DNA of 64,000 nt from a virus. The notes below the pieces were generated by a model. That model was not told the origin of the DNA. It saw only the letters and a list, made by a program, of their open reading frames with translations, and ran no database searches. The DNA lies in the IMG/VR virus record IMGVR_UViG_3300023179_000032, positions 32,001-96,000 of that record; one strand, given 5' to 3'. Made by a program: the position numbers and the translations under genes. The number at the start of each line of letters is the position of its first letter. Within the stretch, counting starts at the first letter, position 1. Shown one piece after another: positions 1 to 64,000 of this stretch.

Positions 1-1638
1 TAGATAGGCAGGTTTAGCACTGACAACTCCAATTGCCCTACGACCTACCTGACAAGCTGTTACTTCTTTTTCGCCACCTATCATTAAAACTGTTCCTATT
101 TCATATTCATTATCGGCTAGATAATTCTCTGCCAAGTCTGCATATTTAGCTCTATTAGCAGTACCGTCTAAAAAATCTACTGTTAGAGTTCTATTTCCTG
201 GATTATAAGTAATACCTGTTGTATGAACTTTAAAACTTTGTGGACCTGTAGTACTGCCTACAAATGTCATAAAATAATTACCTGGATTAGTCTCGTTAGC
301 TACTAACAGCTGACTAGCCTGTATACTAGGTAATAAATCTAAAACATTTTTCCAAACCAGTGTATTGGAAGGACCTGCTGTTAAAACTTGATTTGATGAT
401 CCTAAATTTAAAAAAGCAGTAACATTCTCTGCACTTTGATATAAAAGTTTGCCAGTATCACCCCCCACTACGTTATTAGCACGTTGGGCGGTACCAATAA
501 ATTGATTAGCAGTTAAATTGCCTGAGCCATCTCTTACGGCCACTGTGTTAATAGTAGCTGCATCCGTAGCAGTTCTATAGTTTCCATTGACTAATAGTTC
601 TATAGCCTTATCTGCAACACCACGGAATGTGCCGTAAAAATTTTCAGAATATACTTCAGAAAATCTGTTATTTGATCCTGTACCAATTTTAGATACACCG
701 TGTTCTCCAGGAAGAATATCAGTACCTAATAGTTTTAAGCTTGTTTTTGGTATTGTGCTAGTACTAAGTTTAGTTTTAAAAATTAATCCTATATCATTTG
801 CACTGTTATAAAGAACAGGACCTGTTTCTGCTCCTCGTTGATAGGTGAAACTTATTTCATCATTGTTACCTAATATCCAACCAGGATCCTTAAATCTTAC
901 CACCGTATTAAATATAACATCACCTGATTTTATAAAATCTTCAGCAGTTAATAAAGCACCAGTGCTGTCTACAAGACCTCTTGCAGAACTAGCAGTGGCC
1001 CATAATATCCAAGGATTATTACTGAGATTATCACTAATACCATAGCTGTTTGTGTTGGCCAGTGTAATACCTTTCTTTATCAATGTGAAAGCATTGTCAG
1101 TTCTAAGAGGACTATCTGATCTTAGATTAAACCCACTGTTACTGATAATAAAAACTACAGCAGCATTTACATATGCTTTTACAATGGGTCTGGCAATATT
1201 TTGATCATCAAAAACACTTTCACTACGTAATTCAGTAGCACCTGCATTTTCTACAGCCTGAGGTCCGACTAGGATGTATTCATCACCATCCCAAGCAAAC
1301 AATTGATTAGTGCTGGTATTAAACCAAAAATCACCCACACTTAATCCGCTGGGCTGTGTTTGTCCTACTTCAGCGCCACCAGTAGTTCTAAACTGCGTAC
1401 CATCATAAAATTTAAGTTTTTTACCTAAACTATCATACCATAATTGACCTGTAACTTTACGAGGTGGCGCTGTGGTCCCTGCAAAGTTTTCCAGCATATG
1501 GACCATGTTTTCATTTTGAATTTCGCCATAACCAGCATAATTTTTACCCACTAGTCTAATATCTAGTGTGTTATCTACAGTTCCGTCCTCTACTGTAGCG
1601 ACTTTTACGCCGTTAAATTTATTAATATTATATGGCAT
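1..1638 (-). CDS. Virion baseplate/tail-fibre structural protein, partial (runs off the left edge); paralog of the two neighbouring genes
   Basis: Not in the ORF track. Manual translation from ATG at 1638 gives MPYNINKFNGVKVATVEDGTVDNTLDIRLVGKNYAGYGEIQNENMVHMLENFAGTTAPPRKVTGQLWYD..., the same N-terminal motif as 1665..4751. Preceded by ATAAATA and an AAGGGG Shine-Dalgarno-like site. Confidence 0.85.
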   Translation of the reverse strand, partial: MPYNINKFNGVKVATVEDGTVDNTLDIRLVGKNYAGYGEIQNENMVHMLENFAGTTAPPRKVTGQLWYDSLGKKLKFYDGTQFRTTGGAEVGQTQPSGLSVGDFWFNTSTNQLFAWDGDEYILVGPQAVENAGATELRSESVFDDQNIARPIVKAYVNAAVVFIISNSGFNLRSDSPLRTDNAFTLIKKGITLANTNSYGISDNLSNNPWILWATASSARGLVDSTGALLTAEDFIKSGDVIFNTVVRFKDPGWILGNNDEISFTYQRGAETGPVLYNSANDIGLIFKTKLSTSTIPKTSLKLLGTDILPGEHGVSKIGTGSNNRFSEVYSENFYGTFRGVADKAIELLVNGNYRTATDAATINTVAVRDGSGNLTANQFIGTAQRANNVVGGDTGKLLYQSAENVTAFLNLGSSNQVLTAGPSNTLVWKNVLDLLPSIQASQLLVANETNPGNYFMTFVGSTTGPQSFKVHTTGITYNPGNRTLTVDFLDGTANRAKYADLAENYLADNEYEIGTVLMIGGEKEVTACQVGRRAIGVVSAKPAYL

Positions 1639-1656
1639 CGCCCAACCCCTTTAACA

Positions 1657-1663
1657 TATTTAT
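1657..1663 (-). promoter_or_regulatory. T4-type late promoter (ATAAATA)
   Basis: Matches the gp55-dependent TATAAATA consensus; lies in a 26-nt intergenic gap, 18 nt upstream of the ATG at 1638. Confidence 0.7.
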
Positions 1664-1664
1664 T

Positions 1665-4600
1665 TTAAACTGTATCATCGTAACACCAACCTCTTTCTGA
1701 CCCTGTGTAAACTAAGGTTAGTGCAGCGCCAGCAGTATTCAATGTTAAATCTGCACCAGAACCGTTTATTTTATTACCATTTCTTATGACTTCTACTTCA
1801 AAAACACTTAAATTCTTAGCATCAATTAATCTTATTTCATCACCTGGTATTGGTTGTGTTGGATTAGTAAGATTTGGTGGTAAGCGTACTTCAAAAGCAC
1901 CATTTGTAGTGTCTATAAGTAATCTATCACCTGCATACGCATCATAATTTGTAGTTACAGATTTCCAAACTGGGCGTAATCTACCTACTATGTTTACGTT
2001 AGATGTACTGCCCCCTAAGTTTAAACTACTGTTAAGAGCTCCGCCAATTGTGAGATTATTAACCCCTGTAAACATGGATTTGTTTACATCTGTACTAACA
2101 ACATCCCCAACTACTTCTAAATTATTATTAATTTTAGCAGCATACATAACAACCGGTGATGTTGCTGTTGCCCCATACACTAGACCTAAGAAGTTAGTTG
2201 TGCCCCCTACCGTCAAATTACCGTCTTCATCAGTAGTTATGGCACTAGTTGACACCATTTCCATATCATTATTTCTAAATAATAGGCCACCGGTCGCATA
2301 ATGTTGATCATTAGGTATCAATAACATTTTACGAACTAATAAATTATTTCTTGCAATTACTACAGGAAATTGAGTTCTAGTAATATCAAAATAGCTCGTT
2401 CCCTGTTGGATTCTTCTAACAAACACGTTATTTCTTGGAGCTATAGTTAAGCCATCCTGATTAAGAGTACTATTAGTAGTAGGATATGGAGTGGTCCACC
2501 AAGATTCATTTTCTGAACCTGGTACAGGATTATCAGGAGCTCCATATTGTGAACCTGGACCAATCTGTATATTATCACACTGCCTTCCTAAATATACATT
2601 TTCTAAACTACTACCTGCAAATTCAAAAGCCTGCACATTAGAACTAGCGCTTACAAGACCTGTAATTTTACCTGCAATAGTTAAAGTACGTAATGTAACA
2701 TTACCAGTACTACCAACAGTTACTTGACCGCCAAATTCTGTTATTGTTGCGGATCCACCAGCAATAATATTTGCACTATTATTACCTATTTTTAGTGTAA
2801 GAACGTTATTAAATATACTTCCTTCTTGACTAGTACAAAAAATATCTGACCCTTGTATTTCAAGGTCACCTTCAATTACAACATTGCTAGCATTAATGTT
2901 TAGGTTACGTGAAGTTTTTCTTGTACTACCTAATTCACCAAATATATCAATAGTTAATGAATTTTGTCCTAATACTAATTGTTCAGTATTTGGAATAATA
3001 TTTGCTGTAGTTGCAGGTACCTGTGTGGTTAATACAGCGTTGAGCCCCGTTTCATCACCTATAACTAAATCTTTATATGTTTGTATTTTATTTAATACAT
3101 GAGTTTTACTTTCTGGATCATTACCGTTGCCAACATATATTCCGCCTTGATATCCTCCTGTAGCTCCACCAAAAAATATCTTTCTTGCTGTAGTATTAAG
3201 TAGATAAAAATTTCCTGTAAAGGCTGGATCCACTTTGATTTCACCAATATCTGATAATGTTAGGCCTTTTTTAGTTATTAGGTCTTCCTGAGCAGTGGTC
3301 CTGTCCATAAATTTAATACCGTAGTTAACCTGATTAGCTCCAAGTTCTAAATCAAAATTACCAATTGATGCAACTAGATTATTCTTAATTTGTATGTTGT
3401 CAATTTGATAGACACCGGTAATGTTTAAGTCACCGTTAATTTGTACATTATTTCTAAAAGTTACAACTCCATTGTTGTCACCAATAGAAATACTAGTGGC
3501 CTGCTGACCAAAATTAATAGTCTGTACAGTTTGATTCAGTAAGTTAAAAATTGAATTATCAGTTAATAAATTTTGCCCATTAATCTTTAAAGTTTTATTT
3601 ACAATAGCATCACTAATCACTTTAGTTGTGCCTAAAGTTTTGCCAATTGTAATATCATCCGCTGCACCACCAAAATTTATTATTCTTGCATCACTATTAA
3701 AAACATTGATAGTGGCTTCTAATGTAGTGGTTAAGTCACCTCTAATTTTAGTTTCACCACCAATATCTAAAGTAGATTCTGGACTGCTATTAAAAATTCC
3801 TACTTTAGATCCAGCTGCTTTGATAAACACCGCATCGTGGAAGGTAGTTCCATCTTTTACAGTTATTAAAAAGTTTTGATCAGCTCTATTATTTCTTAGC
3901 CTAACAGGAGGATTTAGTGTACTGGCTTCAGGTGGACGTTCCATCTCAAAAGTTAAATTCGGTCCCCACCCTAAACTTAATGGTTTGTTAAGTAAGTCTC
4001 CAGGACTAAGAGTATTTGCTCCGGATACACTTAATCTACCATCAATAAGGTTATTTCCAGTAACTTTAACAAACTCGTCTACACTAATTGGTTGACCAAA
4101 GTTGTCAACTAAACTTTTAGCTCTAGCTGCTGTGACATCGAACTCAAAACCTATGCTTAATGGTGTAAACCCTTTCTTTATGTCACCTGTAACTAATTCA
4201 CTAGCTAGTTTGACACCCTCACCTACTGTATAGTTTGGTGTGAATTCTTCATTACTAAACACACCTACTAGAATATTTCCTAATTTAAGTTTGGCAATTA
4301 TATGGTTGCTGCCTGTTATATCTTTTACAGTGGCTATTTCAAAACCAGATACACCTTGTTGTTCTGTGTATAAAGGACCTGCTAATCTTAATCCGTTACC
4401 ATCATTAAAAAATAACTGCCTTGTTTCGTTATTAAACCAAAAATCACCAACCGTTGTGCTGGGTTGTGAGCTACTAACTATAGGTCTAGCAAATGCTATA
4501 AATTCATTGCCATTATAAATTTTAAGAGTATTGTCACTTGAATCAAACCATAATTGACCCTTTAATGGGCTGGTTGGAGGTTCATTATTAGAAAAGTTTT

Positions 4601-4751
4601 CCAATAATTTTACAAAATTTTCATTAAATAGTTCACCATAATTTTCAGTATTTTTACCTATTAGATTTAGATCCGTAGTAATTTTATCTACAGTACCGTC
4701 CAAGATATCTGTTAGTATAGTACCATTAGTTTTATTCAGTGTATATGGCAT
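1665..4751 (-). CDS. Baseplate/tail-fibre structural protein (1028 aa)
   Basis: N-terminal DGTxD..LIGKN..YGE..NENFVKLLENF..PP..P..GQLWFD domain; beta-rich FNLLN..INFG..AT.I.IG repeats; located in the tail operon. Confidence 0.75.
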   Translation of the reverse strand: MPYTLNKTNGTILTDILDGTVDKITTDLNLIGKNTENYGELFNENFVKLLENFSNNEPPTSPLKGQLWFDSSDNTLKIYNGNEFIAFARPIVSSSQPSTTVGDFWFNNETRQLFFNDGNGLRLAGPLYTEQQGVSGFEIATVKDITGSNHIIAKLKLGNILVGVFSNEEFTPNYTVGEGVKLASELVTGDIKKGFTPLSIGFEFDVTAARAKSLVDNFGQPISVDEFVKVTGNNLIDGRLSVSGANTLSPGDLLNKPLSLGWGPNLTFEMERPPEASTLNPPVRLRNNRADQNFLITVKDGTTFHDAVFIKAAGSKVGIFNSSPESTLDIGGETKIRGDLTTTLEATINVFNSDARIINFGGAADDITIGKTLGTTKVISDAIVNKTLKINGQNLLTDNSIFNLLNQTVQTINFGQQATSISIGDNNGVVTFRNNVQINGDLNITGVYQIDNIQIKNNLVASIGNFDLELGANQVNYGIKFMDRTTAQEDLITKKGLTLSDIGEIKVDPAFTGNFYLLNTTARKIFFGGATGGYQGGIYVGNGNDPESKTHVLNKIQTYKDLVIGDETGLNAVLTTQVPATTANIIPNTEQLVLGQNSLTIDIFGELGSTRKTSRNLNINASNVVIEGDLEIQGSDIFCTSQEGSIFNNVLTLKIGNNSANIIAGGSATITEFGGQVTVGSTGNVTLRTLTIAGKITGLVSASSNVQAFEFAGSSLENVYLGRQCDNIQIGPGSQYGAPDNPVPGSENESWWTTPYPTTNSTLNQDGLTIAPRNNVFVRRIQQGTSYFDITRTQFPVVIARNNLLVRKMLLIPNDQHYATGGLLFRNNDMEMVSTSAITTDEDGNLTVGGTTNFLGLVYGATATSPVVMYAAKINNNLEVVGDVVSTDVNKSMFTGVNNLTIGGALNSSLNLGGSTSNVNIVGRLRPVWKSVTTNYDAYAGDRLLIDTTNGAFEVRLPPNLTNPTQPIPGDEIRLIDAKNLSVFEVEVIRNGNKINGSGADLTLNTAGAALTLVYTGSERGWCYDDTV

Positions 4752-6793
4752 TATATTTTTCCAGTATAAATTATATAGTGCATACCGTCAGTTAATCTTG
4801 CTAGACCAGAGCCAGTTCCAGCTGCTATAGCCGTAAATACTGCATTAACTGTAGGTGTTCCAGTAAAACCAAGAGCCACCCAATCTGTAGTGCCTAATTC
4901 TGTAATTGTGTAACTTAGTCCTGGAATAAATTCTCCAGCATAAAAATTAGGAACCTGTTTTCTAAGGTCTGGCAGTGCAAAAGTTAAAACCCCTGTGTTA
5001 AAGCTGGGTAAGGATCCTTGAGGCATATATTTGTAGCCCACCTTACTAAAAAGATCAGCATATAGGCTTTGTGGTACTTCCCTTCCATCACAGGGCAAAT
5101 AACCATTAGGTAAATTACTTAGTCCAGCACCAAATAATATTACAGTACCAGTAGGTATTACTGATAAGCTTTCTGAAATAGATTTTTTACTTACTTTGTA
5201 ATAAAGATCATCTTCACTACTTTGAATTAAAAATACATCGTTATTCTTAACATAATTTACTGGCTCTTTGTTTTTATAAAAGGATGTAGTTATTTCTGTT
5301 TTTATACTGATTGTAGCAGGAGCATTTTTAATACTAATAGGTAAATTTGGTGCTGCCTCATTAGTTAAATTTATATCACTATTGGTAGCTGTTGTTATAG
5401 TAACTGCTTCACCAAACCCTAAACTATATCCATTTATAGTACCAGTACCATTGCCAATTGTAAAATTATTAGCTGTAAAATTTCCAAAAATTTGAGGATA
5501 GTTATTGAGACTGCCTATAGAATTAACATATATAGTTTGCCAAGGATTGTCCTCAGAACCTAATGTTTGAGTAGCTACTCCAATATCATTAACTCTTGGT
5601 ATTATATCACCCACATTAACTATATTTCCGTAAACAGATTCAAATGTAGGATCCAATGTATTCCAAGTTATATCACCTATAATACTTAAATCTTGACCTA
5701 TTTCTACAGATCCATCAGCAGTAATACTATTGCCTTGGATATCCCCGCTAGCTTTCAAATCCCCATTAATATCTAATGTAGCCTGAGGGTTAGTATTGTT
5801 AATACCTACTCTACCATTATTATCGCCACTCATTCTCACTACAGTTCTGTAGTCAGCACTATTTTCTTTCTTAATTCTAAAATCTATACTTGAGTCAGCG
5901 TTTTTGTTGTAGATATATGCACCAGTAGTATCTTTAGCTAGAATATATGAACTATCAGATCCTAATACAATACCGTTATCAGCCTTTACATTGAATTGAT
6001 AATTTGTAGTGCTAATTACATCTGATCTTAAAAAGTTATTAGCACCTACAACATCACTGCCAATAATTAAGGATAATGCTTTTTCGCTAGTACCCCAATA
6101 TCTCGTATTAATATCAAATGAACTGGAACTTAAATTAAAGCCTTGTTTAAGTTCTTTAAATCCTTCATAAATTAATTTTGGTGTAAACGCTTTGTCACTT
6201 ATTATAGCTATTCTTCTAGCTTTAAGAAAGAATGAAATTACAGCAACAGGCTGATTATCTAAATTGTTAATAATTTCTTCAACTTCAATACCTGTTTTTT
6301 CAAACGCATTAAACAGCGGTCCAACTAAACTGTATCCAGTACCATTCCAAATATATAATTGATTTTTACTAGTATCAACGTATAGGTCGCCCTTTTTAAG
6401 ATTAGTACTAGGCAGGTTTAATGTCGTTGGAGATACTGCGGCTTTCTTGATTATGCCTACAGATAACCAAGTTATACCATCAAAAACTTTTAATCCGTAT
6501 GTATCTTCACTATCTGCTGGAGATGGGGTTGGGTCAACTTCTTGTAGTGTATTAGTATTAAACCAAAGCTGTCCTCTTTCAGGATTACGTGGAGCTGTAT
6601 TTGACGCAAAATTTTCTAATAAATGTAGAAAGTTTTCAGCAATATCTTTTGAATAACTTGCTGCATATTTTTTTCCTAAAAATACTAGGGAAGTTGTATC
6701 ATCACTGCTGCCATCTGGGATCACAATATTATTGGATAATCTACCATTACTATTAGGTCTTGTTGGATCTGAAAATTCTATTTCAATACTCAT
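4751..6793 (-). CDS. Baseplate/short tail fibre protein with C-terminal phage tail-collar domain
   Basis: C-terminal IPTGTVILF..LPNGYLPCDGREV..Y.DLFSKVGYKY..TFALPDLR is the tail-collar motif of T4 gp10/gp12; the N-terminal domain is shared with its neighbours. Start moved from TTG at 6802 to the ATG at 6793, just after the upstream TGA. Confidence 0.75.
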   Translation of the reverse strand: MSIEIEFSDPTRPNSNGRLSNNIVIPDGSSDDTTSLVFLGKKYAASYSKDIAENFLHLLENFASNTAPRNPERGQLWFNTNTLQEVDPTPSPADSEDTYGLKVFDGITWLSVGIIKKAAVSPTTLNLPSTNLKKGDLYVDTSKNQLYIWNGTGYSLVGPLFNAFEKTGIEVEEIINNLDNQPVAVISFFLKARRIAIISDKAFTPKLIYEGFKELKQGFNLSSSSFDINTRYWGTSEKALSLIIGSDVVGANNFLRSDVISTTNYQFNVKADNGIVLGSDSSYILAKDTTGAYIYNKNADSSIDFRIKKENSADYRTVVRMSGDNNGRVGINNTNPQATLDINGDLKASGDIQGNSITADGSVEIGQDLSIIGDITWNTLDPTFESVYGNIVNVGDIIPRVNDIGVATQTLGSEDNPWQTIYVNSIGSLNNYPQIFGNFTANNFTIGNGTGTINGYSLGFGEAVTITTATNSDINLTNEAAPNLPISIKNAPATISIKTEITTSFYKNKEPVNYVKNNDVFLIQSSEDDLYYKVSKKSISESLSVIPTGTVILFGAGLSNLPNGYLPCDGREVPQSLYADLFSKVGYKYMPQGSLPSFNTGVLTFALPDLRKQVPNFYAGEFIPGLSYTITELGTTDWVALGFTGTPTVNAVFTAIAAGTGSGLARLTDGMHYIIYTGKI

Positions 6794-6794
6794 A

Positions 6795-7403
6795 TCAAGC
6801 ACCCATCAAGCCAGTTAAACTCTGTACTCTAACTGTATAATCAATTTGAATAAGTCTATTCAAACTTTTTTGTACAGGGTGAAAAATTACGTGCGTAAGT
6901 AATCTTTCACCTCCTGATTCATTATCTGTTACTAATCCTAGTTCATCAAATGTATATAAACTATTATTATCTGTAGTATTGTCAAATGCTTCCTGACCAT
7001 TAGGTTCACCATAATCTAGTAAACAGGTAACAAAAACATCTGTATAAGTTGTGCCGGTAACATGACGTGTTTCAATGTAATTTCTTACTGGATCTACGTT
7101 GGCCTTGTTAGCATCATCCACAATTTTGCTATATGTTTGGTTATATAAATTAGCATTGATTCCAGTAGTATTTGGGGTTAGATATGTAATAATTCCAGTA
7201 GGATCTACAGCAGTTCCTCCATTTCCAAAGATCATTTTAGTGATAAACCCACTTCCTGCGTTGGATAAACTGTTGGCTAGTGCAATACTCATATTTTCAT
7301 AATGAATAGCATTTCTTTTATTGATGTAGACTTTTTCAGATTGTGGATCCCAAATCTTAATGTGCCCTTCTATATGAATACCGCTATGATCTCTATTTTG
7401 CAT
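6795..7403 (-). CDS. Conserved hypothetical virion/baseplate protein (202 aa)
   Basis: Clean ORF with its own TATAAATA promoter in the tail operon; ITKMIFGNGG and FDELGL motifs are reminiscent of fibre-attachment domains. Confidence 0.6.
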   Translation of the reverse strand: MQNRDHSGIHIEGHIKIWDPQSEKVYINKRNAIHYENMSIALANSLSNAGSGFITKMIFGNGGTAVDPTGIITYLTPNTTGINANLYNQTYSKIVDDANKANVDPVRNYIETRHVTGTTYTDVFVTCLLDYGEPNGQEAFDNTTDNNSLYTFDELGLVTDNESGGERLLTHVIFHPVQKSLNRLIQIDYTVRVQSLTGLMGA

Positions 7404-7421
7404 ATATTTTCTCTATCAAAA

Positions 7422-7429
7422 TATTTATA
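7422..7429 (-). promoter_or_regulatory. T4-type late promoter (TATAAATA)
   Basis: Perfect consensus, intergenic, 18 nt upstream of the ATG at 7403. Confidence 0.85.
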
Positions 7430-7446
7430 ATTATTATTAACTGCTA

Positions 7447-9045
7447 CTATTTCAATCTTCTTCTTTGTCTGGGATAAACTCTGCCATTAGTGGGTCTAGC
7501 CTTATAGTTTAACTTGGGCCAAGTAGTACCCGAATCTGCTCTTTCTTTATTATAATATAAGTACCTATTAACTGATCCCTGTAAATTAGATGGATCAGCG
7601 AAATTACCCGAACTTTCAGTCATTTGATTATATTTACTGGTTTTGTAGATATAATCTAATGCTTCTGCCTGTGTCATATCTGGATATACTTCTAAGATAC
7701 AGGCTAAAACCCCTGTGACCTGAGGACTAGCCATACTAGTTCCACTATCTTTTAATATTTTATATGTCGAATTTCTAGGATCATTTACTCCACCAGTATG
7801 TACACTACTTATGATACTACGACCTGGAGCATATACATCTACTCTAGGTCCAGAATTACTAAAAGGAGCTTTACTATCGTTAATACTTCTTCCTACGGCA
7901 CCTACATTAATTTGTCCAGTAGCTTTGACTGGGCTGGTTCCTCGGTGATAATAAACAATAAAATTATTCCAAATATAATAATTATTATAGTCAACGCCTG
8001 TAGGAATATCTATTTTGCTATAGGAATTTCCAGCTGCACCTACCATAATAATACCATCATTCATAGCACTTATAGCATCAGCGTCTATAGCCAAGTATTC
8101 TGAACTAGTATATGTGTTTGCGCCATCGTTATAAACACCATATGTACCATATAGTGTACTACTTGTAAGGCCACTAGTATAATTTACTCCCCTAAAATTA
8201 ACTCTAGTAATGCCGGCGATATTTAGTTGAGCAACATACCCCCAACTATTATTAACAATAGTGGGATTACGTCTCCCTGTAATAGGATTGATAGGTTTGC
8301 TGTTGTGCCAGGCTCTGATATAATCAAATAACAATAATGTATCTATTCCATTAGAATCACCACCGTATGGATATATGTTATAAACATTAGCGCTTCTAGC
8401 CCAACCTTGTGTATTACCAGTAGCAGTTCCAGCTACGTGCATACCGTGATTATTATTTGCTTCTATAGTAGGATCGGTATATGGTCCATATACATAAGTT
8501 CCCGAAGTTGCTGCGTGTTGCAACCAATTATATTGTATGACTCTTGTTCCACCAGTACCATCACTGTTAACAGCCATTTCTGGATGATTTGGATTAATAA
8601 AACCATCAACAATAACAATGTCAACATTACGACCTTCAGCATTAACTGTTATAGTTCCTGATACTGTTTTTGTCGTTAATATACTATCATCACCCCAGTT
8701 TTCTCTTTGTTGACCTTCCACACAACGTAATAATCCCCAATTTTTATAATTAGAATTATTTGCAGTAGATTTATTCCAAAACGAACTGGTTTGAGTCCAT
8801 TGGGGCATTGGTTTGAGACCTAATTCTGTAGGAGTTAATTCACAGGCTAAAACTCTAGGATCATTCCTAACTTGTACTGCTTCTTCTTCAGTAAGATAAT
8901 AATGTGTATTAACACTAATAGGTCTACGATTAGCAACTTCTACACAACGATCTGGTATGTATAAGTTTCCACCAAGTGTTTCCATATCCTCATAGAAACT
9001 ATCTAAGTCATCGTGATTTTTTAATGTGACTACATATTCTTTCAT
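7447..9045 (-). CDS. Subtilisin-like S8 serine protease with N-terminal propeptide-like region
   Basis: Catalytic triad motifs in S8 order: VDIVIVDG (Asp), NNHGMHVAGT (His), DSGTSMASPQVTG (Ser); oxyanion-hole AAGN motif also present. Confidence 0.9.
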   Translation of the reverse strand: MKEYVVTLKNHDDLDSFYEDMETLGGNLYIPDRCVEVANRRPISVNTHYYLTEEEAVQVRNDPRVLACELTPTELGLKPMPQWTQTSSFWNKSTANNSNYKNWGLLRCVEGQQRENWGDDSILTTKTVSGTITVNAEGRNVDIVIVDGFINPNHPEMAVNSDGTGGTRVIQYNWLQHAATSGTYVYGPYTDPTIEANNNHGMHVAGTATGNTQGWARSANVYNIYPYGGDSNGIDTLLLFDYIRAWHNSKPINPITGRRNPTIVNNSWGYVAQLNIAGITRVNFRGVNYTSGLTSSTLYGTYGVYNDGANTYTSSEYLAIDADAISAMNDGIIMVGAAGNSYSKIDIPTGVDYNNYYIWNNFIVYYHRGTSPVKATGQINVGAVGRSINDSKAPFSNSGPRVDVYAPGRSIISSVHTGGVNDPRNSTYKILKDSGTSMASPQVTGVLACILEVYPDMTQAEALDYIYKTSKYNQMTESSGNFADPSNLQGSVNRYLYYNKERADSGTTWPKLNYKARPTNGRVYPRQRRRLK

Positions 9046-10166
9046 ATTTCAGCCTGCAATAAAGTTAGAGTTACTGTAATCGTAGCAGCTGATCCACTTA
9101 GATTGGTAACTGCTACAGGAATGTTAGTAGTTGGTGTTGCTTCATCATTAAAGCCAAATACTGCCGGAGCAAGTATTACTGTTTGTGATCCAGTTGTAAT
9201 AACTTCTGCAATTACTCCTGCATCGTAACTTGGATCAATTCCTTGTGCTCTACTAGCATCTGCGGTTCTTGTTGCATTACTTACATATAGTCTTACCCAA
9301 GCAGCATGGCTCGTTGTAATTTTGTATAGCATATAACCTTTAAATCCAACAATATCTAAGTCAGCAGAGCTGTTATTTGCTATACTTGATGATGTGGAAT
9401 TTGACGTAGTCCTTGATCCTAGTAATATACTGCCCTGTATACCTTGAGCACCCTGTATACCTTGAATACCTTGAGCCGATGTTTCACCAGATAATCCTTG
9501 AAATCCTAGTATACCCTGTATACCCTGTATACCTTGACTACCTTCAATTCCTTGAACTCCGTCATTGCCTGTTATACCCTGTACACCTTGTATACCTTGA
9601 CTACCTTTAATTCCTTGAACTCCGTCATTGCCTGTTATACCCTGTACACCTTGTATACCTTGACTACCTGGAGGACCTGTATTTCCTGAATTACCAGTTC
9701 GCCCTTCTAATCCTTGTATTCCTTGTATACCTTGATTTCCTATAATACCACTAGTGCCTTGAAACCCTTGTGGTCCTTCTGATCCCTGAATACCTTGTAT
9801 ACCTTGAGATGCTGTTGCACCTTTTACACCCTGAATACCTTGGACACCTTGATTTCCATCAACACCTATGATACCATCTTGTCCTCTGATACCTTGTATA
9901 CCTTGACGACCTTGAGTACCTTGGCTTCCATTACTGCCTACAAATCCATCCTGACCTCTGATACCCTGTGTACCTTGATTACCTTTTATACCTTGTACAC
10001 CCTGTAAACCTTGCATTAAAGAAAGATTTTGAATACTGTATTCTAAAGACTGAATAGTATCATAAGTTTCAGTAAAATTTTGATTAATTTTTATAGCCGC
10101 TGCTCTGATAGTATCACCAGTTCCATCATTAGCTCTTGTTCCTACACTAATCGTTTGCTTTGCCAT
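9042..10166 (-). CDS. gp9/gp10-type N-terminal baseplate adaptor fused to a collagen-like fibre
   Basis: MAKQTISVGTRANDGTGDTIRAAAIKINQNF matches the T4 gp9/gp10 N-terminal motif; about 190 aa of Gly-X-Y (QGIQG) repeats follow. Confidence 0.8.
   Translation of the reverse strand: MAKQTISVGTRANDGTGDTIRAAAIKINQNFTETYDTIQSLEYSIQNLSLMQGLQGVQGIKGNQGTQGIRGQDGFVGSNGSQGTQGRQGIQGIRGQDGIIGVDGNQGVQGIQGVKGATASQGIQGIQGSEGPQGFQGTSGIIGNQGIQGIQGLEGRTGNSGNTGPPGSQGIQGVQGITGNDGVQGIKGSQGIQGVQGITGNDGVQGIEGSQGIQGIQGILGFQGLSGETSAQGIQGIQGAQGIQGSILLGSRTTSNSTSSSIANNSSADLDIVGFKGYMLYKITTSHAAWVRLYVSNATRTADASRAQGIDPSYDAGVIAEVITTGSQTVILAPAVFGFNDEATPTTNIPVAVTNLSGSAATITVTLTLLQAEI
9531..9669. repeat. 63-bp tandem repeat (about 2.2 copies) inside the collagen-like gene
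   Basis: ACCTTGACTA recurs at 9531, 9594 and 9657; the unit encodes SQGIQGVQGITGNDGVQGI(K/E)G. Confidence 0.9.
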
Positions 10167-10168
10167 TT

Positions 10169-13100
10169 TTATTCCTCATCTGTCCTTGCAATATCAGAAT
10201 CAAAAGTATAGTTTGTACTATCTAAAGTAGCCTTTGTTCCTTCATAAGTATCTACATCAATCTGTAAAAATTCTGCAATCTTATTATTAGATTCACTCAA
10301 ACTTTTACCAATATCACCCCAAACTGTTCCTTGTTTTCTTACTATGGTTATTCGTTTATTTAATGGATCTTCACGTAATTTTATAAACCCAAGGTCTTTG
10401 TTTACACTAGCTCCATGATTTACCCCATCTGTTATTAGATCAGCTGCATAAGATATGTCACCTTCTGGGCTATGCGGACTAATAGTTTTATCGTGTATAC
10501 TATACGGAATCTTTTTCAATCTATTAGTTCCAACAAATACCTCTAAATCTAGTACACGTTTATTATAGTTTGTTGTACTATCTGGATCATCTACTATAGG
10601 TTCCCAAGGTACAACCAATGTATTTGAAGAATCATCTAAAAATGCTAGATCAGTACGTGCCCAATTAAGATTTTTTACACTTGGATAATGTGTTATATCA
10701 CTTTCTACTAGTTCCCACCAAGTTGGTTCAAGATTAGGTGTTTTGGAAACATTTAGATTCTGTTTACTTCTATAAAGCTTTTCGTTATATATGACCTGTT
10801 GATTTAAAATATAAGTTTTACTTGATTCCCAAAGTTTATAATTAATTCCAGTAATCTGCTGCCAACTTTGTCCGTTGTAATTTACTACCTCATCCTGCAA
10901 GTACCTATAATTCGGATCCCAAATACCTAACCATTTGTAAGTTTTTGTTTCATCCTTATATGGTACTGTTTCTCTAAAACCAATATCATATACTTCTGTT
11001 CCTAACTTATGAACCTTAGGAACTCCTGTTCCCATAGTGCCTCTGCGTAGTTCTGTTATTTTATTACCAATACGACTCATATATTCAATACGTTCACCAT
11101 TAATGTACACGACCCCAGGTACGTTTGATATTCTATTAGCTTCAGATATTACTGATGAATCTTCAATATAGATGTCTTTATCTGTAGCATTTAAATTGCG
11201 TAATAATCTAGTAGTTCTATTTTTATTCAATCTAATATATGAATAATTGTTTAACATATCCTTAAAAATCATAAAACGCACAGGTATTCTATTAACATTA
11301 CTACTAAAAGTGATGATACCAAATCTATCATCTTCATTAGGAGTTTCAGTAAATCTAATACTGCGTCTATCTTCTCTTAAGATATAATCTGTTAAGGGTA
11401 CTAATAGTTTTTGATTTTTTGTTACCCAAACATAATTTGAGTTTTTAATTTGTGTATCAAAATACAATACTCCGCCACTAGCCTCAATTAAAACAGGATA
11501 ATATATGCTATCTATTAGATTGTTTACATTTTTTTCTATAGTTAAGTAAAATCTACCAATATCCAATAGGTCGTGATTAGTCATTGCTAAAATTTCTACC
11601 TGTGTGCCTAAAGGATAAACTGTCCTTAGTCTTATTCTACTATAACCTAAATCATTATCTATACGATATTCAGCAAACTTAGTAATAGAAACTGTAACTT
11701 CTGCATTTTCCTTATAATAATTAGGCTTAATTGTAATAGTCTTTTCTAACAAATTTAAAGAATAAGCAATAGCATCTGGAACTTTTATGCTATTAATAAA
11801 AACTTCATAATCAGTAGTACTGTATACATCAAGATCACCTTTGTTTAAAGGAATAGGATAAGTTACTTGTCTATTCTTTAGTATAAACCTAAATTGATCC
11901 ACACTATCTAAAATAGTATCACCAACTCTAACTAGTGTGTTTGGACCTAAAGGAGTTTTGTATCCAACAATATTATCTAAACGATAGAATTGATTAACAC
12001 CATCAGTTGTAATAATTTCTCTAGTTAATATACTTTGATCTGAACTACTGCCTAAAAATACACTGTATAGTACAACATCACCTACATTTAATACTTCGGG
12101 GAATGTTACACCAATTTTTCCAACTTTAATGTATGATTCTACATCATCTAAAATTTTAACCCAATATTTAGAATTTACTACAAAATCTCTATCTTCTTGG
12201 CTATAGACTAAGGGTAAATTGCTAAAATTATTATCTATTAAGGATTGATATACTTTAGTTTGATAAACAACCTCATCATTTAATTTATAACTAACATTGG
12301 ATTGCCAAGCACCTCTAGTTTTAAAAGGAATATTTGATATTGGTTTACCAGCTACTACAGTATAAACACTGATATTGTCCTGATAATCTGCATCCAATAC
12401 TATAGTAGTGTTTTCTTCAGTTGCTACAATACTATCAATAGTAATTAAATTAGTACCATTAAAACCAAATCCTAAAATAGATAAGTTTTGACCAGCAGGT
12501 GGAGTATTTAAAAGTATAACATTTAAATTATTATAATCAAAATAATAATCATCACCTATTAATATGTCATCGTTTAATTTTACAATGATAGCTTTTTCAT
12601 TATTTGGATATGACGTTAATTTAAACTCTTTAGTAACGCCATCTGTAATATACCTAATACAATTAATTTCACTAGTAACAGTTATATTTCTTTCAAATAC
12701 TTTAATAGCCAATGTATCAGCAACATGCCCTGGAATCATTTCTTCAGGTGCTGGACTGGTCATTGGGGTGATAAATCCATCTCCATCAATTATGATATCA
12801 TCAGCACGTATACCAGAAGCTGTTCTATATGTTGGGTTGGCTGCTAGATTACCACCTTCTATAATGGTATCATAAATTTCATCGTCTGTTGGTTCTCCTG
12901 AATCCCATCCTTTACTGGCCCAACTAAATTCTCCATCCCACAGGTTTAACTTACTAAATCCAATACTGCTGATACTTACTCCACCATAATCAATACCAGT
13001 CATTAATTGATCAAAATCAATTCCTAGCATACCAGCAGTTGGCTTATAAAAATGCTTGATTCTTTCCAATGCGTTTAAATTATTGAAATCTTTTTGATAC

Positions 13101-16100
13101 TCAATGCGTATAGGCAAGTTTTCACCTGGAGGATAGTCAAACGTCACACTACCATAATAAACAGTATAACCCTTTTTTTGTGATGTTAACTTTTGAACTT
13201 CATATTCTGTAACAAAAATTTCTACATTATCTACAAAAACTTTAAATTTAGTTCTATCTATATCTGGGCTGTATCTTAGTTCGAAAGTTATAGTACTGCC
13301 ATCACCCGTAAATGTATCAATCACATTGACATTTAGGACATCATCAATACTTTCTTTTTCATATCTATCAAATTTTACTGCTAATCTACTATTTCTAATT
13401 AGACTATTGCCTAAAATAGCATATACACTTGCTTCTCTGCCAGTTTCAGTAAATTGACCTCTAATTCTAATTTGCGGAGCTATATAATAACCTTCTCCTG
13501 GATCCAGTATATCTACCTGTACAATTTTGCCTCTATTGATGTAAAATTTAATTTTTAAAGGTCTAGTACATTCACCTGTTATTTCTACTGTGGGGTAGCT
13601 AGTATATCCTTCACCTTGATCAATAATCTGTACTTTGGCCACATTAAAGGTTGTATTATTAAGCCAAGAATTCCAAGGTTGCAACTTAAACAAATTTTCA
13701 TTTTCAATAAACACAGAATTTTTTTCAAATTGTGTAAACAATGTGCGTATTTTACCTGTTTTATTAATATAAGATGGTAGATCAAAATCAGTTATTAGAC
13801 TATTACTACTTTCTATAGTGTCATATACACTTACGAATTCTCTTATTTTAGTTCTAAAGGGCTTTACTTCTTTAATATAACTTTCGTAATCTTCTAAATT
13901 ATCGTTATTAAAATTAACTTTTTGACGTAAAGGACCTACAAAATGTAAGACCTTAATAAAACTAGTCTTAAAAATCCAATCTACAAAGGGTTGTTCTTTT
14001 AAAATATATCTAATAGAAGCAAAGAATAAATCTATATAAATCTTTCTTCTATTATCTACTAAAATTTTATTTTTTAAACTGTTTAATATAATTCTTAATT
14101 CTTGTGAACCAACCCTATCATATAAATCACTATCATATAGTAATCCATCATAGCCTTGATCATTTATTCTAAAATTATAAAAATCAGTGCTAAGTTGTAT
14201 AGCTCCGTTTTTTCGACCTACTATTCGATATATTTGGGTATAATCTACAGCTATATCATTAGATATTTTAAGAGCTAGCACCCAATCATCAGACGAACCA
14301 ATATTGTTAACTTTAACAATATCACCAATATTTGATTGTACTTTTAATAGTTCATCATAATCATTAACAAGATGATTAATCTTTGTGAATTGATTATAGC
14401 CATCTTCATACCAATCAATAAAGTACCAATATTTTGTTACATCAAAATCTTTAGTTTTTACCTTAACCCAATTATTATTGATAAAATGGTAAATGGCCCA
14501 TTCATTTAGTGTATTTTCATCACTGCGAACAACTACACTTAAAGGTCTTACAGTAATAGTTGTGCTAGCACTATAGTTAAGACCCTTATTTAGAACTTCC
14601 ACATTTGTGATAGATCCTACAGAATTTATAGTTAATTTTAATTCGGCATTAGTACCTGTGCCAGATATAGTAACTGATGGAGGTACTTGATAACCATAAC
14701 CTTTCTCTATAATCTTAACCTGTGTTATTTTTCCTTGGAATACAACTGGTTCTAATTTAGCCTGAACAAATCTTTGTGATACTACAAATCTTAATTCACC
14801 ATAAACATCTTTTATATAATCGTAAAGACCAAAGCTTATGTGTGGTATTTCATCTTTTATATAAAAATCACTTAGATCAATATTATCAACCTGTATAGAT
14901 TTAAAATCATTATTAAACTTTTCAACTAGTAGTTTTACTGCTTCTAGTCTATTAACAAACATTGTTTGATTGGGGTTAAATTCAATACCGTAACGCAGTT
15001 TAGGTGGTATGTTTAATCTAGGTAACATAACACCGCTATCATCAAATCCAATTAAACTATCAAACCATTTCTTTTCAATATAGGGTGGTATGGATGTTTT
15101 TTCATTGTTTGATATAATCTTGTATTCATTGTGTACCTGTAGATTTTTAGGATCTTGTATCCAATATTGTAAACTTAATAGTATATTGTCCTTATCTAAC
15201 AAAGGAGTTACATTGGCCAAACTAAATGCATTTTTATCTAAAAATTTAATATATTTGATATTAGCATTTTTAGGATTTTCAATAATTGTTGTACAATCTA
15301 TAGATGCTATTTTTCTGCCATGCTTGTTAGGTATTATTTTTTTATTTTTTACCCAAAAATAGTAGGTTAAATTTACCTTATTACTTAGATTATCATAACT
15401 TTTTTTAATGCTATAAGCTTTATCACCATATAAGCTAAGACCACTTATTCCTAAACTTATACCATCAACAGTGTCAGCAAGTTCGTCCCATTGACTAGGT
15501 AAAAATCTAGATTCTACCCATTCGTAAACATCTATACTTGCAGTTGGGAATAAGGTGTTCCAAACACTGTTATTGTATACAACATCACCTATTGTCGCAT
15601 CTAAAAACTTAGCTCTACGTAGATCCCACCATAACATACCAACCTGTGCATCTGTCCAAGCCAAACCATCATCAACACTGATAGGACTGATGAACCCACT
15701 GTTTTTATAACTATAATTTGCAGGATCATAGTAAGTTTTAAATTTAATTTCTTGTTCGGCTATGCCTGCAATTTTACCCATTTTTGGATTAATAATATCC
15801 AAATATGTAATTAAATTATTATTTTTTCTATTATATAAGAATATTTTTTTGAACCAGTCTAAACTAATAGGGTCCTTTTCATGTAATTCTTCATTCCAGC
15901 TATAGGTGTTTCTTTTCTTTTCATGAATATATACAACACCATCTCTACTGTTTTGACTATTAGTTAGATTATGATTACCTATTATAATAGTATTATCGCC
16001 TATAGTTATGCTAGGTATTTCAGTAGTAACTGTAGGACTTATTGATAACGATTCTGAAAATATAAATTTTGTATTATATCTATCAAAAATATCAACTCTT

Positions 16101-19100
16101 CCGACATCAGTTAAAAAATTAGAATCTGTTATATTTGTATAATTTACATCAATAGATGGTGCGTCACCTTTTCTACTTAGGATTACTAATGTTTTAGGCG
16201 TATCAGAATTATCATCATTAACAAACTTAACTTGGTAACCAAATTCCTCATTACTTTCTGCATTTCTATTATTAATAGTTTGAAATAATGCAAAATTACC
16301 ACTAGTCTTTTTATAAATTCTAACAGCACCTTGATTAGTAAAATTATTAGTATCCTCTAAATTAGCACCTACAGCAAGATATTGATTATTACTGCTTATT
16401 GATACACTATGTCCAAATCTATCCACAGTGTTTTCCACTGTTTGTATTAAACTATATGAATTATTATATACATAAACTTTTTTAGTAACTGCATCTGAAA
16501 TTACTATATTATTATAATCTTTACTAACGTCAAAATCTGAACAAAAACCTATGCTTGGTGTAACTAATTCTATTTTAATTCTTAATGATGCATCTACAGG
16601 ATTAAAAATATACAACCCATCACCTAAACAATTAACAAATAAATTATATTCTACTAAATTTGGGTTAGGATTTTCTTTTACAATAAATTTTAATTTAGTA
16701 CCAAAATTTAAGTTTACGTTTCCAGGTTTAATAATTGTAGTTTTATAAGTGTAATCTTGATTAGATTTTAAATTTGTTAGATAGTGTACACCTGGTAAAC
16801 TTTTCTTTAATGTTAAAACTTCCTGTAGCTCAACATCCTTAGTTAAAATAAAACTGTTAGAATCAATGACTTTCACATAGTATTCTTGATCATCCTCTGT
16901 TCCTACAATAGTATTAGTTAAACTTGTTAATTTAACTAACGTACCGTCAGCTAAACCATGTTGATTTATAACAATTCTATTATTTAAATAATCTAACCTA
17001 TTACCTGTAGTCAAAGTAAAATCACTATTGAATACTAAAGTTTGTTGTGGTATTGAGTAAACAAGAATAACTCTTTCTAAAGTTGTAGCATTACGTTTTC
17101 TTATGCCACTAATTGCTATAAATCGAAAATCTTCACTTACTGCTGTAACATCACCATAATCAAATACGTTATTTTCAGAAAATAAAAGTTGTTTTTTCAC
17201 CCATAAAGGTGTAAGATAAGGTTTTGAATATACTAATACTTGTCGATTACTACTTGTAGTTTCTGTCCAAAACAAATTATCTGTAGGAACATTAGTTGTG
17301 TTAGATATACAAACATAAAACTTGCCATCTGTAGGATAAAAAACTACATCATTAACTGTATAAGATGTGCCTAAATTAAAATTATATTTGAAAACTTCTT
17401 TTTTTCGTAATGTAACTAATAACAAAGTAGTCAAACTATTAGTACTAACTCTATAACCAAATTCTTGATTGGGTTCAATATTATAATTGCTTAAATTTGT
17501 TTTTTTGTATACTTTTTTATTTTTCCAAATGCTTTCATAACTTTCATTACTAATCCAAGCTAGTTCACCATAAGGCCAATCATTAATTTCTAAATTAATA
17601 TACTTAGGTACTAACAAATTATCTATATTACTAAATCTATGTTCTGTAAAATTATATGTTATTACGGTAGGTATATTTAAATTATTAAGTTGAAATCCTA
17701 CAGGTATAGCAATTTTAAAAGTTTTAGCTACTGCATCTACTGCTGTAACTATATAAAATCCAAATAATTTATCGTAATCTGATGTGATAGCTAGTATGTC
17801 GTTGACCTGTATATTTGGAAAAATATTATAAGTAAATTGCACTTGATTACTAACAACAACAACATTTGTAATTGTAGAATAAAGTTTATTATATCTAAAA
17901 ATATTCCAATCATCATTAAATTGATTTATTTTCTTTTGAAAACCACACCATACATAATCACCTGAAACTAGATCAGATGGGGAAATCAAACTATCTTCCT
18001 GCATGGTTATTAGATCACTTAGATCATCTAATATTACTTTGGCCATTTCAACTTTACAAAATCCTGGTGTTTTTAATAAAGGATAGGGAGTATCATCAAC
18101 AGGCCATAAATTTTTGTCGTAATTTTTTGGTTTTAGATAGATATCGTTAGCTGTGTATCTTATAACAAAATCATTTTTACTAGGATCGATCTCGTCTACT
18201 ATTTCAAATGGCTGTGGATCTAATTTAAAAAATGTTTCATCTAGTGCAAATTCCACTTCATCATATGATTCAGTTGATCCAAATCTACCTACACGTATGG
18301 CCCATTCTTCTAAAAATTCAAAGCTATCTTTACCATCAGAACTTAGTACATCAAATAGTTTGTTAAGGCTGTTAACTGTGCCTTTTTCTGTGATCATTCC
18401 CTGATAAAATTTAAACTCACTGACATCATTTTTAATAATATTGCTTAGATATTGGCGTTTTTGATATCCTATTAGATGTTGAGCTATTCGCTGTTGATCA
18501 ATGTCAAAGTTATCACTATCTAAATCATAAAAATCTAAAAATTGTAAAGACTTATAATCCCAATTAGGTATTAATTTAGATTCAGGAGCAGTGGCCAGTT
18601 TATTCCATTGTGTATTATCAAAATTTTCACTACCAATTATTTTTGTTAAAGCACTGTAATAAAATTCTTTATACTTAACTATATCACCTATATTATAATC
18701 AATCCAAGAAGTCCATTCTTGGATATGTGCTTCATCATATACAAAGCCTGGGCTATCAAAACTACCATTCCAGTCTATAGTTTTATACCCGTATACCTTA
18801 AGTCTTTCCTGTCTATATCCTGTTGATTTATTAAAAATTACATCGTTAAACTGTGTAACATTATCTATAATAAGTACGTGTTCTTTTTGTACTAGATATA
18901 GTCCCAATCCGTAGATACCTAGCTCAGTATTTTTAGGTTTGACTATAAATTTTCCGTTTTCTCTATAAAAATTTAAATCTTCTGGCTTATATTTTCCACC
19001 ATCTGCTCTAAAAATTTCATATTCATAACTATTCAAAATGTCATTTACTACATTATATTCCAAGTTAACAGAAATTTCTAGTGCGGAAGGACTTAAACTT

Positions 19101-22100
19101 ATAGCACTGGCTCCATCACTATTAATGTTATCAATCTGTAAAAAATATTGTTCTTCGAAATTATTTTGACTTATATGAGGTACAATAGTTCTATAAAATT
19201 GTCTATTATATAAAACTATGTCATTGTACAAATAATTTGTTAATTGAAGCCAATCTCTATAGCTATCTGATCCAGCACTCCAGTTTTGAGTAGTCCAAAA
19301 CAAAAATTCTTTAACACTCAAACTCCAATCACCTATAGAATTAATTTCTGAAATATAATTAGTAAAGATAAAACCTTGACTTTTTAAATATTCTTGATAT
19401 CCTAAAAGAAAATCTACAACTTCTTGTTTACTATAAATGATAGATCCATAAGTTAATATAGTAGGAGTAGGATCAAATTCACTTCTTATATTTGCATCTG
19501 CTCCACCAACAATAGGTAGAGCTGCTAGTTTAGCCAATAAATTATAGCTAGGATTACTACTGCTAGTATGAGATGTTTTTACTCTATAGTATCCATCCCC
19601 TATTCTAACAATATTACCCGCAACATATCTTTGTTGTGCTTCCCAAACAATAAAGCTTTCACTAATTCCACCTACATTGATGTCATAGCCTTTTTTGGTC
19701 CAAGGAAAATAATAAAAGTATGGTTGACTTAGACTATAACCTTTAATTTCATAACCTAATCCTAATTTTGTAACAACTTTTGTTACAATAACACCACTAT
19801 AAAATAGCTTTTTAGTTGGACTACTAGTGTTTAATATAACTTTATAATTTTCTTTTGGCACAAATACACTAGTTTTTGAATTAACATTCCTACTATCTAA
19901 TATTAAATTAAATTTTTCTTCACTAGTATAACCACTTATTCTGTGACTGAGCTTATTGGTTAATTGTGAAAGTATAGTCTTATAATCTGAAAGTGCTTTC
20001 TTTTCATTAGATAATAGATAATCAACAACATAATTAACTAATCCGCTAGTTTGTATTCTTTCGCTATCAGATGCTACACTTGTTATTTTTAAATCTTTAA
20101 GTTGTAGTCTTAAACCTGTTTCTGTGTAAACTAATTGATCAGAAGGATCTCTTTCTATTCTTGATCTGTCAAAATACACACTAAACACCTTATTAGGTGT
20201 CATTAATATCATATTTTTTAGAAAGCAAAAAGAATAATAACTACTTCTTCTCCAAGCGTTTTCAACTGGTCCAATGTCACCAAATATATAATTTTTATCT
20301 ACTCTATTATTAAACAATCCAGTTGCAATATTAGTTGCTATAGGATCTAATAATGCTCCTTGATCAGTAGTAGGAATATTATCTAAAATTGGTTTGACAA
20401 ATTTACTGTTTACTCTTAAAGGTTTATTAGGCTCTCTAATTACGCCATCTCTAAGATCATTCCAAAGCACATAATTATCACTAGTATATGGCGCAAGTCC
20501 GTACACTTCGTCCCACCATTTTGGTTTAATACTAAATCCTAAACTTTCCCAAGGAGCAATATGTATACGATCAGTATCAAAATACCATTTATAAATTCCA
20601 CGCCAATAACCATCTAGAGTAGTTTTATCAAAACTTTGACACTCAGAATAATTATAAGTAAATGGATTTGAACTCTTATAATTAACAGTTCTACTAAAAT
20701 CTTGATCTATTAGTAAAGTCCATTTAAAGAAATTAGAACTTATTATTTGATTAAATTCTTGTTTAGAATAATCTGTATTTCTATTAGAACCTTCAATATA
20801 ATTGTATATGTCAATAACATTTGGATCATATTCTATTTTAATATTATTAAAAATACGTTTTTCTAATTCTAAAATAAGATCATCTCTAAAATCATCAAAT
20901 GCTGCAATAATACTCCCATCGTGTCCTTGTATAACATTTTGAGGATACTGTAATGTTGTATCTAAATATTTTTTTGGTTCAAATTTTGGATACAAACCTA
21001 AACTTGTTGGGGTAGGTGGTATAAAACAACCATCTGTACTATCATACTCAAACATATCAACAATGTCATCTTCCTTTAATTTAACGAAGACTTTTACAAA
21101 TCCTTGATCAGTAAATTCGTAATCTCTTTTGTAAAGTAACTGTTGATTATTAACATATATGTAGGTAGCACCTGTACTTAACTTGTTTAAATTAAATAGC
21201 CTACTAAGAGGAAATTGATCTTGTACAAATTCTTTTATTTTAAATTGCGTATGTTTTTGTCCATTATATGCCAGCATATCACTAAAATAATAAGGCATTG
21301 ATTTTGTTTTATTAAGATTAATATTACGTAGTAGATCGTCAACAGAAACTTTAATATTTTCTATATCTTCTAAATATTCACTGTTGAAAATGAATGATCT
21401 TTTAAATTTATTATAATCATTCATTGCCATATCTATTGCTTTTAATATATTGGCATTGTTATCAGTAAGATGATACAATGATAAATTCATACTACCACTG
21501 TGCTGTATAAACTTAGTTCCTCTTTCTGTTAAGTTACCTATATCACGTAGGTTACCAGGTCCTGGATATACTCCCTTAAAATTGTCAAGACTGTCTATTA
21601 TTGAATCTACATGATCAATTACTTCGCCTAGTGTAAATGACTCTACATTTTCATTTAGTGGGTTATTTTGAAAACTTAATGGAAATTCATAGTATCCATT
21701 AGCATTTTTAGGTTGACTAGTATAACATTTTAAAGTAACAACATCGTTTTCAGTTATATCTTCTGCTAATTTTACAAGTTTATAAACTACACCGTCTCTT
21801 ATTTGAAATTGATTAAAATCTAATCTTTTTCCGTTAATATAAACTTTTAATCTTAAGTCATCTAAATTATCCTTATCATCAAACATATCTAAAGGAAAAT
21901 CATTAACAATTAATTTATTTGTAGTGTTAACTAGTTCATATTCATTTTTATATACTCGAATAACTGGCTGAGTATTTTCTAATACGTTCTTTTCCCAACC
22001 ATTAACTAATACTTTTTCATTTGATGTGTTTAATATTTGTAAAAACTTATTAGATGTAATGTCTGTTATAGTTGTAGTAACTATTTTATATTTGAAAATA

Positions 22101-24262
22101 TCCGTTGCAAGATTAAAATCAAATACAATATCCCCTATATTATTAATATTTTTATAGGTTAGGCTGAAGCCTAGTTCTTTATCAATAGATCCTTCGCCTT
22201 CGTTATAACTAAAAAGTCTGCATCCTTTAAAATTGGAACCTTCGTATTTTGAAGTATCATTTAGATGGAACCCTTCTTTGTCAAACAAATCAAACAAAGG
22301 TGATTGATTAAGTTTTAATTTTTGTTGACCATAGGTCCAAGTTGTGCCATTAAACCAAAACATTTTACCAGAATAAGTATTTCCACCAAGAACTAACACA
22401 GTTTGATCTAGCAGTGGATCTGTATCTTCTTCTTCAACCAAATGTATCCTACGTTTGCTTAAACCTAGATCTTCTTCATAAATGTTTAAATATTCTACTC
22501 TAAATACTTTATTTTTAACTTTTGGATCAGTGTCGGCAGTGAATATAACTCTATGTCCATTTATTAAACTTTGTCCATCAACATTATATCCTAAACTACC
22601 TTCTACAATACTAAAGACATCTTTAGTAAAATCATCAAATAGATCAATATTCTTTTTACTTCTATTCCCAAAATTAAATAATCTTAAATTAGGTTCAAAT
22701 TCTATAATAGGTCTTATAGCTCTTTGTGTTTGATCAAATATTGGTTGTTTGCCTAATATGCGAGCAGTTGTTTCTATAATATCTTTATGAAACCATCTAT
22801 TATATCTTGACCATGCATTTCTATCTAAACTACTACGATTAATAGTAATATATTCTTTGTCTAGTGCAGCATAACTTATGTTATTGTATGCAAACTGATC
22901 AAAACCACTTTGATCAAAATTTACTGGTACATTATAAGTTAAGTCTGTTACTTCCTCTAAAGTTTTTACATCTATTAATTTTATAGCAGAACCTACACCT
23001 TCTACATAAAAATCTTTATCTCTATAAAATTCAGGATATACGATTCCTCTAAACCTGATTTTCATTCCATTAGAAAATTGTAGTCCATTACCAAAAAAAT
23101 CTTTTTTACCAACTATTTCATTTTCAACATCTATAGTTGTATTTTCATCTAAATCAAATATTTTTATGATTCCACTAGTATCTGGATTAGTTTCACTAAC
23201 ATAATACAATAAATCAGGAGTTTTTGGACTAATTTTTAATTCTAAAACACCATTTTTAACATTAAAATTTTTAGTTTCAACTAGTTTATTGTTTACATAT
23301 TCATAAGTTTTTATACCATCAATAAACCTAAACCTATCATTAAGTTTAATCTTAAAAAAATCCACAATAACTACATCATTAGTTGTAATGTTGGTTTCTA
23401 AAATAAGGACTTTTTTATTGTTTTCATTTATAACAAATGTAAATTTGTCTTGATTTAGTTTAACACCGTTAATGTATACTTCAGTTAGTAGTTGTGTAAC
23501 ATCCTCTGTATCTGTTAATACTTCAATAACAAAATTATTTTCGCCGTGTTGTGTAAAATTAAACTCTTGAGTTGCATAAAAATTAGGAATACCACTACTA
23601 ACACGTTCTGTTTTTATACTAAATGGATGATCAGGTGCATTAATTTCAAATCTATAAGTTTCACCTCTATATAATCTTAAATCAGGGTTACGTGTTAGTG
23701 CATCTGGTGTAAACAAATAAGCAAAATTATCACCCTCATCTACTAGTTCAACTTTTAAAGTACTAACTATGTCTAAAGTTTTTGTTCCTTTAAAAGGAAT
23801 AGCTTCTGGTCCATAAGGTAACCAATAGTATTGTAAGTAATTTACAAACTTATCCCAATTAATATGTGGATTCCAACTATAGAATTCCTCTTTATTTAGG
23901 CGTTGATGATTATTAACTATACCACCTAATACCTCAATATTGTTAATATAGTCAATATAGTCTTTATAAAATACAGTATCACCTAGATAATTTTCGTAGA
24001 CTAAACAAGGTTCAAGTTGATAAGCTGCACGATTAGATGTGACTTCATCTAAAAATATATCAGTTCCTATATTAGCTTTACTATTTTGTCTGCCAATATA
24101 ACCGTTTAATTTTTTTGCAGTTCCACGTTGAATAAGATTATCAATAGTTCCTGCTAAAAACTTCTTATTGCTGTCAGTTCTATAGTAGGTAGGTAAAAAT
24201 TTTTCAGATTTTCTTTTGTCAGTATTGTTTAAAGGAACTTCAAATTGGTTTTCTTCGGACAT
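10169..24262 (-). CDS. Giant baseplate wedge protein, gp7-like by position (4697 aa)
   Basis: Directly follows gp6 with a TAATG overlap; N-terminal FLPTYYRT..KKFL motif; FG-GAP/beta-propeller-like repeats (FGHSVSIS, FGYQVKF); several WxxxxxYxxxDxVxY motifs. Confidence 0.7.
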   Translation of the reverse strand: MSEENQFEVPLNNTDKRKSEKFLPTYYRTDSNKKFLAGTIDNLIQRGTAKKLNGYIGRQNSKANIGTDIFLDEVTSNRAAYQLEPCLVYENYLGDTVFYKDYIDYINNIEVLGGIVNNHQRLNKEEFYSWNPHINWDKFVNYLQYYWLPYGPEAIPFKGTKTLDIVSTLKVELVDEGDNFAYLFTPDALTRNPDLRLYRGETYRFEINAPDHPFSIKTERVSSGIPNFYATQEFNFTQHGENNFVIEVLTDTEDVTQLLTEVYINGVKLNQDKFTFVINENNKKVLILETNITTNDVVIVDFFKIKLNDRFRFIDGIKTYEYVNNKLVETKNFNVKNGVLELKISPKTPDLLYYVSETNPDTSGIIKIFDLDENTTIDVENEIVGKKDFFGNGLQFSNGMKIRFRGIVYPEFYRDKDFYVEGVGSAIKLIDVKTLEEVTDLTYNVPVNFDQSGFDQFAYNNISYAALDKEYITINRSSLDRNAWSRYNRWFHKDIIETTARILGKQPIFDQTQRAIRPIIEFEPNLRLFNFGNRSKKNIDLFDDFTKDVFSIVEGSLGYNVDGQSLINGHRVIFTADTDPKVKNKVFRVEYLNIYEEDLGLSKRRIHLVEEEDTDPLLDQTVLVLGGNTYSGKMFWFNGTTWTYGQQKLKLNQSPLFDLFDKEGFHLNDTSKYEGSNFKGCRLFSYNEGEGSIDKELGFSLTYKNINNIGDIVFDFNLATDIFKYKIVTTTITDITSNKFLQILNTSNEKVLVNGWEKNVLENTQPVIRVYKNEYELVNTTNKLIVNDFPLDMFDDKDNLDDLRLKVYINGKRLDFNQFQIRDGVVYKLVKLAEDITENDVVTLKCYTSQPKNANGYYEFPLSFQNNPLNENVESFTLGEVIDHVDSIIDSLDNFKGVYPGPGNLRDIGNLTERGTKFIQHSGSMNLSLYHLTDNNANILKAIDMAMNDYNKFKRSFIFNSEYLEDIENIKVSVDDLLRNINLNKTKSMPYYFSDMLAYNGQKHTQFKIKEFVQDQFPLSRLFNLNKLSTGATYIYVNNQQLLYKRDYEFTDQGFVKVFVKLKEDDIVDMFEYDSTDGCFIPPTPTSLGLYPKFEPKKYLDTTLQYPQNVIQGHDGSIIAAFDDFRDDLILELEKRIFNNIKIEYDPNVIDIYNYIEGSNRNTDYSKQEFNQIISSNFFKWTLLIDQDFSRTVNYKSSNPFTYNYSECQSFDKTTLDGYWRGIYKWYFDTDRIHIAPWESLGFSIKPKWWDEVYGLAPYTSDNYVLWNDLRDGVIREPNKPLRVNSKFVKPILDNIPTTDQGALLDPIATNIATGLFNNRVDKNYIFGDIGPVENAWRRSSYYSFCFLKNMILMTPNKVFSVYFDRSRIERDPSDQLVYTETGLRLQLKDLKITSVASDSERIQTSGLVNYVVDYLLSNEKKALSDYKTILSQLTNKLSHRISGYTSEEKFNLILDSRNVNSKTSVFVPKENYKVILNTSSPTKKLFYSGVIVTKVVTKLGLGYEIKGYSLSQPYFYYFPWTKKGYDINVGGISESFIVWEAQQRYVAGNIVRIGDGYYRVKTSHTSSSNPSYNLLAKLAALPIVGGADANIRSEFDPTPTILTYGSIIYSKQEVVDFLLGYQEYLKSQGFIFTNYISEINSIGDWSLSVKEFLFWTTQNWSAGSDSYRDWLQLTNYLYNDIVLYNRQFYRTIVPHISQNNFEEQYFLQIDNINSDGASAISLSPSALEISVNLEYNVVNDILNSYEYEIFRADGGKYKPEDLNFYRENGKFIVKPKNTELGIYGLGLYLVQKEHVLIIDNVTQFNDVIFNKSTGYRQERLKVYGYKTIDWNGSFDSPGFVYDEAHIQEWTSWIDYNIGDIVKYKEFYYSALTKIIGSENFDNTQWNKLATAPESKLIPNWDYKSLQFLDFYDLDSDNFDIDQQRIAQHLIGYQKRQYLSNIIKNDVSEFKFYQGMITEKGTVNSLNKLFDVLSSDGKDSFEFLEEWAIRVGRFGSTESYDEVEFALDETFFKLDPQPFEIVDEIDPSKNDFVIRYTANDIYLKPKNYDKNLWPVDDTPYPLLKTPGFCKVEMAKVILDDLSDLITMQEDSLISPSDLVSGDYVWCGFQKKINQFNDDWNIFRYNKLYSTITNVVVVSNQVQFTYNIFPNIQVNDILAITSDYDKLFGFYIVTAVDAVAKTFKIAIPVGFQLNNLNIPTVITYNFTEHRFSNIDNLLVPKYINLEINDWPYGELAWISNESYESIWKNKKVYKKTNLSNYNIEPNQEFGYRVSTNSLTTLLLVTLRKKEVFKYNFNLGTSYTVNDVVFYPTDGKFYVCISNTTNVPTDNLFWTETTSSNRQVLVYSKPYLTPLWVKKQLLFSENNVFDYGDVTAVSEDFRFIAISGIRKRNATTLERVILVYSIPQQTLVFNSDFTLTTGNRLDYLNNRIVINQHGLADGTLVKLTSLTNTIVGTEDDQEYYVKVIDSNSFILTKDVELQEVLTLKKSLPGVHYLTNLKSNQDYTYKTTIIKPGNVNLNFGTKLKFIVKENPNPNLVEYNLFVNCLGDGLYIFNPVDASLRIKIELVTPSIGFCSDFDVSKDYNNIVISDAVTKKVYVYNNSYSLIQTVENTVDRFGHSVSISSNNQYLAVGANLEDTNNFTNQGAVRIYKKTSGNFALFQTINNRNAESNEEFGYQVKFVNDDNSDTPKTLVILSRKGDAPSIDVNYTNITDSNFLTDVGRVDIFDRYNTKFIFSESLSISPTVTTEIPSITIGDNTIIIGNHNLTNSQNSRDGVVYIHEKKRNTYSWNEELHEKDPISLDWFKKIFLYNRKNNNLITYLDIINPKMGKIAGIAEQEIKFKTYYDPANYSYKNSGFISPISVDDGLAWTDAQVGMLWWDLRRAKFLDATIGDVVYNNSVWNTLFPTASIDVYEWVESRFLPSQWDELADTVDGISLGISGLSLYGDKAYSIKKSYDNLSNKVNLTYYFWVKNKKIIPNKHGRKIASIDCTTIIENPKNANIKYIKFLDKNAFSLANVTPLLDKDNILLSLQYWIQDPKNLQVHNEYKIISNNEKTSIPPYIEKKWFDSLIGFDDSGVMLPRLNIPPKLRYGIEFNPNQTMFVNRLEAVKLLVEKFNNDFKSIQVDNIDLSDFYIKDEIPHISFGLYDYIKDVYGELRFVVSQRFVQAKLEPVVFQGKITQVKIIEKGYGYQVPPSVTISGTGTNAELKLTINSVGSITNVEVLNKGLNYSASTTITVRPLSVVVRSDENTLNEWAIYHFINNNWVKVKTKDFDVTKYWYFIDWYEDGYNQFTKINHLVNDYDELLKVQSNIGDIVKVNNIGSSDDWVLALKISNDIAVDYTQIYRIVGRKNGAIQLSTDFYNFRINDQGYDGLLYDSDLYDRVGSQELRIILNSLKNKILVDNRRKIYIDLFFASIRYILKEQPFVDWIFKTSFIKVLHFVGPLRQKVNFNNDNLEDYESYIKEVKPFRTKIREFVSVYDTIESSNSLITDFDLPSYINKTGKIRTLFTQFEKNSVFIENENLFKLQPWNSWLNNTTFNVAKVQIIDQGEGYTSYPTVEITGECTRPLKIKFYINRGKIVQVDILDPGEGYYIAPQIRIRGQFTETGREASVYAILGNSLIRNSRLAVKFDRYEKESIDDVLNVNVIDTFTGDGSTITFELRYSPDIDRTKFKVFVDNVEIFVTEYEVQKLTSQKKGYTVYYGSVTFDYPPGENLPIRIEYQKDFNNLNALERIKHFYKPTAGMLGIDFDQLMTGIDYGGVSISSIGFSKLNLWDGEFSWASKGWDSGEPTDDEIYDTIIEGGNLAANPTYRTASGIRADDIIIDGDGFITPMTSPAPEEMIPGHVADTLAIKVFERNITVTSEINCIRYITDGVTKEFKLTSYPNNEKAIIVKLNDDILIGDDYYFDYNNLNVILLNTPPAGQNLSILGFGFNGTNLITIDSIVATEENTTIVLDADYQDNISVYTVVAGKPISNIPFKTRGAWQSNVSYKLNDEVVYQTKVYQSLIDNNFSNLPLVYSQEDRDFVVNSKYWVKILDDVESYIKVGKIGVTFPEVLNVGDVVLYSVFLGSSSDQSILTREIITTDGVNQFYRLDNIVGYKTPLGPNTLVRVGDTILDSVDQFRFILKNRQVTYPIPLNKGDLDVYSTTDYEVFINSIKVPDAIAYSLNLLEKTITIKPNYYKENAEVTVSITKFAEYRIDNDLGYSRIRLRTVYPLGTQVEILAMTNHDLLDIGRFYLTIEKNVNNLIDSIYYPVLIEASGGVLYFDTQIKNSNYVWVTKNQKLLVPLTDYILREDRRSIRFTETPNEDDRFGIITFSSNVNRIPVRFMIFKDMLNNYSYIRLNKNRTTRLLRNLNATDKDIYIEDSSVISEANRISNVPGVVYINGERIEYMSRIGNKITELRRGTMGTGVPKVHKLGTEVYDIGFRETVPYKDETKTYKWLGIWDPNYRYLQDEVVNYNGQSWQQITGINYKLWESSKTYILNQQVIYNEKLYRSKQNLNVSKTPNLEPTWWELVESDITHYPSVKNLNWARTDLAFLDDSSNTLVVPWEPIVDDPDSTTNYNKRVLDLEVFVGTNRLKKIPYSIHDKTISPHSPEGDISYAADLITDGVNHGASVNKDLGFIKLREDPLNKRITIVRKQGTVWGDIGKSLSESNNKIAEFLQIDVDTYEGTKATLDSTNYTFDSDIARTDEE

Positions 24263-27200
24263 TAACGTAATCCTGCCTTACTTATAATATATTGTTGACT
24301 GACTATATTAGTATTAGTTGTGCTCATTTTGGCATTTAAAGCACTGGCTGTTACACTTTCTATAATTTCTAAATCGTCTGTAGTAGCGCCGTTAATAAAA
24401 ATTTCATCATTTTCTGCTGTAATTTCAAATAAACTACCAAATTCCAGTGTTTCCATGCGTGGCACAATTAAAATATTAACTAAAAATGGTGCTGTTCTAT
24501 TCATAACATAAGCAACTAATTCACTAAAATAAAAACTATCACCAAAATCCCAATTATCTAAAGTAAAAAACTCGTTAATTGCAGCCAGTACTTTAGATTT
24601 AAGATCATTGTCACTTATAGTTTGTTCAATATTCTTAATTAATTTAAAGCTGGCACGCAGGCTTGGTATAGCCTTAGCACCAAATAATACCTTAAATCTT
24701 ATGGGATGATATACTACTTCATCACTCATTGCCTTAATTTGGTTTAAACTTGATGCCAAGATTAAATTTAGCTGCTCTGTACTAGGTGGCATGGGTTCTT
24801 CACTTATAGATCCTAATAACCATTGTCTAAAACTTACATCATATTGTTTGGTTAATACATACAAATCCATTAGATTAGTTTGTCCAGGGTCTATTCTAGC
24901 TTCATAATCTGCACTATGAACATATTGAAATTTAATTTTATCTCTACCTTGAAATACTTTATAATCAAAATTTAGTTCCCACTTTGACTCAATTTCATTA
25001 TATCTATATAATAAACTCTCCTCAAAACTAAAAACATATTGACCATCTTTTAATAAACTTGAACTAACTTGATTCATATTTTCTAAAACAGTAACAATGG
25101 CCAAACCATCTTCTCTTTCATTGTAAACATATGAATAATCATACTGTCCTGTACTTGTTTCATATCTTTTTAATACAACAAAATTATTAAAATCTACATT
25201 TCCAATACTGGTTGTTGGGGCTACTGTATTATTAAAGATATCTGGATCATCTACAATACCATCATCATTACTGTCTTTAAAGGACAATTCAATTTTTTTA
25301 CTATTAGTGTAGCCGTCTGCTCCTAATAGTTCGTTAGTTATTTCCCAGTCAATGTCATAATTGTAAATTTGTTGTATATTAATTTTATTATTAATATTCA
25401 AAATACTAATTAGATCCTTAACTACAGTGTTAGTTTTTGTATCATAAACTTTATTTGTTTTATCAAAAAAGAATCTAATTTTCCTATCACTTTCAAAAAT
25501 ATATCTTAATTTGCGTACTTTAACTGTATAATTTTCTAAATCGCTGGTAAACAATAACAGCCAACTTGCATCTAATTTTTGATTTGATATATCACCAGTT
25601 CTAGTTACACTAAAATTATCAATTTGATTTAGATTAACTTCAAATATAACTTGCCAACTTTTAGTATCTATGTCATATCTTAATCCAAATGGCTTATTAG
25701 CAAATATTAATTCACTAATAATTGTGACTACATTATCAGTAAGGTTAGTACGCCATTTAGGTATAATTTCTTCTAGTATAGCTCCTGTTGGTAATTTTTC
25801 ATTAAAACTGATACTGCCTGTACCATCTTCTAATATTCCAGTGTTATTCAACCCCAATCCATTATTATTAATAGCAATTAGTTTAACCCAGATATAATTT
25901 GATGTATTTTCTTTATTTGCTACAAAATCAACTAGTTGATTATTACGTGTTTTTAAAAACATTTTTCCATTAGGTGCAACAAATTTTAATAAAGCCCCTA
26001 TTTCTAAATGCTTTAAATTATTATTGATATTGTAACCAATCACACTATTGTTAGTATCTTTTAGAAATCCAGTTGATAAATTACTAGCTTGAGTTTTTTG
26101 TGTCCAAGTTATATTAAAATCGTTACCAATATACTTTCTAGCAAATTTAAGATAGTAATAATTTCTTATGCTAATTTCACTAAGTGTAGGTAAAATTTTG
26201 TTTAGAACAATACCTTGAATGTCAACTTTATTTCTATAGCTAAATCTAAAACTATCTTCGTATTCTTCACGATAAAGTACACCATCATCGCTAAACAATA
26301 TTGTGTTACTATACTTGCCTGTAGGATCAATTAGATCAAAGTATCTACTAATTCCGCTACTAGTCCTGTTAATAGTTTTAATTTTTAATACATCTTGATC
26401 TACACTTAAAGGACTAATATTATAATCCTCAGCAGTGATCATTCTATTTTGAGTATAGTATGTAGCTGGTGCTTTAACTTTAACTTCTTCATCACTCTCA
26501 GTTGCACTACTATTAGCTACGCTGGTTTGTAAGCTCATTGATATACTTAAAACTTCTAACTGTCCAGTATTACTTAGATAAGAAAGATCAACACTAACAT
26601 TACGCATATCTTTTGGATTAATTGTATATGTTAGTCCATTACTAGTTCTATAATATAGCCTAAATGATCCAAACGGGATAGTAGCAAATACGCCATCACC
26701 AAATGCTAGACTAATACGATCATTAGTTCTTGTAATAACATTGTAGATGTTTTTTATATTCTTTTTAACACTATTGTATATAATATTGTTAGATTCTAAA
26801 TTAGGAACTCTTTCCCAATACTCACTTTCTATACCGTTAGCATTTAGTTTATATAACCATACATCAGTATCATTAATATTTGTGCTATCAATATCTACAA
26901 TATCATTACTTACTGGTTGTGTAAGATTAAATGAACCAGTATTCAATGTTCCTTGTTTGAACATTGTAAAGAATCCACTATTAACACTGCCTGCGCCTCT
27001 ACCATCATCTTTATATATGAATGATAATCTTCTTCCTGCAAGTGGCGGTTCTTCTGTTATTGATCCATCTTTAATTATTGTGCTTACAACTTCAAAATTC
27101 ATATTACGACCATCTACTGCTTTGCTAAAACCGTATACTGGTACACTGGTTCCTAAAGTTTGTAGCCTATATTGCTCAGATGGAATACCTATTACTTGAG

Positions 27201-27729
27201 CAGAATTATTAGGACTGCCAAACTGTGCAGTAATTGGTAATGCTGCGTTGACTACTCTAATAAATTGATCGAGCCAGTTAGGGTTTGATGGGTCATTCCA
27301 TATAATTTCTTGATTGCTTACGTTGCGTCCATTGCCATCAATTACATCTTCAGTAGTGCTTATACTTTCCCATTTCAATAATCCTGTAGCTGTCTTATTC
27401 CTTTTAGCATTATAGCTCAGTGTTCTTGATAGTCTTAATATACTTTCTCTACGTTCTGCTAGTTCTAAAAAATTTTCTCTAGCGTTTAAATCCACTCTAA
27501 AAGCAAAACTTTGCCCTAAAAAAGCCATCATATCAATCAAGGCTAGATATTCACTGCTTTCAATATAATCATTAAAATCTTCTGGATAGTTTTCACGTAT
27601 ATAATTAATCATCACTCTACGCAGATTTTCAAAGTCATAGCTGGTAAAATCAGCGTTTTTATAGCTTTGATAAATTCTTTTCCAGTCTTCGGCTATGAGT
27701 AATCTGTTTTGTCTATCGGTGGCTGACAT
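24262..27729 (-). CDS. gp6: Baseplate wedge subunit gp6-like (1155 aa)
   Basis: DFTSYDFENLR..YIRENYPEDFNDY..SSEY.ALIDMMAF.G...FR.D..ARENFL..AERRESIL and APATYYTQNRMITAEDY (baseplate J-like) motifs; follows gp25. Confidence 0.85.
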   Translation of the reverse strand: MSATDRQNRLLIAEDWKRIYQSYKNADFTSYDFENLRRVMINYIRENYPEDFNDYIESSEYLALIDMMAFLGQSFAFRVDLNARENFLELAERRESILRLSRTLSYNAKRNKTATGLLKWESISTTEDVIDGNGRNVSNQEIIWNDPSNPNWLDQFIRVVNAALPITAQFGSPNNSAQVIGIPSEQYRLQTLGTSVPVYGFSKAVDGRNMNFEVVSTIIKDGSITEEPPLAGRRLSFIYKDDGRGAGSVNSGFFTMFKQGTLNTGSFNLTQPVSNDIVDIDSTNINDTDVWLYKLNANGIESEYWERVPNLESNNIIYNSVKKNIKNIYNVITRTNDRISLAFGDGVFATIPFGSFRLYYRTSNGLTYTINPKDMRNVSVDLSYLSNTGQLEVLSISMSLQTSVANSSATESDEEVKVKAPATYYTQNRMITAEDYNISPLSVDQDVLKIKTINRTSSGISRYFDLIDPTGKYSNTILFSDDGVLYREEYEDSFRFSYRNKVDIQGIVLNKILPTLSEISIRNYYYLKFARKYIGNDFNITWTQKTQASNLSTGFLKDTNNSVIGYNINNNLKHLEIGALLKFVAPNGKMFLKTRNNQLVDFVANKENTSNYIWVKLIAINNNGLGLNNTGILEDGTGSISFNEKLPTGAILEEIIPKWRTNLTDNVVTIISELIFANKPFGLRYDIDTKSWQVIFEVNLNQIDNFSVTRTGDISNQKLDASWLLLFTSDLENYTVKVRKLRYIFESDRKIRFFFDKTNKVYDTKTNTVVKDLISILNINNKINIQQIYNYDIDWEITNELLGADGYTNSKKIELSFKDSNDDGIVDDPDIFNNTVAPTTSIGNVDFNNFVVLKRYETSTGQYDYSYVYNEREDGLAIVTVLENMNQVSSSLLKDGQYVFSFEESLLYRYNEIESKWELNFDYKVFQGRDKIKFQYVHSADYEARIDPGQTNLMDLYVLTKQYDVSFRQWLLGSISEEPMPPSTEQLNLILASSLNQIKAMSDEVVYHPIRFKVLFGAKAIPSLRASFKLIKNIEQTISDNDLKSKVLAAINEFFTLDNWDFGDSFYFSELVAYVMNRTAPFLVNILIVPRMETLEFGSLFEITAENDEIFINGATTDDLEIIESVTASALNAKMSTTNTNIVSQQYIISKAGLR

Positions 27730-27747
27730 TAAACTATCCTTATTTGA

Positions 27748-27755
27748 TATTTATT
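27748..27755 (-). promoter_or_regulatory. T4-type late promoter (AATAAATA)
   Basis: Intergenic; 18 nt upstream of the gp6 ATG, with AAGGA Shine-Dalgarno between them. Confidence 0.75.
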
Positions 27756-27774
27756 ACGACCATTATCTACTAGT

Positions 27775-28215
27775 TTAACCCACTAGCCCCAAGCTTTGAT
27801 CGAACCTAAATTGTAACTTTTCACTAACATTATAGGGCAGATAGGTTAATTCACATTCGATTTGTATGCCAGTTTCATAAGCAGTGACAATGACATTATC
27901 TGCTGAAATTCTAGGATCATAATTTATAATTGCTGTAACATTCTCTAATACTAGTCTTTTAACATCATCAGTAAGAGGTTCAAAAATCAAGTCCCAAATT
28001 ACAGTGCCAAATGTAGGATCGCTGAGTTTTTCACCTTGTCTAATATGAAAATGATTTAACAAATCCTGTTTGATAAGACTAAGATCATATATAGTAAAAT
28101 TTTCACTATCTGGACTTACTGTGCTAAATCCTCTATAGGTACGTGGAAGAGGTGGTTGTTCAGACTGATATTTTCCCTTGACTATAATATTATCGTATAA
28201 TCGTTGTATGCTCAT
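27775..28215 (-). CDS. gp25: Baseplate wedge subunit gp25 (GPW/gp25 family)
   Basis: LIKQDLLNHFHIRQGEKLSDPTFGTVIWDLIFEPL...INYDPRI is the typical gp25 signature. Confidence 0.9.
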   Translation of the reverse strand: MSIQRLYDNIIVKGKYQSEQPPLPRTYRGFSTVSPDSENFTIYDLSLIKQDLLNHFHIRQGEKLSDPTFGTVIWDLIFEPLTDDVKRLVLENVTAIINYDPRISADNVIVTAYETGIQIECELTYLPYNVSEKLQFRFDQSLGLVG

Positions 28216-29852
28216 TTTTTCACCTTACTAAAAGTGTCATATTTTGTAGTATATTTCTTAAAATATTCAGGAGTCAATAAGAAATCACTATTATCTTCAT
28301 ACCGTCCATCTACATCCCTATCTGTTTTATCTGGTTTAAATTCAGTGGGATCCAAGTTTTCATGGTGTGGCCAAGGTTCTTTAATGGGTAAACGTCGCAA
28401 TATACTTTCTACTAATTTTTGACCTTCTTGGTCTGGTAAACTATAAGTTTTTAATTTTTGTGGCTTTTCTGCTTCTTGAGCGTTAGCTGCGGTGGCCGCC
28501 CTTGGCCCGTTCATATGAATCTGTGGTGCTGTTTCTATAATATTTCCTCCAGCTTGTGTTTCATTACTGCCACCACTAGTCATATAGATATGACCATTAA
28601 CTAATGTATCATAGTCACCACCAGTATATTGTTTATAATTTGAAGAATGCATAACATCAACATTACCCATTACTCTTTGTAATAATTCCTGTTCAATAGT
28701 TTCATGTTTTTTCATTTTAATTTGTATTTTTTGATTTTTGTCAATCATCAAGATATGATCTTCTAAAACATGAGTATGCATTTCTTTGGCTACTTTGATG
28801 TTAAAATTACGCCCTGCCTCCATATTAATATCACGATCAGCATAAAAATTAAGATCATTTTTAGTATGAACACTGATACTATCAGCAGCATATATGTCCA
28901 TCTTACCATCACTAGTAAGTTCTATCCAAGCAGTTCCTCTAGCATTACCTATATAGATTAAATCTTCTGTGTTATGCAATAATATTTGATGTCCAGTACG
29001 GGTACGTATGCGTACCAATTCATTGTGTAGTAATGTACGATCACCGTTTACTTCTCCATCTTCTACAGCAGCATATTCTGGAGGACCTTCACTAGCATTT
29101 TTAGTACGTAAAAACTTGTCATCACCATCATCCATAACAAAACTAGTACCACCTAGTCTACTGAATGGCATATTGTTTATTTCGTATTCTTTTTTACCAT
29201 ATTTGTGCATGGGTCCATCTTTATCTACTGGTCCTGGGGTACTGATACCAAATACAGCACTGGGCCATTCTCTACGTGCGCTGCTGGTTGTTATGCCTCT
29301 AATATCATCAAGTAATAATCCTTGCTCTTTATAAACTGTTGTAAATGGATGTTGTGGTTTTTCAATTCTTGTTGTATCTTTTTTAATTTGCAAGTCTGCT
29401 TTTTTATTATATTCAGCAACAGGTACACGTTCCTCTTCCCCATCAGCATGAAAACTAGTAGCAGCATAACCAGGAATCATAAAATTCATATCTTTTTCCT
29501 GTATACAGCCTAAATAATAGCCTCTTGATGGATCACCCTCTACAAACATACATACTACAACGGTACCAATATCTGGTGGCACCATCCACATGCCATAACT
29601 TTTTTGAGTTCCATCGTAGACGTTTTCTTTACTATTGGACTCACCGTTAGTAATACCTAAAAAAGGACTTATGTATTTTACACTGGCTAATTGACCAGTT
29701 CTTTTAGCATCGTTACCTACCTGTCTTAATTTTTCAACCTGTAGTGAACCCATATAGTCAGGATCTAAATGACTAACAACAATAGCTAGAACAAGTCCAG
29801 TTTCCTTACTAGATGAATCTTCATCTAAGGATTTCCTTTTCATCTCAGGCAT
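28212..29852 (-). CDS. gp5: Baseplate central spike gp5/VgrG-like protein, no lysozyme domain
   Basis: N-terminal OB-fold motif (DPDYMGSLQV..YGMWMVPPDIGTVVVCMFVEGD..YYLGC), RIRTRTGHQILL linker and C-terminal beta-helix repeats; adjacent to gp25. Confidence 0.8.
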   Translation of the reverse strand: MPEMKRKSLDEDSSSKETGLVLAIVVSHLDPDYMGSLQVEKLRQVGNDAKRTGQLASVKYISPFLGITNGESNSKENVYDGTQKSYGMWMVPPDIGTVVVCMFVEGDPSRGYYLGCIQEKDMNFMIPGYAATSFHADGEEERVPVAEYNKKADLQIKKDTTRIEKPQHPFTTVYKEQGLLLDDIRGITTSSARREWPSAVFGISTPGPVDKDGPMHKYGKKEYEINNMPFSRLGGTSFVMDDGDDKFLRTKNASEGPPEYAAVEDGEVNGDRTLLHNELVRIRTRTGHQILLHNTEDLIYIGNARGTAWIELTSDGKMDIYAADSISVHTKNDLNFYADRDINMEAGRNFNIKVAKEMHTHVLEDHILMIDKNQKIQIKMKKHETIEQELLQRVMGNVDVMHSSNYKQYTGGDYDTLVNGHIYMTSGGSNETQAGGNIIETAPQIHMNGPRAATAANAQEAEKPQKLKTYSLPDQEGQKLVESILRRLPIKEPWPHHENLDPTEFKPDKTDRDVDGRYEDNSDFLLTPEYFKKYTTKYDTFSKVKK

Positions 29853-32383
29853 TACTGAAATCCTCCTTCTGAATCCACTATTAATCTTTCTTCATCTGAT
29901 TCTGGTGGGGCTTGGAATGTCTGTCCTGTATAACCTTCATTTTGACTTTCCATTTCATTACTGCCACCTAGACCTGATTCTGCTTGATCCTGATTTGGTA
30001 TTCTTGATAATTCTAATGTTTGTGCAAATAATCCTCGGTCAAAAGTGCTTTCTAACATATTGACCTTGTATAGCCCGCTTATTATGGGTACAGCTTTTGG
30101 TCCAGGAAAATCATACATATGTCCGTTAATATCAACAGGATTTCTAAAATTTATATTAATATAAACCATGCTACGTTCATAGTTTATTGCACCATCTTTA
30201 TTGATATCATCATTAGTAGTACCTTGAGCTGTGTAATTACCAAAACCACTATCACCTAAATAGAATGGATCACCTAGAATTTTCATTGTTACAGTGATCA
30301 TATCCCCACCTTGATTAATAGCATTTTGAAATTGATGCACAATAATAGTACCAGCATCTTGTGGCATTATACCACCACCAGTTTTTTTATATTCTGTTTC
30401 ACTTGGTCTTACTAATAACTTAGTAGCTGAACTACCAATTTGTACATCACCATGTTTACCCTGTTTATATTCTTCTGTAGCATCATATAGAGTACCATCT
30501 TCTCTGCGTCTAAAATTAGTAACCTTACCACCTTCTACATGAGCTGAGGTAGTGGGTGTTGCTGTAGTGGCATTTCTATCACGTTGTTTAGCATCTTGAT
30601 TATTAGTTCCTGCATCTGATACTGTGGCTGTATAAAATGTTGCAGCGAATTTTATTTGAAAGTCTAAAATTTCTGTGTTTTTTCCAGTGTAAAAATAGTT
30701 ATATTCTTTCAGTGCTTGTTCTTTTTCTAATTTAATATCTAAAGGCTTAGCTCCTGATGGCATAAAAAGAGCTCTACTTACTCTAAAAGGTACTATTCTA
30801 AACACTGTAACTGTGGGCATTCTACCAGTAGTATTCATATTAGCATTAGTATCCAAGAGATAGTACTGGCTGCTAATTTTATACCAATCTATTTTATCAC
30901 CTTGTATATTTTCTGGCTGTAGAGCAGATATTCCATAATAACTACTGCTGATAACTTCATTAATGATAGTGCTAATCTGTGTACCTTGTTTAAAGTGTGC
31001 CTGACCTTTGTCACTTTCTATTTTTAATTGGCCACGTGTGAAAACTTTTTTATCTTTATCCCATGTAATATTATCTTTACCAAATATAGCCTCTACTTTT
31101 CTTCTATCTGTAAATCCTAAACTGGCCTTGCCTATTGGATTCACTCCACTTTTTTGTACATAATTTCCAGTATCTCCGGCTAATTCTAATCCTAATTTTT
31201 TAAAAACATTGCCTTGTCTTTCACCTGGGCTTATAGTGGCTCCAGTAGGACTACTAGTATCATCAGTTGAATTAGACTCTTTAATAGTACTAGTATCAGT
31301 AGGAAATAAAATAATAACTTTATCTGGTATAGGTATTTTGTTTTTTAAGGCCTGTTCTAGTAATAAATCATTTATTGTTCTTTGCAAACTATGTACACCA
31401 GTCTGTAACATTTCTTGAACAGTGCTTCCCTGTATGTTCATGTCAGTTTTGATGGAACTAATTTCTTCACTGTATGCTTCATCATTCCATGCTACTGCTG
31501 AACAATCATATTGACTACCTCTATCAGTAACTTTTAATTCAATATTAGTAATTTTTATAGGAAAATGTCTAACATTTATTACCTTGTCTTGAAATTGCAT
31601 GTCTGGGCCATAGTGACCCTTAAATTCTAATGTCAACAAAACAGGCATAACTACCCAGTTTTCATATCCTTCTAGGGCAGCTGCCATTTGTAAACTTTGA
31701 AAAAATAATCCTATGCTATATGGTTCAAACACTGAAAATGTCATTGTGGTCGAATTAGTATTCTTAGTCATCTCATCTAAGCCAATCACGCCTGCAATTT
31801 TTACATTATCAATAAAAAAATCAAATTTACCATCTGGATTATAATCTGGTGGATTTTTATCCACATCCCCTAGTCCAGGACTAGCATAAGCAGGCAATGA
31901 CACTCTATTTTCTGGATCTGCACTACCACTCTTAAAAATAATACGACCTAATTGACCTTTTTTATAACTTTCATCAGGAAAATTTATAGCAAACGGTGAC
32001 AGTACACTTAAGGTCCAGTTATAATTTACACTAGCATAATTAGATAAAATATTACGCAAGGGTAATTCTTTAATATCAAACTCTACTTGATTTTCTTCAG
32101 CTTCTGTTAAATTAGTTTTGGTTAGTGGTGATTTTATGTTTCCGCCTATTTTTCCTGAATTTAAATCATTTACTAACTGTCCTGCCACATTATTTAAAAC
32201 TTGGCTGGGATCAATATTAAGACCACCCTTGAGTTTTTCTAATTGATTGCTTAGTCCTGCGCCTACATTTTGGGCTGCATTTTTAAGTCCTTCAAGACCA
32301 AAATCTTTTTTAACTAATTTTGATGCTGCCGATACTGCTGCTGTTGCTATAGTTGCTTTAACAACATTTTTCAATATGGTCAT
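29852..32383 (-). CDS. Probable baseplate hub protein (gp27/GPD-like, 843 aa)
   Basis: Lies between gp53 and gp5; C-terminal MKILGDP...GLYKVNMLESTFDRGLFAQTLELSR resembles hub-protein C-termini. Confidence 0.55.
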   Translation of the reverse strand: MTILKNVVKATIATAAVSAASKLVKKDFGLEGLKNAAQNVGAGLSNQLEKLKGGLNIDPSQVLNNVAGQLVNDLNSGKIGGNIKSPLTKTNLTEAEENQVEFDIKELPLRNILSNYASVNYNWTLSVLSPFAINFPDESYKKGQLGRIIFKSGSADPENRVSLPAYASPGLGDVDKNPPDYNPDGKFDFFIDNVKIAGVIGLDEMTKNTNSTTMTFSVFEPYSIGLFFQSLQMAAALEGYENWVVMPVLLTLEFKGHYGPDMQFQDKVINVRHFPIKITNIELKVTDRGSQYDCSAVAWNDEAYSEEISSIKTDMNIQGSTVQEMLQTGVHSLQRTINDLLLEQALKNKIPIPDKVIILFPTDTSTIKESNSTDDTSSPTGATISPGERQGNVFKKLGLELAGDTGNYVQKSGVNPIGKASLGFTDRRKVEAIFGKDNITWDKDKKVFTRGQLKIESDKGQAHFKQGTQISTIINEVISSSYYGISALQPENIQGDKIDWYKISSQYYLLDTNANMNTTGRMPTVTVFRIVPFRVSRALFMPSGAKPLDIKLEKEQALKEYNYFYTGKNTEILDFQIKFAATFYTATVSDAGTNNQDAKQRDRNATTATPTTSAHVEGGKVTNFRRREDGTLYDATEEYKQGKHGDVQIGSSATKLLVRPSETEYKKTGGGIMPQDAGTIIVHQFQNAINQGGDMITVTMKILGDPFYLGDSGFGNYTAQGTTNDDINKDGAINYERSMVYININFRNPVDINGHMYDFPGPKAVPIISGLYKVNMLESTFDRGLFAQTLELSRIPNQDQAESGLGGSNEMESQNEGYTGQTFQAPPESDEERLIVDSEGGFQ

Positions 32384-32686
32384 TTAAGCTCCTAAAACTC
32401 TAAACAATGTAGTTTTCTTGGGTAGATATATTTGTAAACCAGGAACAAAATCAAATATAGGATCCTGTAATACATCCAAATTTCTTTGTATGAATACCCA
32501 CCAAAGATGTGGTGTCCCATATATGTCATAGGCCAAAAGATCTGGGCGTAGAGCATATTGAGCTTCTATAGTATAAAGAAAATCATCCTTTTCTGCACTA
32601 ACAGGTCTGATGCTTAGTACATCTAGATAATTCCTAGTAATTTTGGTATTTACATAGGGGCTTGTTGGACTGTATTTTGCTGGCAT
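32384..32686 (-). CDS. gp53: Baseplate wedge protein gp53-like (LysM-like fold)
   Basis: YTIEAQYALRPDLLAYDIYGTPHLWWVFIQRN..DPIFDF..G..IYLP is the typical gp53 motif. Confidence 0.8.
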   Translation of the reverse strand: MPAKYSPTSPYVNTKITRNYLDVLSIRPVSAEKDDFLYTIEAQYALRPDLLAYDIYGTPHLWWVFIQRNLDVLQDPIFDFVPGLQIYLPKKTTLFRVLGA

Positions 32687-33708
32687 TAGATGAACCCATC
32701 CTTCACATAACCACCGCTAAGGAACGTATTTAAGTTGAAAACACGCACTCTATTCCTACTATAGATAGGTAATAAGCTAATATTGAGAGTACTTTGAGTG
32801 GGAACATGACTGTCATCATTGCCACTTTTTGAACTGATTGATCCATTATTTTGCGGTTTACTTTGGCTAACACCGTTAAACATTTTACTGACATTACTTA
32901 CAGTCCTTAACACATTTGATGCCTGTGTTAGTCCAGCTGCACTGGTCACATTGGCTAGTTTTTGTGCCATGCCACCTATGCTGCTGGTATTATCTTGAGC
33001 GAATCCACCCTCTGCTGTTCCAGGTGGATTTGTCATATTGGTTGTAATATAGTCAACTTCCTTAGGCAATGTCATACTAAAACTCTTTACTACTACTGGT
33101 ACATCTCTAAAAACATAATCACCGTAGGCATTAAAATATAAAATTATAGGCGGATTGCCAGCTGTGTTATCATCTCCGGTAAACATTTTGGTCACTCCGC
33201 GTAAAAAATGCACACAGCTTAACCAGTATTGTGCTTGAACAGCATCCTCTACATAAAAATCTCCAGAAATTGAAATTTCACTTACTCTACTATTGACATA
33301 ACTGATAAAAGTAAAATTATTATGAGTCACAGGAGTTTCGGTATAATTTGCCTGACTACTAATACTGATTGTTGGGGTGTAAGGAAAAACTAAACCTCCA
33401 GCTTTCTTCAATGGGGTAAATAAAGGACTACTAACAAATGGCATAACATTAGGGAAACTTAGTCGAACACGCCAATCAGCAGGATCATCACCAGATCCAC
33501 TTTGTGCCGTAGCAGCCTCTTTAGGAGCAAAATTGTCAGCATTTAAGGGAATATTTTTACTTCTTAGACTACTGGCGAAATTGGACAATGAACCCAAAGC
33601 ACCCACTGCACCCACTGCACCCCCTAGATTTTTGTTTAAAATACCAGTAGCTGCCCCTATAGCAGCAGTGGTAGCAGCAGCTTTTAAAGCACTATTTAGA
33701 AAACTCAT
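32686..33708 (-). CDS. Tail tube initiator / baseplate-tube cap (gp48/gp54-like)
   Basis: LVFPYTPTIS..ANY....THNN...ISISGDF and PP.IL.F.AYG..F.DVPVVVKSFS.TLP..VDY resemble tube-fold proteins; first gene of the baseplate operon. Confidence 0.6.
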   Translation of the reverse strand: MSFLNSALKAAATTAAIGAATGILNKNLGGAVGAVGALGSLSNFASSLRSKNIPLNADNFAPKEAATAQSGSGDDPADWRVRLSFPNVMPFVSSPLFTPLKKAGGLVFPYTPTISISSQANYTETPVTHNNFTFISYVNSRVSEISISGDFYVEDAVQAQYWLSCVHFLRGVTKMFTGDDNTAGNPPIILYFNAYGDYVFRDVPVVVKSFSMTLPKEVDYITTNMTNPPGTAEGGFAQDNTSSIGGMAQKLANVTSAAGLTQASNVLRTVSNVSKMFNGVSQSKPQNNGSISSKSGNDDSHVPTQSTLNISLLPIYSRNRVRVFNLNTFLSGGYVKDGFI

Positions 33709-33726
33709 ATTTGTCCCCTTGGCAAA

Positions 33727-33734
33727 TATTTATT
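33727..33734 (-). promoter_or_regulatory. T4-type late promoter (AATAAATA) for the baseplate operon
   Basis: 18 nt upstream of the ATG at 33708, with AAGGGG Shine-Dalgarno between them. Confidence 0.8.
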
Positions 33735-33762
33735 TGACTTTTAAAAGTGCGTAGTTTATAAT
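33734..33762 (+). promoter_or_regulatory. Host sigma70-type promoter (TTGACT-N17-TATAAT)
   Basis: -35 TTGACT at 33734-33739, 17-nt spacer, -10 TATAAT at 33757-33762, then AGGAG Shine-Dalgarno and the gp55 ATG at 33782. Confidence 0.85.
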
Positions 33763-33781
33763 AACTATAGGAGAGTACTAT

Positions 33782-34603
33782 ATGTCAGTAAATTATCTTA
33801 ATAATAAAGATTTATTAGAAGAAATACACAAGAGTAAAAATACATATTCGAGTTTTACACGCCCTGAATATAATCAATATGACTTGATTCTAACCAGTTT
33901 AGAGCGTATTAATATACGAACAATAGCAGAAGCTAAAAGAAATCGCGCTAAAAGATTGGGAGATGAGGAATATCATCGGAGAAGACAGGCAGGTGAAAAA
34001 ATCAAACAAAGTGAATGTGAAGTTGATTATAAAAAAATGGCCAAGACTGATCTAATATTTAGAATAATGACTTATGAACATATCCCAGTGAATAAAACAC
34101 GTAAGAAAAGTCAAAAAACTGAAGCAGATGGACACGATCGAGTAAATTTTCCACCTTTCCAACATTGGAAGTTTGATGAAAATGACGAACTCATATGCGT
34201 AGGGAAAAGTCATTGGCGAGGTGGTATAAAAAGTGGCAAGTTCAGTAAGGATCATGGACAAATAACCAACACATTGGCCCGTATGTATATCAAACTATGC
34301 GAACGTTATGCTACCCGTGGTAATGTGCGCGGCTATACCTATAACGATGAAATGCGAGCACAGGCCATACTACAACTCACACAGGTTGGACTACAATTTA
34401 ATGAAGCTAAATCGAATAATCCATTTGCTTATTTTACTGCTGCTGTTACTAATAGTTTTGTACGGATAATCAATATTGAAAAACGTAATCAAAATATTAG
34501 GGATGATATACTAGAAATGAATGATATGGCCCCAAGTTATACTAGAACTAGCAATGCTGAACACGCTGCTAGCCTACGTAGATTTGAAAGAGAAGAGGAA
34601 TGA
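33782..34603 (+). CDS. gp55: Late-transcription sigma factor gp55-like
   Basis: NYLNNKDLL at the N-terminus; GYTYNDEM..KSNNPFAYFTAAVTNSFVRIINIEKRNQNIRD; precedes gp47/gp46 as in T4-like phages. Confidence 0.85.
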   Translation: MSVNYLNNKDLLEEIHKSKNTYSSFTRPEYNQYDLILTSLERINIRTIAEAKRNRAKRLGDEEYHRRRQAGEKIKQSECEVDYKKMAKTDLIFRIMTYEHIPVNKTRKKSQKTEADGHDRVNFPPFQHWKFDENDELICVGKSHWRGGIKSGKFSKDHGQITNTLARMYIKLCERYATRGNVRGYTYNDEMRAQAILQLTQVGLQFNEAKSNNPFAYFTAAVTNSFVRIINIEKRNQNIRDDILEMNDMAPSYTRTSNAEHAASLRRFEREEE

Positions 34604-35610
34604 GTTTATTTAAAAAGGCAGCATTTTTTACAGACATACACTTTGGCTTAAAAAGCAATAGCCAAACACACAATCAAGACTGTGAAGATTTTGTAGATTG
34701 GTTTATTGCCACTGCTAAAAAGAATAGATGTGATACTGGATTCTTTTTAGGTGATTGGCATCATAATCGAAACAGTCTTAATATTGTTACTATGGATTAT
34801 AGTCTTAGGGCTTTGGAAAAACTGGGCAAGGCATTTGACCAGTTCTTTTTCTTTCCTGGTAATCATGATCTTTATTATAAAGATAAACGAGATATCCATA
34901 GTGTAGAGTTTGGCAAATATATACCAGGGATCACAATAGTGCATCAGCCTATGACCTTAGGCGAAGTTACTATGTGTCCTTGGCTTGTAGGTGAAGAGTG
35001 GAAAACTGTGGGCAAGAAAGATGCCCGTTATATATTTGGTCATTTTGAACTGCCCAGTTTTTATATGAATGCCATGGTACAGATGCCTGATCACGGTGAA
35101 ATACAACTTGATCAGTTTAAACGGTATGAACTTGGCCTAAGTGGACATTTTCATAAACGCCAAAATAAACAGAATATGCACTATATTGGTAATGCTTTTC
35201 CGCATAACTACGCAGATGCTTGGGATGATGACAGAGGCATGATGATCTTAGAGTGGGGCAGTGAGCCAGAATATCACGCTTGGCCTGACCAACCTACATT
35301 CAGAACTGTCAAATTGACTCAACTTATAGATGAACAAGATGCTATAATAAAACCTAAACAATATCTTAGAGTATTATTAGACGTGGATATCAGTTATGAA
35401 GAAAGCGGACACATTAAGGAAGAATTTTTTAACAAATATGAGATTAGGGAGTTAACTTTGATTCCAGAAAAACGTGAAGTTGAATTTGCTAGTGATTTGG
35501 AAATTAAACAATTTGAAAGTGTAGATCAAATTGTTATGAATCAATTGACCAGTGTGGAAAGTGATACCTACAATGTTAAACTATTAATGGACATTTATAA
35601 CAATTTATGA
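34600..35610 (+). CDS. gp47: Recombination endonuclease subunit gp47 (Mre11/SbcD-like)
   Basis: Metallophosphoesterase motifs FTDIHFG, FLGDWHH, GNHD, GHFE and SGHFH. Confidence 0.92.
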   Translation: MSLFKKAAFFTDIHFGLKSNSQTHNQDCEDFVDWFIATAKKNRCDTGFFLGDWHHNRNSLNIVTMDYSLRALEKLGKAFDQFFFFPGNHDLYYKDKRDIHSVEFGKYIPGITIVHQPMTLGEVTMCPWLVGEEWKTVGKKDARYIFGHFELPSFYMNAMVQMPDHGEIQLDQFKRYELGLSGHFHKRQNKQNMHYIGNAFPHNYADAWDDDRGMMILEWGSEPEYHAWPDQPTFRTVKLTQLIDEQDAIIKPKQYLRVLLDVDISYEESGHIKEEFFNKYEIRELTLIPEKREVEFASDLEIKQFESVDQIVMNQLTSVESDTYNVKLLMDIYNNL

Positions 35611-37379
35611 TTAAGATACAGGATCTTAGTGTTAAGAATTTTATGAGCGTGGGTAATAATACCCAAGCCGTCGACTTCGGCCGAGAGCAATTAACTTTAG
35701 TATTAGGCGAAAATTTAGATCAAGGAGGTGATGATTCAGGAAGCCGTAATGGTACCGGGAAAACCACAATTGTCAATGCTCTAAGTTATGCGCTCTACGG
35801 CCAAGCATTAACCAACATCAAGAAAGATAACTTAGTCAATAAAACTAATGGCAAAGCCATGTTGGTCAAGTTAAACTTTGAAAAGAATGGTGTTGAATAT
35901 CGTATTGAACGTGGACGTAGGCCTAATGTGTTTAAGTTTTTTGTCAATGGCTTAGAACAAGAAGTCATTGATGAAAGTCAAGGTGATGTAAGAGAAACAC
36001 AGAAAGACTTAGATGAACTACTAGGTATGAGCCATGATATGTTTAAGCATATTGTGGCATTAAACACATACACAGAGCCATTTCTAAGTATGAGGGCTGC
36101 GGATCAACGTATGATCATTGAGCAATTATTAGGTATTACCCTGCTCAGTGATAAGAGTGAAAGTTTAAAAAATCAAATAAAAGAAACTAAGGATGCTATA
36201 CAGCAAGAATCTGCTAATATTGAAGCAGTCAAACGCAGTAATGAACGTATTGAACAAAGTATAAACAGTCTACTTTCTAAACAACGTGCTTGGCTCAGTC
36301 AACAAGAACAGGATTTAGAAAAGATTGCTAATAGTATTTTAGAATTACAGAGTATAGACATTGAACAAGAACTGGAACAACATAATAAATTAAAAAGTTA
36401 TCTTGAACTAAGTGCTCGTATTAATAGTTTGAACAAGGAAAAGGCCACATTAGAGACTGCTGTTAGTCAGGCTGAACGTAATGTTAAGAATTATACTGTT
36501 GAATTAAAAAAATTAGCCAATAATAAATGTTCCAAGTGTGATCAAAACTTGCCAGGACATATGCACGATGAACTAAAAGCCGAGGCTGAAAACAATTTAG
36601 ATGAAGCACAAACTTATCTTAACAATGTAGATTTTAAATTAACCAATGTGGTAGCAGAATTAGATGAGATTGGTGATATAAATGGCAGACCTCAAACATT
36701 TTATGATACAATAGAAGAAGCATTAAAGCATCAAAACAATCTTGCTACACTGGAAAAAACTCTACTAAGTCGTAGTGAAGAACGGGACCCATATCAAGAA
36801 CAGATAGATGAACTGCGTAGTACAGCCATACAGGAAATTAGTTGGGACAATGTTAACCAACTTACTGAACTAAAAGAACATCAAGAATTTTTACTTAAAT
36901 TATTGACCAGTAAGGATAGTTTTATTCGTAAAAAGATCATTGATCAGAACTTGGCCTACTTGAATAATAGGTTAAGTTATTATTTGGATCGTATGGGACT
37001 ACCCCATCAGGTTAGTTTTTTAAATGATCTTAATGTGGAAATCACACAGTTAGGACAGGATTTAGACTTTGATAACTTAAGCAGAGGTGAACGTAATAGA
37101 TTAATCTTAGGATTAAGTTGGGCATTTAGAGATGTATGGGAAAGCCTATACCAGAATATTAATCTGTTGTTTATTGACGAACTTATTGACAATGGCTTAG
37201 ATGCCAGCGGTGTTGAAAGTGCTCTAGCAGTATTAAAGAAAATGGCCAGAGAACGCAATAAGAATATCTACTTGATCAGTCATAAGGATGAACTAGTTGG
37301 ACGAGTAAACAATGTATTAAAAGTTATTAAGGAAAATGGTTATACCAGTTATGCTAACGACTTGGAGATCATGGGGTGA
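35607..37379 (+). CDS. gp46: Recombination endonuclease subunit gp46 (Rad50/SbcC-like ATPase)
   Basis: Walker A SRNGTGKTT, coiled coil with CSKC zinc hook, signature LSRGE, Walker B LLFIDE and H-loop ISH. Confidence 0.93.
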   Translation: MIKIQDLSVKNFMSVGNNTQAVDFGREQLTLVLGENLDQGGDDSGSRNGTGKTTIVNALSYALYGQALTNIKKDNLVNKTNGKAMLVKLNFEKNGVEYRIERGRRPNVFKFFVNGLEQEVIDESQGDVRETQKDLDELLGMSHDMFKHIVALNTYTEPFLSMRAADQRMIIEQLLGITLLSDKSESLKNQIKETKDAIQQESANIEAVKRSNERIEQSINSLLSKQRAWLSQQEQDLEKIANSILELQSIDIEQELEQHNKLKSYLELSARINSLNKEKATLETAVSQAERNVKNYTVELKKLANNKCSKCDQNLPGHMHDELKAEAENNLDEAQTYLNNVDFKLTNVVAELDEIGDINGRPQTFYDTIEEALKHQNNLATLEKTLLSRSEERDPYQEQIDELRSTAIQEISWDNVNQLTELKEHQEFLLKLLTSKDSFIRKKIIDQNLAYLNNRLSYYLDRMGLPHQVSFLNDLNVEITQLGQDLDFDNLSRGERNRLILGLSWAFRDVWESLYQNINLLFIDELIDNGLDASGVESALAVLKKMARERNKNIYLISHKDELVGRVNNVLKVIKENGYTSYANDLEIMG

Positions 37380-37636
37380 AACCTCCACGTGATGAAGAAC
37401 TCCATGATCAGTTAATGGATGCATTTAGGAGATATTACAAGGCAAATCAAGAATGGGTTGAGAAAGGCACACGTAGGGCAGGATTAAAAACTAGAAAACT
37501 ACTTAGTGAAATTAGGCATATTGCTATAGAACGTCGTGAAGTAATCATGCAATGGCGTTATGAAATAGATAGAGAAAAGGCAGAACGTAAGGCACTTCAA
37601 AAGGCAAAGAATAAAAAGGTCGATGACAATATATAA
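37376..37636 (+). CDS. Small basic putative nucleoid/DNA-binding protein (histone H1/Hc1-like)
   Basis: GTG start overlapping the gp46 stop; F..Y......EKG...AG..TRK.L.EI pattern with a Lys/Arg-rich tail. The family call is from memory. Confidence 0.5.
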   Translation: MKPPRDEELHDQLMDAFRRYYKANQEWVEKGTRRAGLKTRKLLSEIRHIAIERREVIMQWRYEIDREKAERKALQKAKNKKVDDNI

Positions 37637-38077
37637 TTGATGTCATGGACTCATCAAGGCCAATTAGTTACAGAAATTCCAGAAGAGTATATAGGCTTCG
37701 TTTATCTTATTACGAATACACAGTCAGGCCGTATGTATATAGGCAAAAAGTTGGCACAATTTGCAAAAACAACTTACAAAATAGTAAAACTAAAAAATGG
37801 TACTAAAAAACGTAAGCGAATCAGAGGCAAAGTAGCAAGCGATTGGCGAGATTATTATGGCAGCAATGATGAACTCAAGGCAGATGTACAGAGATTAGGC
37901 ACTGAAAATTTCACAAGAGAAATATTATATTATTGTACCAGTAAGTCAGAATGTAGTTACGTTGAGGCAAGAGAACAATTTTCAAGGCGTGTATTAGAAT
38001 CAGACGATTACTATAACGGGCACATTCAGGTCAGAGTTCACGGCAAATATATTAAAGGCAAAATATTACACGGTTAA
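37637..38077 (+). CDS. Stand-alone GIY-YIG family endonuclease (catalytic domain only, 146 aa)
   Basis: GFVYLITN..GRMYIGKK motif, YYGSN (YxGS), catalytic Glu in YVEAREQF and YYNGHI; carries a basic insert KLKNGTKKRKRIRGK. Confidence 0.85.
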   Translation: MMSWTHQGQLVTEIPEEYIGFVYLITNTQSGRMYIGKKLAQFAKTTYKIVKLKNGTKKRKRIRGKVASDWRDYYGSNDELKADVQRLGTENFTREILYYCTSKSECSYVEAREQFSRRVLESDDYYNGHIQVRVHGKYIKGKILHG

Positions 38078-38082
38078 GGCTA

Positions 38083-38414
38083 GGCACTGGCCAATTTCAG
38101 GTGCCCCTATACCTGGACCACGAGTCGCAGGGATGGAAAACTCACCGCCGTAGTGAGTACTCAGCCACTACCCGCAAGGATGACGATCACTTAAATGCCG
38201 TGATTTGGCTGTTTGAACAGGATTAAAAGGCTAAAAGACGCTGTAAAAACGCAGCACGTTAGTATATGGTGATAGCATACTATATAGTAACCGCCGTTGT
38301 ATGAAGACTGTGCTCGAGGTACCGGACAACCGCCTCTGTAACGCACTAATGCTATGGACTGAGCAACTCGCATAATGTTCCTTTCGCCCTCGGATGGGCG
38401 AAGAGTGACGTCAC
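38083..38414 (+). ncRNA. Putative large structured non-coding RNA immediately downstream of the GIY-YIG gene
   Basis: GC-rich island in an AT-rich genome, with consecutive stems GGCAC/GTGCC, CCTG-GAC/GTC-CAGG, ACTCAC/GTGAGT, CAGCCA/TGGCTG (enclosing CC-GCAA-GG and ATCAC/GTGAT), GCTG/CAGC, TAGTAT/ATACTA, GAGG-CGG/CCG-CCTC and TTCGCCC/GGGCGAA. No credible ORF. Folded by eye; strand assumed from the GNRA loop and the operon direction. Confidence 0.6.
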
Positions 38415-38430
38415 AATCTGCATAATATAT

Positions 38431-38480
38431 AAAAACAAAAGAAGAAAGAAAAAGTTTTTAGGACGATAAGTCCTAAAAAA
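38431..38480 (-). terminator. Probable intrinsic terminator for leftward transcription
   Basis: 10-bp stem TTTTTAGGAC/GTCCTAAAAA (38455-38479), followed on the minus strand by CTTTTTCTTTCTTCTTTTGTTTTT. Confidence 0.6.
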
Positions 38481-38506
38481 GAGTGAGCGTAGCTTCACTC
38501 TCACCG

Positions 38507-38514
38507 TATAAATA
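38507..38514 (+). promoter_or_regulatory. T4-type late promoter (TATAAATA), probably giving a leaderless mRNA
   Basis: Perfect consensus only 4 nt upstream of the ATG at 38519; no Shine-Dalgarno. Confidence 0.8.
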
Positions 38515-38518
38515 CCAT

Positions 38519-39442
38519 ATGAAAGTTAATGAATTATTATCCGAAACAGAGTTAGATGAATTTATTGGTACTCTTGGTGCTGCTTTAGGTCTTGGTGCTA
38601 AAGCAATAGGTGGATTGATGCGTGGAGCAAGAAATGTTCCTAAAAACATATCTAAAGTACCTGTACCTACAGTACCTACTGCTAAACAAGCAACTAAAAT
38701 AGCAAAACAGCAATATAAAGATAGCTGGCTGAATAAATTGGGATTTTCTAAAAATACAACTGTTGGAAAATGGCGTATTGACAGTATGAAAAAAGCGGTT
38801 CAAAAAAGAGGTATGAAAAATCAAGCAAAAGCAATACAGCACAATATGGAAGTAGCTACTTCTATACAGGACAAGATGGCTAACTTGGGACTAAGTGTTG
38901 TAAGTACAGGCTTTTTCTTTTATGCTACTTATGATTATTTGATGAGTCGTTGGGCATTAGATCCTAATGATCCTAATTATGATGCTCAATTGGCTAAGTT
39001 GAATGCTGAATTTCTAATGGGATTTCTTGTGCCTAAAGTAATAGGAAGTATAGGCAAAATTAGTTCTGGTCTAGTAGGTAGATTAATGAAGATGACTGGG
39101 CTACCTAAAGCAGGCGAAATGGCTGCTAGATGGGGACGTCATGTATCACGTGTTGGTGAAGTAGCTGCTATGGCATGGCTTCGAACTGATGCTGGAAAAA
39201 AATGGTTTGCACAAACTTTTGCAGCAGCCATGGGGTTATTTACAGATGCAGGATATGCTTTAGAAGGTTTATTTAAACTTGTCAGTGATGTTGTTAAAGA
39301 TCCTGAGGGCTTTGTAAAAGATTTATGGGATAAAATTAAATTGCCTAAGGTGCATGATGCTTATGCAGGAACATCAGCTGCTGGTAGTATAACAAAAATG
39401 GTTCCAGATATAGTTACATCAAAGGAAGGCCGCTTTTCTTAG
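38519..39442 (+). CDS. Hypothetical late protein (307 aa), candidate internal head/ejected protein
   Basis: Start reassigned from GTG 38483 to ATG 38519, downstream of the late promoter; N-terminal MKVNELLSETELDE followed by Gly/Ala-rich hydrophobic helices. Confidence 0.7.
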   Translation: MKVNELLSETELDEFIGTLGAALGLGAKAIGGLMRGARNVPKNISKVPVPTVPTAKQATKIAKQQYKDSWLNKLGFSKNTTVGKWRIDSMKKAVQKRGMKNQAKAIQHNMEVATSIQDKMANLGLSVVSTGFFFYATYDYLMSRWALDPNDPNYDAQLAKLNAEFLMGFLVPKVIGSIGKISSGLVGRLMKMTGLPKAGEMAARWGRHVSRVGEVAAMAWLRTDAGKKWFAQTFAAAMGLFTDAGYALEGLFKLVSDVVKDPEGFVKDLWDKIKLPKVHDAYAGTSAAGSITKMVPDIVTSKEGRFS

Positions 39443-39653
39443 TAAGTTCTATATTTTCTTTAATGATATTATTCATTATTTGTCTATCTTCAAAAGTATA
39501 GATATGAAATAGATCCTGAGAACTTACACCTCCTCGCATATACCAACTTATACTAAAGATATCATCCTTAATCTGTTTGATCTGTAGTTCAAAGCTGTCA
39601 AGAAAATCTTTGATCTCAGAGTCAGGGATATAGATCAGTTTCGTTCGAAAAAA
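39414..39653 (-). CDS. gp51-like baseplate-hub/tail assembly chaperone frame, probably expressed as a -1 frameshift fusion to gp26
   Basis: Absent from the ORF track. The -1 frame from the T-TTT-TTC heptamer reads FFRTKLIYIPDSEIKDFLDSFELQIKQIKDDIFSISWYMRGGVSSQDLFHIYTFEDRQIMNNIIKENIELTKKSGLPLM*. The first ATG is only at 39539. Confidence 0.7.
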   Translation of the reverse strand, partial: FFRTKLIYIPDSEIKDFLDSFELQIKQIKDDIFSISWYMRGGVSSQDLFHIYTFEDRQIMNNIIKENIELTKKSGLPLM

Positions 39654-40474
39654 CTTGATTGATCCAAAGTAACTACTACTTTACTTTGATGTTCACATTC
39701 TGGACAGGTCACATCTTGTTGTGGAACATCCCATTGTGCTTTATTTTGTTCTAATTTATTTTTAATGTGTTTAAAATATTCTTTATCACTATTCTGAATC
39801 CATTCTTTGATAAAGGCTTTGTCAGTGACAATACCATCTGGAGTTTCAATAGCTTCAATACTTTGTTCAAATAAATTTAACTGTAAATTACTAATTCTTT
39901 GAAATACTTCGTTTTGACTTTTTATAGTACCGTCATCATCACCTTGACTTTCCATCCTATTAAGTTGACTCAGCATTTTTTGAAGTTTATAATTTTCAAT
40001 ATTAAACTCTGTAGTTTCCTCATAGCGTAGTGGCCTAATTACTACATTAAGATCATGGCAAGGAATCCTATTATCATAGGTTTGGCCGCTTAAGTATTCT
40101 ATCACTCTGCTTAGATCAATTTCATAGTCATTAATACTTTGACAGTTTGGACAACGATGTGTTATGCTCATCATTGCCCCAAAGGTAGCAATTCGTATAC
40201 TGGCCAACAAACAATCTACATCAATGCTGGGCATTTTCCAAGCATTTTTAATAGTAGGACAGCAACTTTCTATGGTTTTTACCACTGCATCACCAGTAAA
40301 AAGTGCATCTGGAGTTTTCATAATGATTTCATCCATTCCAGTCATACCGTAGATTGGTATATTTACAGGTTTGCCTTCTAGACTACCTTCTTCGTAAAAT
40401 GCTCCTTTACTGGGCAAATCAATATGAATTTTAGGCTGTCTAAAATATTTTTGTAATGGATTTTTGTTGTTCAT
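39635..40474 (-). CDS. gp26: Baseplate hub assembly chaperone gp26-like
   Basis: NPLQKYFRQPKIHIDLPSKG..., two CxxC pairs (CPNC, CPEC) and C-terminal SSFF; divergent from the tape-measure-like gene. Confidence 0.75.
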   Translation of the reverse strand: MNNKNPLQKYFRQPKIHIDLPSKGAFYEEGSLEGKPVNIPIYGMTGMDEIIMKTPDALFTGDAVVKTIESCCPTIKNAWKMPSIDVDCLLASIRIATFGAMMSITHRCPNCQSINDYEIDLSRVIEYLSGQTYDNRIPCHDLNVVIRPLRYEETTEFNIENYKLQKMLSQLNRMESQGDDDGTIKSQNEVFQRISNLQLNLFEQSIEAIETPDGIVTDKAFIKEWIQNSDKEYFKHIKNKLEQNKAQWDVPQQDVTCPECEHQSKVVVTLDQSSFFERN

Positions 40475-40483
40475 CTTTACTCC

Positions 40484-40508
40484 ATAAATATATAGGCAAT
40501 TATTTATA
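40484..40508. promoter_or_regulatory. Face-to-face pair of late promoters: ATAAATA (+, 40484-40490) and TATAAATA (-, 40501-40508)
   Basis: Inverted arrangement in the 60-nt gap between the divergent gp26 and tape-measure genes. Confidence 0.7.
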
Positions 40509-40534
40509 AGTCGTAAAAATCACCGGAAAAATAT

Positions 40535-43500
40535 ATGGCAGATGAAAAAGGTATAGTAGGTAAAACTGTAGATCAAGTTAAGAAGTTGGGTACTGCTGCG
40601 GAAAAGGTAGTTACCCCACTTCAGAAGATGAATGAAGTATTCGAGAATTTAAGCACAACGGGGAATACTTTTGGCAATGACATAATAAAGATGCAAATTG
40701 CTGCTGCGAATTCTCGTATGCCTTTGGAAGATTTTGCCAAATTATTACAAGAAAATAATACAACAATGGGAACTTTGGCCGGTAGCGTGGGCAAAGGTTC
40801 TCAGGTATTTGCAGATCTAGCCAAGTCATTTCATGCCAGCGGACTAGCAGAAAATCTTAGACAGATGGGATTTAGTTCACGTGAGCTGAATGAAGTATTG
40901 GCTCTACAGGTAGGATTCCAAAAAAGTACATATGAAAACAGTGTAGAAGGACAGAAGAAAGCCACTGCCGCTGCTGCATCCTTAGCCATGGAGATGGATG
41001 CATTAACACAAATCACTGGACAAAGTCGTAAAGATCAGGAGGAAAATTTAAAGAAAGTTCAGGCTGATATGAAGCTTGAATCTAAGTTTAGAATGATTGG
41101 CGCCATGTACGGTGCTGATAAGGAGAAAGAAGCTAGAGATAATTTTGCTGCCAACTATACTCAAATGGCAGCAAAAGGTATGGGGGATCTTTATAAGGAA
41201 GTATTTGCCACAGGTACTACCATGACTAAAGGCGCTCAAGCTCAACAGAGTATGTTTGGTAAAGCTGGTCTGGCCGCTGCTAAAAGTGCTGTAGAGCTTA
41301 GTAGAGGAAATAGTGAATTAGCTAAGGTTTATAATGAACGTGCTCAGGTAGAAGTAATGGCTCTACAAAAAAGCAGAGCATTTTTAGCAGCAGGTATTTG
41401 GGCTACTGGTGATATAGGTGAAGCTGTACGTGGTAACATCAAGGCCAATGATACAGCTTTCCATGGTATGCAGCAGACCATGAAAGAGCATAAAATTGCC
41501 ACCAATGACATCACTGAGGCATTGAAAAAACAACGTGAAGAGATTAAGAAAGAACAAGATGCTCGCAGCGGCGTAACACAAAGTATTAGAACATTTGGCA
41601 TTGTAATGGATGATGTAAGAGCAGCCATTGCCAACAGATTATTAACTAATATTAACAAAGAATTAAACAAGCCTGGTTTAGACGCATCAGGTCAATTTTT
41701 ACAAACTAAACCAGGCGAAGATCCCAGAAAAAGAGCCCAATTGTATGCAGATGCTCTAGAGAAGGAAGCAGCAGGTGACAAGGCTAATAAATTAACCCCT
41801 GCCAGTAGGCAAAAGTTAATTGAAGAAGTAATTGGACAATATGGTGGTGATTTAGCCACACAACTTTTAGGATTCAGTGCTAAAGCAGCAGTAAGTGCCT
41901 TTAAAGGTGACTTAAAAGAAACATTAAGAGAAGGGTTTAATCAACTAACTGTAGGAACAATTAATGTAGGTGAAATCAAACAAGGCAAGGAAGGTAGAGC
42001 TGGTGGTACATTAGGCGAAACAGGAAGAGTAGTTGAGCCTAAAGATGTTCATGCTCTGTTGCACAAAGGTGAAATGGTACTCACACAGGAACAACAGAAA
42101 AATCTTATATCTAATGTAAGGACTGAAGCTATAGCTGATATAATGGCAAAAATTCAAAATCAAGCAACAGTATCACAACCAGGAAAGTTACCTAGTATAG
42201 ATTTAAACAAATTTGCCAAGGATATTGCTACAACAACTAGTAAGGTTGAAGTACAAAATTGGCCTAAAGAATTTAAAGTTGCTGATGGTGCAGCAACAGC
42301 TGGAGCTCAAAAACCTGCTGAACAAAAACCTGCTGAAAAGAAAGAAGAAACTAAACCAACTGAAACAAAAGCAGAAAAGGCCAGTAAAGTAGCAGAAGAA
42401 GTATTGATCAAATCGGGTGATACTCTTAGCGGCCTAGCTAAGAAATATGGTACCAGTGTAGCAGAAATAATGAAGGCTAATCCTGCTATTAAGGATGCTA
42501 ATAAAATTTTAGCCGGCGCAAAATTAACTATACCAGGACAAGAAAAGAAAGAAGAAACTAAAAAAGAAGAAAAGAAAGACGAGAAGAAAACAGAGCAGGC
42601 TACTATATCTGATGCCGATGCTAGAAAATCTTGGCGTGAAAGAGAAGCTAAAACATTAGAAAAACAAACTCCTACTCAGGCCAGTGTACGAGCTGTAGAT
42701 AATGCTATAGATAAAAAGCCTAAGGAAGATACCAAATCAAACTATACAGAAACAAGTAAAACTACAGTAAAAGTTAATGGTAAAGAAGTTGACCCCAATA
42801 GTCAAGAAGGTAAAAATGCTGTAGCTTTCTTAAAAGAAAAAGAAGAAAAATTAAACAAGGCAATGAGTGAAGGTTTTGATCCGCAAAAAATTGCCACTGC
42901 CCTACAAAGTCAAGTTTCGGCATCTGTACAAAAAGATACTGGTGGCGGGGATAATGTAGTTCGTCGTAATGCTGAAGAAGCAGCGCAGGAAAATAATAAG
43001 TTTAAGATAAAAGTAGAACAGGATTATAACGATCATTGGGTTAAAACTAGAGACGAAGCTGCTCAAAAAATTGTTGATTTAGAGAAAAAAGCTGCTACCG
43101 AAACTCTTACTAAACGTGAACAAAATGAGTTGACTTTTCAAAAAAATCTAAAAGCACAAGCAGATGAGGAAATAGCTACAAGCACTGCTAATTTAGAAAT
43201 ATTTAAAAATCTCGGCAAGGAAATGGGTAAGGCAATTACGTCACCATTAACTGATGCTAAGGAAGAAATTAAATCTAATAGTGAAAAAATCAAAGAGGAT
43301 ATGAAGGAAGCACTGCCAGTTCAAGGTATGCGAGATAAGACTGAAGAAGCAGAGCAGGAGAAGAAACGAGAAGAACTCTATCAACGCCAAATGGAGAGAC
43401 AGGCAAAAATAAACGATTTAGCCAAGGCCAAAGAAGCTGCTACTGAACGAGGAGATCAAGCAAGCGCAGCTATGGACACTATGATGGCTAAAGGGCAGAG

Positions 43501-45235
43501 AGAAGGCAAGAGCAAAGAAGAAATTGAAGGCAGTGAAGCATTTAAAAAAGCTAATCAAGAAATGAAACAGGCTTATAGGGAAGCTGAAAATATCAGTAAA
43601 GATATGGGCAAGCTAATAGTAGCGCCATTAACTGATGCTAAGGAAGAAGTTAAGTCTAATAGTGAAAAAATCAAAGAGGGTATGAAGGAAGCACTGCCAG
43701 TTCAAGGTATAAGAGACAAGACTGAAGAAATGAACAAATTGGCAGAGAGAAGAACAGAAATTGAAGAAAGACTCCTAGAGCGTCAAGGTGAAGTAGATGG
43801 ACTAAAGGCCTTGGCTAATGAGAGAGCACTAACAGAAGAAGAACAGGCACAACTAAAATTAGCTGAAAATGGTGTGATAAGAGCTCAGAATAATCTTAAA
43901 TCTAATCTAGAACAACAGGAAGAATTAGCAGCAGCATTAGGAATTGCCAAAAAAGATTCAGATAGTAAAATCCTTGAACAAACAAAACAGGCCAATCAAG
44001 AAATGAGCAAGATAATAGTAGCGCCATTAACTGATGCTAAGGAAGAAGTTAAGTCTAATAGTGAAAAAATCAAAGAGGATATGAAGGAAGCACTACCAGT
44101 TCAAGGTATGAGAGACAAGACTGAAGAAATGAACAAATTGGCAGAGAGAAGAACAGAAATTGAAGAAAGACTCCTAGAGCGTCAAGGTGAAGTAGACGGA
44201 CTAAAAGCTCTAGCTAATGAAAGAGCACTGACAGAAGAAGAACAGGCACAGTTGAAGTTGGCGGAAAACGGTGTAATAAGAGCTCAGAATAATCTTAAAT
44301 CTAATCTAGAACAACAGGAAGAATTAGCAGCAGCATTAGGAATAGCCAAAAAAGAAACAGATGAAAAGATACTTGAACAAACAGAAGAAGCTAATAAGGC
44401 ACAGGTTGAAAGCTATGGTGGATTAACTGATTCAGTAATTGCTGCTCGTGACAAGTTTATGGAGGAGTTGAATGAGGCTCCTCAAGGTGAAGGATCAATG
44501 GACAGTGCCTTTGCTAGGGATGAATATGGTGAAGGTGGTGATGCTATTGGCGGTGAAATGAACAGTGCCTTTGCTAAAGATGAATATAGTGCATTTAAAG
44601 ATTTAACTAGTCAAGTACAGGGCTTGACTGATAGTCAAATGTTAGAGGCTAATGAAGAACCACAAGGTGAAGGATCAATGGACAGTGCCTTTGCTGAAGA
44701 TGAAGATGACTATGTAAGTCAAGCATTGAAGAATATTTCATCACAACTACCACAGACTATGGATTCAACAGCTGATGATGCTGCCTATGCTGCCGGCCCT
44801 GGTGATACTGGTACAGGTGATGCCAGTGTAGCTGAAGCAATGGCCAAAAAACCAGCTAAAGGACCAGCTAGTGAGGCTAATTTCGCTCCAATTAGCATGG
44901 GTGATTTTACATTAGGGCCTAATGGATTACCTACACCTAAGCCAAAGGCTGAAGCTAAGAATATACCAAACGAAGTTAAGAAGGATGAGAAAAAGGCGCA
45001 GGAAGATAAAAAAGCAAAAGATGCACAGAAGAAAGCAGATAAAGATGGAAAGAAACAGGATCAAAAAACTACTGAAACTACACAGAAGAAAGAAAATAAA
45101 ACTCTAGACGATGTTGTAAAGACGCTGGAAACATTAAATAGTAACATGAATAGACTAATAAACAAAGTAGAAGAAACTGGAAAAAACCAAGTCAATGCTA
45201 CAAAGAGTATGAATGGAAATTTATTTAATAGGTAA
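40535..45235 (+). CDS. Tape-measure-like protein with internal LysM domain (1566 aa)
   Basis: Long Ala/Lys/Glu-rich helical protein next to gp26; RAGG..GE...LHKGEMVLT motif; LysM IKSGDTLSGLAKKYGTSVAEIMKANPAIKDANKILAGAKLTIP at about 42401-42537. Confidence 0.7.
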   Translation: MADEKGIVGKTVDQVKKLGTAAEKVVTPLQKMNEVFENLSTTGNTFGNDIIKMQIAAANSRMPLEDFAKLLQENNTTMGTLAGSVGKGSQVFADLAKSFHASGLAENLRQMGFSSRELNEVLALQVGFQKSTYENSVEGQKKATAAAASLAMEMDALTQITGQSRKDQEENLKKVQADMKLESKFRMIGAMYGADKEKEARDNFAANYTQMAAKGMGDLYKEVFATGTTMTKGAQAQQSMFGKAGLAAAKSAVELSRGNSELAKVYNERAQVEVMALQKSRAFLAAGIWATGDIGEAVRGNIKANDTAFHGMQQTMKEHKIATNDITEALKKQREEIKKEQDARSGVTQSIRTFGIVMDDVRAAIANRLLTNINKELNKPGLDASGQFLQTKPGEDPRKRAQLYADALEKEAAGDKANKLTPASRQKLIEEVIGQYGGDLATQLLGFSAKAAVSAFKGDLKETLREGFNQLTVGTINVGEIKQGKEGRAGGTLGETGRVVEPKDVHALLHKGEMVLTQEQQKNLISNVRTEAIADIMAKIQNQATVSQPGKLPSIDLNKFAKDIATTTSKVEVQNWPKEFKVADGAATAGAQKPAEQKPAEKKEETKPTETKAEKASKVAEEVLIKSGDTLSGLAKKYGTSVAEIMKANPAIKDANKILAGAKLTIPGQEKKEETKKEEKKDEKKTEQATISDADARKSWREREAKTLEKQTPTQASVRAVDNAIDKKPKEDTKSNYTETSKTTVKVNGKEVDPNSQEGKNAVAFLKEKEEKLNKAMSEGFDPQKIATALQSQVSASVQKDTGGGDNVVRRNAEEAAQENNKFKIKVEQDYNDHWVKTRDEAAQKIVDLEKKAATETLTKREQNELTFQKNLKAQADEEIATSTANLEIFKNLGKEMGKAITSPLTDAKEEIKSNSEKIKEDMKEALPVQGMRDKTEEAEQEKKREELYQRQMERQAKINDLAKAKEAATERGDQASAAMDTMMAKGQREGKSKEEIEGSEAFKKANQEMKQAYREAENISKDMGKLIVAPLTDAKEEVKSNSEKIKEGMKEALPVQGIRDKTEEMNKLAERRTEIEERLLERQGEVDGLKALANERALTEEEQAQLKLAENGVIRAQNNLKSNLEQQEELAAALGIAKKDSDSKILEQTKQANQEMSKIIVAPLTDAKEEVKSNSEKIKEDMKEALPVQGMRDKTEEMNKLAERRTEIEERLLERQGEVDGLKALANERALTEEEQAQLKLAENGVIRAQNNLKSNLEQQEELAAALGIAKKETDEKILEQTEEANKAQVESYGGLTDSVIAARDKFMEELNEAPQGEGSMDSAFARDEYGEGGDAIGGEMNSAFAKDEYSAFKDLTSQVQGLTDSQMLEANEEPQGEGSMDSAFAEDEDDYVSQALKNISSQLPQTMDSTADDAAYAAGPGDTGTGDASVAEAMAKKPAKGPASEANFAPISMGDFTLGPNGLPTPKPKAEAKNIPNEVKKDEKKAQEDKKAKDAQKKADKDGKKQDQKTTETTQKKENKTLDDVVKTLETLNSNMNRLINKVEETGKNQVNATKSMNGNLFNR
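43241..44355 (+). repeat. Internal direct repeats of the tape-measure gene (381-bp then 399-bp period)
   Basis: CCATTAACTGATGCTAAGGAAGAA block near 43244, 43625 and 44024; copies 2 and 3 share about 345 bp with mostly synonymous differences. Confidence 0.9.
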
Positions 45236-45240
45236 AGCAT

Positions 45241-46968
45241 ATGAGTTGGCGTAGATATTTTAAACCAGTTGATACTAGCAATCAATCAGGACTGAGTGTT
45301 ATAAGTGGCTTGGCCAATGGTCAAAGACCAGGACCAGCACGTAGTAATTACAGCAGTTTCCTGCCTGATATCTATGTTGGTACACCAAATCGTATTGAAA
45401 GATATATGCAATACGATACCATGGATATGGATCCAGAAGTCAATGCTGCCCTAGATATTCTTGCAGAATTTTGTACCCAGAAGAATAAAGAAAATAATAC
45501 TACATTTAGTCTAAGCTTCAAAGATCGTGCTACAAATACAGAAATTCGTGTGCTACGTGAATACTTACAACAATGGTTCAAGTTACAACAATTTGACACA
45601 AGATTTTTTCGTATAGTAAGAAATACATTTAAGTTTGGTGATAGTTGGTTTATTCGTGACCCAGAAACACAAAAATGGTTTTATGTTGACCCAAGTAAGA
45701 TGGTTAAAATCATTGTTAATGAAAGCGATGGAAAGAAGCCAGAACAGTATGTTATTCGTGACCTAAACCCAAATTTTAAAAATCTTGTAGCCACACAGAT
45801 ACAACAAAGTCCTCATCAAACTAACAATCGTGGTAGTAATTATGTAGCTGGTGGAGGTATGGCTCGTGGTGCCACAGGTGCATACCCAACACAATACGGT
45901 GATCGTTTTAGTATTAATGAGAATGAAGTGGCTATTGATGCTTCACATGTGATTCACCTCAGTTTAAGTGAAGGATTAGATAATAACTATCCATTTGGTA
46001 ATAGTTTGCTTGAACAAGTTTTTAAAGTTTATAAACAAAAAGAATTATTAGAAGATGCTATTTTAATCTATCGTATACAACGTGCTCCAGAGCGTAGAAT
46101 ATTCTATATTGATGTGGGAAATATGCCCAGTCATATGGCTATGAGCTTTGTAGAACGTGTTAAAAATGAAATACATCAGCGTCGTATTCCTAGTCAAAAT
46201 GGCGGCGGTATGAATATTATTGACAGTGCCTACAATCCACTGAGCATCGGTGAAGATTACTTCTTCCCACAAACTGAAGGTGGTAGAGGCAGTAAGGTAG
46301 AAACACTAGCAGGTGGTCAAAATCTTGGTGAAATTGACGATTTAAGATATTTTACTAACAAATTGTTTAGAGCCTTGCGTATACCAAGCAGTTACTTGCC
46401 TAGTGGACCAGATGATGGACAACAACAATATAACGATGGTCGTGTAGGTACAGCCTATATTCAAGAATTGCGTTTTAACAATTATTGTATGAGATTACAA
46501 AGTTTGTTGACCACAGCATTTGATGAGGAATTTAAGCGTTTTTTATACAATAGAGGTGTCAATATTGACACAAGTTTATTTGAGATTAAGTTTCAAAGTC
46601 CATTAAATTTTGCTGCATATCGTCAAAGCGAAATGGATGGACAAAGAATTAATACATTTAGCACCATACAACAAGTACCATATATCAGTAAGCGTTTTGC
46701 CTTAAAGAGATTCTTAGGATTAACTGAAGAAGAGATGGCAGAAAATGAAAATCTATGGCGTCAAGAGAAAGGCATGGCACCTATTACTGGTACTGATGCT
46801 AGTGGTGAATTACGTGGTGCAGGGTTGAGCGCAGCAGGAATTGACAGTGATCTTGAACTAGCAGGAGATACAGAAGCTCCTGAAGATATGACAGCTGGTA
46901 TGGCTGGACAACCATTAGCAGCACCGCAAACAGGCATAGCAAGCCCAATGTCAGCTCCGCCAATGTAA
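45241..46968 (+). CDS. gp20: Portal protein gp20
   Basis: LLEDAILIYRIQRAPERRIFYIDVGNMP, EDYFFPQTEGGRGSKVETLAGGQNLGEIDDLRYFTNKLFRALRIPSS, ELRFNNYCMRLQ. Confidence 0.95.
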   Translation: MSWRRYFKPVDTSNQSGLSVISGLANGQRPGPARSNYSSFLPDIYVGTPNRIERYMQYDTMDMDPEVNAALDILAEFCTQKNKENNTTFSLSFKDRATNTEIRVLREYLQQWFKLQQFDTRFFRIVRNTFKFGDSWFIRDPETQKWFYVDPSKMVKIIVNESDGKKPEQYVIRDLNPNFKNLVATQIQQSPHQTNNRGSNYVAGGGMARGATGAYPTQYGDRFSINENEVAIDASHVIHLSLSEGLDNNYPFGNSLLEQVFKVYKQKELLEDAILIYRIQRAPERRIFYIDVGNMPSHMAMSFVERVKNEIHQRRIPSQNGGGMNIIDSAYNPLSIGEDYFFPQTEGGRGSKVETLAGGQNLGEIDDLRYFTNKLFRALRIPSSYLPSGPDDGQQQYNDGRVGTAYIQELRFNNYCMRLQSLLTTAFDEEFKRFLYNRGVNIDTSLFEIKFQSPLNFAAYRQSEMDGQRINTFSTIQQVPYISKRFALKRFLGLTEEEMAENENLWRQEKGMAPITGTDASGELRGAGLSAAGIDSDLELAGDTEAPEDMTAGMAGQPLAAPQTGIASPMSAPPM

Positions 46969-46974
46969 TAAATA
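46967..46974 (+). promoter_or_regulatory. T4-type late promoter (AATAAATA), probably leaderless
   Basis: Overlaps the portal stop codon; 4 nt upstream of the ATG at 46979. Confidence 0.7.
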
Positions 46975-46978
46975 CTAT

Positions 46979-47221
46979 ATGATTCTCAGAGAGTTATTTT
47001 ATCTAAATCCAGAAACACAAAAGATCAGCAATGACTTTAGGTTTGATTCTGCACGAGATTTAGAAGAATTACAGCGTAGTGACACAAGAAAAACCAGACT
47101 TACCTTAAGACAGATAAATGATTTACGTAAGGCATCGGAATCGCACATTTTAGAAGTAGAAGAAGAATTAGAATTCTTTCAAAAAATGTATGGTACTGAA
47201 CCTGCGCAGCCCACCGCTTAA
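46979..47221 (+). CDS. Small hypothetical head-module protein (80 aa)
   Basis: ORF with its own late promoter directly after the portal gene; RKTRLTLRQINDLRK motif. Confidence 0.7.
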   Translation: MILRELFYLNPETQKISNDFRFDSARDLEELQRSDTRKTRLTLRQINDLRKASESHILEVEEELEFFQKMYGTEPAQPTA

Positions 47222-47240
47222 TCATTTATAAAGGACAATT

Positions 47241-47843
47241 ATGCAACCATTCGAACACGGGCCTATTGATGGCCTTATCTGTCAGCAACATAAGGATTTT
47301 CAAATTCCTTTCCGTACTTTTTTCAATGAAGTAAAACCTACAACAGTTATTGAGATTGGTATCGGACAAGGTGCTACAAGCCTAGCACTTAATCGTATTT
47401 TAAAAGAAGTAGGACATGAATATCAGATGATTAGTTATGAACTACATCCTCAAGGATGGTATTCAATGTTAAGTAATGAAGGTATTTTAGTAAGAATAGC
47501 TAATCTTTTCACAGATGATTACCAAAATCTAAGACCAGGTAATATAGAGGAGATCACGGGATATATTCAACGTCCAGGAACCACAGTATTGATGTGTGAT
47601 GGTGGTTTGAAGAAAATGGAAGTAAATTTACTTTCAGATTATCTCAAGTCAGGTGATTTTATTATGGCACATGATTATTGTAGAAATGTTGAATATTTTG
47701 AAGAAGCTATTAATCATCGTATTTGGAATTGGTGTGAGATTACCGATGCAGATATACAAGATGCAATGGACCGTAATAATTTTCAGGATTATATGCGTGA
47801 TGAATTTCAAAATGTAGCTTGGATGTGCAGACGCAAGCCATAA
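47241..47843 (+). CDS. Class I SAM-dependent methyltransferase (CmcI/Methyltransf_24-like, probable sugar O-methyltransferase)
   Basis: Motif I VIEIGIGQG, motif II ISYEL, LMCDGG and LKSGDFIMAHD. Confidence 0.7.
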   Translation: MQPFEHGPIDGLICQQHKDFQIPFRTFFNEVKPTTVIEIGIGQGATSLALNRILKEVGHEYQMISYELHPQGWYSMLSNEGILVRIANLFTDDYQNLRPGNIEEITGYIQRPGTTVLMCDGGLKKMEVNLLSDYLKSGDFIMAHDYCRNVEYFEEAINHRIWNWCEITDADIQDAMDRNNFQDYMRDEFQNVAWMCRRKP

Positions 47844-48427
47844 AGCGTAGTTTTGTGTTCGGAAATGGTAGGACACGCCTAAATATAGATTTTGACGAAG
47901 TACGTCCATATGGGCTTATATATGCCTGTAATGCTGTTTACAGAGAATATAAGCCCGACCATCTCATTGCAGTTGATCATAAGATGTTACAAGAAATATG
48001 TAAATCAAATTTTCATCTTACTACACCTGTATGGACCTATAACCTAACATATAAACACAATTTTAAACAATTAAATTTTTTTGAGGAGCCATTAGGGTGG
48101 AGTAGTGGTCCATCGGCTTTATATTTGGCTCAAACACATAAACCTAATGAAATATATCTTTTTGGATTTGATTTTGAAGGATTGAATGGTAAGTTGAACA
48201 ATGTATTTGCTAATACAGAAAATTATAAACGCAGTACAGATCCAGCAACTTATCATCTAAATTGGCTCAAGCAAACTGAGAAAATTATAAAAACACATTC
48301 TAATATAAAGTTTGTAAGAGTGACAATTCCAAATTTCTATGAGACCAAATTCAAATATGATAATTATTTCCAAATATACTATGACGATTTTAGAAAGATA
48401 ATGTCTGAATGGCAAAAAATACGTTAG
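47819..48427 (+). CDS. MAF/DUF115-like (sialyltransferase-fold) putative nonulosonate transferase
   Basis: FVFGNGRTR, YACNAVYREYKPDHLIAVD, SSGPSALYLA and IYLFGFDF motifs. No ATG; the start is TTG 47819 or GTG 47825. Confidence 0.6.
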   Translation: MDVQTQAIKRSFVFGNGRTRLNIDFDEVRPYGLIYACNAVYREYKPDHLIAVDHKMLQEICKSNFHLTTPVWTYNLTYKHNFKQLNFFEEPLGWSSGPSALYLAQTHKPNEIYLFGFDFEGLNGKLNNVFANTENYKRSTDPATYHLNWLKQTEKIIKTHSNIKFVRVTIPNFYETKFKYDNYFQIYYDDFRKIMSEWQKIR

Positions 48428-48463
48428 ATTTAGGCTATAAGACACCCTTTTTTACAGTTATAT

Positions 48464-48470
48464 GTAAATA
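48464..48470 (+). promoter_or_regulatory. Probable late promoter (GTAAATA) for the prohead core/protease/scaffold/capsid operon
   Basis: Intergenic TAAATA, followed by AGGAG Shine-Dalgarno and the ATG at 48505. Confidence 0.6.
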
Positions 48471-48504
48471 ATACTTGACAGCTCATTACCTATAGGAGAC
48501 CAAA

Positions 48505-49533
48505 ATGGGAGATCGTTCAAAGTTCGAACAGATGCTTGAGTACCTTATTAACGATGAGGAAGCACGAGCACGAGAGTTATTTCATGATATAGTCGTGGCT
48601 AAAAGCCGCGAAATTTACGAGAATTTATTAGCCGATGATTTCGATGATGAAACTGAAGAATCACGCGGTGAAGAAGAGGAAGGTGAAGAAGAAAATATGG
48701 GTATGGGCGGTGATATGCAGCCACCAGAAGAGCCAACAGGAATGGAAGCATTTGGCGGCGACGAAACTGACGATATGTTAGGTGACGTTGAAGCTGATGA
48801 TGACGAAATGGGTGATATGGGCGATGACGATATGGGTGATATGGGTGAGGAAGACACTGCTGATCGTTTAGATGACCTAGAAGCAGAATTAGAAGCCTTA
48901 AGAGCCGACTTTGAAGAAAAGTTAGGTGGTGGTGATGAAATGGACATGGGTGGTGACGACATGGGTGACATGGGTGGTGACGACATGGGTGACATGGGCG
49001 GTGACGAAGAGCCTACAAAAGATAGTATGTATTACGAAGCTAGTGAAGATGACGAGGATGAGTCCGAAGATGAAGATGAAGATGATGAAAAAACAGATGA
49101 AGACTTTATCCGTGAGTATGTAGAAAAAGTAGGTGGCGGTAACTATAACACTTGGGGTAAGATGGGTGACGATGGTGTAAACACTAAAAGTCCAATTGCC
49201 AAGCCGAACAGAATGGGTGGCACATCAGAAAATATTCTAGGTAACCGCAATGGTCAAGCACCAGTAGAAGTAGGTGCAGGACGTAAGATTCAAGGCAATG
49301 GAGTGTTTAATCAAACACCACAGGACTTGGTAAAAGGTGAAGTACACAATCGTCCAGGCAAAACAGATGCAGGTAAAAAAGCATTTAAGAAGAAAGAGCC
49401 AGGACACGGTGCAGAGAAGAAAGGTGAAGCAGAAGGTAAAGCTTGGGGTGCCGGTACAGGCGGCGCAGCAGGACAGGTAGGTAATTTAAATACCAAGAGT
49501 CCTTTAAATGGTGCACCACAAAGAGCAAAATAA
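48505..49533 (+). CDS. Highly acidic prohead core protein (gp67/gp68 position analog)
   Basis: Asp/Glu/Met/Gly-rich 342 aa between the portal and gp21, the syntenic position of T4 core proteins. Confidence 0.55.
   Translation: MGDRSKFEQMLEYLINDEEARARELFHDIVVAKSREIYENLLADDFDDETEESRGEEEEGEEENMGMGGDMQPPEEPTGMEAFGGDETDDMLGDVEADDDEMGDMGDDDMGDMGEEDTADRLDDLEAELEALRADFEEKLGGGDEMDMGGDDMGDMGGDDMGDMGGDEEPTKDSMYYEASEDDEDESEDEDEDDEKTDEDFIREYVEKVGGGNYNTWGKMGDDGVNTKSPIAKPNRMGGTSENILGNRNGQAPVEVGAGRKIQGNGVFNQTPQDLVKGEVHNRPGKTDAGKKAFKKKEPGHGAEKKGEAEGKAWGAGTGGAAGQVGNLNTKSPLNGAPQRAK
48943..49007 (+). repeat. 24-bp tandem repeat (about 2.7 copies) encoding DMGGDDMG
   Basis: GACATGGGTGGTGACGACATGGGT at 48943 and 48967, partial copy at 48991. 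Confidence 0.9.
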
Positions 49534-49537
49534 TTAG

Positions 49538-50164
49538 ATGAATGTACTTAGGGAAAACTTGACGTTTGATCAGGCTAAATGTGTGATCGAAAGTCAAGGA
49601 GAGAACGGTAAAGACCTTTATATGAAAGGTATTTGTATTCAAGGTGGCATCAAAAATGCCAACCAAAGAGTATATCCTGTTGATGAGATAGAGCGAGCTG
49701 TCAAAACTTTGAACGATCAGATATCAGGAGGGTATAGCGTTCTCGGTGAAGTAGATCATCCAGATGATTTAAAAATTAATTTGGACCGAGTCAGCCACAT
49801 GATTACAGAAATGTGGATGGACGGTCCAAATGGTTATGGAAAGTTTAAAATACTACCAACACCCATGGGCAACCTAGTGCGTACTATGTTAGAAAGTGGT
49901 GTTAAGTTGGGAGTAAGTAGTAGAGGATCCGGCAATGTCAGTGGTAACGGAACTGGCACTGTAAGTGATTTTGAGATTATCACAGTGGATGTGGTAGCTC
50001 AACCAAGTGCGCCTGGGGCATATCCAACACCAATCTATGAACACTTGATGAATAATCGTGGTGGGCTTAGAGCCTTACGCATAGCGGAGGAAGTGAAGAA
50101 TGATCCCAAAGCACAGAAGTACATTAAAGAGAGCCTATTAGCAGTAATAGGCAAGCTCCGATAA
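49538..50164 (+). CDS. gp21: Prohead protease gp21
   Basis: NANQRVYP, GEVDHPD..INLDRVSH, LPTPMG..V..MLESGVKLGVSSRGSG, VDVVAQPSAPGAY. Confidence 0.95.
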   Translation: MNVLRENLTFDQAKCVIESQGENGKDLYMKGICIQGGIKNANQRVYPVDEIERAVKTLNDQISGGYSVLGEVDHPDDLKINLDRVSHMITEMWMDGPNGYGKFKILPTPMGNLVRTMLESGVKLGVSSRGSGNVSGNGTGTVSDFEIITVDVVAQPSAPGAYPTPIYEHLMNNRGGLRALRIAEEVKNDPKAQKYIKESLLAVIGKLR

Positions 50165-50180
50165 CAAGAGGAGAATCACA

Positions 50181-51281
50181 ATGTTGGATGTATTAAAAAG
50201 CTTATTTGAAAACAATGTGATTAGCGAAGATATCAGATCTCAGATTGAGGAAGCATGGGAAGCCCGTGTTGCCGAAAATCGTGAACAAGTTTCACAGCAA
50301 CTAAGGGAAGAGTTTGCTCAGCGTTATGAGCATGATCGTACGGTCATGATTGAAGCCATTGACAGAATGGTAGGAGATCAACTAGCACCTGAGATTGCTG
50401 AGTTCGCAGAAGATCGTAAACAATTAGCCGAAGCCAAAGCCAAATATGCATTAAAAATGAGACAAGATAGTGCTGTACTCAAAGAGTTCATCACACGCAG
50501 TCTCGCCAAAGAAGTAAAAGAATTGCATGAAGATCAAAAGTCTATGGCTAGTAAGTTCTTCAAGTTAGAAGAATTTGTGGTTGAAGCGCTCGCTAATGAA
50601 ATTGCTGAATTTTATGCAGATAAGAAGGACCTAGCTAACACTAAGGTTAAACTGATCCGTGAAGGACGCCAGCAGTTAGCTAAGATGAAGAAAGAATTTG
50701 TGAAGCGTGCCGCAGTAATGGTCGAAGGTGTTGTTACACAGAGCTTGAATAAAGAGCTAGTACAACTCAAAGAGGACATTGAAGCAGCTCGTAAGGCAGA
50801 CTTTGGTCGTAAGATTTTTGAAGCATTTAGCAACGAATACCAAAATAGTTACTTGAATGAGAAATCAGAAACAAGTAAATTGCTCAAGGTTATAAACAAG
50901 AAAGACTCTGCTATCACTATGGCAAACACAGTGGCAGTGAAAGCACAGAGAGTTATAGAAAGCAAAGAAATGGAAATTCGTCGTCTAAAAGAAGCAGCCC
51001 AGCGCAAGGAATTGATGGGTGAATTGCTTGCTCCATTAAGCGCAGAACAAAAGGGAATTATGAGTGAACTTTTAGAGAGCGTACAAACAACACGACTAAC
51101 AGAAAGTTTTAACAAGTATCTACCAACTTTAATAGAAGGTAGTTCTAGTACAACTAAGAAAAGACAGGCACTTGTAGAGGCAAAAGAAATGACCGGTAAC
51201 AAGGTTACCACAGAGAAGACAAACAGCAGCGCATCAGATAGTAACATCGTTGATATCCGTCGCCTAGCTGGACTTAATTAA
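50181..51281 (+). CDS. gp22: Prohead core scaffold protein gp22
   Basis: Coiled-coil, Glu-rich protein between gp21 and gp23; GAGGAG Shine-Dalgarno; C-terminal IRRLAGL. Confidence 0.85.
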   Translation: MLDVLKSLFENNVISEDIRSQIEEAWEARVAENREQVSQQLREEFAQRYEHDRTVMIEAIDRMVGDQLAPEIAEFAEDRKQLAEAKAKYALKMRQDSAVLKEFITRSLAKEVKELHEDQKSMASKFFKLEEFVVEALANEIAEFYADKKDLANTKVKLIREGRQQLAKMKKEFVKRAAVMVEGVVTQSLNKELVQLKEDIEAARKADFGRKIFEAFSNEYQNSYLNEKSETSKLLKVINKKDSAITMANTVAVKAQRVIESKEMEIRRLKEAAQRKELMGELLAPLSAEQKGIMSELLESVQTTRLTESFNKYLPTLIEGSSSTTKKRQALVEAKEMTGNKVTTEKTNSSASDSNIVDIRRLAGLN

Positions 51282-51291
51282 GGAGAAAAAC

Positions 51292-52470
51292 ATGTCTGAA
51301 CTACTAACAAACCGTTGGCAGGAGACAAAAGAGGCTCTACTCGAAGGCCTCCAAGGCACAAAAAGATCAGTGATGGGTGTAACTTTAGAGAATACTCGTA
51401 AGTATCTCGCAGAAAGTGCTTCCGCTGGTACTACATCTGCTGGCAACGTCGCAACATTAAACCGCGTGATCCTTCCAGTGATCCGTCGTGTTATGCCAAC
51501 CGTTATTGCTAACGAGTTGGTTGGTGTACAACCACTAACTGGACCAGTTGGTCAAATCCATACATTGAGAGTTCGTTATGCTGACACAGTCGGTGCTAAC
51601 GGCGAAATTGTTGGAGTAACTGCTGGTGAAGAGGCACTAAGTCCATTCAAGATCGCTGAGCAGTATTCCGGTGCTGCAACAGGAAAGGCTGCAAGCACAG
51701 CGACAATGGAAGGTATACCTGGTCGTAAAATGAGCATTCAAATCTTGAAACAAACAGTTGAAGCTAAGAGTCGTAAGCTATCAGCTCGTTGGACATTTGA
51801 AGCTGCTCAAGATATGCAGGCACAACATGGTATTGATGTAGAAGCAGAGATTATGGCTGCTCTAGCTCAAGAAATTACTGCTGAAATTGACCAAGAAATT
51901 CTAGCAAGTTTGGCTAACTTGGCCGGTAGTCCACAAGAAACATTTAATCAGGCCGCTGTAAGTGGTACAGCTACATTCGTTGGTGATGAACACGCCGCAT
52001 TGGCAGTTCTAATCAATCGTGTTGCTAACATCATTGCTCAACGCACACGTCGTGGTGCTGCTAACTGGGCAGTTGTAAGTCCATTTGCACTAACTATTCT
52101 ACAAAGCGCAACAACAAGTGCTTTCGCACGTACTACAGAAGGTACATTCGAAGCTCCAACTAACACCAAGATGGTTGGTACATTGAACAGCGCAATGAAG
52201 ATTTATGTAAACACATATGCCAGCGACGAAGCTCCTATCCTTGTAGGTTACAAAGGATCAAGTGAGAGTGACGCTGCTGCATTCTACTGCCCATACATTC
52301 CATTAATGAGCAGTGGTGTTGTATTAGATCCATCTACATTTGAACCAGTCGTATCATTTATGACACGTTATGGTTATGTAGAGTTGACAAATACAGCAAG
52401 CTCTCTTGGTAACGCTCAAGACTACTTGGGTAAAGTTGCACTAACAACAGCCAACGTCAAGTTTAGCTGA
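51292..52470 (+). CDS. gp23: Major capsid protein gp23
   Basis: LPVIRRVMPTVIANELVGVQPLTGPVGQIHTLR, KSRKLSARWTFEAAQD..HGIDVEAEI..EITAEIDQE, AAFYCPYIPL, SFMTRYG. Confidence 0.97.
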   Translation: MSELLTNRWQETKEALLEGLQGTKRSVMGVTLENTRKYLAESASAGTTSAGNVATLNRVILPVIRRVMPTVIANELVGVQPLTGPVGQIHTLRVRYADTVGANGEIVGVTAGEEALSPFKIAEQYSGAATGKAASTATMEGIPGRKMSIQILKQTVEAKSRKLSARWTFEAAQDMQAQHGIDVEAEIMAALAQEITAEIDQEILASLANLAGSPQETFNQAAVSGTATFVGDEHAALAVLINRVANIIAQRTRRGAANWAVVSPFALTILQSATTSAFARTTEGTFEAPTNTKMVGTLNSAMKIYVNTYASDEAPILVGYKGSSESDAAAFYCPYIPLMSSGVVLDPSTFEPVVSFMTRYGYVELTNTASSLGNAQDYLGKVALTTANVKFS

Positions 52471-52499
52471 TATAGCGCACATCAAGAGTTTGTTACACT

Positions 52500-52528
52500 A
52501 AAAGGCACCCTAAGAGGTGCCTTTTTTT
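52500..52528 (+). terminator. Rho-independent terminator after the major capsid gene
   Basis: AAAAGGCACC-CTAAGA-GGTGCC followed by 7 T residues. Confidence 0.9.
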
Positions 52529-52529
52529 A

Positions 52530-52536
52530 TTAAATA
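52530..52536 (+). promoter_or_regulatory. Probable late promoter (TTAAATA)
   Basis: Directly after the terminator, 21 nt before the ATG at 52558, with AGGA Shine-Dalgarno. Confidence 0.55.
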
Positions 52537-52557
52537 TGCTTATATTTAGGAACCATT

Positions 52558-53256
52558 ATGGAAATTGAACTACACATTTTTACAAATTCAACAGTTAATG
52601 CACCTGATACCTGGCATATAGAAAACACATATAAAAGTTTTAAAGATACTTGGAAAAGAGATATGCCTGTAAAAGTATGGTGTGATCGCAATCCAAATAG
52701 AGATAAATGTGAAGAGTATATTGAAAATTTAAAAAAACTTTTCCCTCAGGTAGATGCCGATGTAAATGGACTCAGTCATGGATATCACAGAGCTGCTTTT
52801 GAAAGTCAGGCAGAATATTTGTTTATGGTTGAGCACGATTGGGAGTTTTATGCTGATCGTATTATGCATAATTTAGATCAAATTCTAGATGGTATGCGTA
52901 AAGATAATATTTTACATTTGAGGTTTAATAGAAAATTGCACGGAAATCAACCAGATGGTCATGCTAGTTTAGGACAGGACATGGATTGGATTGATCACGA
53001 AGGAAGTGTTTTCCCTTATAGTACAGTAAAATTAGTCAGTAATAACCCTCATATAATACACAGAGAAAGATGGATTAAAGAATGTACTCCGCATACGCAC
53101 TATGTTGGTTTTACAAGTTCTTATGGACTAGAGGAATATCTAACAGCCAGTCCAATTCGTGGTGCCATATATGGTCCAAGAGGACATCCTCCTACAATCT
53201 TACATACAGATGGAAAGCATCCAGAAAATCTACGTAATTCACATATGTTGAATTAA
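52558..53256 (+). CDS. Putative GT-A fold glycosyltransferase
   Basis: Beta-strand then acidic motif EYLFMVEHDWEF (DxD-like), preceding GLSHGYHRA helix, and SNNPHI motif. Confidence 0.55.
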   Translation: MEIELHIFTNSTVNAPDTWHIENTYKSFKDTWKRDMPVKVWCDRNPNRDKCEEYIENLKKLFPQVDADVNGLSHGYHRAAFESQAEYLFMVEHDWEFYADRIMHNLDQILDGMRKDNILHLRFNRKLHGNQPDGHASLGQDMDWIDHEGSVFPYSTVKLVSNNPHIIHRERWIKECTPHTHYVGFTSSYGLEEYLTASPIRGAIYGPRGHPPTILHTDGKHPENLRNSHMLN

Positions 53257-53267
53257 AAAATAGAACG

Positions 53268-53274
53268 ATAAATA
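53268..53274 (+). promoter_or_regulatory. Late promoter (ATAAATA)
   Basis: Intergenic; followed by a 59-nt leader with a hairpin and AAGGAG Shine-Dalgarno. Confidence 0.7.
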
Positions 53275-53333
53275 TTCAATAAAGATTATGCTGTACCCGC
53301 AGCGTAGACTTAGAACGTCAAAAGGAGAAAACA

Positions 53334-54050
53334 ATGGGACGTCCAATTAATAAAAAGTATTTCGGTCAAACTAACATCGCAGCAACAGGTGAAGGCACAG
53401 GTGGCGAAGGTGTAGCAAGTGTAACCGTCAGTGTACAAGGTACAGGTTATACAGCAGCAACTACAACAGTTACTTTTAGTGCTCCACAAATTCCAGGTGG
53501 TGAAACAGCTACAGGTACAGCAGTGATTAATGGATCAGGAAATGTAACAGCAATCACTGTGACCAACAGTGGTTCAGGATATACAAGTGCTCCAACAGTT
53601 ACAGTAACAGATAGTGATGTTGGTGCCGAAGTAGCAGGTACATATGTAGCAGTTCTAACAACTGGTGAAAGTGCTCGTCAAAATAGTATTACAGTAACAG
53701 CCTTTATCCCAGCTTCAGGTACAGCAGGTTATATAAGTGGCACAGGTGGTAGTTCAGCTGTAACAGGTGATATTATTAAACAGGTAGGCAGTTACAAATA
53801 TGTAGTACAAACAGCTCAAGGCATTGGTCGTTGCACACTAAAAACAAGTGGTGCTGCTAGTGCTGCTGGTGAGATGAATATTACAGCAGTTGACTCAGAT
53901 GGTAAAACATATTATGTACAAAAATTATTAGCCTATAGAGCAAGATTAGTTCCATATGGAGCAGCAGGACATTTGTTTTCATCAGGTGCAACAGCTCCAT
54001 GGAGTTTTGCAGCAGCAGAACCAGGACGTGTTCAAATTACAAATAGATAA
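53334..54050 (+). CDS. Virion structural protein (238 aa)
   Basis: Late promoter and strong Shine-Dalgarno; two VxxxTVxxxGxGYTxAPTVT motifs like those in the gp7-like protein. Confidence 0.7.
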
Positions 54051-55186
54051 TGTCTAAAGTCCTTAGAATACAAAAAGGCGGTTACAAGGTAATCGCCGAA
54101 TCAGGCAGTGAAATACGATTTGATTCAGGATCAGATGGTAGAGTAAATATTGTTGGTGATTTGTATGTACAAGGTGATACAATTTTAGGTAATACGACCA
54201 GTGTTACTCAACAGGATCTAGTTATTGAAGATAGACTAATTACCTTGAATAATGGACAGCAAGGTAGTGAAATATCAGATAACGGTAGCAATCAAATGAG
54301 TGGACTAGTTATCGACAGAGGTAATGCTGATGTTTTAATGGTCTTTGATGAAAAACCTTTTAAAGGCCAAACAGGTAATACATCAGCATTTACTTTACTG
54401 CCCCCAGCTTTTGTACTAAAAGACAATTCTAGCAATGCAAATTTAAAACCACTTACTACAAATAGGATACAAACTTATGGAGTTGACGATGGTAGTAATA
54501 ATCAGCATTTAACTTTTTACACAGGATATGAAGGTGTTGTAAGAGTTGATTATACAACTATTGAACCAGGTGAAATTGATTCGGCATTTGTGCCATATCA
54601 TGAAAGAATAGAAAATGATAATGATATACCTAACTTTAAGTTTTTAAAAGAATATGTTAGAGCAGAAGCTGGTCAGGCTATTATTCAAAAGTTTTATAGG
54701 TATACAGAGGATACTTTAGATAATACTTTTTCTGGTGCTGAAGCTAGAGATGTAACACAGGCTGGCGATGGATTTAGTGGTGTATTATTCACTACAGGGT
54801 CAGGACCCTTTGCTTCTAGGATAAAAAATCCTGTAACAAAAATTGGAAGATTTGGTACAGATATAGGAATCATTATAGGTATTGGTGAAGAAAACACTAA
54901 CAATATTAAGCTAATTGTTGACAGTAGTCAAACCACAATGATAAGTACTAATAATTCAAACTTAGTAATTAATCCTTATACAGGTAATGTTATACTAAGG
55001 AATGTACTAAGATTTGAACATTTGTCAAATACTATTGCTGCCCCAGCCCCAGCTGTAGAACAAAATTTAGTATACAGTAGAAATGAATTAGGATCAGGTG
55101 GTACAGGGTTGTATTTTGCTAATTCTATAGGCAATGGAGAATTTTGTAGTGCCAGTAATGCACTGGTATATAGTTTAATATTTTAA
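54050..55186 (+). CDS. Virion structural protein (378 aa)
   Basis: TAATG-coupled ORF; beta-rich, with GDLYVQGDT and IEDRLITLNNG..SG..IDRG motifs typical of fibre-like proteins. Confidence 0.7.
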   Translation: MSKVLRIQKGGYKVIAESGSEIRFDSGSDGRVNIVGDLYVQGDTILGNTTSVTQQDLVIEDRLITLNNGQQGSEISDNGSNQMSGLVIDRGNADVLMVFDEKPFKGQTGNTSAFTLLPPAFVLKDNSSNANLKPLTTNRIQTYGVDDGSNNQHLTFYTGYEGVVRVDYTTIEPGEIDSAFVPYHERIENDNDIPNFKFLKEYVRAEAGQAIIQKFYRYTEDTLDNTFSGAEARDVTQAGDGFSGVLFTTGSGPFASRIKNPVTKIGRFGTDIGIIIGIGEENTNNIKLIVDSSQTTMISTNNSNLVINPYTGNVILRNVLRFEHLSNTIAAPAPAVEQNLVYSRNELGSGGTGLYFANSIGNGEFCSASNALVYSLIF

Positions 55187-55200
55187 TTTAGGAAGAATAA

Positions 55201-55608
55201 ATGGCAAACGGGTTTGGTTTAGTGAGCGCTATAGTTCCAGTACTAGTAGTACAAACAGATGTAAGTGGTAATCCTATAGCTCCTCAGGGTGCAGCGGTAC
55301 CATTATTCAAAGTTGGTGTTGCTCCTTATGTAGCTCCAAATTGGCCAGGTACTGCTTATGCAATTACTAGTATGTTTTTTTGTAACAGAGGGCAAACTCC
55401 TGCAAATTTAACGGTATATTTAGTACCAAAAGATAAAGTATATCCATCATCTACAACAGCAATCATAAAAGACTTAAACATTACTAACGGTGATACATTT
55501 TCATTTGATACAGAAAAAATAATTTTAGGTGAGGAAGATGCAGTTTGGGCTAGTTCAGATGTAGGAGCTTCTATAAATGCGCTTCTTAGCGTTGTTAGAG
55601 TAGCATAA
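55201..55608 (+). CDS. Hypothetical virion protein (135 aa)
   Basis: ORF in the late operon with a Shine-Dalgarno-like site; all-beta composition. Confidence 0.65.
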   Translation: MANGFGLVSAIVPVLVVQTDVSGNPIAPQGAAVPLFKVGVAPYVAPNWPGTAYAITSMFFCNRGQTPANLTVYLVPKDKVYPSSTTAIIKDLNITNGDTFSFDTEKIILGEEDAVWASSDVGASINALLSVVRVA

Positions 55609-56297
55609 TGAAATTTTATAAACAGCTAAAATTAAACAAAAACGTAACAAAAAGTTTAGAGTTTACTCTAAAACCTGCTGGCTTAGTTGTTATGGATATA
55701 CCATTTACTCCACCTACGCCTGGACAGACAAGGGCTGATTTTAAAGTACCAACATTAAAAGGTATAAGAATACCCACAGGACCAGATAATGAGCGACCAT
55801 CTTCAAATGAATGGTATGGAAACAGTGGTATTATAAGATATAATACTGATGGTGATGCATTAGAGGTGTTAACAAATGGTGAGTGGGTTCAATTAAAAGC
55901 CAAACAACCTTCAAGTATAACCATACAAAGATTTGGGGCCACAGATGCTAGTTTATTCGTAGACCCAGACCCAAATGTAGGAATAGATTGGGATGACGAA
56001 ACTTATCCAGTAAGCGAAGCGGCAGGTGAAAACAATGAAATATCAAATTTCATAACTAATACTTATGTAAATGGTGTAGAAGTATTTTTCGGCCCAATTA
56101 GAGATAAGCTAGGTGTTCCACCTACAACTGCTGCTAATATATTTGTTTATGTAGAGAATGTTTTTCAAATTCCCTATACAAACTATAGACTAGTTACTTC
56201 ATCAACAGCACAAAAAAGTCCCACAGGATTCTATTTAAAATTTGCTAGCCCGCCCCCACCCGGTAAAACGGTGACTGTAATTCACGGGTTTGACTAA
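55608..56297 (+). CDS. Hypothetical virion protein (229 aa)
   Basis: TAATG-coupled ORF; IPTGPDNERP..G.IRYNTD..LEV...GEW motif typical of phage fibre proteins. Confidence 0.7.
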   Translation: MKFYKQLKLNKNVTKSLEFTLKPAGLVVMDIPFTPPTPGQTRADFKVPTLKGIRIPTGPDNERPSSNEWYGNSGIIRYNTDGDALEVLTNGEWVQLKAKQPSSITIQRFGATDASLFVDPDPNVGIDWDDETYPVSEAAGENNEISNFITNTYVNGVEVFFGPIRDKLGVPPTTAANIFVYVENVFQIPYTNYRLVTSSTAQKSPTGFYLKFASPPPPGKTVTVIHGFD

Positions 56298-56313
56298 TAT
56301 TTTCCCAAGTTTT

Positions 56314-56321
56314 GGTAAATA
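56314..56321 (+). promoter_or_regulatory. Late promoter (GGTAAATA)
   Basis: Intergenic TAAATA 125 nt upstream of the ATG at 56447. Confidence 0.65.
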
Positions 56322-56446
56322 ATACTAAGCAGTCAGACATCTGATTGATCAATCAAACTGTGGTAAACCGGCAAAGAGCCCGTAAGGGATGCGAGCGAAA
56401 GTTCAAACAAAGGTTAACCGTGAAACACGGGGTATAGGGGAGCGAA
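56322..56446 (+). ncRNA. Structured 5' leader / cis-regulatory RNA candidate
   Basis: CCC-GTAA-GGG and GAGC-GAAA-GTTC GNRA hairpins enclosed by AACC/GGTT, CCGTG-AAA-CACGG hairpin next to the GGGGAG Shine-Dalgarno, and the 14-bp palindrome TGATTGATCAATCA. Confidence 0.55.
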
Positions 56447-59227
56447 ATGGCCAATGTAGGTCGTATTTCAGGTTCAATGCTCAGAAAAAATCTCCTGCGA
56501 TATGCAGAAGATCTTGCTTTTGAGGATAATTTACTGTATCTGTCAGTACCAGATACTACTAATCCTAACAAAAAAGTTGGCATAGGAATTAAACGAGATA
56601 TACCCCGATACGAATTAGATGTAACAGGCACCACATATAGTGATATATATCAAGGTGAATATCTAAAAATAGATAATATTGTAATTGATCAAAACGAAAT
56701 TAGAGCATCTAATGGCGGTATTAACATCAATACAAATACAAATATAGACTATTTGAATATCAGTAGTAGAACTTTTAATTTAGCACAAATACCTTTCACT
56801 AATACCAGTAGATTAGACCTAACTGGTAACTTAGAAGTTAATGGTAATATACATGCTACAGGTAGTATCACAGCAGATGGTAATTTAGTATTAGGTAATG
56901 AAAACACAGATACTATTCAATTTAATGCAGATATTATAAGTGATATTATTCCAGATGTTGACGATACATATGATCTAGGTTCACAGACTAAATCATGGCG
57001 TCAAATATTCACAGATGATTTAAGATTAGGTGGACCACAAGGAACAGATGCTTTTAACTTTACTCAAGGTCCAAAAGTCAATAATAATTATACTTTTAAA
57101 GGTCTAGTAGATTCAACTAATTATACAAAAATTAGCAATACAAACACAGATGGTCATTTAGCATTAAATGCAAATGGTAACGGGTTAATAGAGCTTGTCA
57201 GCAATAGTCGTGTACACGAAAATCTCCGAGTAGAAAAAGATATTTCTACTGATAATGCTAATTTTATTTTAATGGGTCAACCAGAACTAGGTATTTTAGA
57301 AGGTGCTGTGGATATGACAGAGGACACCAGTCTTACAGATGGTGTGGCACAACTAAATTTAATATTAACCTTGTTAGTGCCACCAAGTCCTCCCCCATTT
57401 CCTAATAATCAAAACTTAATTATAAACAATTTAACACAAAGAATTATTAATCAAGATGCTCTTTCACAACCTTTAAACGGTACAACAGTTACAGCACCTG
57501 CTCCTGGTACAGTGGTTTATGTGGCTAGAACTAATATCTATGCCACAAGTACAATTACAAACACAGGTCCAGGTACTGAAGGTAAAATTATAGTTAAGAG
57601 AAATAGTCTACCAGTTATACAAAAAACTTTGACATTTGGCAATAGTACACAGGTTATTACAACAAGAATAACAGCTACTACACTAGGTAGTGACATAGTG
57701 AGATTTGTACAACCAACAGCAGGTGTATTAGTTCCAGGATATTTGATTAAAACAGCTTCTTCTGGAGCATTTGGTGGATTAGCTAATGATACATTTTATA
57801 TTATAAAGGGTGTAACAGCTAAAACAATTAAGCTATCATTATTTGATGCTACAACTGGCACACAAGGTCTAGCATTTGCAGCAACAAGTACAGCAACAGG
57901 AACAATTAATTTTACCACACAAACAGATGTTGGTAATTTTGCTGGCACATACGATTTACTAGTATTGTCAAATAATGTGGCTAGTCCATTAGACACACCA
58001 GGATTTTATGAAACAATAGATATTAGAGTAGTTGGTGACACTGTTCCACCTGGATGGAACACAGTACAAATTGAGCATACTGGTGCTAGTGATTCAACAA
58101 CTATTGGATCTAACACTAGCAATATTGGAGTTTGGTATTTTGATGATAGTGATGGTCTCCCTGTTTTCACTAATCAAACTTTTACACTAAACACTTCAAA
58201 TATTACGTACTCTAGTACTGTCCCTCACTACAATAGTAGCACAGTTTATGATATTGGATTTACACTTACATGGAACAGAGGAAAAACTGCCCATGGAAGT
58301 ACAGGTACAAATATTTTAACTACTGGTGCTGTAGGTCCTTGGACCAGTGCTGGTAATAAAAATTATGCTAATCTTGGATATACATTCTTACCACAAACTA
58401 CACAGGTAACTAACGGTAGTGGACCAAACACACAAACCTTTAGAGTGAATGTTGTCACAGGTTTTGGACTATGGAATACCACAACAACTGTGCCTATATA
58501 TACAGCAGATAATAGTTATCAAACAGCTCAAACTGCTTTACCTGCATTAAATGCTAGAATTTTATACAAAACTGGCACAACAAGTAGCACATCATTTTTA
58601 GATGAAACAAATATATTTTTTAATGCAGCAGTAGGTGGTAGTACAACTGGTGCTACACGATGTGTTAACCCAGACGCTGGAACGGCTAGTCAAGATACTC
58701 CAGTATTCACAGCAGGTAGCACATTGTTCAATAGTCAAACTGGAACACTATATGATACAGATGCCATTGTTGTAGGAACTAGTACTGGAGTAAACAGTTT
58801 AACACATAATGTAACAAATTACTCAACAGGGTATTTGCCAGCAGGACCGAATTTTAGTACAAGAACAGCGGCCAATCCGCAATATTTTACTTTTAGATTT
58901 ACAAGATCAGCAGTAAGCAAGTTTAGAATACGTTGGACCACACCAGGAGGTATAGCAGGTATTTGGGCAGCATTACCAGGAGCAAATGGCACTAGTTTAA
59001 AATCAGGACATGTGAATAGCTGGTTAAGCGCAGAGATAGACAATAGTCTAGCAGGTGGTTGTGCTTTAGGTGGTAATCTTCCAAAAAATGGAGGAACTAA
59101 ACAGGTTAATATTAGTTTTGGAACGTTGAGTAGTACAAATAGTACTAATAATGAAATATGGGTAAGAATTAGATTAAATCCAGGTGAATCCTTGACCAGT
59201 TTGTATTTAGATGTGAGCGATCAATAA
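56447..59227 (+). CDS. Large virion structural/fibre protein (926 aa)
   Basis: MANVGRISGSMLRKNLLR N-terminus; GNLEVNGNI..GNLVLG..DTIQFNADIISDIIPD..YDLGS..W fibre motifs; Thr/Gly-rich C-terminal half. Confidence 0.75.
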   Translation: MANVGRISGSMLRKNLLRYAEDLAFEDNLLYLSVPDTTNPNKKVGIGIKRDIPRYELDVTGTTYSDIYQGEYLKIDNIVIDQNEIRASNGGININTNTNIDYLNISSRTFNLAQIPFTNTSRLDLTGNLEVNGNIHATGSITADGNLVLGNENTDTIQFNADIISDIIPDVDDTYDLGSQTKSWRQIFTDDLRLGGPQGTDAFNFTQGPKVNNNYTFKGLVDSTNYTKISNTNTDGHLALNANGNGLIELVSNSRVHENLRVEKDISTDNANFILMGQPELGILEGAVDMTEDTSLTDGVAQLNLILTLLVPPSPPPFPNNQNLIINNLTQRIINQDALSQPLNGTTVTAPAPGTVVYVARTNIYATSTITNTGPGTEGKIIVKRNSLPVIQKTLTFGNSTQVITTRITATTLGSDIVRFVQPTAGVLVPGYLIKTASSGAFGGLANDTFYIIKGVTAKTIKLSLFDATTGTQGLAFAATSTATGTINFTTQTDVGNFAGTYDLLVLSNNVASPLDTPGFYETIDIRVVGDTVPPGWNTVQIEHTGASDSTTIGSNTSNIGVWYFDDSDGLPVFTNQTFTLNTSNITYSSTVPHYNSSTVYDIGFTLTWNRGKTAHGSTGTNILTTGAVGPWTSAGNKNYANLGYTFLPQTTQVTNGSGPNTQTFRVNVVTGFGLWNTTTTVPIYTADNSYQTAQTALPALNARILYKTGTTSSTSFLDETNIFFNAAVGGSTTGATRCVNPDAGTASQDTPVFTAGSTLFNSQTGTLYDTDAIVVGTSTGVNSLTHNVTNYSTGYLPAGPNFSTRTAANPQYFTFRFTRSAVSKFRIRWTTPGGIAGIWAALPGANGTSLKSGHVNSWLSAEIDNSLAGGCALGGNLPKNGGTKQVNISFGTLSSTNSTNNEIWVRIRLNPGESLTSLYLDVSDQ

Positions 59228-59239
59228 TAGGGATAGATA

Positions 59240-61351
59240 ATGGCCGTAACTGATGCAACCAGAGTTGATTTATTACTAAAGAAGTTAGCAGGTGTAGCTA
59301 AAACTGATACTGCTGCCAACAAGAGTGTAAGTAATGAGTCTATAGCCAGTCCTAGTCTAAATAGGGGCGATTCAATATGGCTCAATTCTTATTTGGTACC
59401 TAGTACAGCCAGTGCTACATTAGGCACAATACAAACTAATAGAGTAGAATGTACACCAGACACTACCAGTCAATTAATGGGTGGCTCTGTATATCCTACT
59501 TGGAAAACAGGTATAACAGATTGGGTACCACCAGAATTTGACACTGTAAATGTTACTAATTCATACCGTGTTAAAGTTTATTATGGTAATGCAGGATTAG
59601 CTGATCCAACAGTAAGTGGTGGAACACAAATATTTGCTGATGGTATTTTAGGTGCCGGTGAATGGTATTTTGATTATCAGGCTGGTATAGTACATTTTTA
59701 TGGTAATTCTATACCAACTGGAATGACAGGATCTCATGTAATTTATGTAGTGGGTTGGACATATGTTGGTCCAAAAGGTTTCAATTATGCATTTAAAATA
59801 GATTCACCAATAATGCGTGGTAATCTAGCTTTACCTACTCTAATCACACTAAGAGGTGATATTGTTGTTGAAGAAAATGCAGTAATTAAGAAAGATTTAG
59901 AAATACAAGGTGGTGATTTAACTACAAATCAAAGTGTGTTTAATCTTTTAAACATAACTGCTACAACTATTAATTTTGCTGGAGCTGCTACTAGTCTTGT
60001 ACTTGGTGCATCTACCGGTATAACCAATGTTCGTAATAATTTAGATGTTGATGGTGATGTTAATATTGATGGTGGTGATTTAACTACTAATCAAAGTTTG
60101 TTTAATCTTTTAAACACAACTGCTACAACTATTAATTTTGCTGGTGCTGCTACCAATTTAAAAGTTGGTGCTACAACAGGTACAACAAATGTTCGTAATA
60201 ATTTGGAAGTTGATGGTGATGTAGTTATTGATGGAGATGAACTTAAAACAACTAGTCAAACTTTTAACCTAATTCCAGATGCAGCTACTACAGTGAACTT
60301 TGCTCAGGCAGCGACCAGTATCGTACTTGGTGCAACAACAGGTACAACAAATGTTCGTAATAATTTAGATGTTGATGGTAATCTTAATGTAGACGGTAAC
60401 TTTCATATCGGACAAGATTTAGATGTTGATGGTGATTTGAATATTGACGGTGGTGATTTAACAGTTAGTACAACAACATTTAATATAGCCAATGCCAATG
60501 CTACAACAATTAACTTTGGTGGTGCTGCAACAAATATTGAAATAGGTGCTAGTACTGGAACAACTAATGTCAATAATAATTTAGATGTTGATGGTGACGT
60601 TAACATTGATGGCGGAGATTTACGTGCCAGTACATCTACTTTTAATTTATTAAATGAGACAACAACCACAGTAAACTTTGCTGGTGCTGCAACAAATATT
60701 GAAATAGGTGCTAGTACTGGTACAACCAATATTAATAATAATTTAGATGTAGATGGTGATGTTAATATTGATGGTGGAGATCTAACAGTCAGCACAGAAA
60801 CATTTAACCTAGCCAATGCAGTAGCAACCACAGTAAATTTTGCTGGTGCTGCTACAAATATTAAGATTGGTAGTAGTGTAGGTATTACCAATGTTAATAA
60901 TAATTTAGATGTTGATTTGGACATGCACATAGGGCAGAATTTAGATGTTGATGGTGATCTTAACCTTGATGGTGGAGATCTAACAGTTAGTACAGAAACA
61001 TTTAACCTAGCAAATAGTACAGCTAAGAATGTAAATTTTGCAGGGGAAGCAACAAATATTGAGATTGGTAGCCAAGAAGGTGTTACTAATGTTAATAATA
61101 ATTTTAAAGTCGACGGTGACACAACTTTTGGTAATAGACTAACAGTTGATGGCATTGTTGATGTTAATAATAGTTTGTATGTTGAGGGAGAAACAAGACT
61201 AAGTCAAAGTTTAGAAGTTGAAAACTCAGTCAAAGTACAAAATGAATTAGCAGTAGAGGGCGATACAAATATTACTAGAGACCTTAATGTAGGTGGCTAT
61301 ATTAAAGGTGGACAGTTAATAGATACAACTATAGATTGTGGTGAGTACTGA
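59240..61351 (+). CDS. Virion fibre protein with seven 54-aa repeats (703 aa)
   Basis: Repeats of GGDLTxxxxxFNLxNxxATTxNFAGAATNIxIGASTGTTNVNNNLDVDGDVNID; C-terminal IDCGEY. Confidence 0.8.
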   Translation: MAVTDATRVDLLLKKLAGVAKTDTAANKSVSNESIASPSLNRGDSIWLNSYLVPSTASATLGTIQTNRVECTPDTTSQLMGGSVYPTWKTGITDWVPPEFDTVNVTNSYRVKVYYGNAGLADPTVSGGTQIFADGILGAGEWYFDYQAGIVHFYGNSIPTGMTGSHVIYVVGWTYVGPKGFNYAFKIDSPIMRGNLALPTLITLRGDIVVEENAVIKKDLEIQGGDLTTNQSVFNLLNITATTINFAGAATSLVLGASTGITNVRNNLDVDGDVNIDGGDLTTNQSLFNLLNTTATTINFAGAATNLKVGATTGTTNVRNNLEVDGDVVIDGDELKTTSQTFNLIPDAATTVNFAQAATSIVLGATTGTTNVRNNLDVDGNLNVDGNFHIGQDLDVDGDLNIDGGDLTVSTTTFNIANANATTINFGGAATNIEIGASTGTTNVNNNLDVDGDVNIDGGDLRASTSTFNLLNETTTTVNFAGAATNIEIGASTGTTNINNNLDVDGDVNIDGGDLTVSTETFNLANAVATTVNFAGAATNIKIGSSVGITNVNNNLDVDLDMHIGQNLDVDGDLNLDGGDLTVSTETFNLANSTAKNVNFAGEATNIEIGSQEGVTNVNNNFKVDGDTTFGNRLTVDGIVDVNNSLYVEGETRLSQSLEVENSVKVQNELAVEGDTNITRDLNVGGYIKGGQLIDTTIDCGEY
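59909..61120 (+). repeat. 162-bp (54-aa) tandem repeat array, 7 units, two with 12-aa inserts
   Basis: GGTGGTGATTTA at 59909 and 60071 (period 162); further units visible in the translation. Confidence 0.85.
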
Positions 61352-61370
61352 ATGAAAATTCGGTATTTTT

Positions 61371-61378
61371 GGTAAATA
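61371..61378 (+). promoter_or_regulatory. Probable late promoter (GGTAAATA)
   Basis: Intergenic; followed by AAGGAAG Shine-Dalgarno-like site and the ATG at 61412. Confidence 0.6.
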
Positions 61379-61411
61379 AAAAGTATAAATTTTTACTTCA
61401 AAGGAAGATAA

Positions 61412-64000
61412 ATGAGCACAAATATTAGATTTAAACGTAGTGATATACCTGGCAAAGTACCATCACTAGATAGCATTGACCTAGGCGAAATTGCATTAAA
61501 CACAGCAGATGGTAAACTTTTTACAAAACAAGAAATTAAACAACCAGATGGATTTGCTGCTATCCAGAAGATCATCGAGATCGGCGCTACTGAAGTACCT
61601 AATGTACTTTATGTGGCCAAGAATGGTGACGACAGCAACAGCGGAAAGACCTTGGGTCAAGCTTTTTTGACACTAAAGAAGGCGCTGAGCATAGCGACTC
61701 CTGGCACAACTATTTTCTTAAAGAGTGGGGAGTATATTGAAGATAACCCATTACGTGTTCCAGCTCGTGTGTCAGTTGTTGGTGACAACCTGCGTAACAC
61801 CACAGTTCGTCCCAAGAACCCAACCAAGGATATCTTCTGGGTATACAACGGTGCTTATATCTTCTGTATGAACTTTAAGGGTCATATTGCGCCAAGTGCT
61901 GCGGTATGTTTCCCACCAGACGGAAGTGCTGGTGAAATCGTAACATCACCATACACACAGGCTGTTACAAGTATTACAACTACTGGTACAGGTATGCGTG
62001 TTGACGGTGCATTGACCACAGGCCTACGTTCAATGGTTTGTGATGCGTTTACACAGTACAACCAAGGTGGTATTGGTATTCACATGTTGAACAGAGGTAA
62101 TACACAGTTAGTGTCCATCTTTACAATTTGCTGTGACATCAGCTTTATGTGTGAAAACGGTGGTTTCTGTTCAGTTAACTTGTCAAACAGCTCATTTGGT
62201 AACTACGGTCTGGTAAGTCGTGGCGCCAGTGATCCATTATATCGTGGTGTTGTTAAGAAGTCAGCTGGTCGTCAGATCACATTTAAGAATTTAGCACGTC
62301 GTCCAAACATTGGTGATGGTGTACTTTTTGCCGATTACAACCAAAAAACCTGTGACAGAGACAACGGACTTATTGTAGATAGTTTAGCCTTTGACCTACT
62401 ATATGAAGGTACTACACAAAGTACATTCAGTGGCCTACGTTATTGGGCCAAAGATGGTATTACAATAGGTATTGAACAACAAGAACAGACAGCAGCAGCT
62501 ATCAAACGTGCTCAGACAGTGGCTAGGTCTGTTATTACTGATACATCATTTACAAGTGCTGGTAATAGTGTTAGTCAAGTAAGAGCTAATGCTTTAGGTA
62601 TTAGTACAGCTTCAGTTGGTGGCAAAACTTTCTTAGAGCGTGTTGATACCGCTAAGAGATTAGCCACAGAAGGCTTTGACATCATCAGCAGAATCGTAGC
62701 AACAGGACCAAAGAGTCCAGCTCTAATTATTGGTCCTGATCTTGATGCAGCAGAACCAGAATACAAAATACTTAGAGAACAGGTATTAGATAGAAAGAGT
62801 CAAATTGTTGATGAAACAATTGCTTTCTTAAAGACTAATTTCTCAACAGTAGCCTATGTAACAAGCAAGTGCAAGAGAGACATTGATTTAATTATCGAAG
62901 CAGTTGTTGAAGATATGATCTTTGGCACAAATTATAAGACAATTAAAGCAGCAATAAGTTATTTGAAAGCAGTAGCAGACACATATACTGTTCCAGATGA
63001 ACAGAGAACAGCTACTATTGAAGCCTATAAGTTTGCAAGAGACAAAATTGTTCCTTTAGTGCAAGAAAATGATACACTATTAGCAAGAGTACAAAATAGT
63101 TTTACTATTATTACAACAGCTCTAGCCAACGGCGGTAAGGCCTACATTGAAGGTTTATTAGACCCAACAGCGGGAACATATGCTCTAACATTCCCAGCGC
63201 AACAAGATACAGATCCAGATGTATTAAACTTGGTTAAGAACTTACAGAAAAACAAGAAGTTTGTTGTTGCTGAAGTAATTGACTATATTAATAAGAACTG
63301 GCCAACAGTGGTAGCATATGATTATGACACAAATGTTTGTGGTCGTGATATTGGTTATGCCATTGATGCTGCCTGCTATGATCTAGTATATGGTGGAAAT
63401 AGTCAAACATTAGATGCAGCTAGAAGATATTTTAACTATGCAAGTGGCCTAAGTCAACTTAAGAGCAGCGAAGAAGTACCAGCAACAATTGATGCCTTTG
63501 GACGTGCTCAGTTACTAAGCCAGCGTGTAGTTATTTTAGATAAAATTGAAGGTACACAACCTGTTCCACAGGTATTCAAAGAAGGCAGTGTTGATCTAGT
63601 GCCTACAACTCAAACACAGGTCAACAGATTAGGTGGACTATTCAGTATCTTCTTAAAGCAATTAGAAACAGAAATTGTTGGCACCAGTGATTTCATTCAG
63701 CCAAATGGTAGTCGTCTAAATGATTCAGGTTTAGAAAACGCATTTGATCTATTACAGGCCAACAAACAATTTATTAAGAATGATGTTATAAATTATCTAG
63801 CAGTTGCATATCCTGGCTTTGATTATGACAAAGTCAAATGTGCTCGTGATGTTGGCTATATCATTGACAGTATTTGTTTTGATATTGTACACGGTGGTAA
63901 TCGTCAGGCTGTAACAGCTGGCATTTATTACTTTGATTTCAACGAAGACAAAAATGTTTTAACCAGTATAGTACCAAAGCAGATCAAACAAACTGTAAAT
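61412..64000 (+). CDS. Large virion structural protein, partial (runs off the right edge), with pectin-lyase-like beta-helix region and helical KCxRD repeats
   Basis: Not in the ORF track. Manual translation: MSTNIRFKRSDIPGKVPSLDSIDLGEIALNTADGKLF...VLYVAKNGDDSNSGKTLGQAFLTLKKAL..TIFLKSGEYIEDNPL..VVGDNLRNTTV; later repeats TCDRDNGLIVD, KCKRDIDLIIE, VCGRDIGYAID, KCARDVGYIID. At least 863 codons open. Confidence 0.85.
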   Translation, partial: MSTNIRFKRSDIPGKVPSLDSIDLGEIALNTADGKLFTKQEIKQPDGFAAIQKIIEIGATEVPNVLYVAKNGDDSNSGKTLGQAFLTLKKALSIATPGTTIFLKSGEYIEDNPLRVPARVSVVGDNLRNTTVRPKNPTKDIFWVYNGAYIFCMNFKGHIAPSAAVCFPPDGSAGEIVTSPYTQAVTSITTTGTGMRVDGALTTGLRSMVCDAFTQYNQGGIGIHMLNRGNTQLVSIFTICCDISFMCENGGFCSVNLSNSSFGNYGLVSRGASDPLYRGVVKKSAGRQITFKNLARRPNIGDGVLFADYNQKTCDRDNGLIVDSLAFDLLYEGTTQSTFSGLRYWAKDGITIGIEQQEQTAAAIKRAQTVARSVITDTSFTSAGNSVSQVRANALGISTASVGGKTFLERVDTAKRLATEGFDIISRIVATGPKSPALIIGPDLDAAEPEYKILREQVLDRKSQIVDETIAFLKTNFSTVAYVTSKCKRDIDLIIEAVVEDMIFGTNYKTIKAAISYLKAVADTYTVPDEQRTATIEAYKFARDKIVPLVQENDTLLARVQNSFTIITTALANGGKAYIEGLLDPTAGTYALTFPAQQDTDPDVLNLVKNLQKNKKFVVAEVIDYINKNWPTVVAYDYDTNVCGRDIGYAIDAACYDLVYGGNSQTLDAARRYFNYASGLSQLKSSEEVPATIDAFGRAQLLSQRVVILDKIEGTQPVPQVFKEGSVDLVPTTQTQVNRLGGLFSIFLKQLETEIVGTSDFIQPNGSRLNDSGLENAFDLLQANKQFIKNDVINYLAVAYPGFDYDKVKCARDVGYIIDSICFDIVHGGNRQAVTAGIYYFDFNEDKNVLTSIVPKQIKQTVN

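What the first reader, a model, noticed from the sequence alone, without database searches (positions are those of the whole stretch)
37637..38414. Minimal GIY-YIG nuclease followed at once by a roughly 330-nt highly structured RNA: candidate RNA-associated nuclease system
Seen in sequence: the 146-aa GIY-YIG protein has only the catalytic domain plus a Lys/Arg-rich insert. Six bases after its stop begins a GC-rich non-coding island of at least eight consecutive stems, including a three-way junction (38162-38211) with a GCAA tetraloop. Established knowledge: T4 Seg and I-TevI homing endonucleases carry long C-terminal DNA-recognition domains, which are missing here, whereas compact nucleases with an adjacent structured RNA (IscB/HEARO, TnpB) take specificity from RNA. 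Inference: the protein and RNA may form an RNP, either guided or RNA-regulated, expressed from the gp55-gp47-gp46 transcript. Alternatives are an independent phage ncRNA or a structured replication origin nicked by the nuclease.
Basis: partly seen in the sequence, partly recalled or inferred. Interest (0 to 1): 0.85.

Follow-up and report, generated by a model that had tools for sequence, protein, structure and literature searches.

The report
Twin-box phage RNA beside nuclease gene
The gene-free stretch behind a small nuclease gene of this uncultured T4-like phage encodes a real, doubly knotted non-coding RNA of at least 350 bases whose first third is the catalogued but unexplained Polynucleobacter-1 motif; the nuclease looks like a fixed neighbour, not an RNA-guided partner, and the RNA's job is still unknown.

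Summary
A 146-aa GIY-YIG ORF (37637-38077) is followed one base later by a real structured RNA on the + strand.

The first 136 nt are a full-length, 102.8-bit match to Rfam RF01718 (Polynucleobacter-1). This orphan motif was already noted in 2010 to lie downstream of one gene family.

In 93 diverse relatives the RNA is at least 350 nt long (38079 to about 38430, perhaps to about 38500). It has 13 helices and 2 pseudoknots, 94% of cells paired and 62 pairs with double changes.

The uncatalogued 3' two-thirds carry two identical 7-nt 'twin boxes' (38370-76 and 38420-26). They changed together at least 36 times.

The RNP or guide reading is not supported:
- The linkage is clade-wide synteny (gp47-gp46-orf-GIY-RNA).
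- In the seven other phages examined, the same compact GIY-YIG family is followed by protein genes or a tRNA; the one whole genome searched with RF01718 (Melnitz) has no match.
- The RNA also occurs behind a PD-(D/E)XK nuclease, in a non-T4 contig, and in a bacterial chromosome between integrase genes.
- No terminal guide-like segment, no target and no covarying GIY-YIG residue was found.

The function is unknown. This scan has met the same RNA on many other genomes.

The parts
37376..37636 (+). 86-aa ORF between gp46 and the GIY-YIG gene. It overlaps the gp46 stop and abuts the GIY-YIG start.
   Evidence: no Pfam or PHROG hit. It is conserved in part of the clade.
37637..38077 (+). Compact GIY-YIG endonuclease gene (146 aa), SegE-type catalytic domain with a basic beta-hairpin insert and no DNA-binding domain.
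   Evidence: PF19835 E 5.8e-34 and phrog_447 E 2.4e-37. Invariant G20/V22/Y23, Y34-I35-G36, E110/E113 and N127 in 25 relatives. AF2 model pLDDT 82.9. Weak fold matches to the I-TevI catalytic domain.
38079..38214 (+). 5' domain of the RNA, equal to Rfam RF01718 Polynucleobacter-1. Helices: P1 38084-88/38100-04; P2 38113-18/38124-30; P3 38141-44/38154-57; three-way junction P4 38162-66/38207-11 with P4a 38172-73/38178-79 (GCAA loop) and P4b 38185-90/38200-05.
   Evidence: cmscan 102.8 bits, model positions 1-141 of 141. Covariation in 93 sequences.
38212..38237 (+). Conserved single-stranded joiner (UUUGAA ... AAGGCUAAAAGA).
   Evidence: Nearly invariant columns in alignment A1.
38240..38255 (+). 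P5 hairpin, variable in sequence.
   Evidence: Five pairs, all with double changes.
38258..38291 (+). P6 long hairpin. Its loop 38272-38278 forms pseudoknot PK2 with 38349-38355.
   Evidence: All 13 pairs of P6 and all 7 pairs of PK2 show double changes.
38296..38346 (+). Invariant core: PK1 38296-38300/38326-38330, P7 38310-13/38343-46 and P8 38316-19/38333-36, around GGUACCGGACAACCGCC.
   Evidence: for example pair 38310-38346 with GC 40, CG 37, UA 9 and AU 5. Invariant columns.
38366..38377 (+). Twin box 1: ACUC-GCAUAAU-G (core 38370-38376).
38382..38403 (+). P9 hairpin between the boxes, followed by GUGAC (38405-38409).
   Evidence: Eight pairs, 95% of cells paired.
38416..38427 (+). Twin box 2: AUCU-GCAUAAU-A (core 38420-38426).
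38455..38500 (+). Two further hairpins (38455-38479 and 38481-38500) at the place where relatives have conserved hairpins H-a and H-b. This is the possible 3' end or terminator region of the RNA.
   Evidence: Covariation was not tested, so membership of the RNA is inferred.
38507..38514 (+). T4-type late promoter TATAAATA of the next gene (ATG 38519). It marks the outer limit of the RNA.
   Evidence: Read directly from the sequence. The same arrangement is seen in relatives.

Best explanation
Window 38079 to about 38430 (possibly to about 38500) encodes the full-length form of the orphan Polynucleobacter-1 RNA, a single-copy, doubly pseudoknotted non-coding RNA. It lies at the 3' end of the gp55-gp47-gp46-orf86-GIY-YIG operon of a freshwater T4-like phage. 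It is most likely made by read-through of that operon and then acts on its own, in trans. A rigid knotted scaffold displays two single-stranded tails. Each tail follows a helix plus GUGAC and carries the same 7-nt word, so an as yet unidentified reader that pairs with or recognises both words is implied (a bivalent decoy, sponge or docking RNA). The GIY-YIG protein is a conserved, RNA-independent DNA-metabolism endonuclease of the phrog_447/SegE-like family. In this clade it happens to be the last ORF of the operon: a neighbour, not a partner. Shown: the RNA, its structure, its strand, the twin boxes, the synteny, and the independence of the two distributions. Inferred: co-transcription, trans action, and the existence of a common reader.
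For: RNA identity and structure:
- RF01718 at 102.8 bits over the full model.
- 74 pairs in 15 helix segments of the tool's table (13 named helices plus 2 pseudoknots), 94.1% paired, 62 pairs with double changes, 0 of 500 shuffles reaching the observed values.
- G.U pairs such as 38185-38205 (91 of 93 sequences) fix the + strand.
- One copy per genome in 9 long contigs, including one 99% complete genome.

Linkage is synteny:
- All 80 closest GIY-YIG loci show gp47-gp46-(orf86)-GIY-RNA-...-baseplate.
- 67 of 71 loci with enough flank carry the twin-box RNA.
- 103 of 106 genuine RNA-anchored loci have GIY-YIG upstream.

The nuclease is not a sporadic homing gene:
- Mean identity to the window's proteins is 70.9% for GIY-YIG against 64.6% for gp46; GIY-YIG is the more conserved in 96 of 118 loci.

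The protein occurs without the RNA:
- 715 phage records hold homologues.
- In Melnitz, S-CAM7, S-SKS1, FelixO1, phi4:1 and phiM12 the gene is followed by protein genes, and in S-RIM2 by a tRNA; the neighbouring genes include primase, ribonucleotide reductase, RecA, exonuclease and thymidylate synthase.
- The whole Melnitz genome has no RF01718 match.

The RNA occurs without the protein:
- L138 has a PDDEXK_15 nuclease in the slot.
- L169 lies in a ligase/WYL/wHTH context.
- Bacterial genome G099 has the full twin-box RNA between integrase genes, with no GIY-YIG within 8 kb.
- About 10 loci have a 341-aa ORF between the nuclease gene and the RNA.

No GIY-YIG residue tracks the box words (maximum MI 0.28 bit against about 1 bit of entropy).
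Against: Within this clade the adjacency is nearly perfect. When GIY-YIG is replaced, the replacement is another nuclease (L138). The non-T4 copies also sit near DNA-joining or DNA-cutting enzymes: integrases in G099 and a ligase 2.4 kb upstream in L169. A functional tie to DNA enzymes in general is therefore not excluded. There are no transcript data, so co-transcription, the ends of the RNA and its processing are all inferred.
Confidence: 0.7

Rival explanations
1. Nuclease-RNA partnership: the RNA binds the compact GIY-YIG protein and supplies target specificity or regulates it. The variable twin boxes would act as guide words.
For: The pair is adjacent in 62 of 71 GIY-anchored loci and GIY-YIG lies upstream in 103 of 106 RNA-anchored loci. 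The protein lacks a DNA-binding domain and has a basic beta-hairpin. The boxes are the only fast-changing, single-stranded words in an otherwise conserved scaffold.
Against: The protein family is far wider than the RNA, and the homologues examined in other phages have no adjacent RNA. The RNA persists without GIY-YIG, and an ORF is inserted between the two in about 10 loci. The variable words are internal and duplicated, not a terminal guide. No matching or complementary site was found within 1.2 kb or at a homologous second place in 9 long genomes. No GIY-YIG residue covaries with the boxes. The literature held has no RNA-guided GIY-YIG precedent.
Confidence: 0.07
2. Homing-endonuclease slot: the genes in front of the RNA (GIY-YIG, occasionally PD-(D/E)XK) are free-standing homing endonucleases, or descend from them. 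They use the highly conserved RNA gene as cleavage target or landing pad, as T4 SegB does with the tRNA cluster. The RNA is only the target gene.
For: The protein belongs to the SegE family. An unrelated nuclease family occupies the same slot in L138. Extra ORFs are inserted at the same junction. In S-RIM2 a homologue sits just before a tRNA gene.
Against: The gene is fixed in the clade and more conserved than gp46, not patchy. It has no DNA-recognition domain. No empty allele was found. In other phages the family sits among DNA-metabolism genes without RNA genes.
Confidence: 0.12
3. Cis-acting 3' element: the structure only protects, terminates or insulates the operon transcript at the junction with the convergent baseplate genes.
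For: It always begins within about 20 nt of an upstream stop codon and ends before the next gene's late promoter.
Against: About 350 nt with two pseudoknots, invariant single-stranded blocks and concerted twin boxes is far more than a stabiliser needs. The same RNA stands in unrelated contexts, including a bacterial chromosome.
Confidence: 0.08
4. Structured DNA element: a replication origin or nicking site used by the nuclease.
For: None beyond the adjacency to a nuclease gene.
Against: The covariation includes many G.U pairs that are A.C mismatches on the other strand, and pseudoknots that make sense only for one RNA strand. There is no skew change at the site.
Confidence: 0.02

Closest known systems
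Polynucleobacter-1 RNA motif (Rfam RF01718; Weinberg et al. 2010, Genome Biol 11:R31, PMC2864571)
   Same: The 5' 136 nt match the whole 141-position model at 102.8 bits. The paper's supplement already says that most examples lie downstream of one gene family (GOS11034, possibly related to PSSM2_218 of cyanophage P-SSM2) and come from fresh-water and estuary samples.
   Different: The catalogued motif is only the first third of the RNA. The remaining 215 nt or more (P5-P9, two pseudoknots, twin boxes) is not in Rfam. The 2010 authors found no example in a sequenced phage, whereas here it is a standard gene of a large clade of T4-like phages. Variant 5' scaffolds missed by the model keep the same 3' module.
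IscB/HEARO and TnpB omega-RNA systems (RNA-guided nucleases with an adjacent structured RNA)
   Same: A small nuclease gene with a large structured RNA directly beside it.
   Different: The nuclease fold is GIY-YIG, not RuvC or HNH. The protein and RNA distributions are uncoupled. There is no terminal guide, no transposon ends and no target.
T4 Seg endonucleases, for example SegB in the tRNA gene cluster and SegE (established knowledge of T-even phages)
   Same: A GIY-YIG catalytic domain of the SegE Pfam family; a gene lying next to a structural RNA gene.
   Different: There is no C-terminal DNA-binding domain. The gene is fixed and strongly conserved rather than sporadic.
Large orphan phage or prophage ncRNAs (GOLLD, ROOL)
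   Same: Large, intricately folded, phage-borne RNAs of unknown function.
   Different: There is no sequence or model match. This RNA is smaller and has the twin-box module. The resemblance comes from general knowledge and was not tested structurally.

Membership tests
Rfam RF01718 Polynucleobacter-1 | Covariance-model score at or above the gathering threshold (37 bits) over the whole model | tested here: met
   102.8 bits, model positions 1-141 of 141, E 4e-21.
Rfam RF01718 Polynucleobacter-1 | Consensus helices kept by compensatory changes in relatives | tested here: met
   P1-P4b are 86-99% paired with double changes in 93 sequences.
Rfam RF01718 Polynucleobacter-1 | Position downstream of GOS11034-family genes (Weinberg 2010 supplement) | tested here: inconclusive
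   The RNA lies downstream of one conserved gene family, the compact GIY-YIG. I could not check whether GOS11034 is that family.
GIY-YIG nuclease superfamily (PF19835 SegE_GIY-YIG) | Profile match above the curated cut-off | tested here: met
   117.4 bits against a cut-off of 25, E 5.8e-34.
GIY-YIG nuclease superfamily (PF19835 SegE_GIY-YIG) | GIY and YIG motifs plus conserved acidic and Asn residues | tested here: met
   Invariant G20, V22, Y23, Y34-I35-G36, E110, E113 and N127 in 25 relatives. Their assignment to catalytic roles is by analogy with I-TevI and is inferred.
GIY-YIG nuclease superfamily (PF19835 SegE_GIY-YIG) | GIY-YIG fold | tested here: inconclusive
   AF2 model with pLDDT 82.9. 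Foldseek lists the I-TevI catalytic domain (probability 0.80, TM 0.59 on the target) and a GIY-YIG restriction enzyme, but all matches have E above 0.1.
Free-standing homing endonuclease (Seg type) | C-terminal DNA-recognition domain | tested here: not met
   The protein is 146 aa and the Pfam domain spans residues 4-130. All 80 relatives are 141-159 aa.
Free-standing homing endonuclease (Seg type) | Sporadic presence among close relatives | tested here: not met
   Present in 103 of 106 RNA-anchored loci, and more conserved than gp46.
RNA-guided nuclease with adjacent guide RNA (IscB/TnpB type) | Obligate co-occurrence of the protein family and the RNA | tested here: not met
   Protein without the RNA. 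RNA without the protein.
RNA-guided nuclease with adjacent guide RNA (IscB/TnpB type) | Variable guide segment at one end of a constant scaffold, matching a target or flanking DNA | tested here: not met
   The only variable words are two internal 7-nt boxes. No matching or complementary site was found.
RNA-guided nuclease with adjacent guide RNA (IscB/TnpB type) | RNA-dependent cleavage | not testable with these tools
   Needs biochemistry.
Other known RNA classes (tmRNA, RNase P, group I/II introns, self-cleaving ribozymes, riboswitches) | Match to any Rfam model | tested here: not met
   Nothing other than RF01718 comes near its threshold in 37300-38800, even at E up to 10. ARAGORN finds no tRNA or tmRNA.

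The most novel reading that the evidence does not exclude
The twin-box RNA is a specificity module for DNA-cutting or DNA-joining enzymes. Its two identical words would pair with two copies of the same DNA sequence (for example on two genome copies) and bring them to whichever nuclease, ligase or recombinase is encoded next to it. That would be an RNA-programmed DNA transaction using enzyme folds (GIY-YIG, PD-(D/E)XK, tyrosine recombinase) not yet known to be RNA-guided.
Probability: 0.05. Interest if true: 0.9.

Novelty: new variant of a known kind. Interest (0 to 1): 0.45.

Why it matters
An orphan 141-nt Rfam motif turns out to be the head of a doubly pseudoknotted RNA of 350-420 nt. That RNA is a standard single-copy gene of a very abundant clade of freshwater T4-like phages, and it also occurs in a bacterial genomic island. 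Its two 7-nt boxes evolve fast but always together, more tightly than Watson-Crick helices do. This calls for a reader that no known RNA class explains. For the finding as written, the result is sobering: the attractive 'RNA-guided GIY-YIG nuclease' reading is not supported.

Tried and rejected
- Group I intron, tmRNA, RNase P, ribozymes and riboswitches: no Rfam match even at E up to 10; no tRNA or tmRNA.
- Coding or translational-bypass reading of the boxes (CUC-NNA-URA looks like codon plus stop): rejected. The box spacing of 47-63 nt falls in all three classes mod 3, and indels shift the upstream frame between relatives.
- Cis partner for the boxes: none by mutual information in 93 sequences, and none by a complement scan over +-1.2 kb, with or without G.U. 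The invariant joiner GUUGUUUGA could pair with either box through U-A and U.G pairs. It shows no compensatory change, and half of it is already used by P4.
- Helix between the 6-mers in front of the boxes, and ACUC/GAGU pairing: poorly supported.
- Second genomic site carrying each phage's own word: none in 9 long contigs. The test required the exact 7-mer and at least 60% flank identity, and most contigs are incomplete. A single 11-mer hit inside a 6792-aa ORF of this genome is at chance level.
- Phage tRNAs matching the 'codon' in the box: the genome has Met, Leu-UAA and Arg-UCU, while the box has GCA.
- CsrA-type GGA sites: only about half of the boxes contain GGA.
- GIY-YIG residues covarying with the boxes: none.
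- att-like repeat of the RNA's 3' end near the bacterial copy: none within 17 kb.
- The pattern scan of bacterial genome contigs returned only chance hits in GC-rich genomes.
- PDB search by sequence for the nuclease: nothing.

Full report
**What is there.** The window is part of a 122-kb contig of an uncultured T4-like phage. Genes for gp55 (33782-34603), gp47 (34600-35610), gp46 (35607-37379), an 86-aa ORF (37376-37636) and a 146-aa ORF (37637-38077) overlap or abut on the + strand. The 146-aa protein matches Pfam PF19835 (SegE_GIY-YIG) at E 5.8e-34 over residues 4-130, and PHROG 447 at E 2.4e-37. One base after its TAA stop, G+C rises to 50-56% against 30-40% around it. No sizeable ORF follows until ATG 38519, which has a T4-type late promoter TATAAATA at 38507-38514.

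**The RNA is partly known.** A scan of the whole window against Rfam gives one hit: RF01718, Polynucleobacter-1, at 38079-38214 on the + strand. It scores 102.8 bits against a threshold of 37 and covers model positions 1-141 of 141. A permissive scan of 37300-38800 adds nothing else credible. The only paper in the held library that names the motif is Weinberg et al. 2010 (PMC2864571). [quoted passage not shown] It also says that most examples lie downstream of genes of family GOS11034, possibly related to PSSM2_218 of cyanophage P-SSM2, and that none was found in a sequenced phage. So both the motif and a link to an upstream gene family have been in print since 2010. Its function is not known.

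**The real RNA is much larger.**
- The GIY-YIG protein has at least 570 relatives in IMG/VR.
- In 63 of the 80 closest loci, blastn finds the window's intergenic sequence directly after the homologous gene. Similarity runs over about 356 nt, not 136.
- A search with a 17-nt pattern from the 3' part (GGTACCGGAYRACCGCC) brought 119 further loci.
- I aligned 93 sequences that are less than 88% identical to one another (alignment A1) and tested a hand-built structure on them.
- The structure has 74 pairs in 15 helix segments, with 94.1% of cells paired against 78.6% in column shuffles (0 of 500 shuffles reach the observed value).
- 62 pairs show changes on both sides, and the covariation score is 0.419 against 0.166. 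Pairing is only 37-44% when partners are slid by 1-3 columns.

Besides the Rfam helices P1-P4b, the structure contains:
- P5 (38240-44/38251-55)
- P6 (38258-70/38279-91)
- P7 (38310-13/38343-46)
- P8 (38316-19/38333-36)
- P9 (38382-89/38396-403)
- pseudoknot PK1 (38296-300/38326-30; for example 38298-38328 is UA in 57 and CG in 36 sequences)
- pseudoknot PK2, the loop of P6 paired with 38349-55

Frequent G.U pairs, such as 38185-38205 in 91 of 93 sequences, fix the + strand. Downstream of the second box, relatives have a small UUCG-type hairpin (108 of 137). Two more hairpins follow, and then the late promoter of the next gene. The window has hairpins at 38455-79 and 38481-500. The transcript may therefore end near 38500; this is inferred, not tested.

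**Twin boxes.**
- Box 1 is ACUC-GCAUAAU-G (38366-77) and box 2 is AUCU-GCAUAAU-A (38416-27). They flank P9 and a GUGAC motif.
- In every relative the 7-nt core is the same in both boxes, yet it differs between RNAs: 11 words in phages, all fitting NNAURAW.
- Searches that did not require agreement found no discordant case.
- On a tree built from the rest of the RNA, the word changes at least 36 times.
- The core columns share all their information with each other and with no other column.
- The constant flanks differ between the boxes (ACUC against AUCU, G against A). This argues against simple gene conversion or a target-site duplication, and for a common reader.
- I found no such reader. There is none in the RNA, none within 1.2 kb, and none at a homologous second site in nine long contigs, one of them a 99% complete 343-kb genome.
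- The boxes are not a reading frame. Their spacing of 47-63 nt covers all classes mod 3.

**Two other versions of the RNA.** Variant B is seen in L018 and L037, and variant C in L062 and L076. They have different 5' scaffolds and are missed by RF01718, but they keep the module of box, hairpin, GUGAC and box. That module therefore looks like the functional end of the RNA.

**Is the nuclease a partner?** Within this clade the two are nearly always together. 67 of 71 GIY-anchored loci with enough flank have the twin-box RNA: 62 adjacent and 5 behind an inserted ORF. 103 of 106 genuine RNA-anchored loci have GIY-YIG upstream. But the whole neighbourhood is syntenic, gp47-gp46-(orf86)-GIY-RNA-...-baseplate gene, so adjacency alone says little. 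The tests that go beyond synteny speak against a partnership:

1. The protein family is far wider than the RNA. 715 phage records hold homologues, including 339 Synechococcus phages, FelixO1-like phages and others.
   - In Melnitz (the closest cultured phage, 52% identity), S-CAM7, S-SKS1, FelixO1, Cellulophaga phage phi4:1 and phiM12, the gene is followed directly by protein genes. Its neighbours include primase, ribonucleotide reductase, RecA, exonuclease and thymidylate synthase genes.
   - In S-RIM2 it is followed by a tRNA-Arg gene.
   - The whole Melnitz genome has no RF01718 match.
2. The RNA occurs without the protein.
   - In L138 the slot holds a PDDEXK_15 nuclease (E 5.6e-30).
   - In L169 a 96.8-bit copy lies behind DNA ligase, WYL and wHTH genes and before a peptidase gene.
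   - In a 2.0-Mb bacterial genome (G099) a 96-bit copy has its own twin boxes (AACAAAA) and both downstream hairpins. It lies between integrase-family genes, with no GIY-YIG within 8 kb.
   - In about ten loci a 341-aa ORF separates the nuclease gene from the RNA.
3. No GIY-YIG residue follows the box words: maximum MI is 0.28 bit against about 1 bit of entropy.
4. There is no terminal hypervariable guide and no target.

**The nuclease itself.** It is not a typical selfish homing gene.
- It is fixed in the clade and more conserved than gp46: mean identity to the window's proteins is 70.9% against 64.6%, higher in 96 of 118 loci.
- All relatives are 141-159 aa, with no DNA-binding domain.
- The GIY and YIG motifs and the conserved Glu and Asn residues are invariant.
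- An AlphaFold2 model (pLDDT 82.9) puts the Lys/Arg-rich stretch in a long beta-hairpin.
- Fold matches to the I-TevI catalytic domain are weak.
- Its company in other phages suggests a DNA-metabolism endonuclease. Which reaction it performs is not known.

**Best reading and rivals.** The best reading (confidence about 0.7) is an autonomous non-coding RNA, the full-length Polynucleobacter-1 or 'twin-box' RNA. It would be made at the end of the replication and recombination operon and present two identical words to an unknown reader. The GIY-YIG gene would be a fixed neighbour. The rivals are:
- a true nuclease-RNA pair (0.07)
- a homing-endonuclease slot that uses the conserved RNA gene as target, like SegB and the T4 tRNA genes (0.12)
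- a purely cis-acting 3' element (0.08)
- a DNA origin (0.02)

One observation keeps a small door open for a link to DNA enzymes. In the non-T4 contexts I examined, a DNA-cutting or DNA-joining enzyme is encoded nearby: the PD-(D/E)XK nuclease in L138, integrases in G099 and a ligase in L169.

**Earlier notes of this scan.** After I had reached this reading, look-ups showed that the same RNA had been reported many times on other genomes under the name 'twin-box' or extended Polynucleobacter-1 RNA. Those reports drew the same conclusions. Two of the notes gave me leads that I then tested. One said that copies exist in host chromosomes, which I confirmed in G099. The other said that the RNA sits beside DNA-cutting or DNA-joining enzymes, which is partly borne out.

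**Novelty.** The 5' third is already known. The full-length architecture, the twin boxes, the variant scaffolds and the standing of this RNA as a core gene of a phage clade are not in Rfam, and the only paper in the held library that names the motif does not describe them. I file it as a new variant of a known kind.

Noticed in passing
L138:8819-9385 (IMG/VR 3300022935_000194): In one relative the GIY-YIG slot between gp46-orf84 and the RNA is occupied by an unrelated PDDEXK_15 nuclease (PF24608, E 5.6e-30).
   Followed up: partly
L011:3429-4454 (also L012, L025, L095, L102, L150, L195): A 341-aa ORF with no Pfam match is inserted between the GIY-YIG gene and the RNA in about ten loci.
   Followed up: partly
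L084, downstream of the GGTACCGG motif: An RNA copy with a deletion of roughly 100 nt that removes the PK2 3' strand, box 1 and hairpin P9, leaving a single box. Its GIY-YIG match is also weaker (60%).
   Followed up: no
L018, L037, L050, L069 (variant B); L062, L064, L065, L076, L043 (variant C): Two further versions of the RNA with different 5' scaffolds. RF01718 does not detect them, but they keep the twin-box/hairpin/GUGAC module.
   Followed up: partly
L332 about 8812-9330 (G099:C1:1722811 onward): A bacterial chromosome carries a full twin-box RNA (core AACAAAA). Upstream lie a 430-aa integrase-like ORF and a DUF6641 gene; downstream lies a 198-aa Phage_integrase ORF. This looks like a genomic island. 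No att-like repeat was found within 17 kb.
   Followed up: partly
L169:7508-7934 and flanks: A copy of the RNA in a contig without T4-like genes. DNA ligase, WYL_2 and wHTH genes lie upstream; S11 peptidase and Fe-S assembly genes lie downstream.
   Followed up: partly
Relatives, 30-110 nt after box 2; window 38455-38500: Two more hairpins recur after the boxes. The first often has the form stem-GA-[GC NNNN GC]-GAA-stem, and the second has a GNA triloop. They are followed directly by the late promoter (T)ATAAATA of the next gene.
   Followed up: no
L324:2468-3158 (Synechococcus phage S-RIM2): The cyanophage homologue of the compact GIY-YIG gene is followed after 162 nt by a tRNA-Arg gene.
   Followed up: no
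window 61412-64000 and beyond (G000:C1:93412-113790): A single open frame of 6792 codons, a giant virion-type protein, starts near the end of the window.
   Followed up: no
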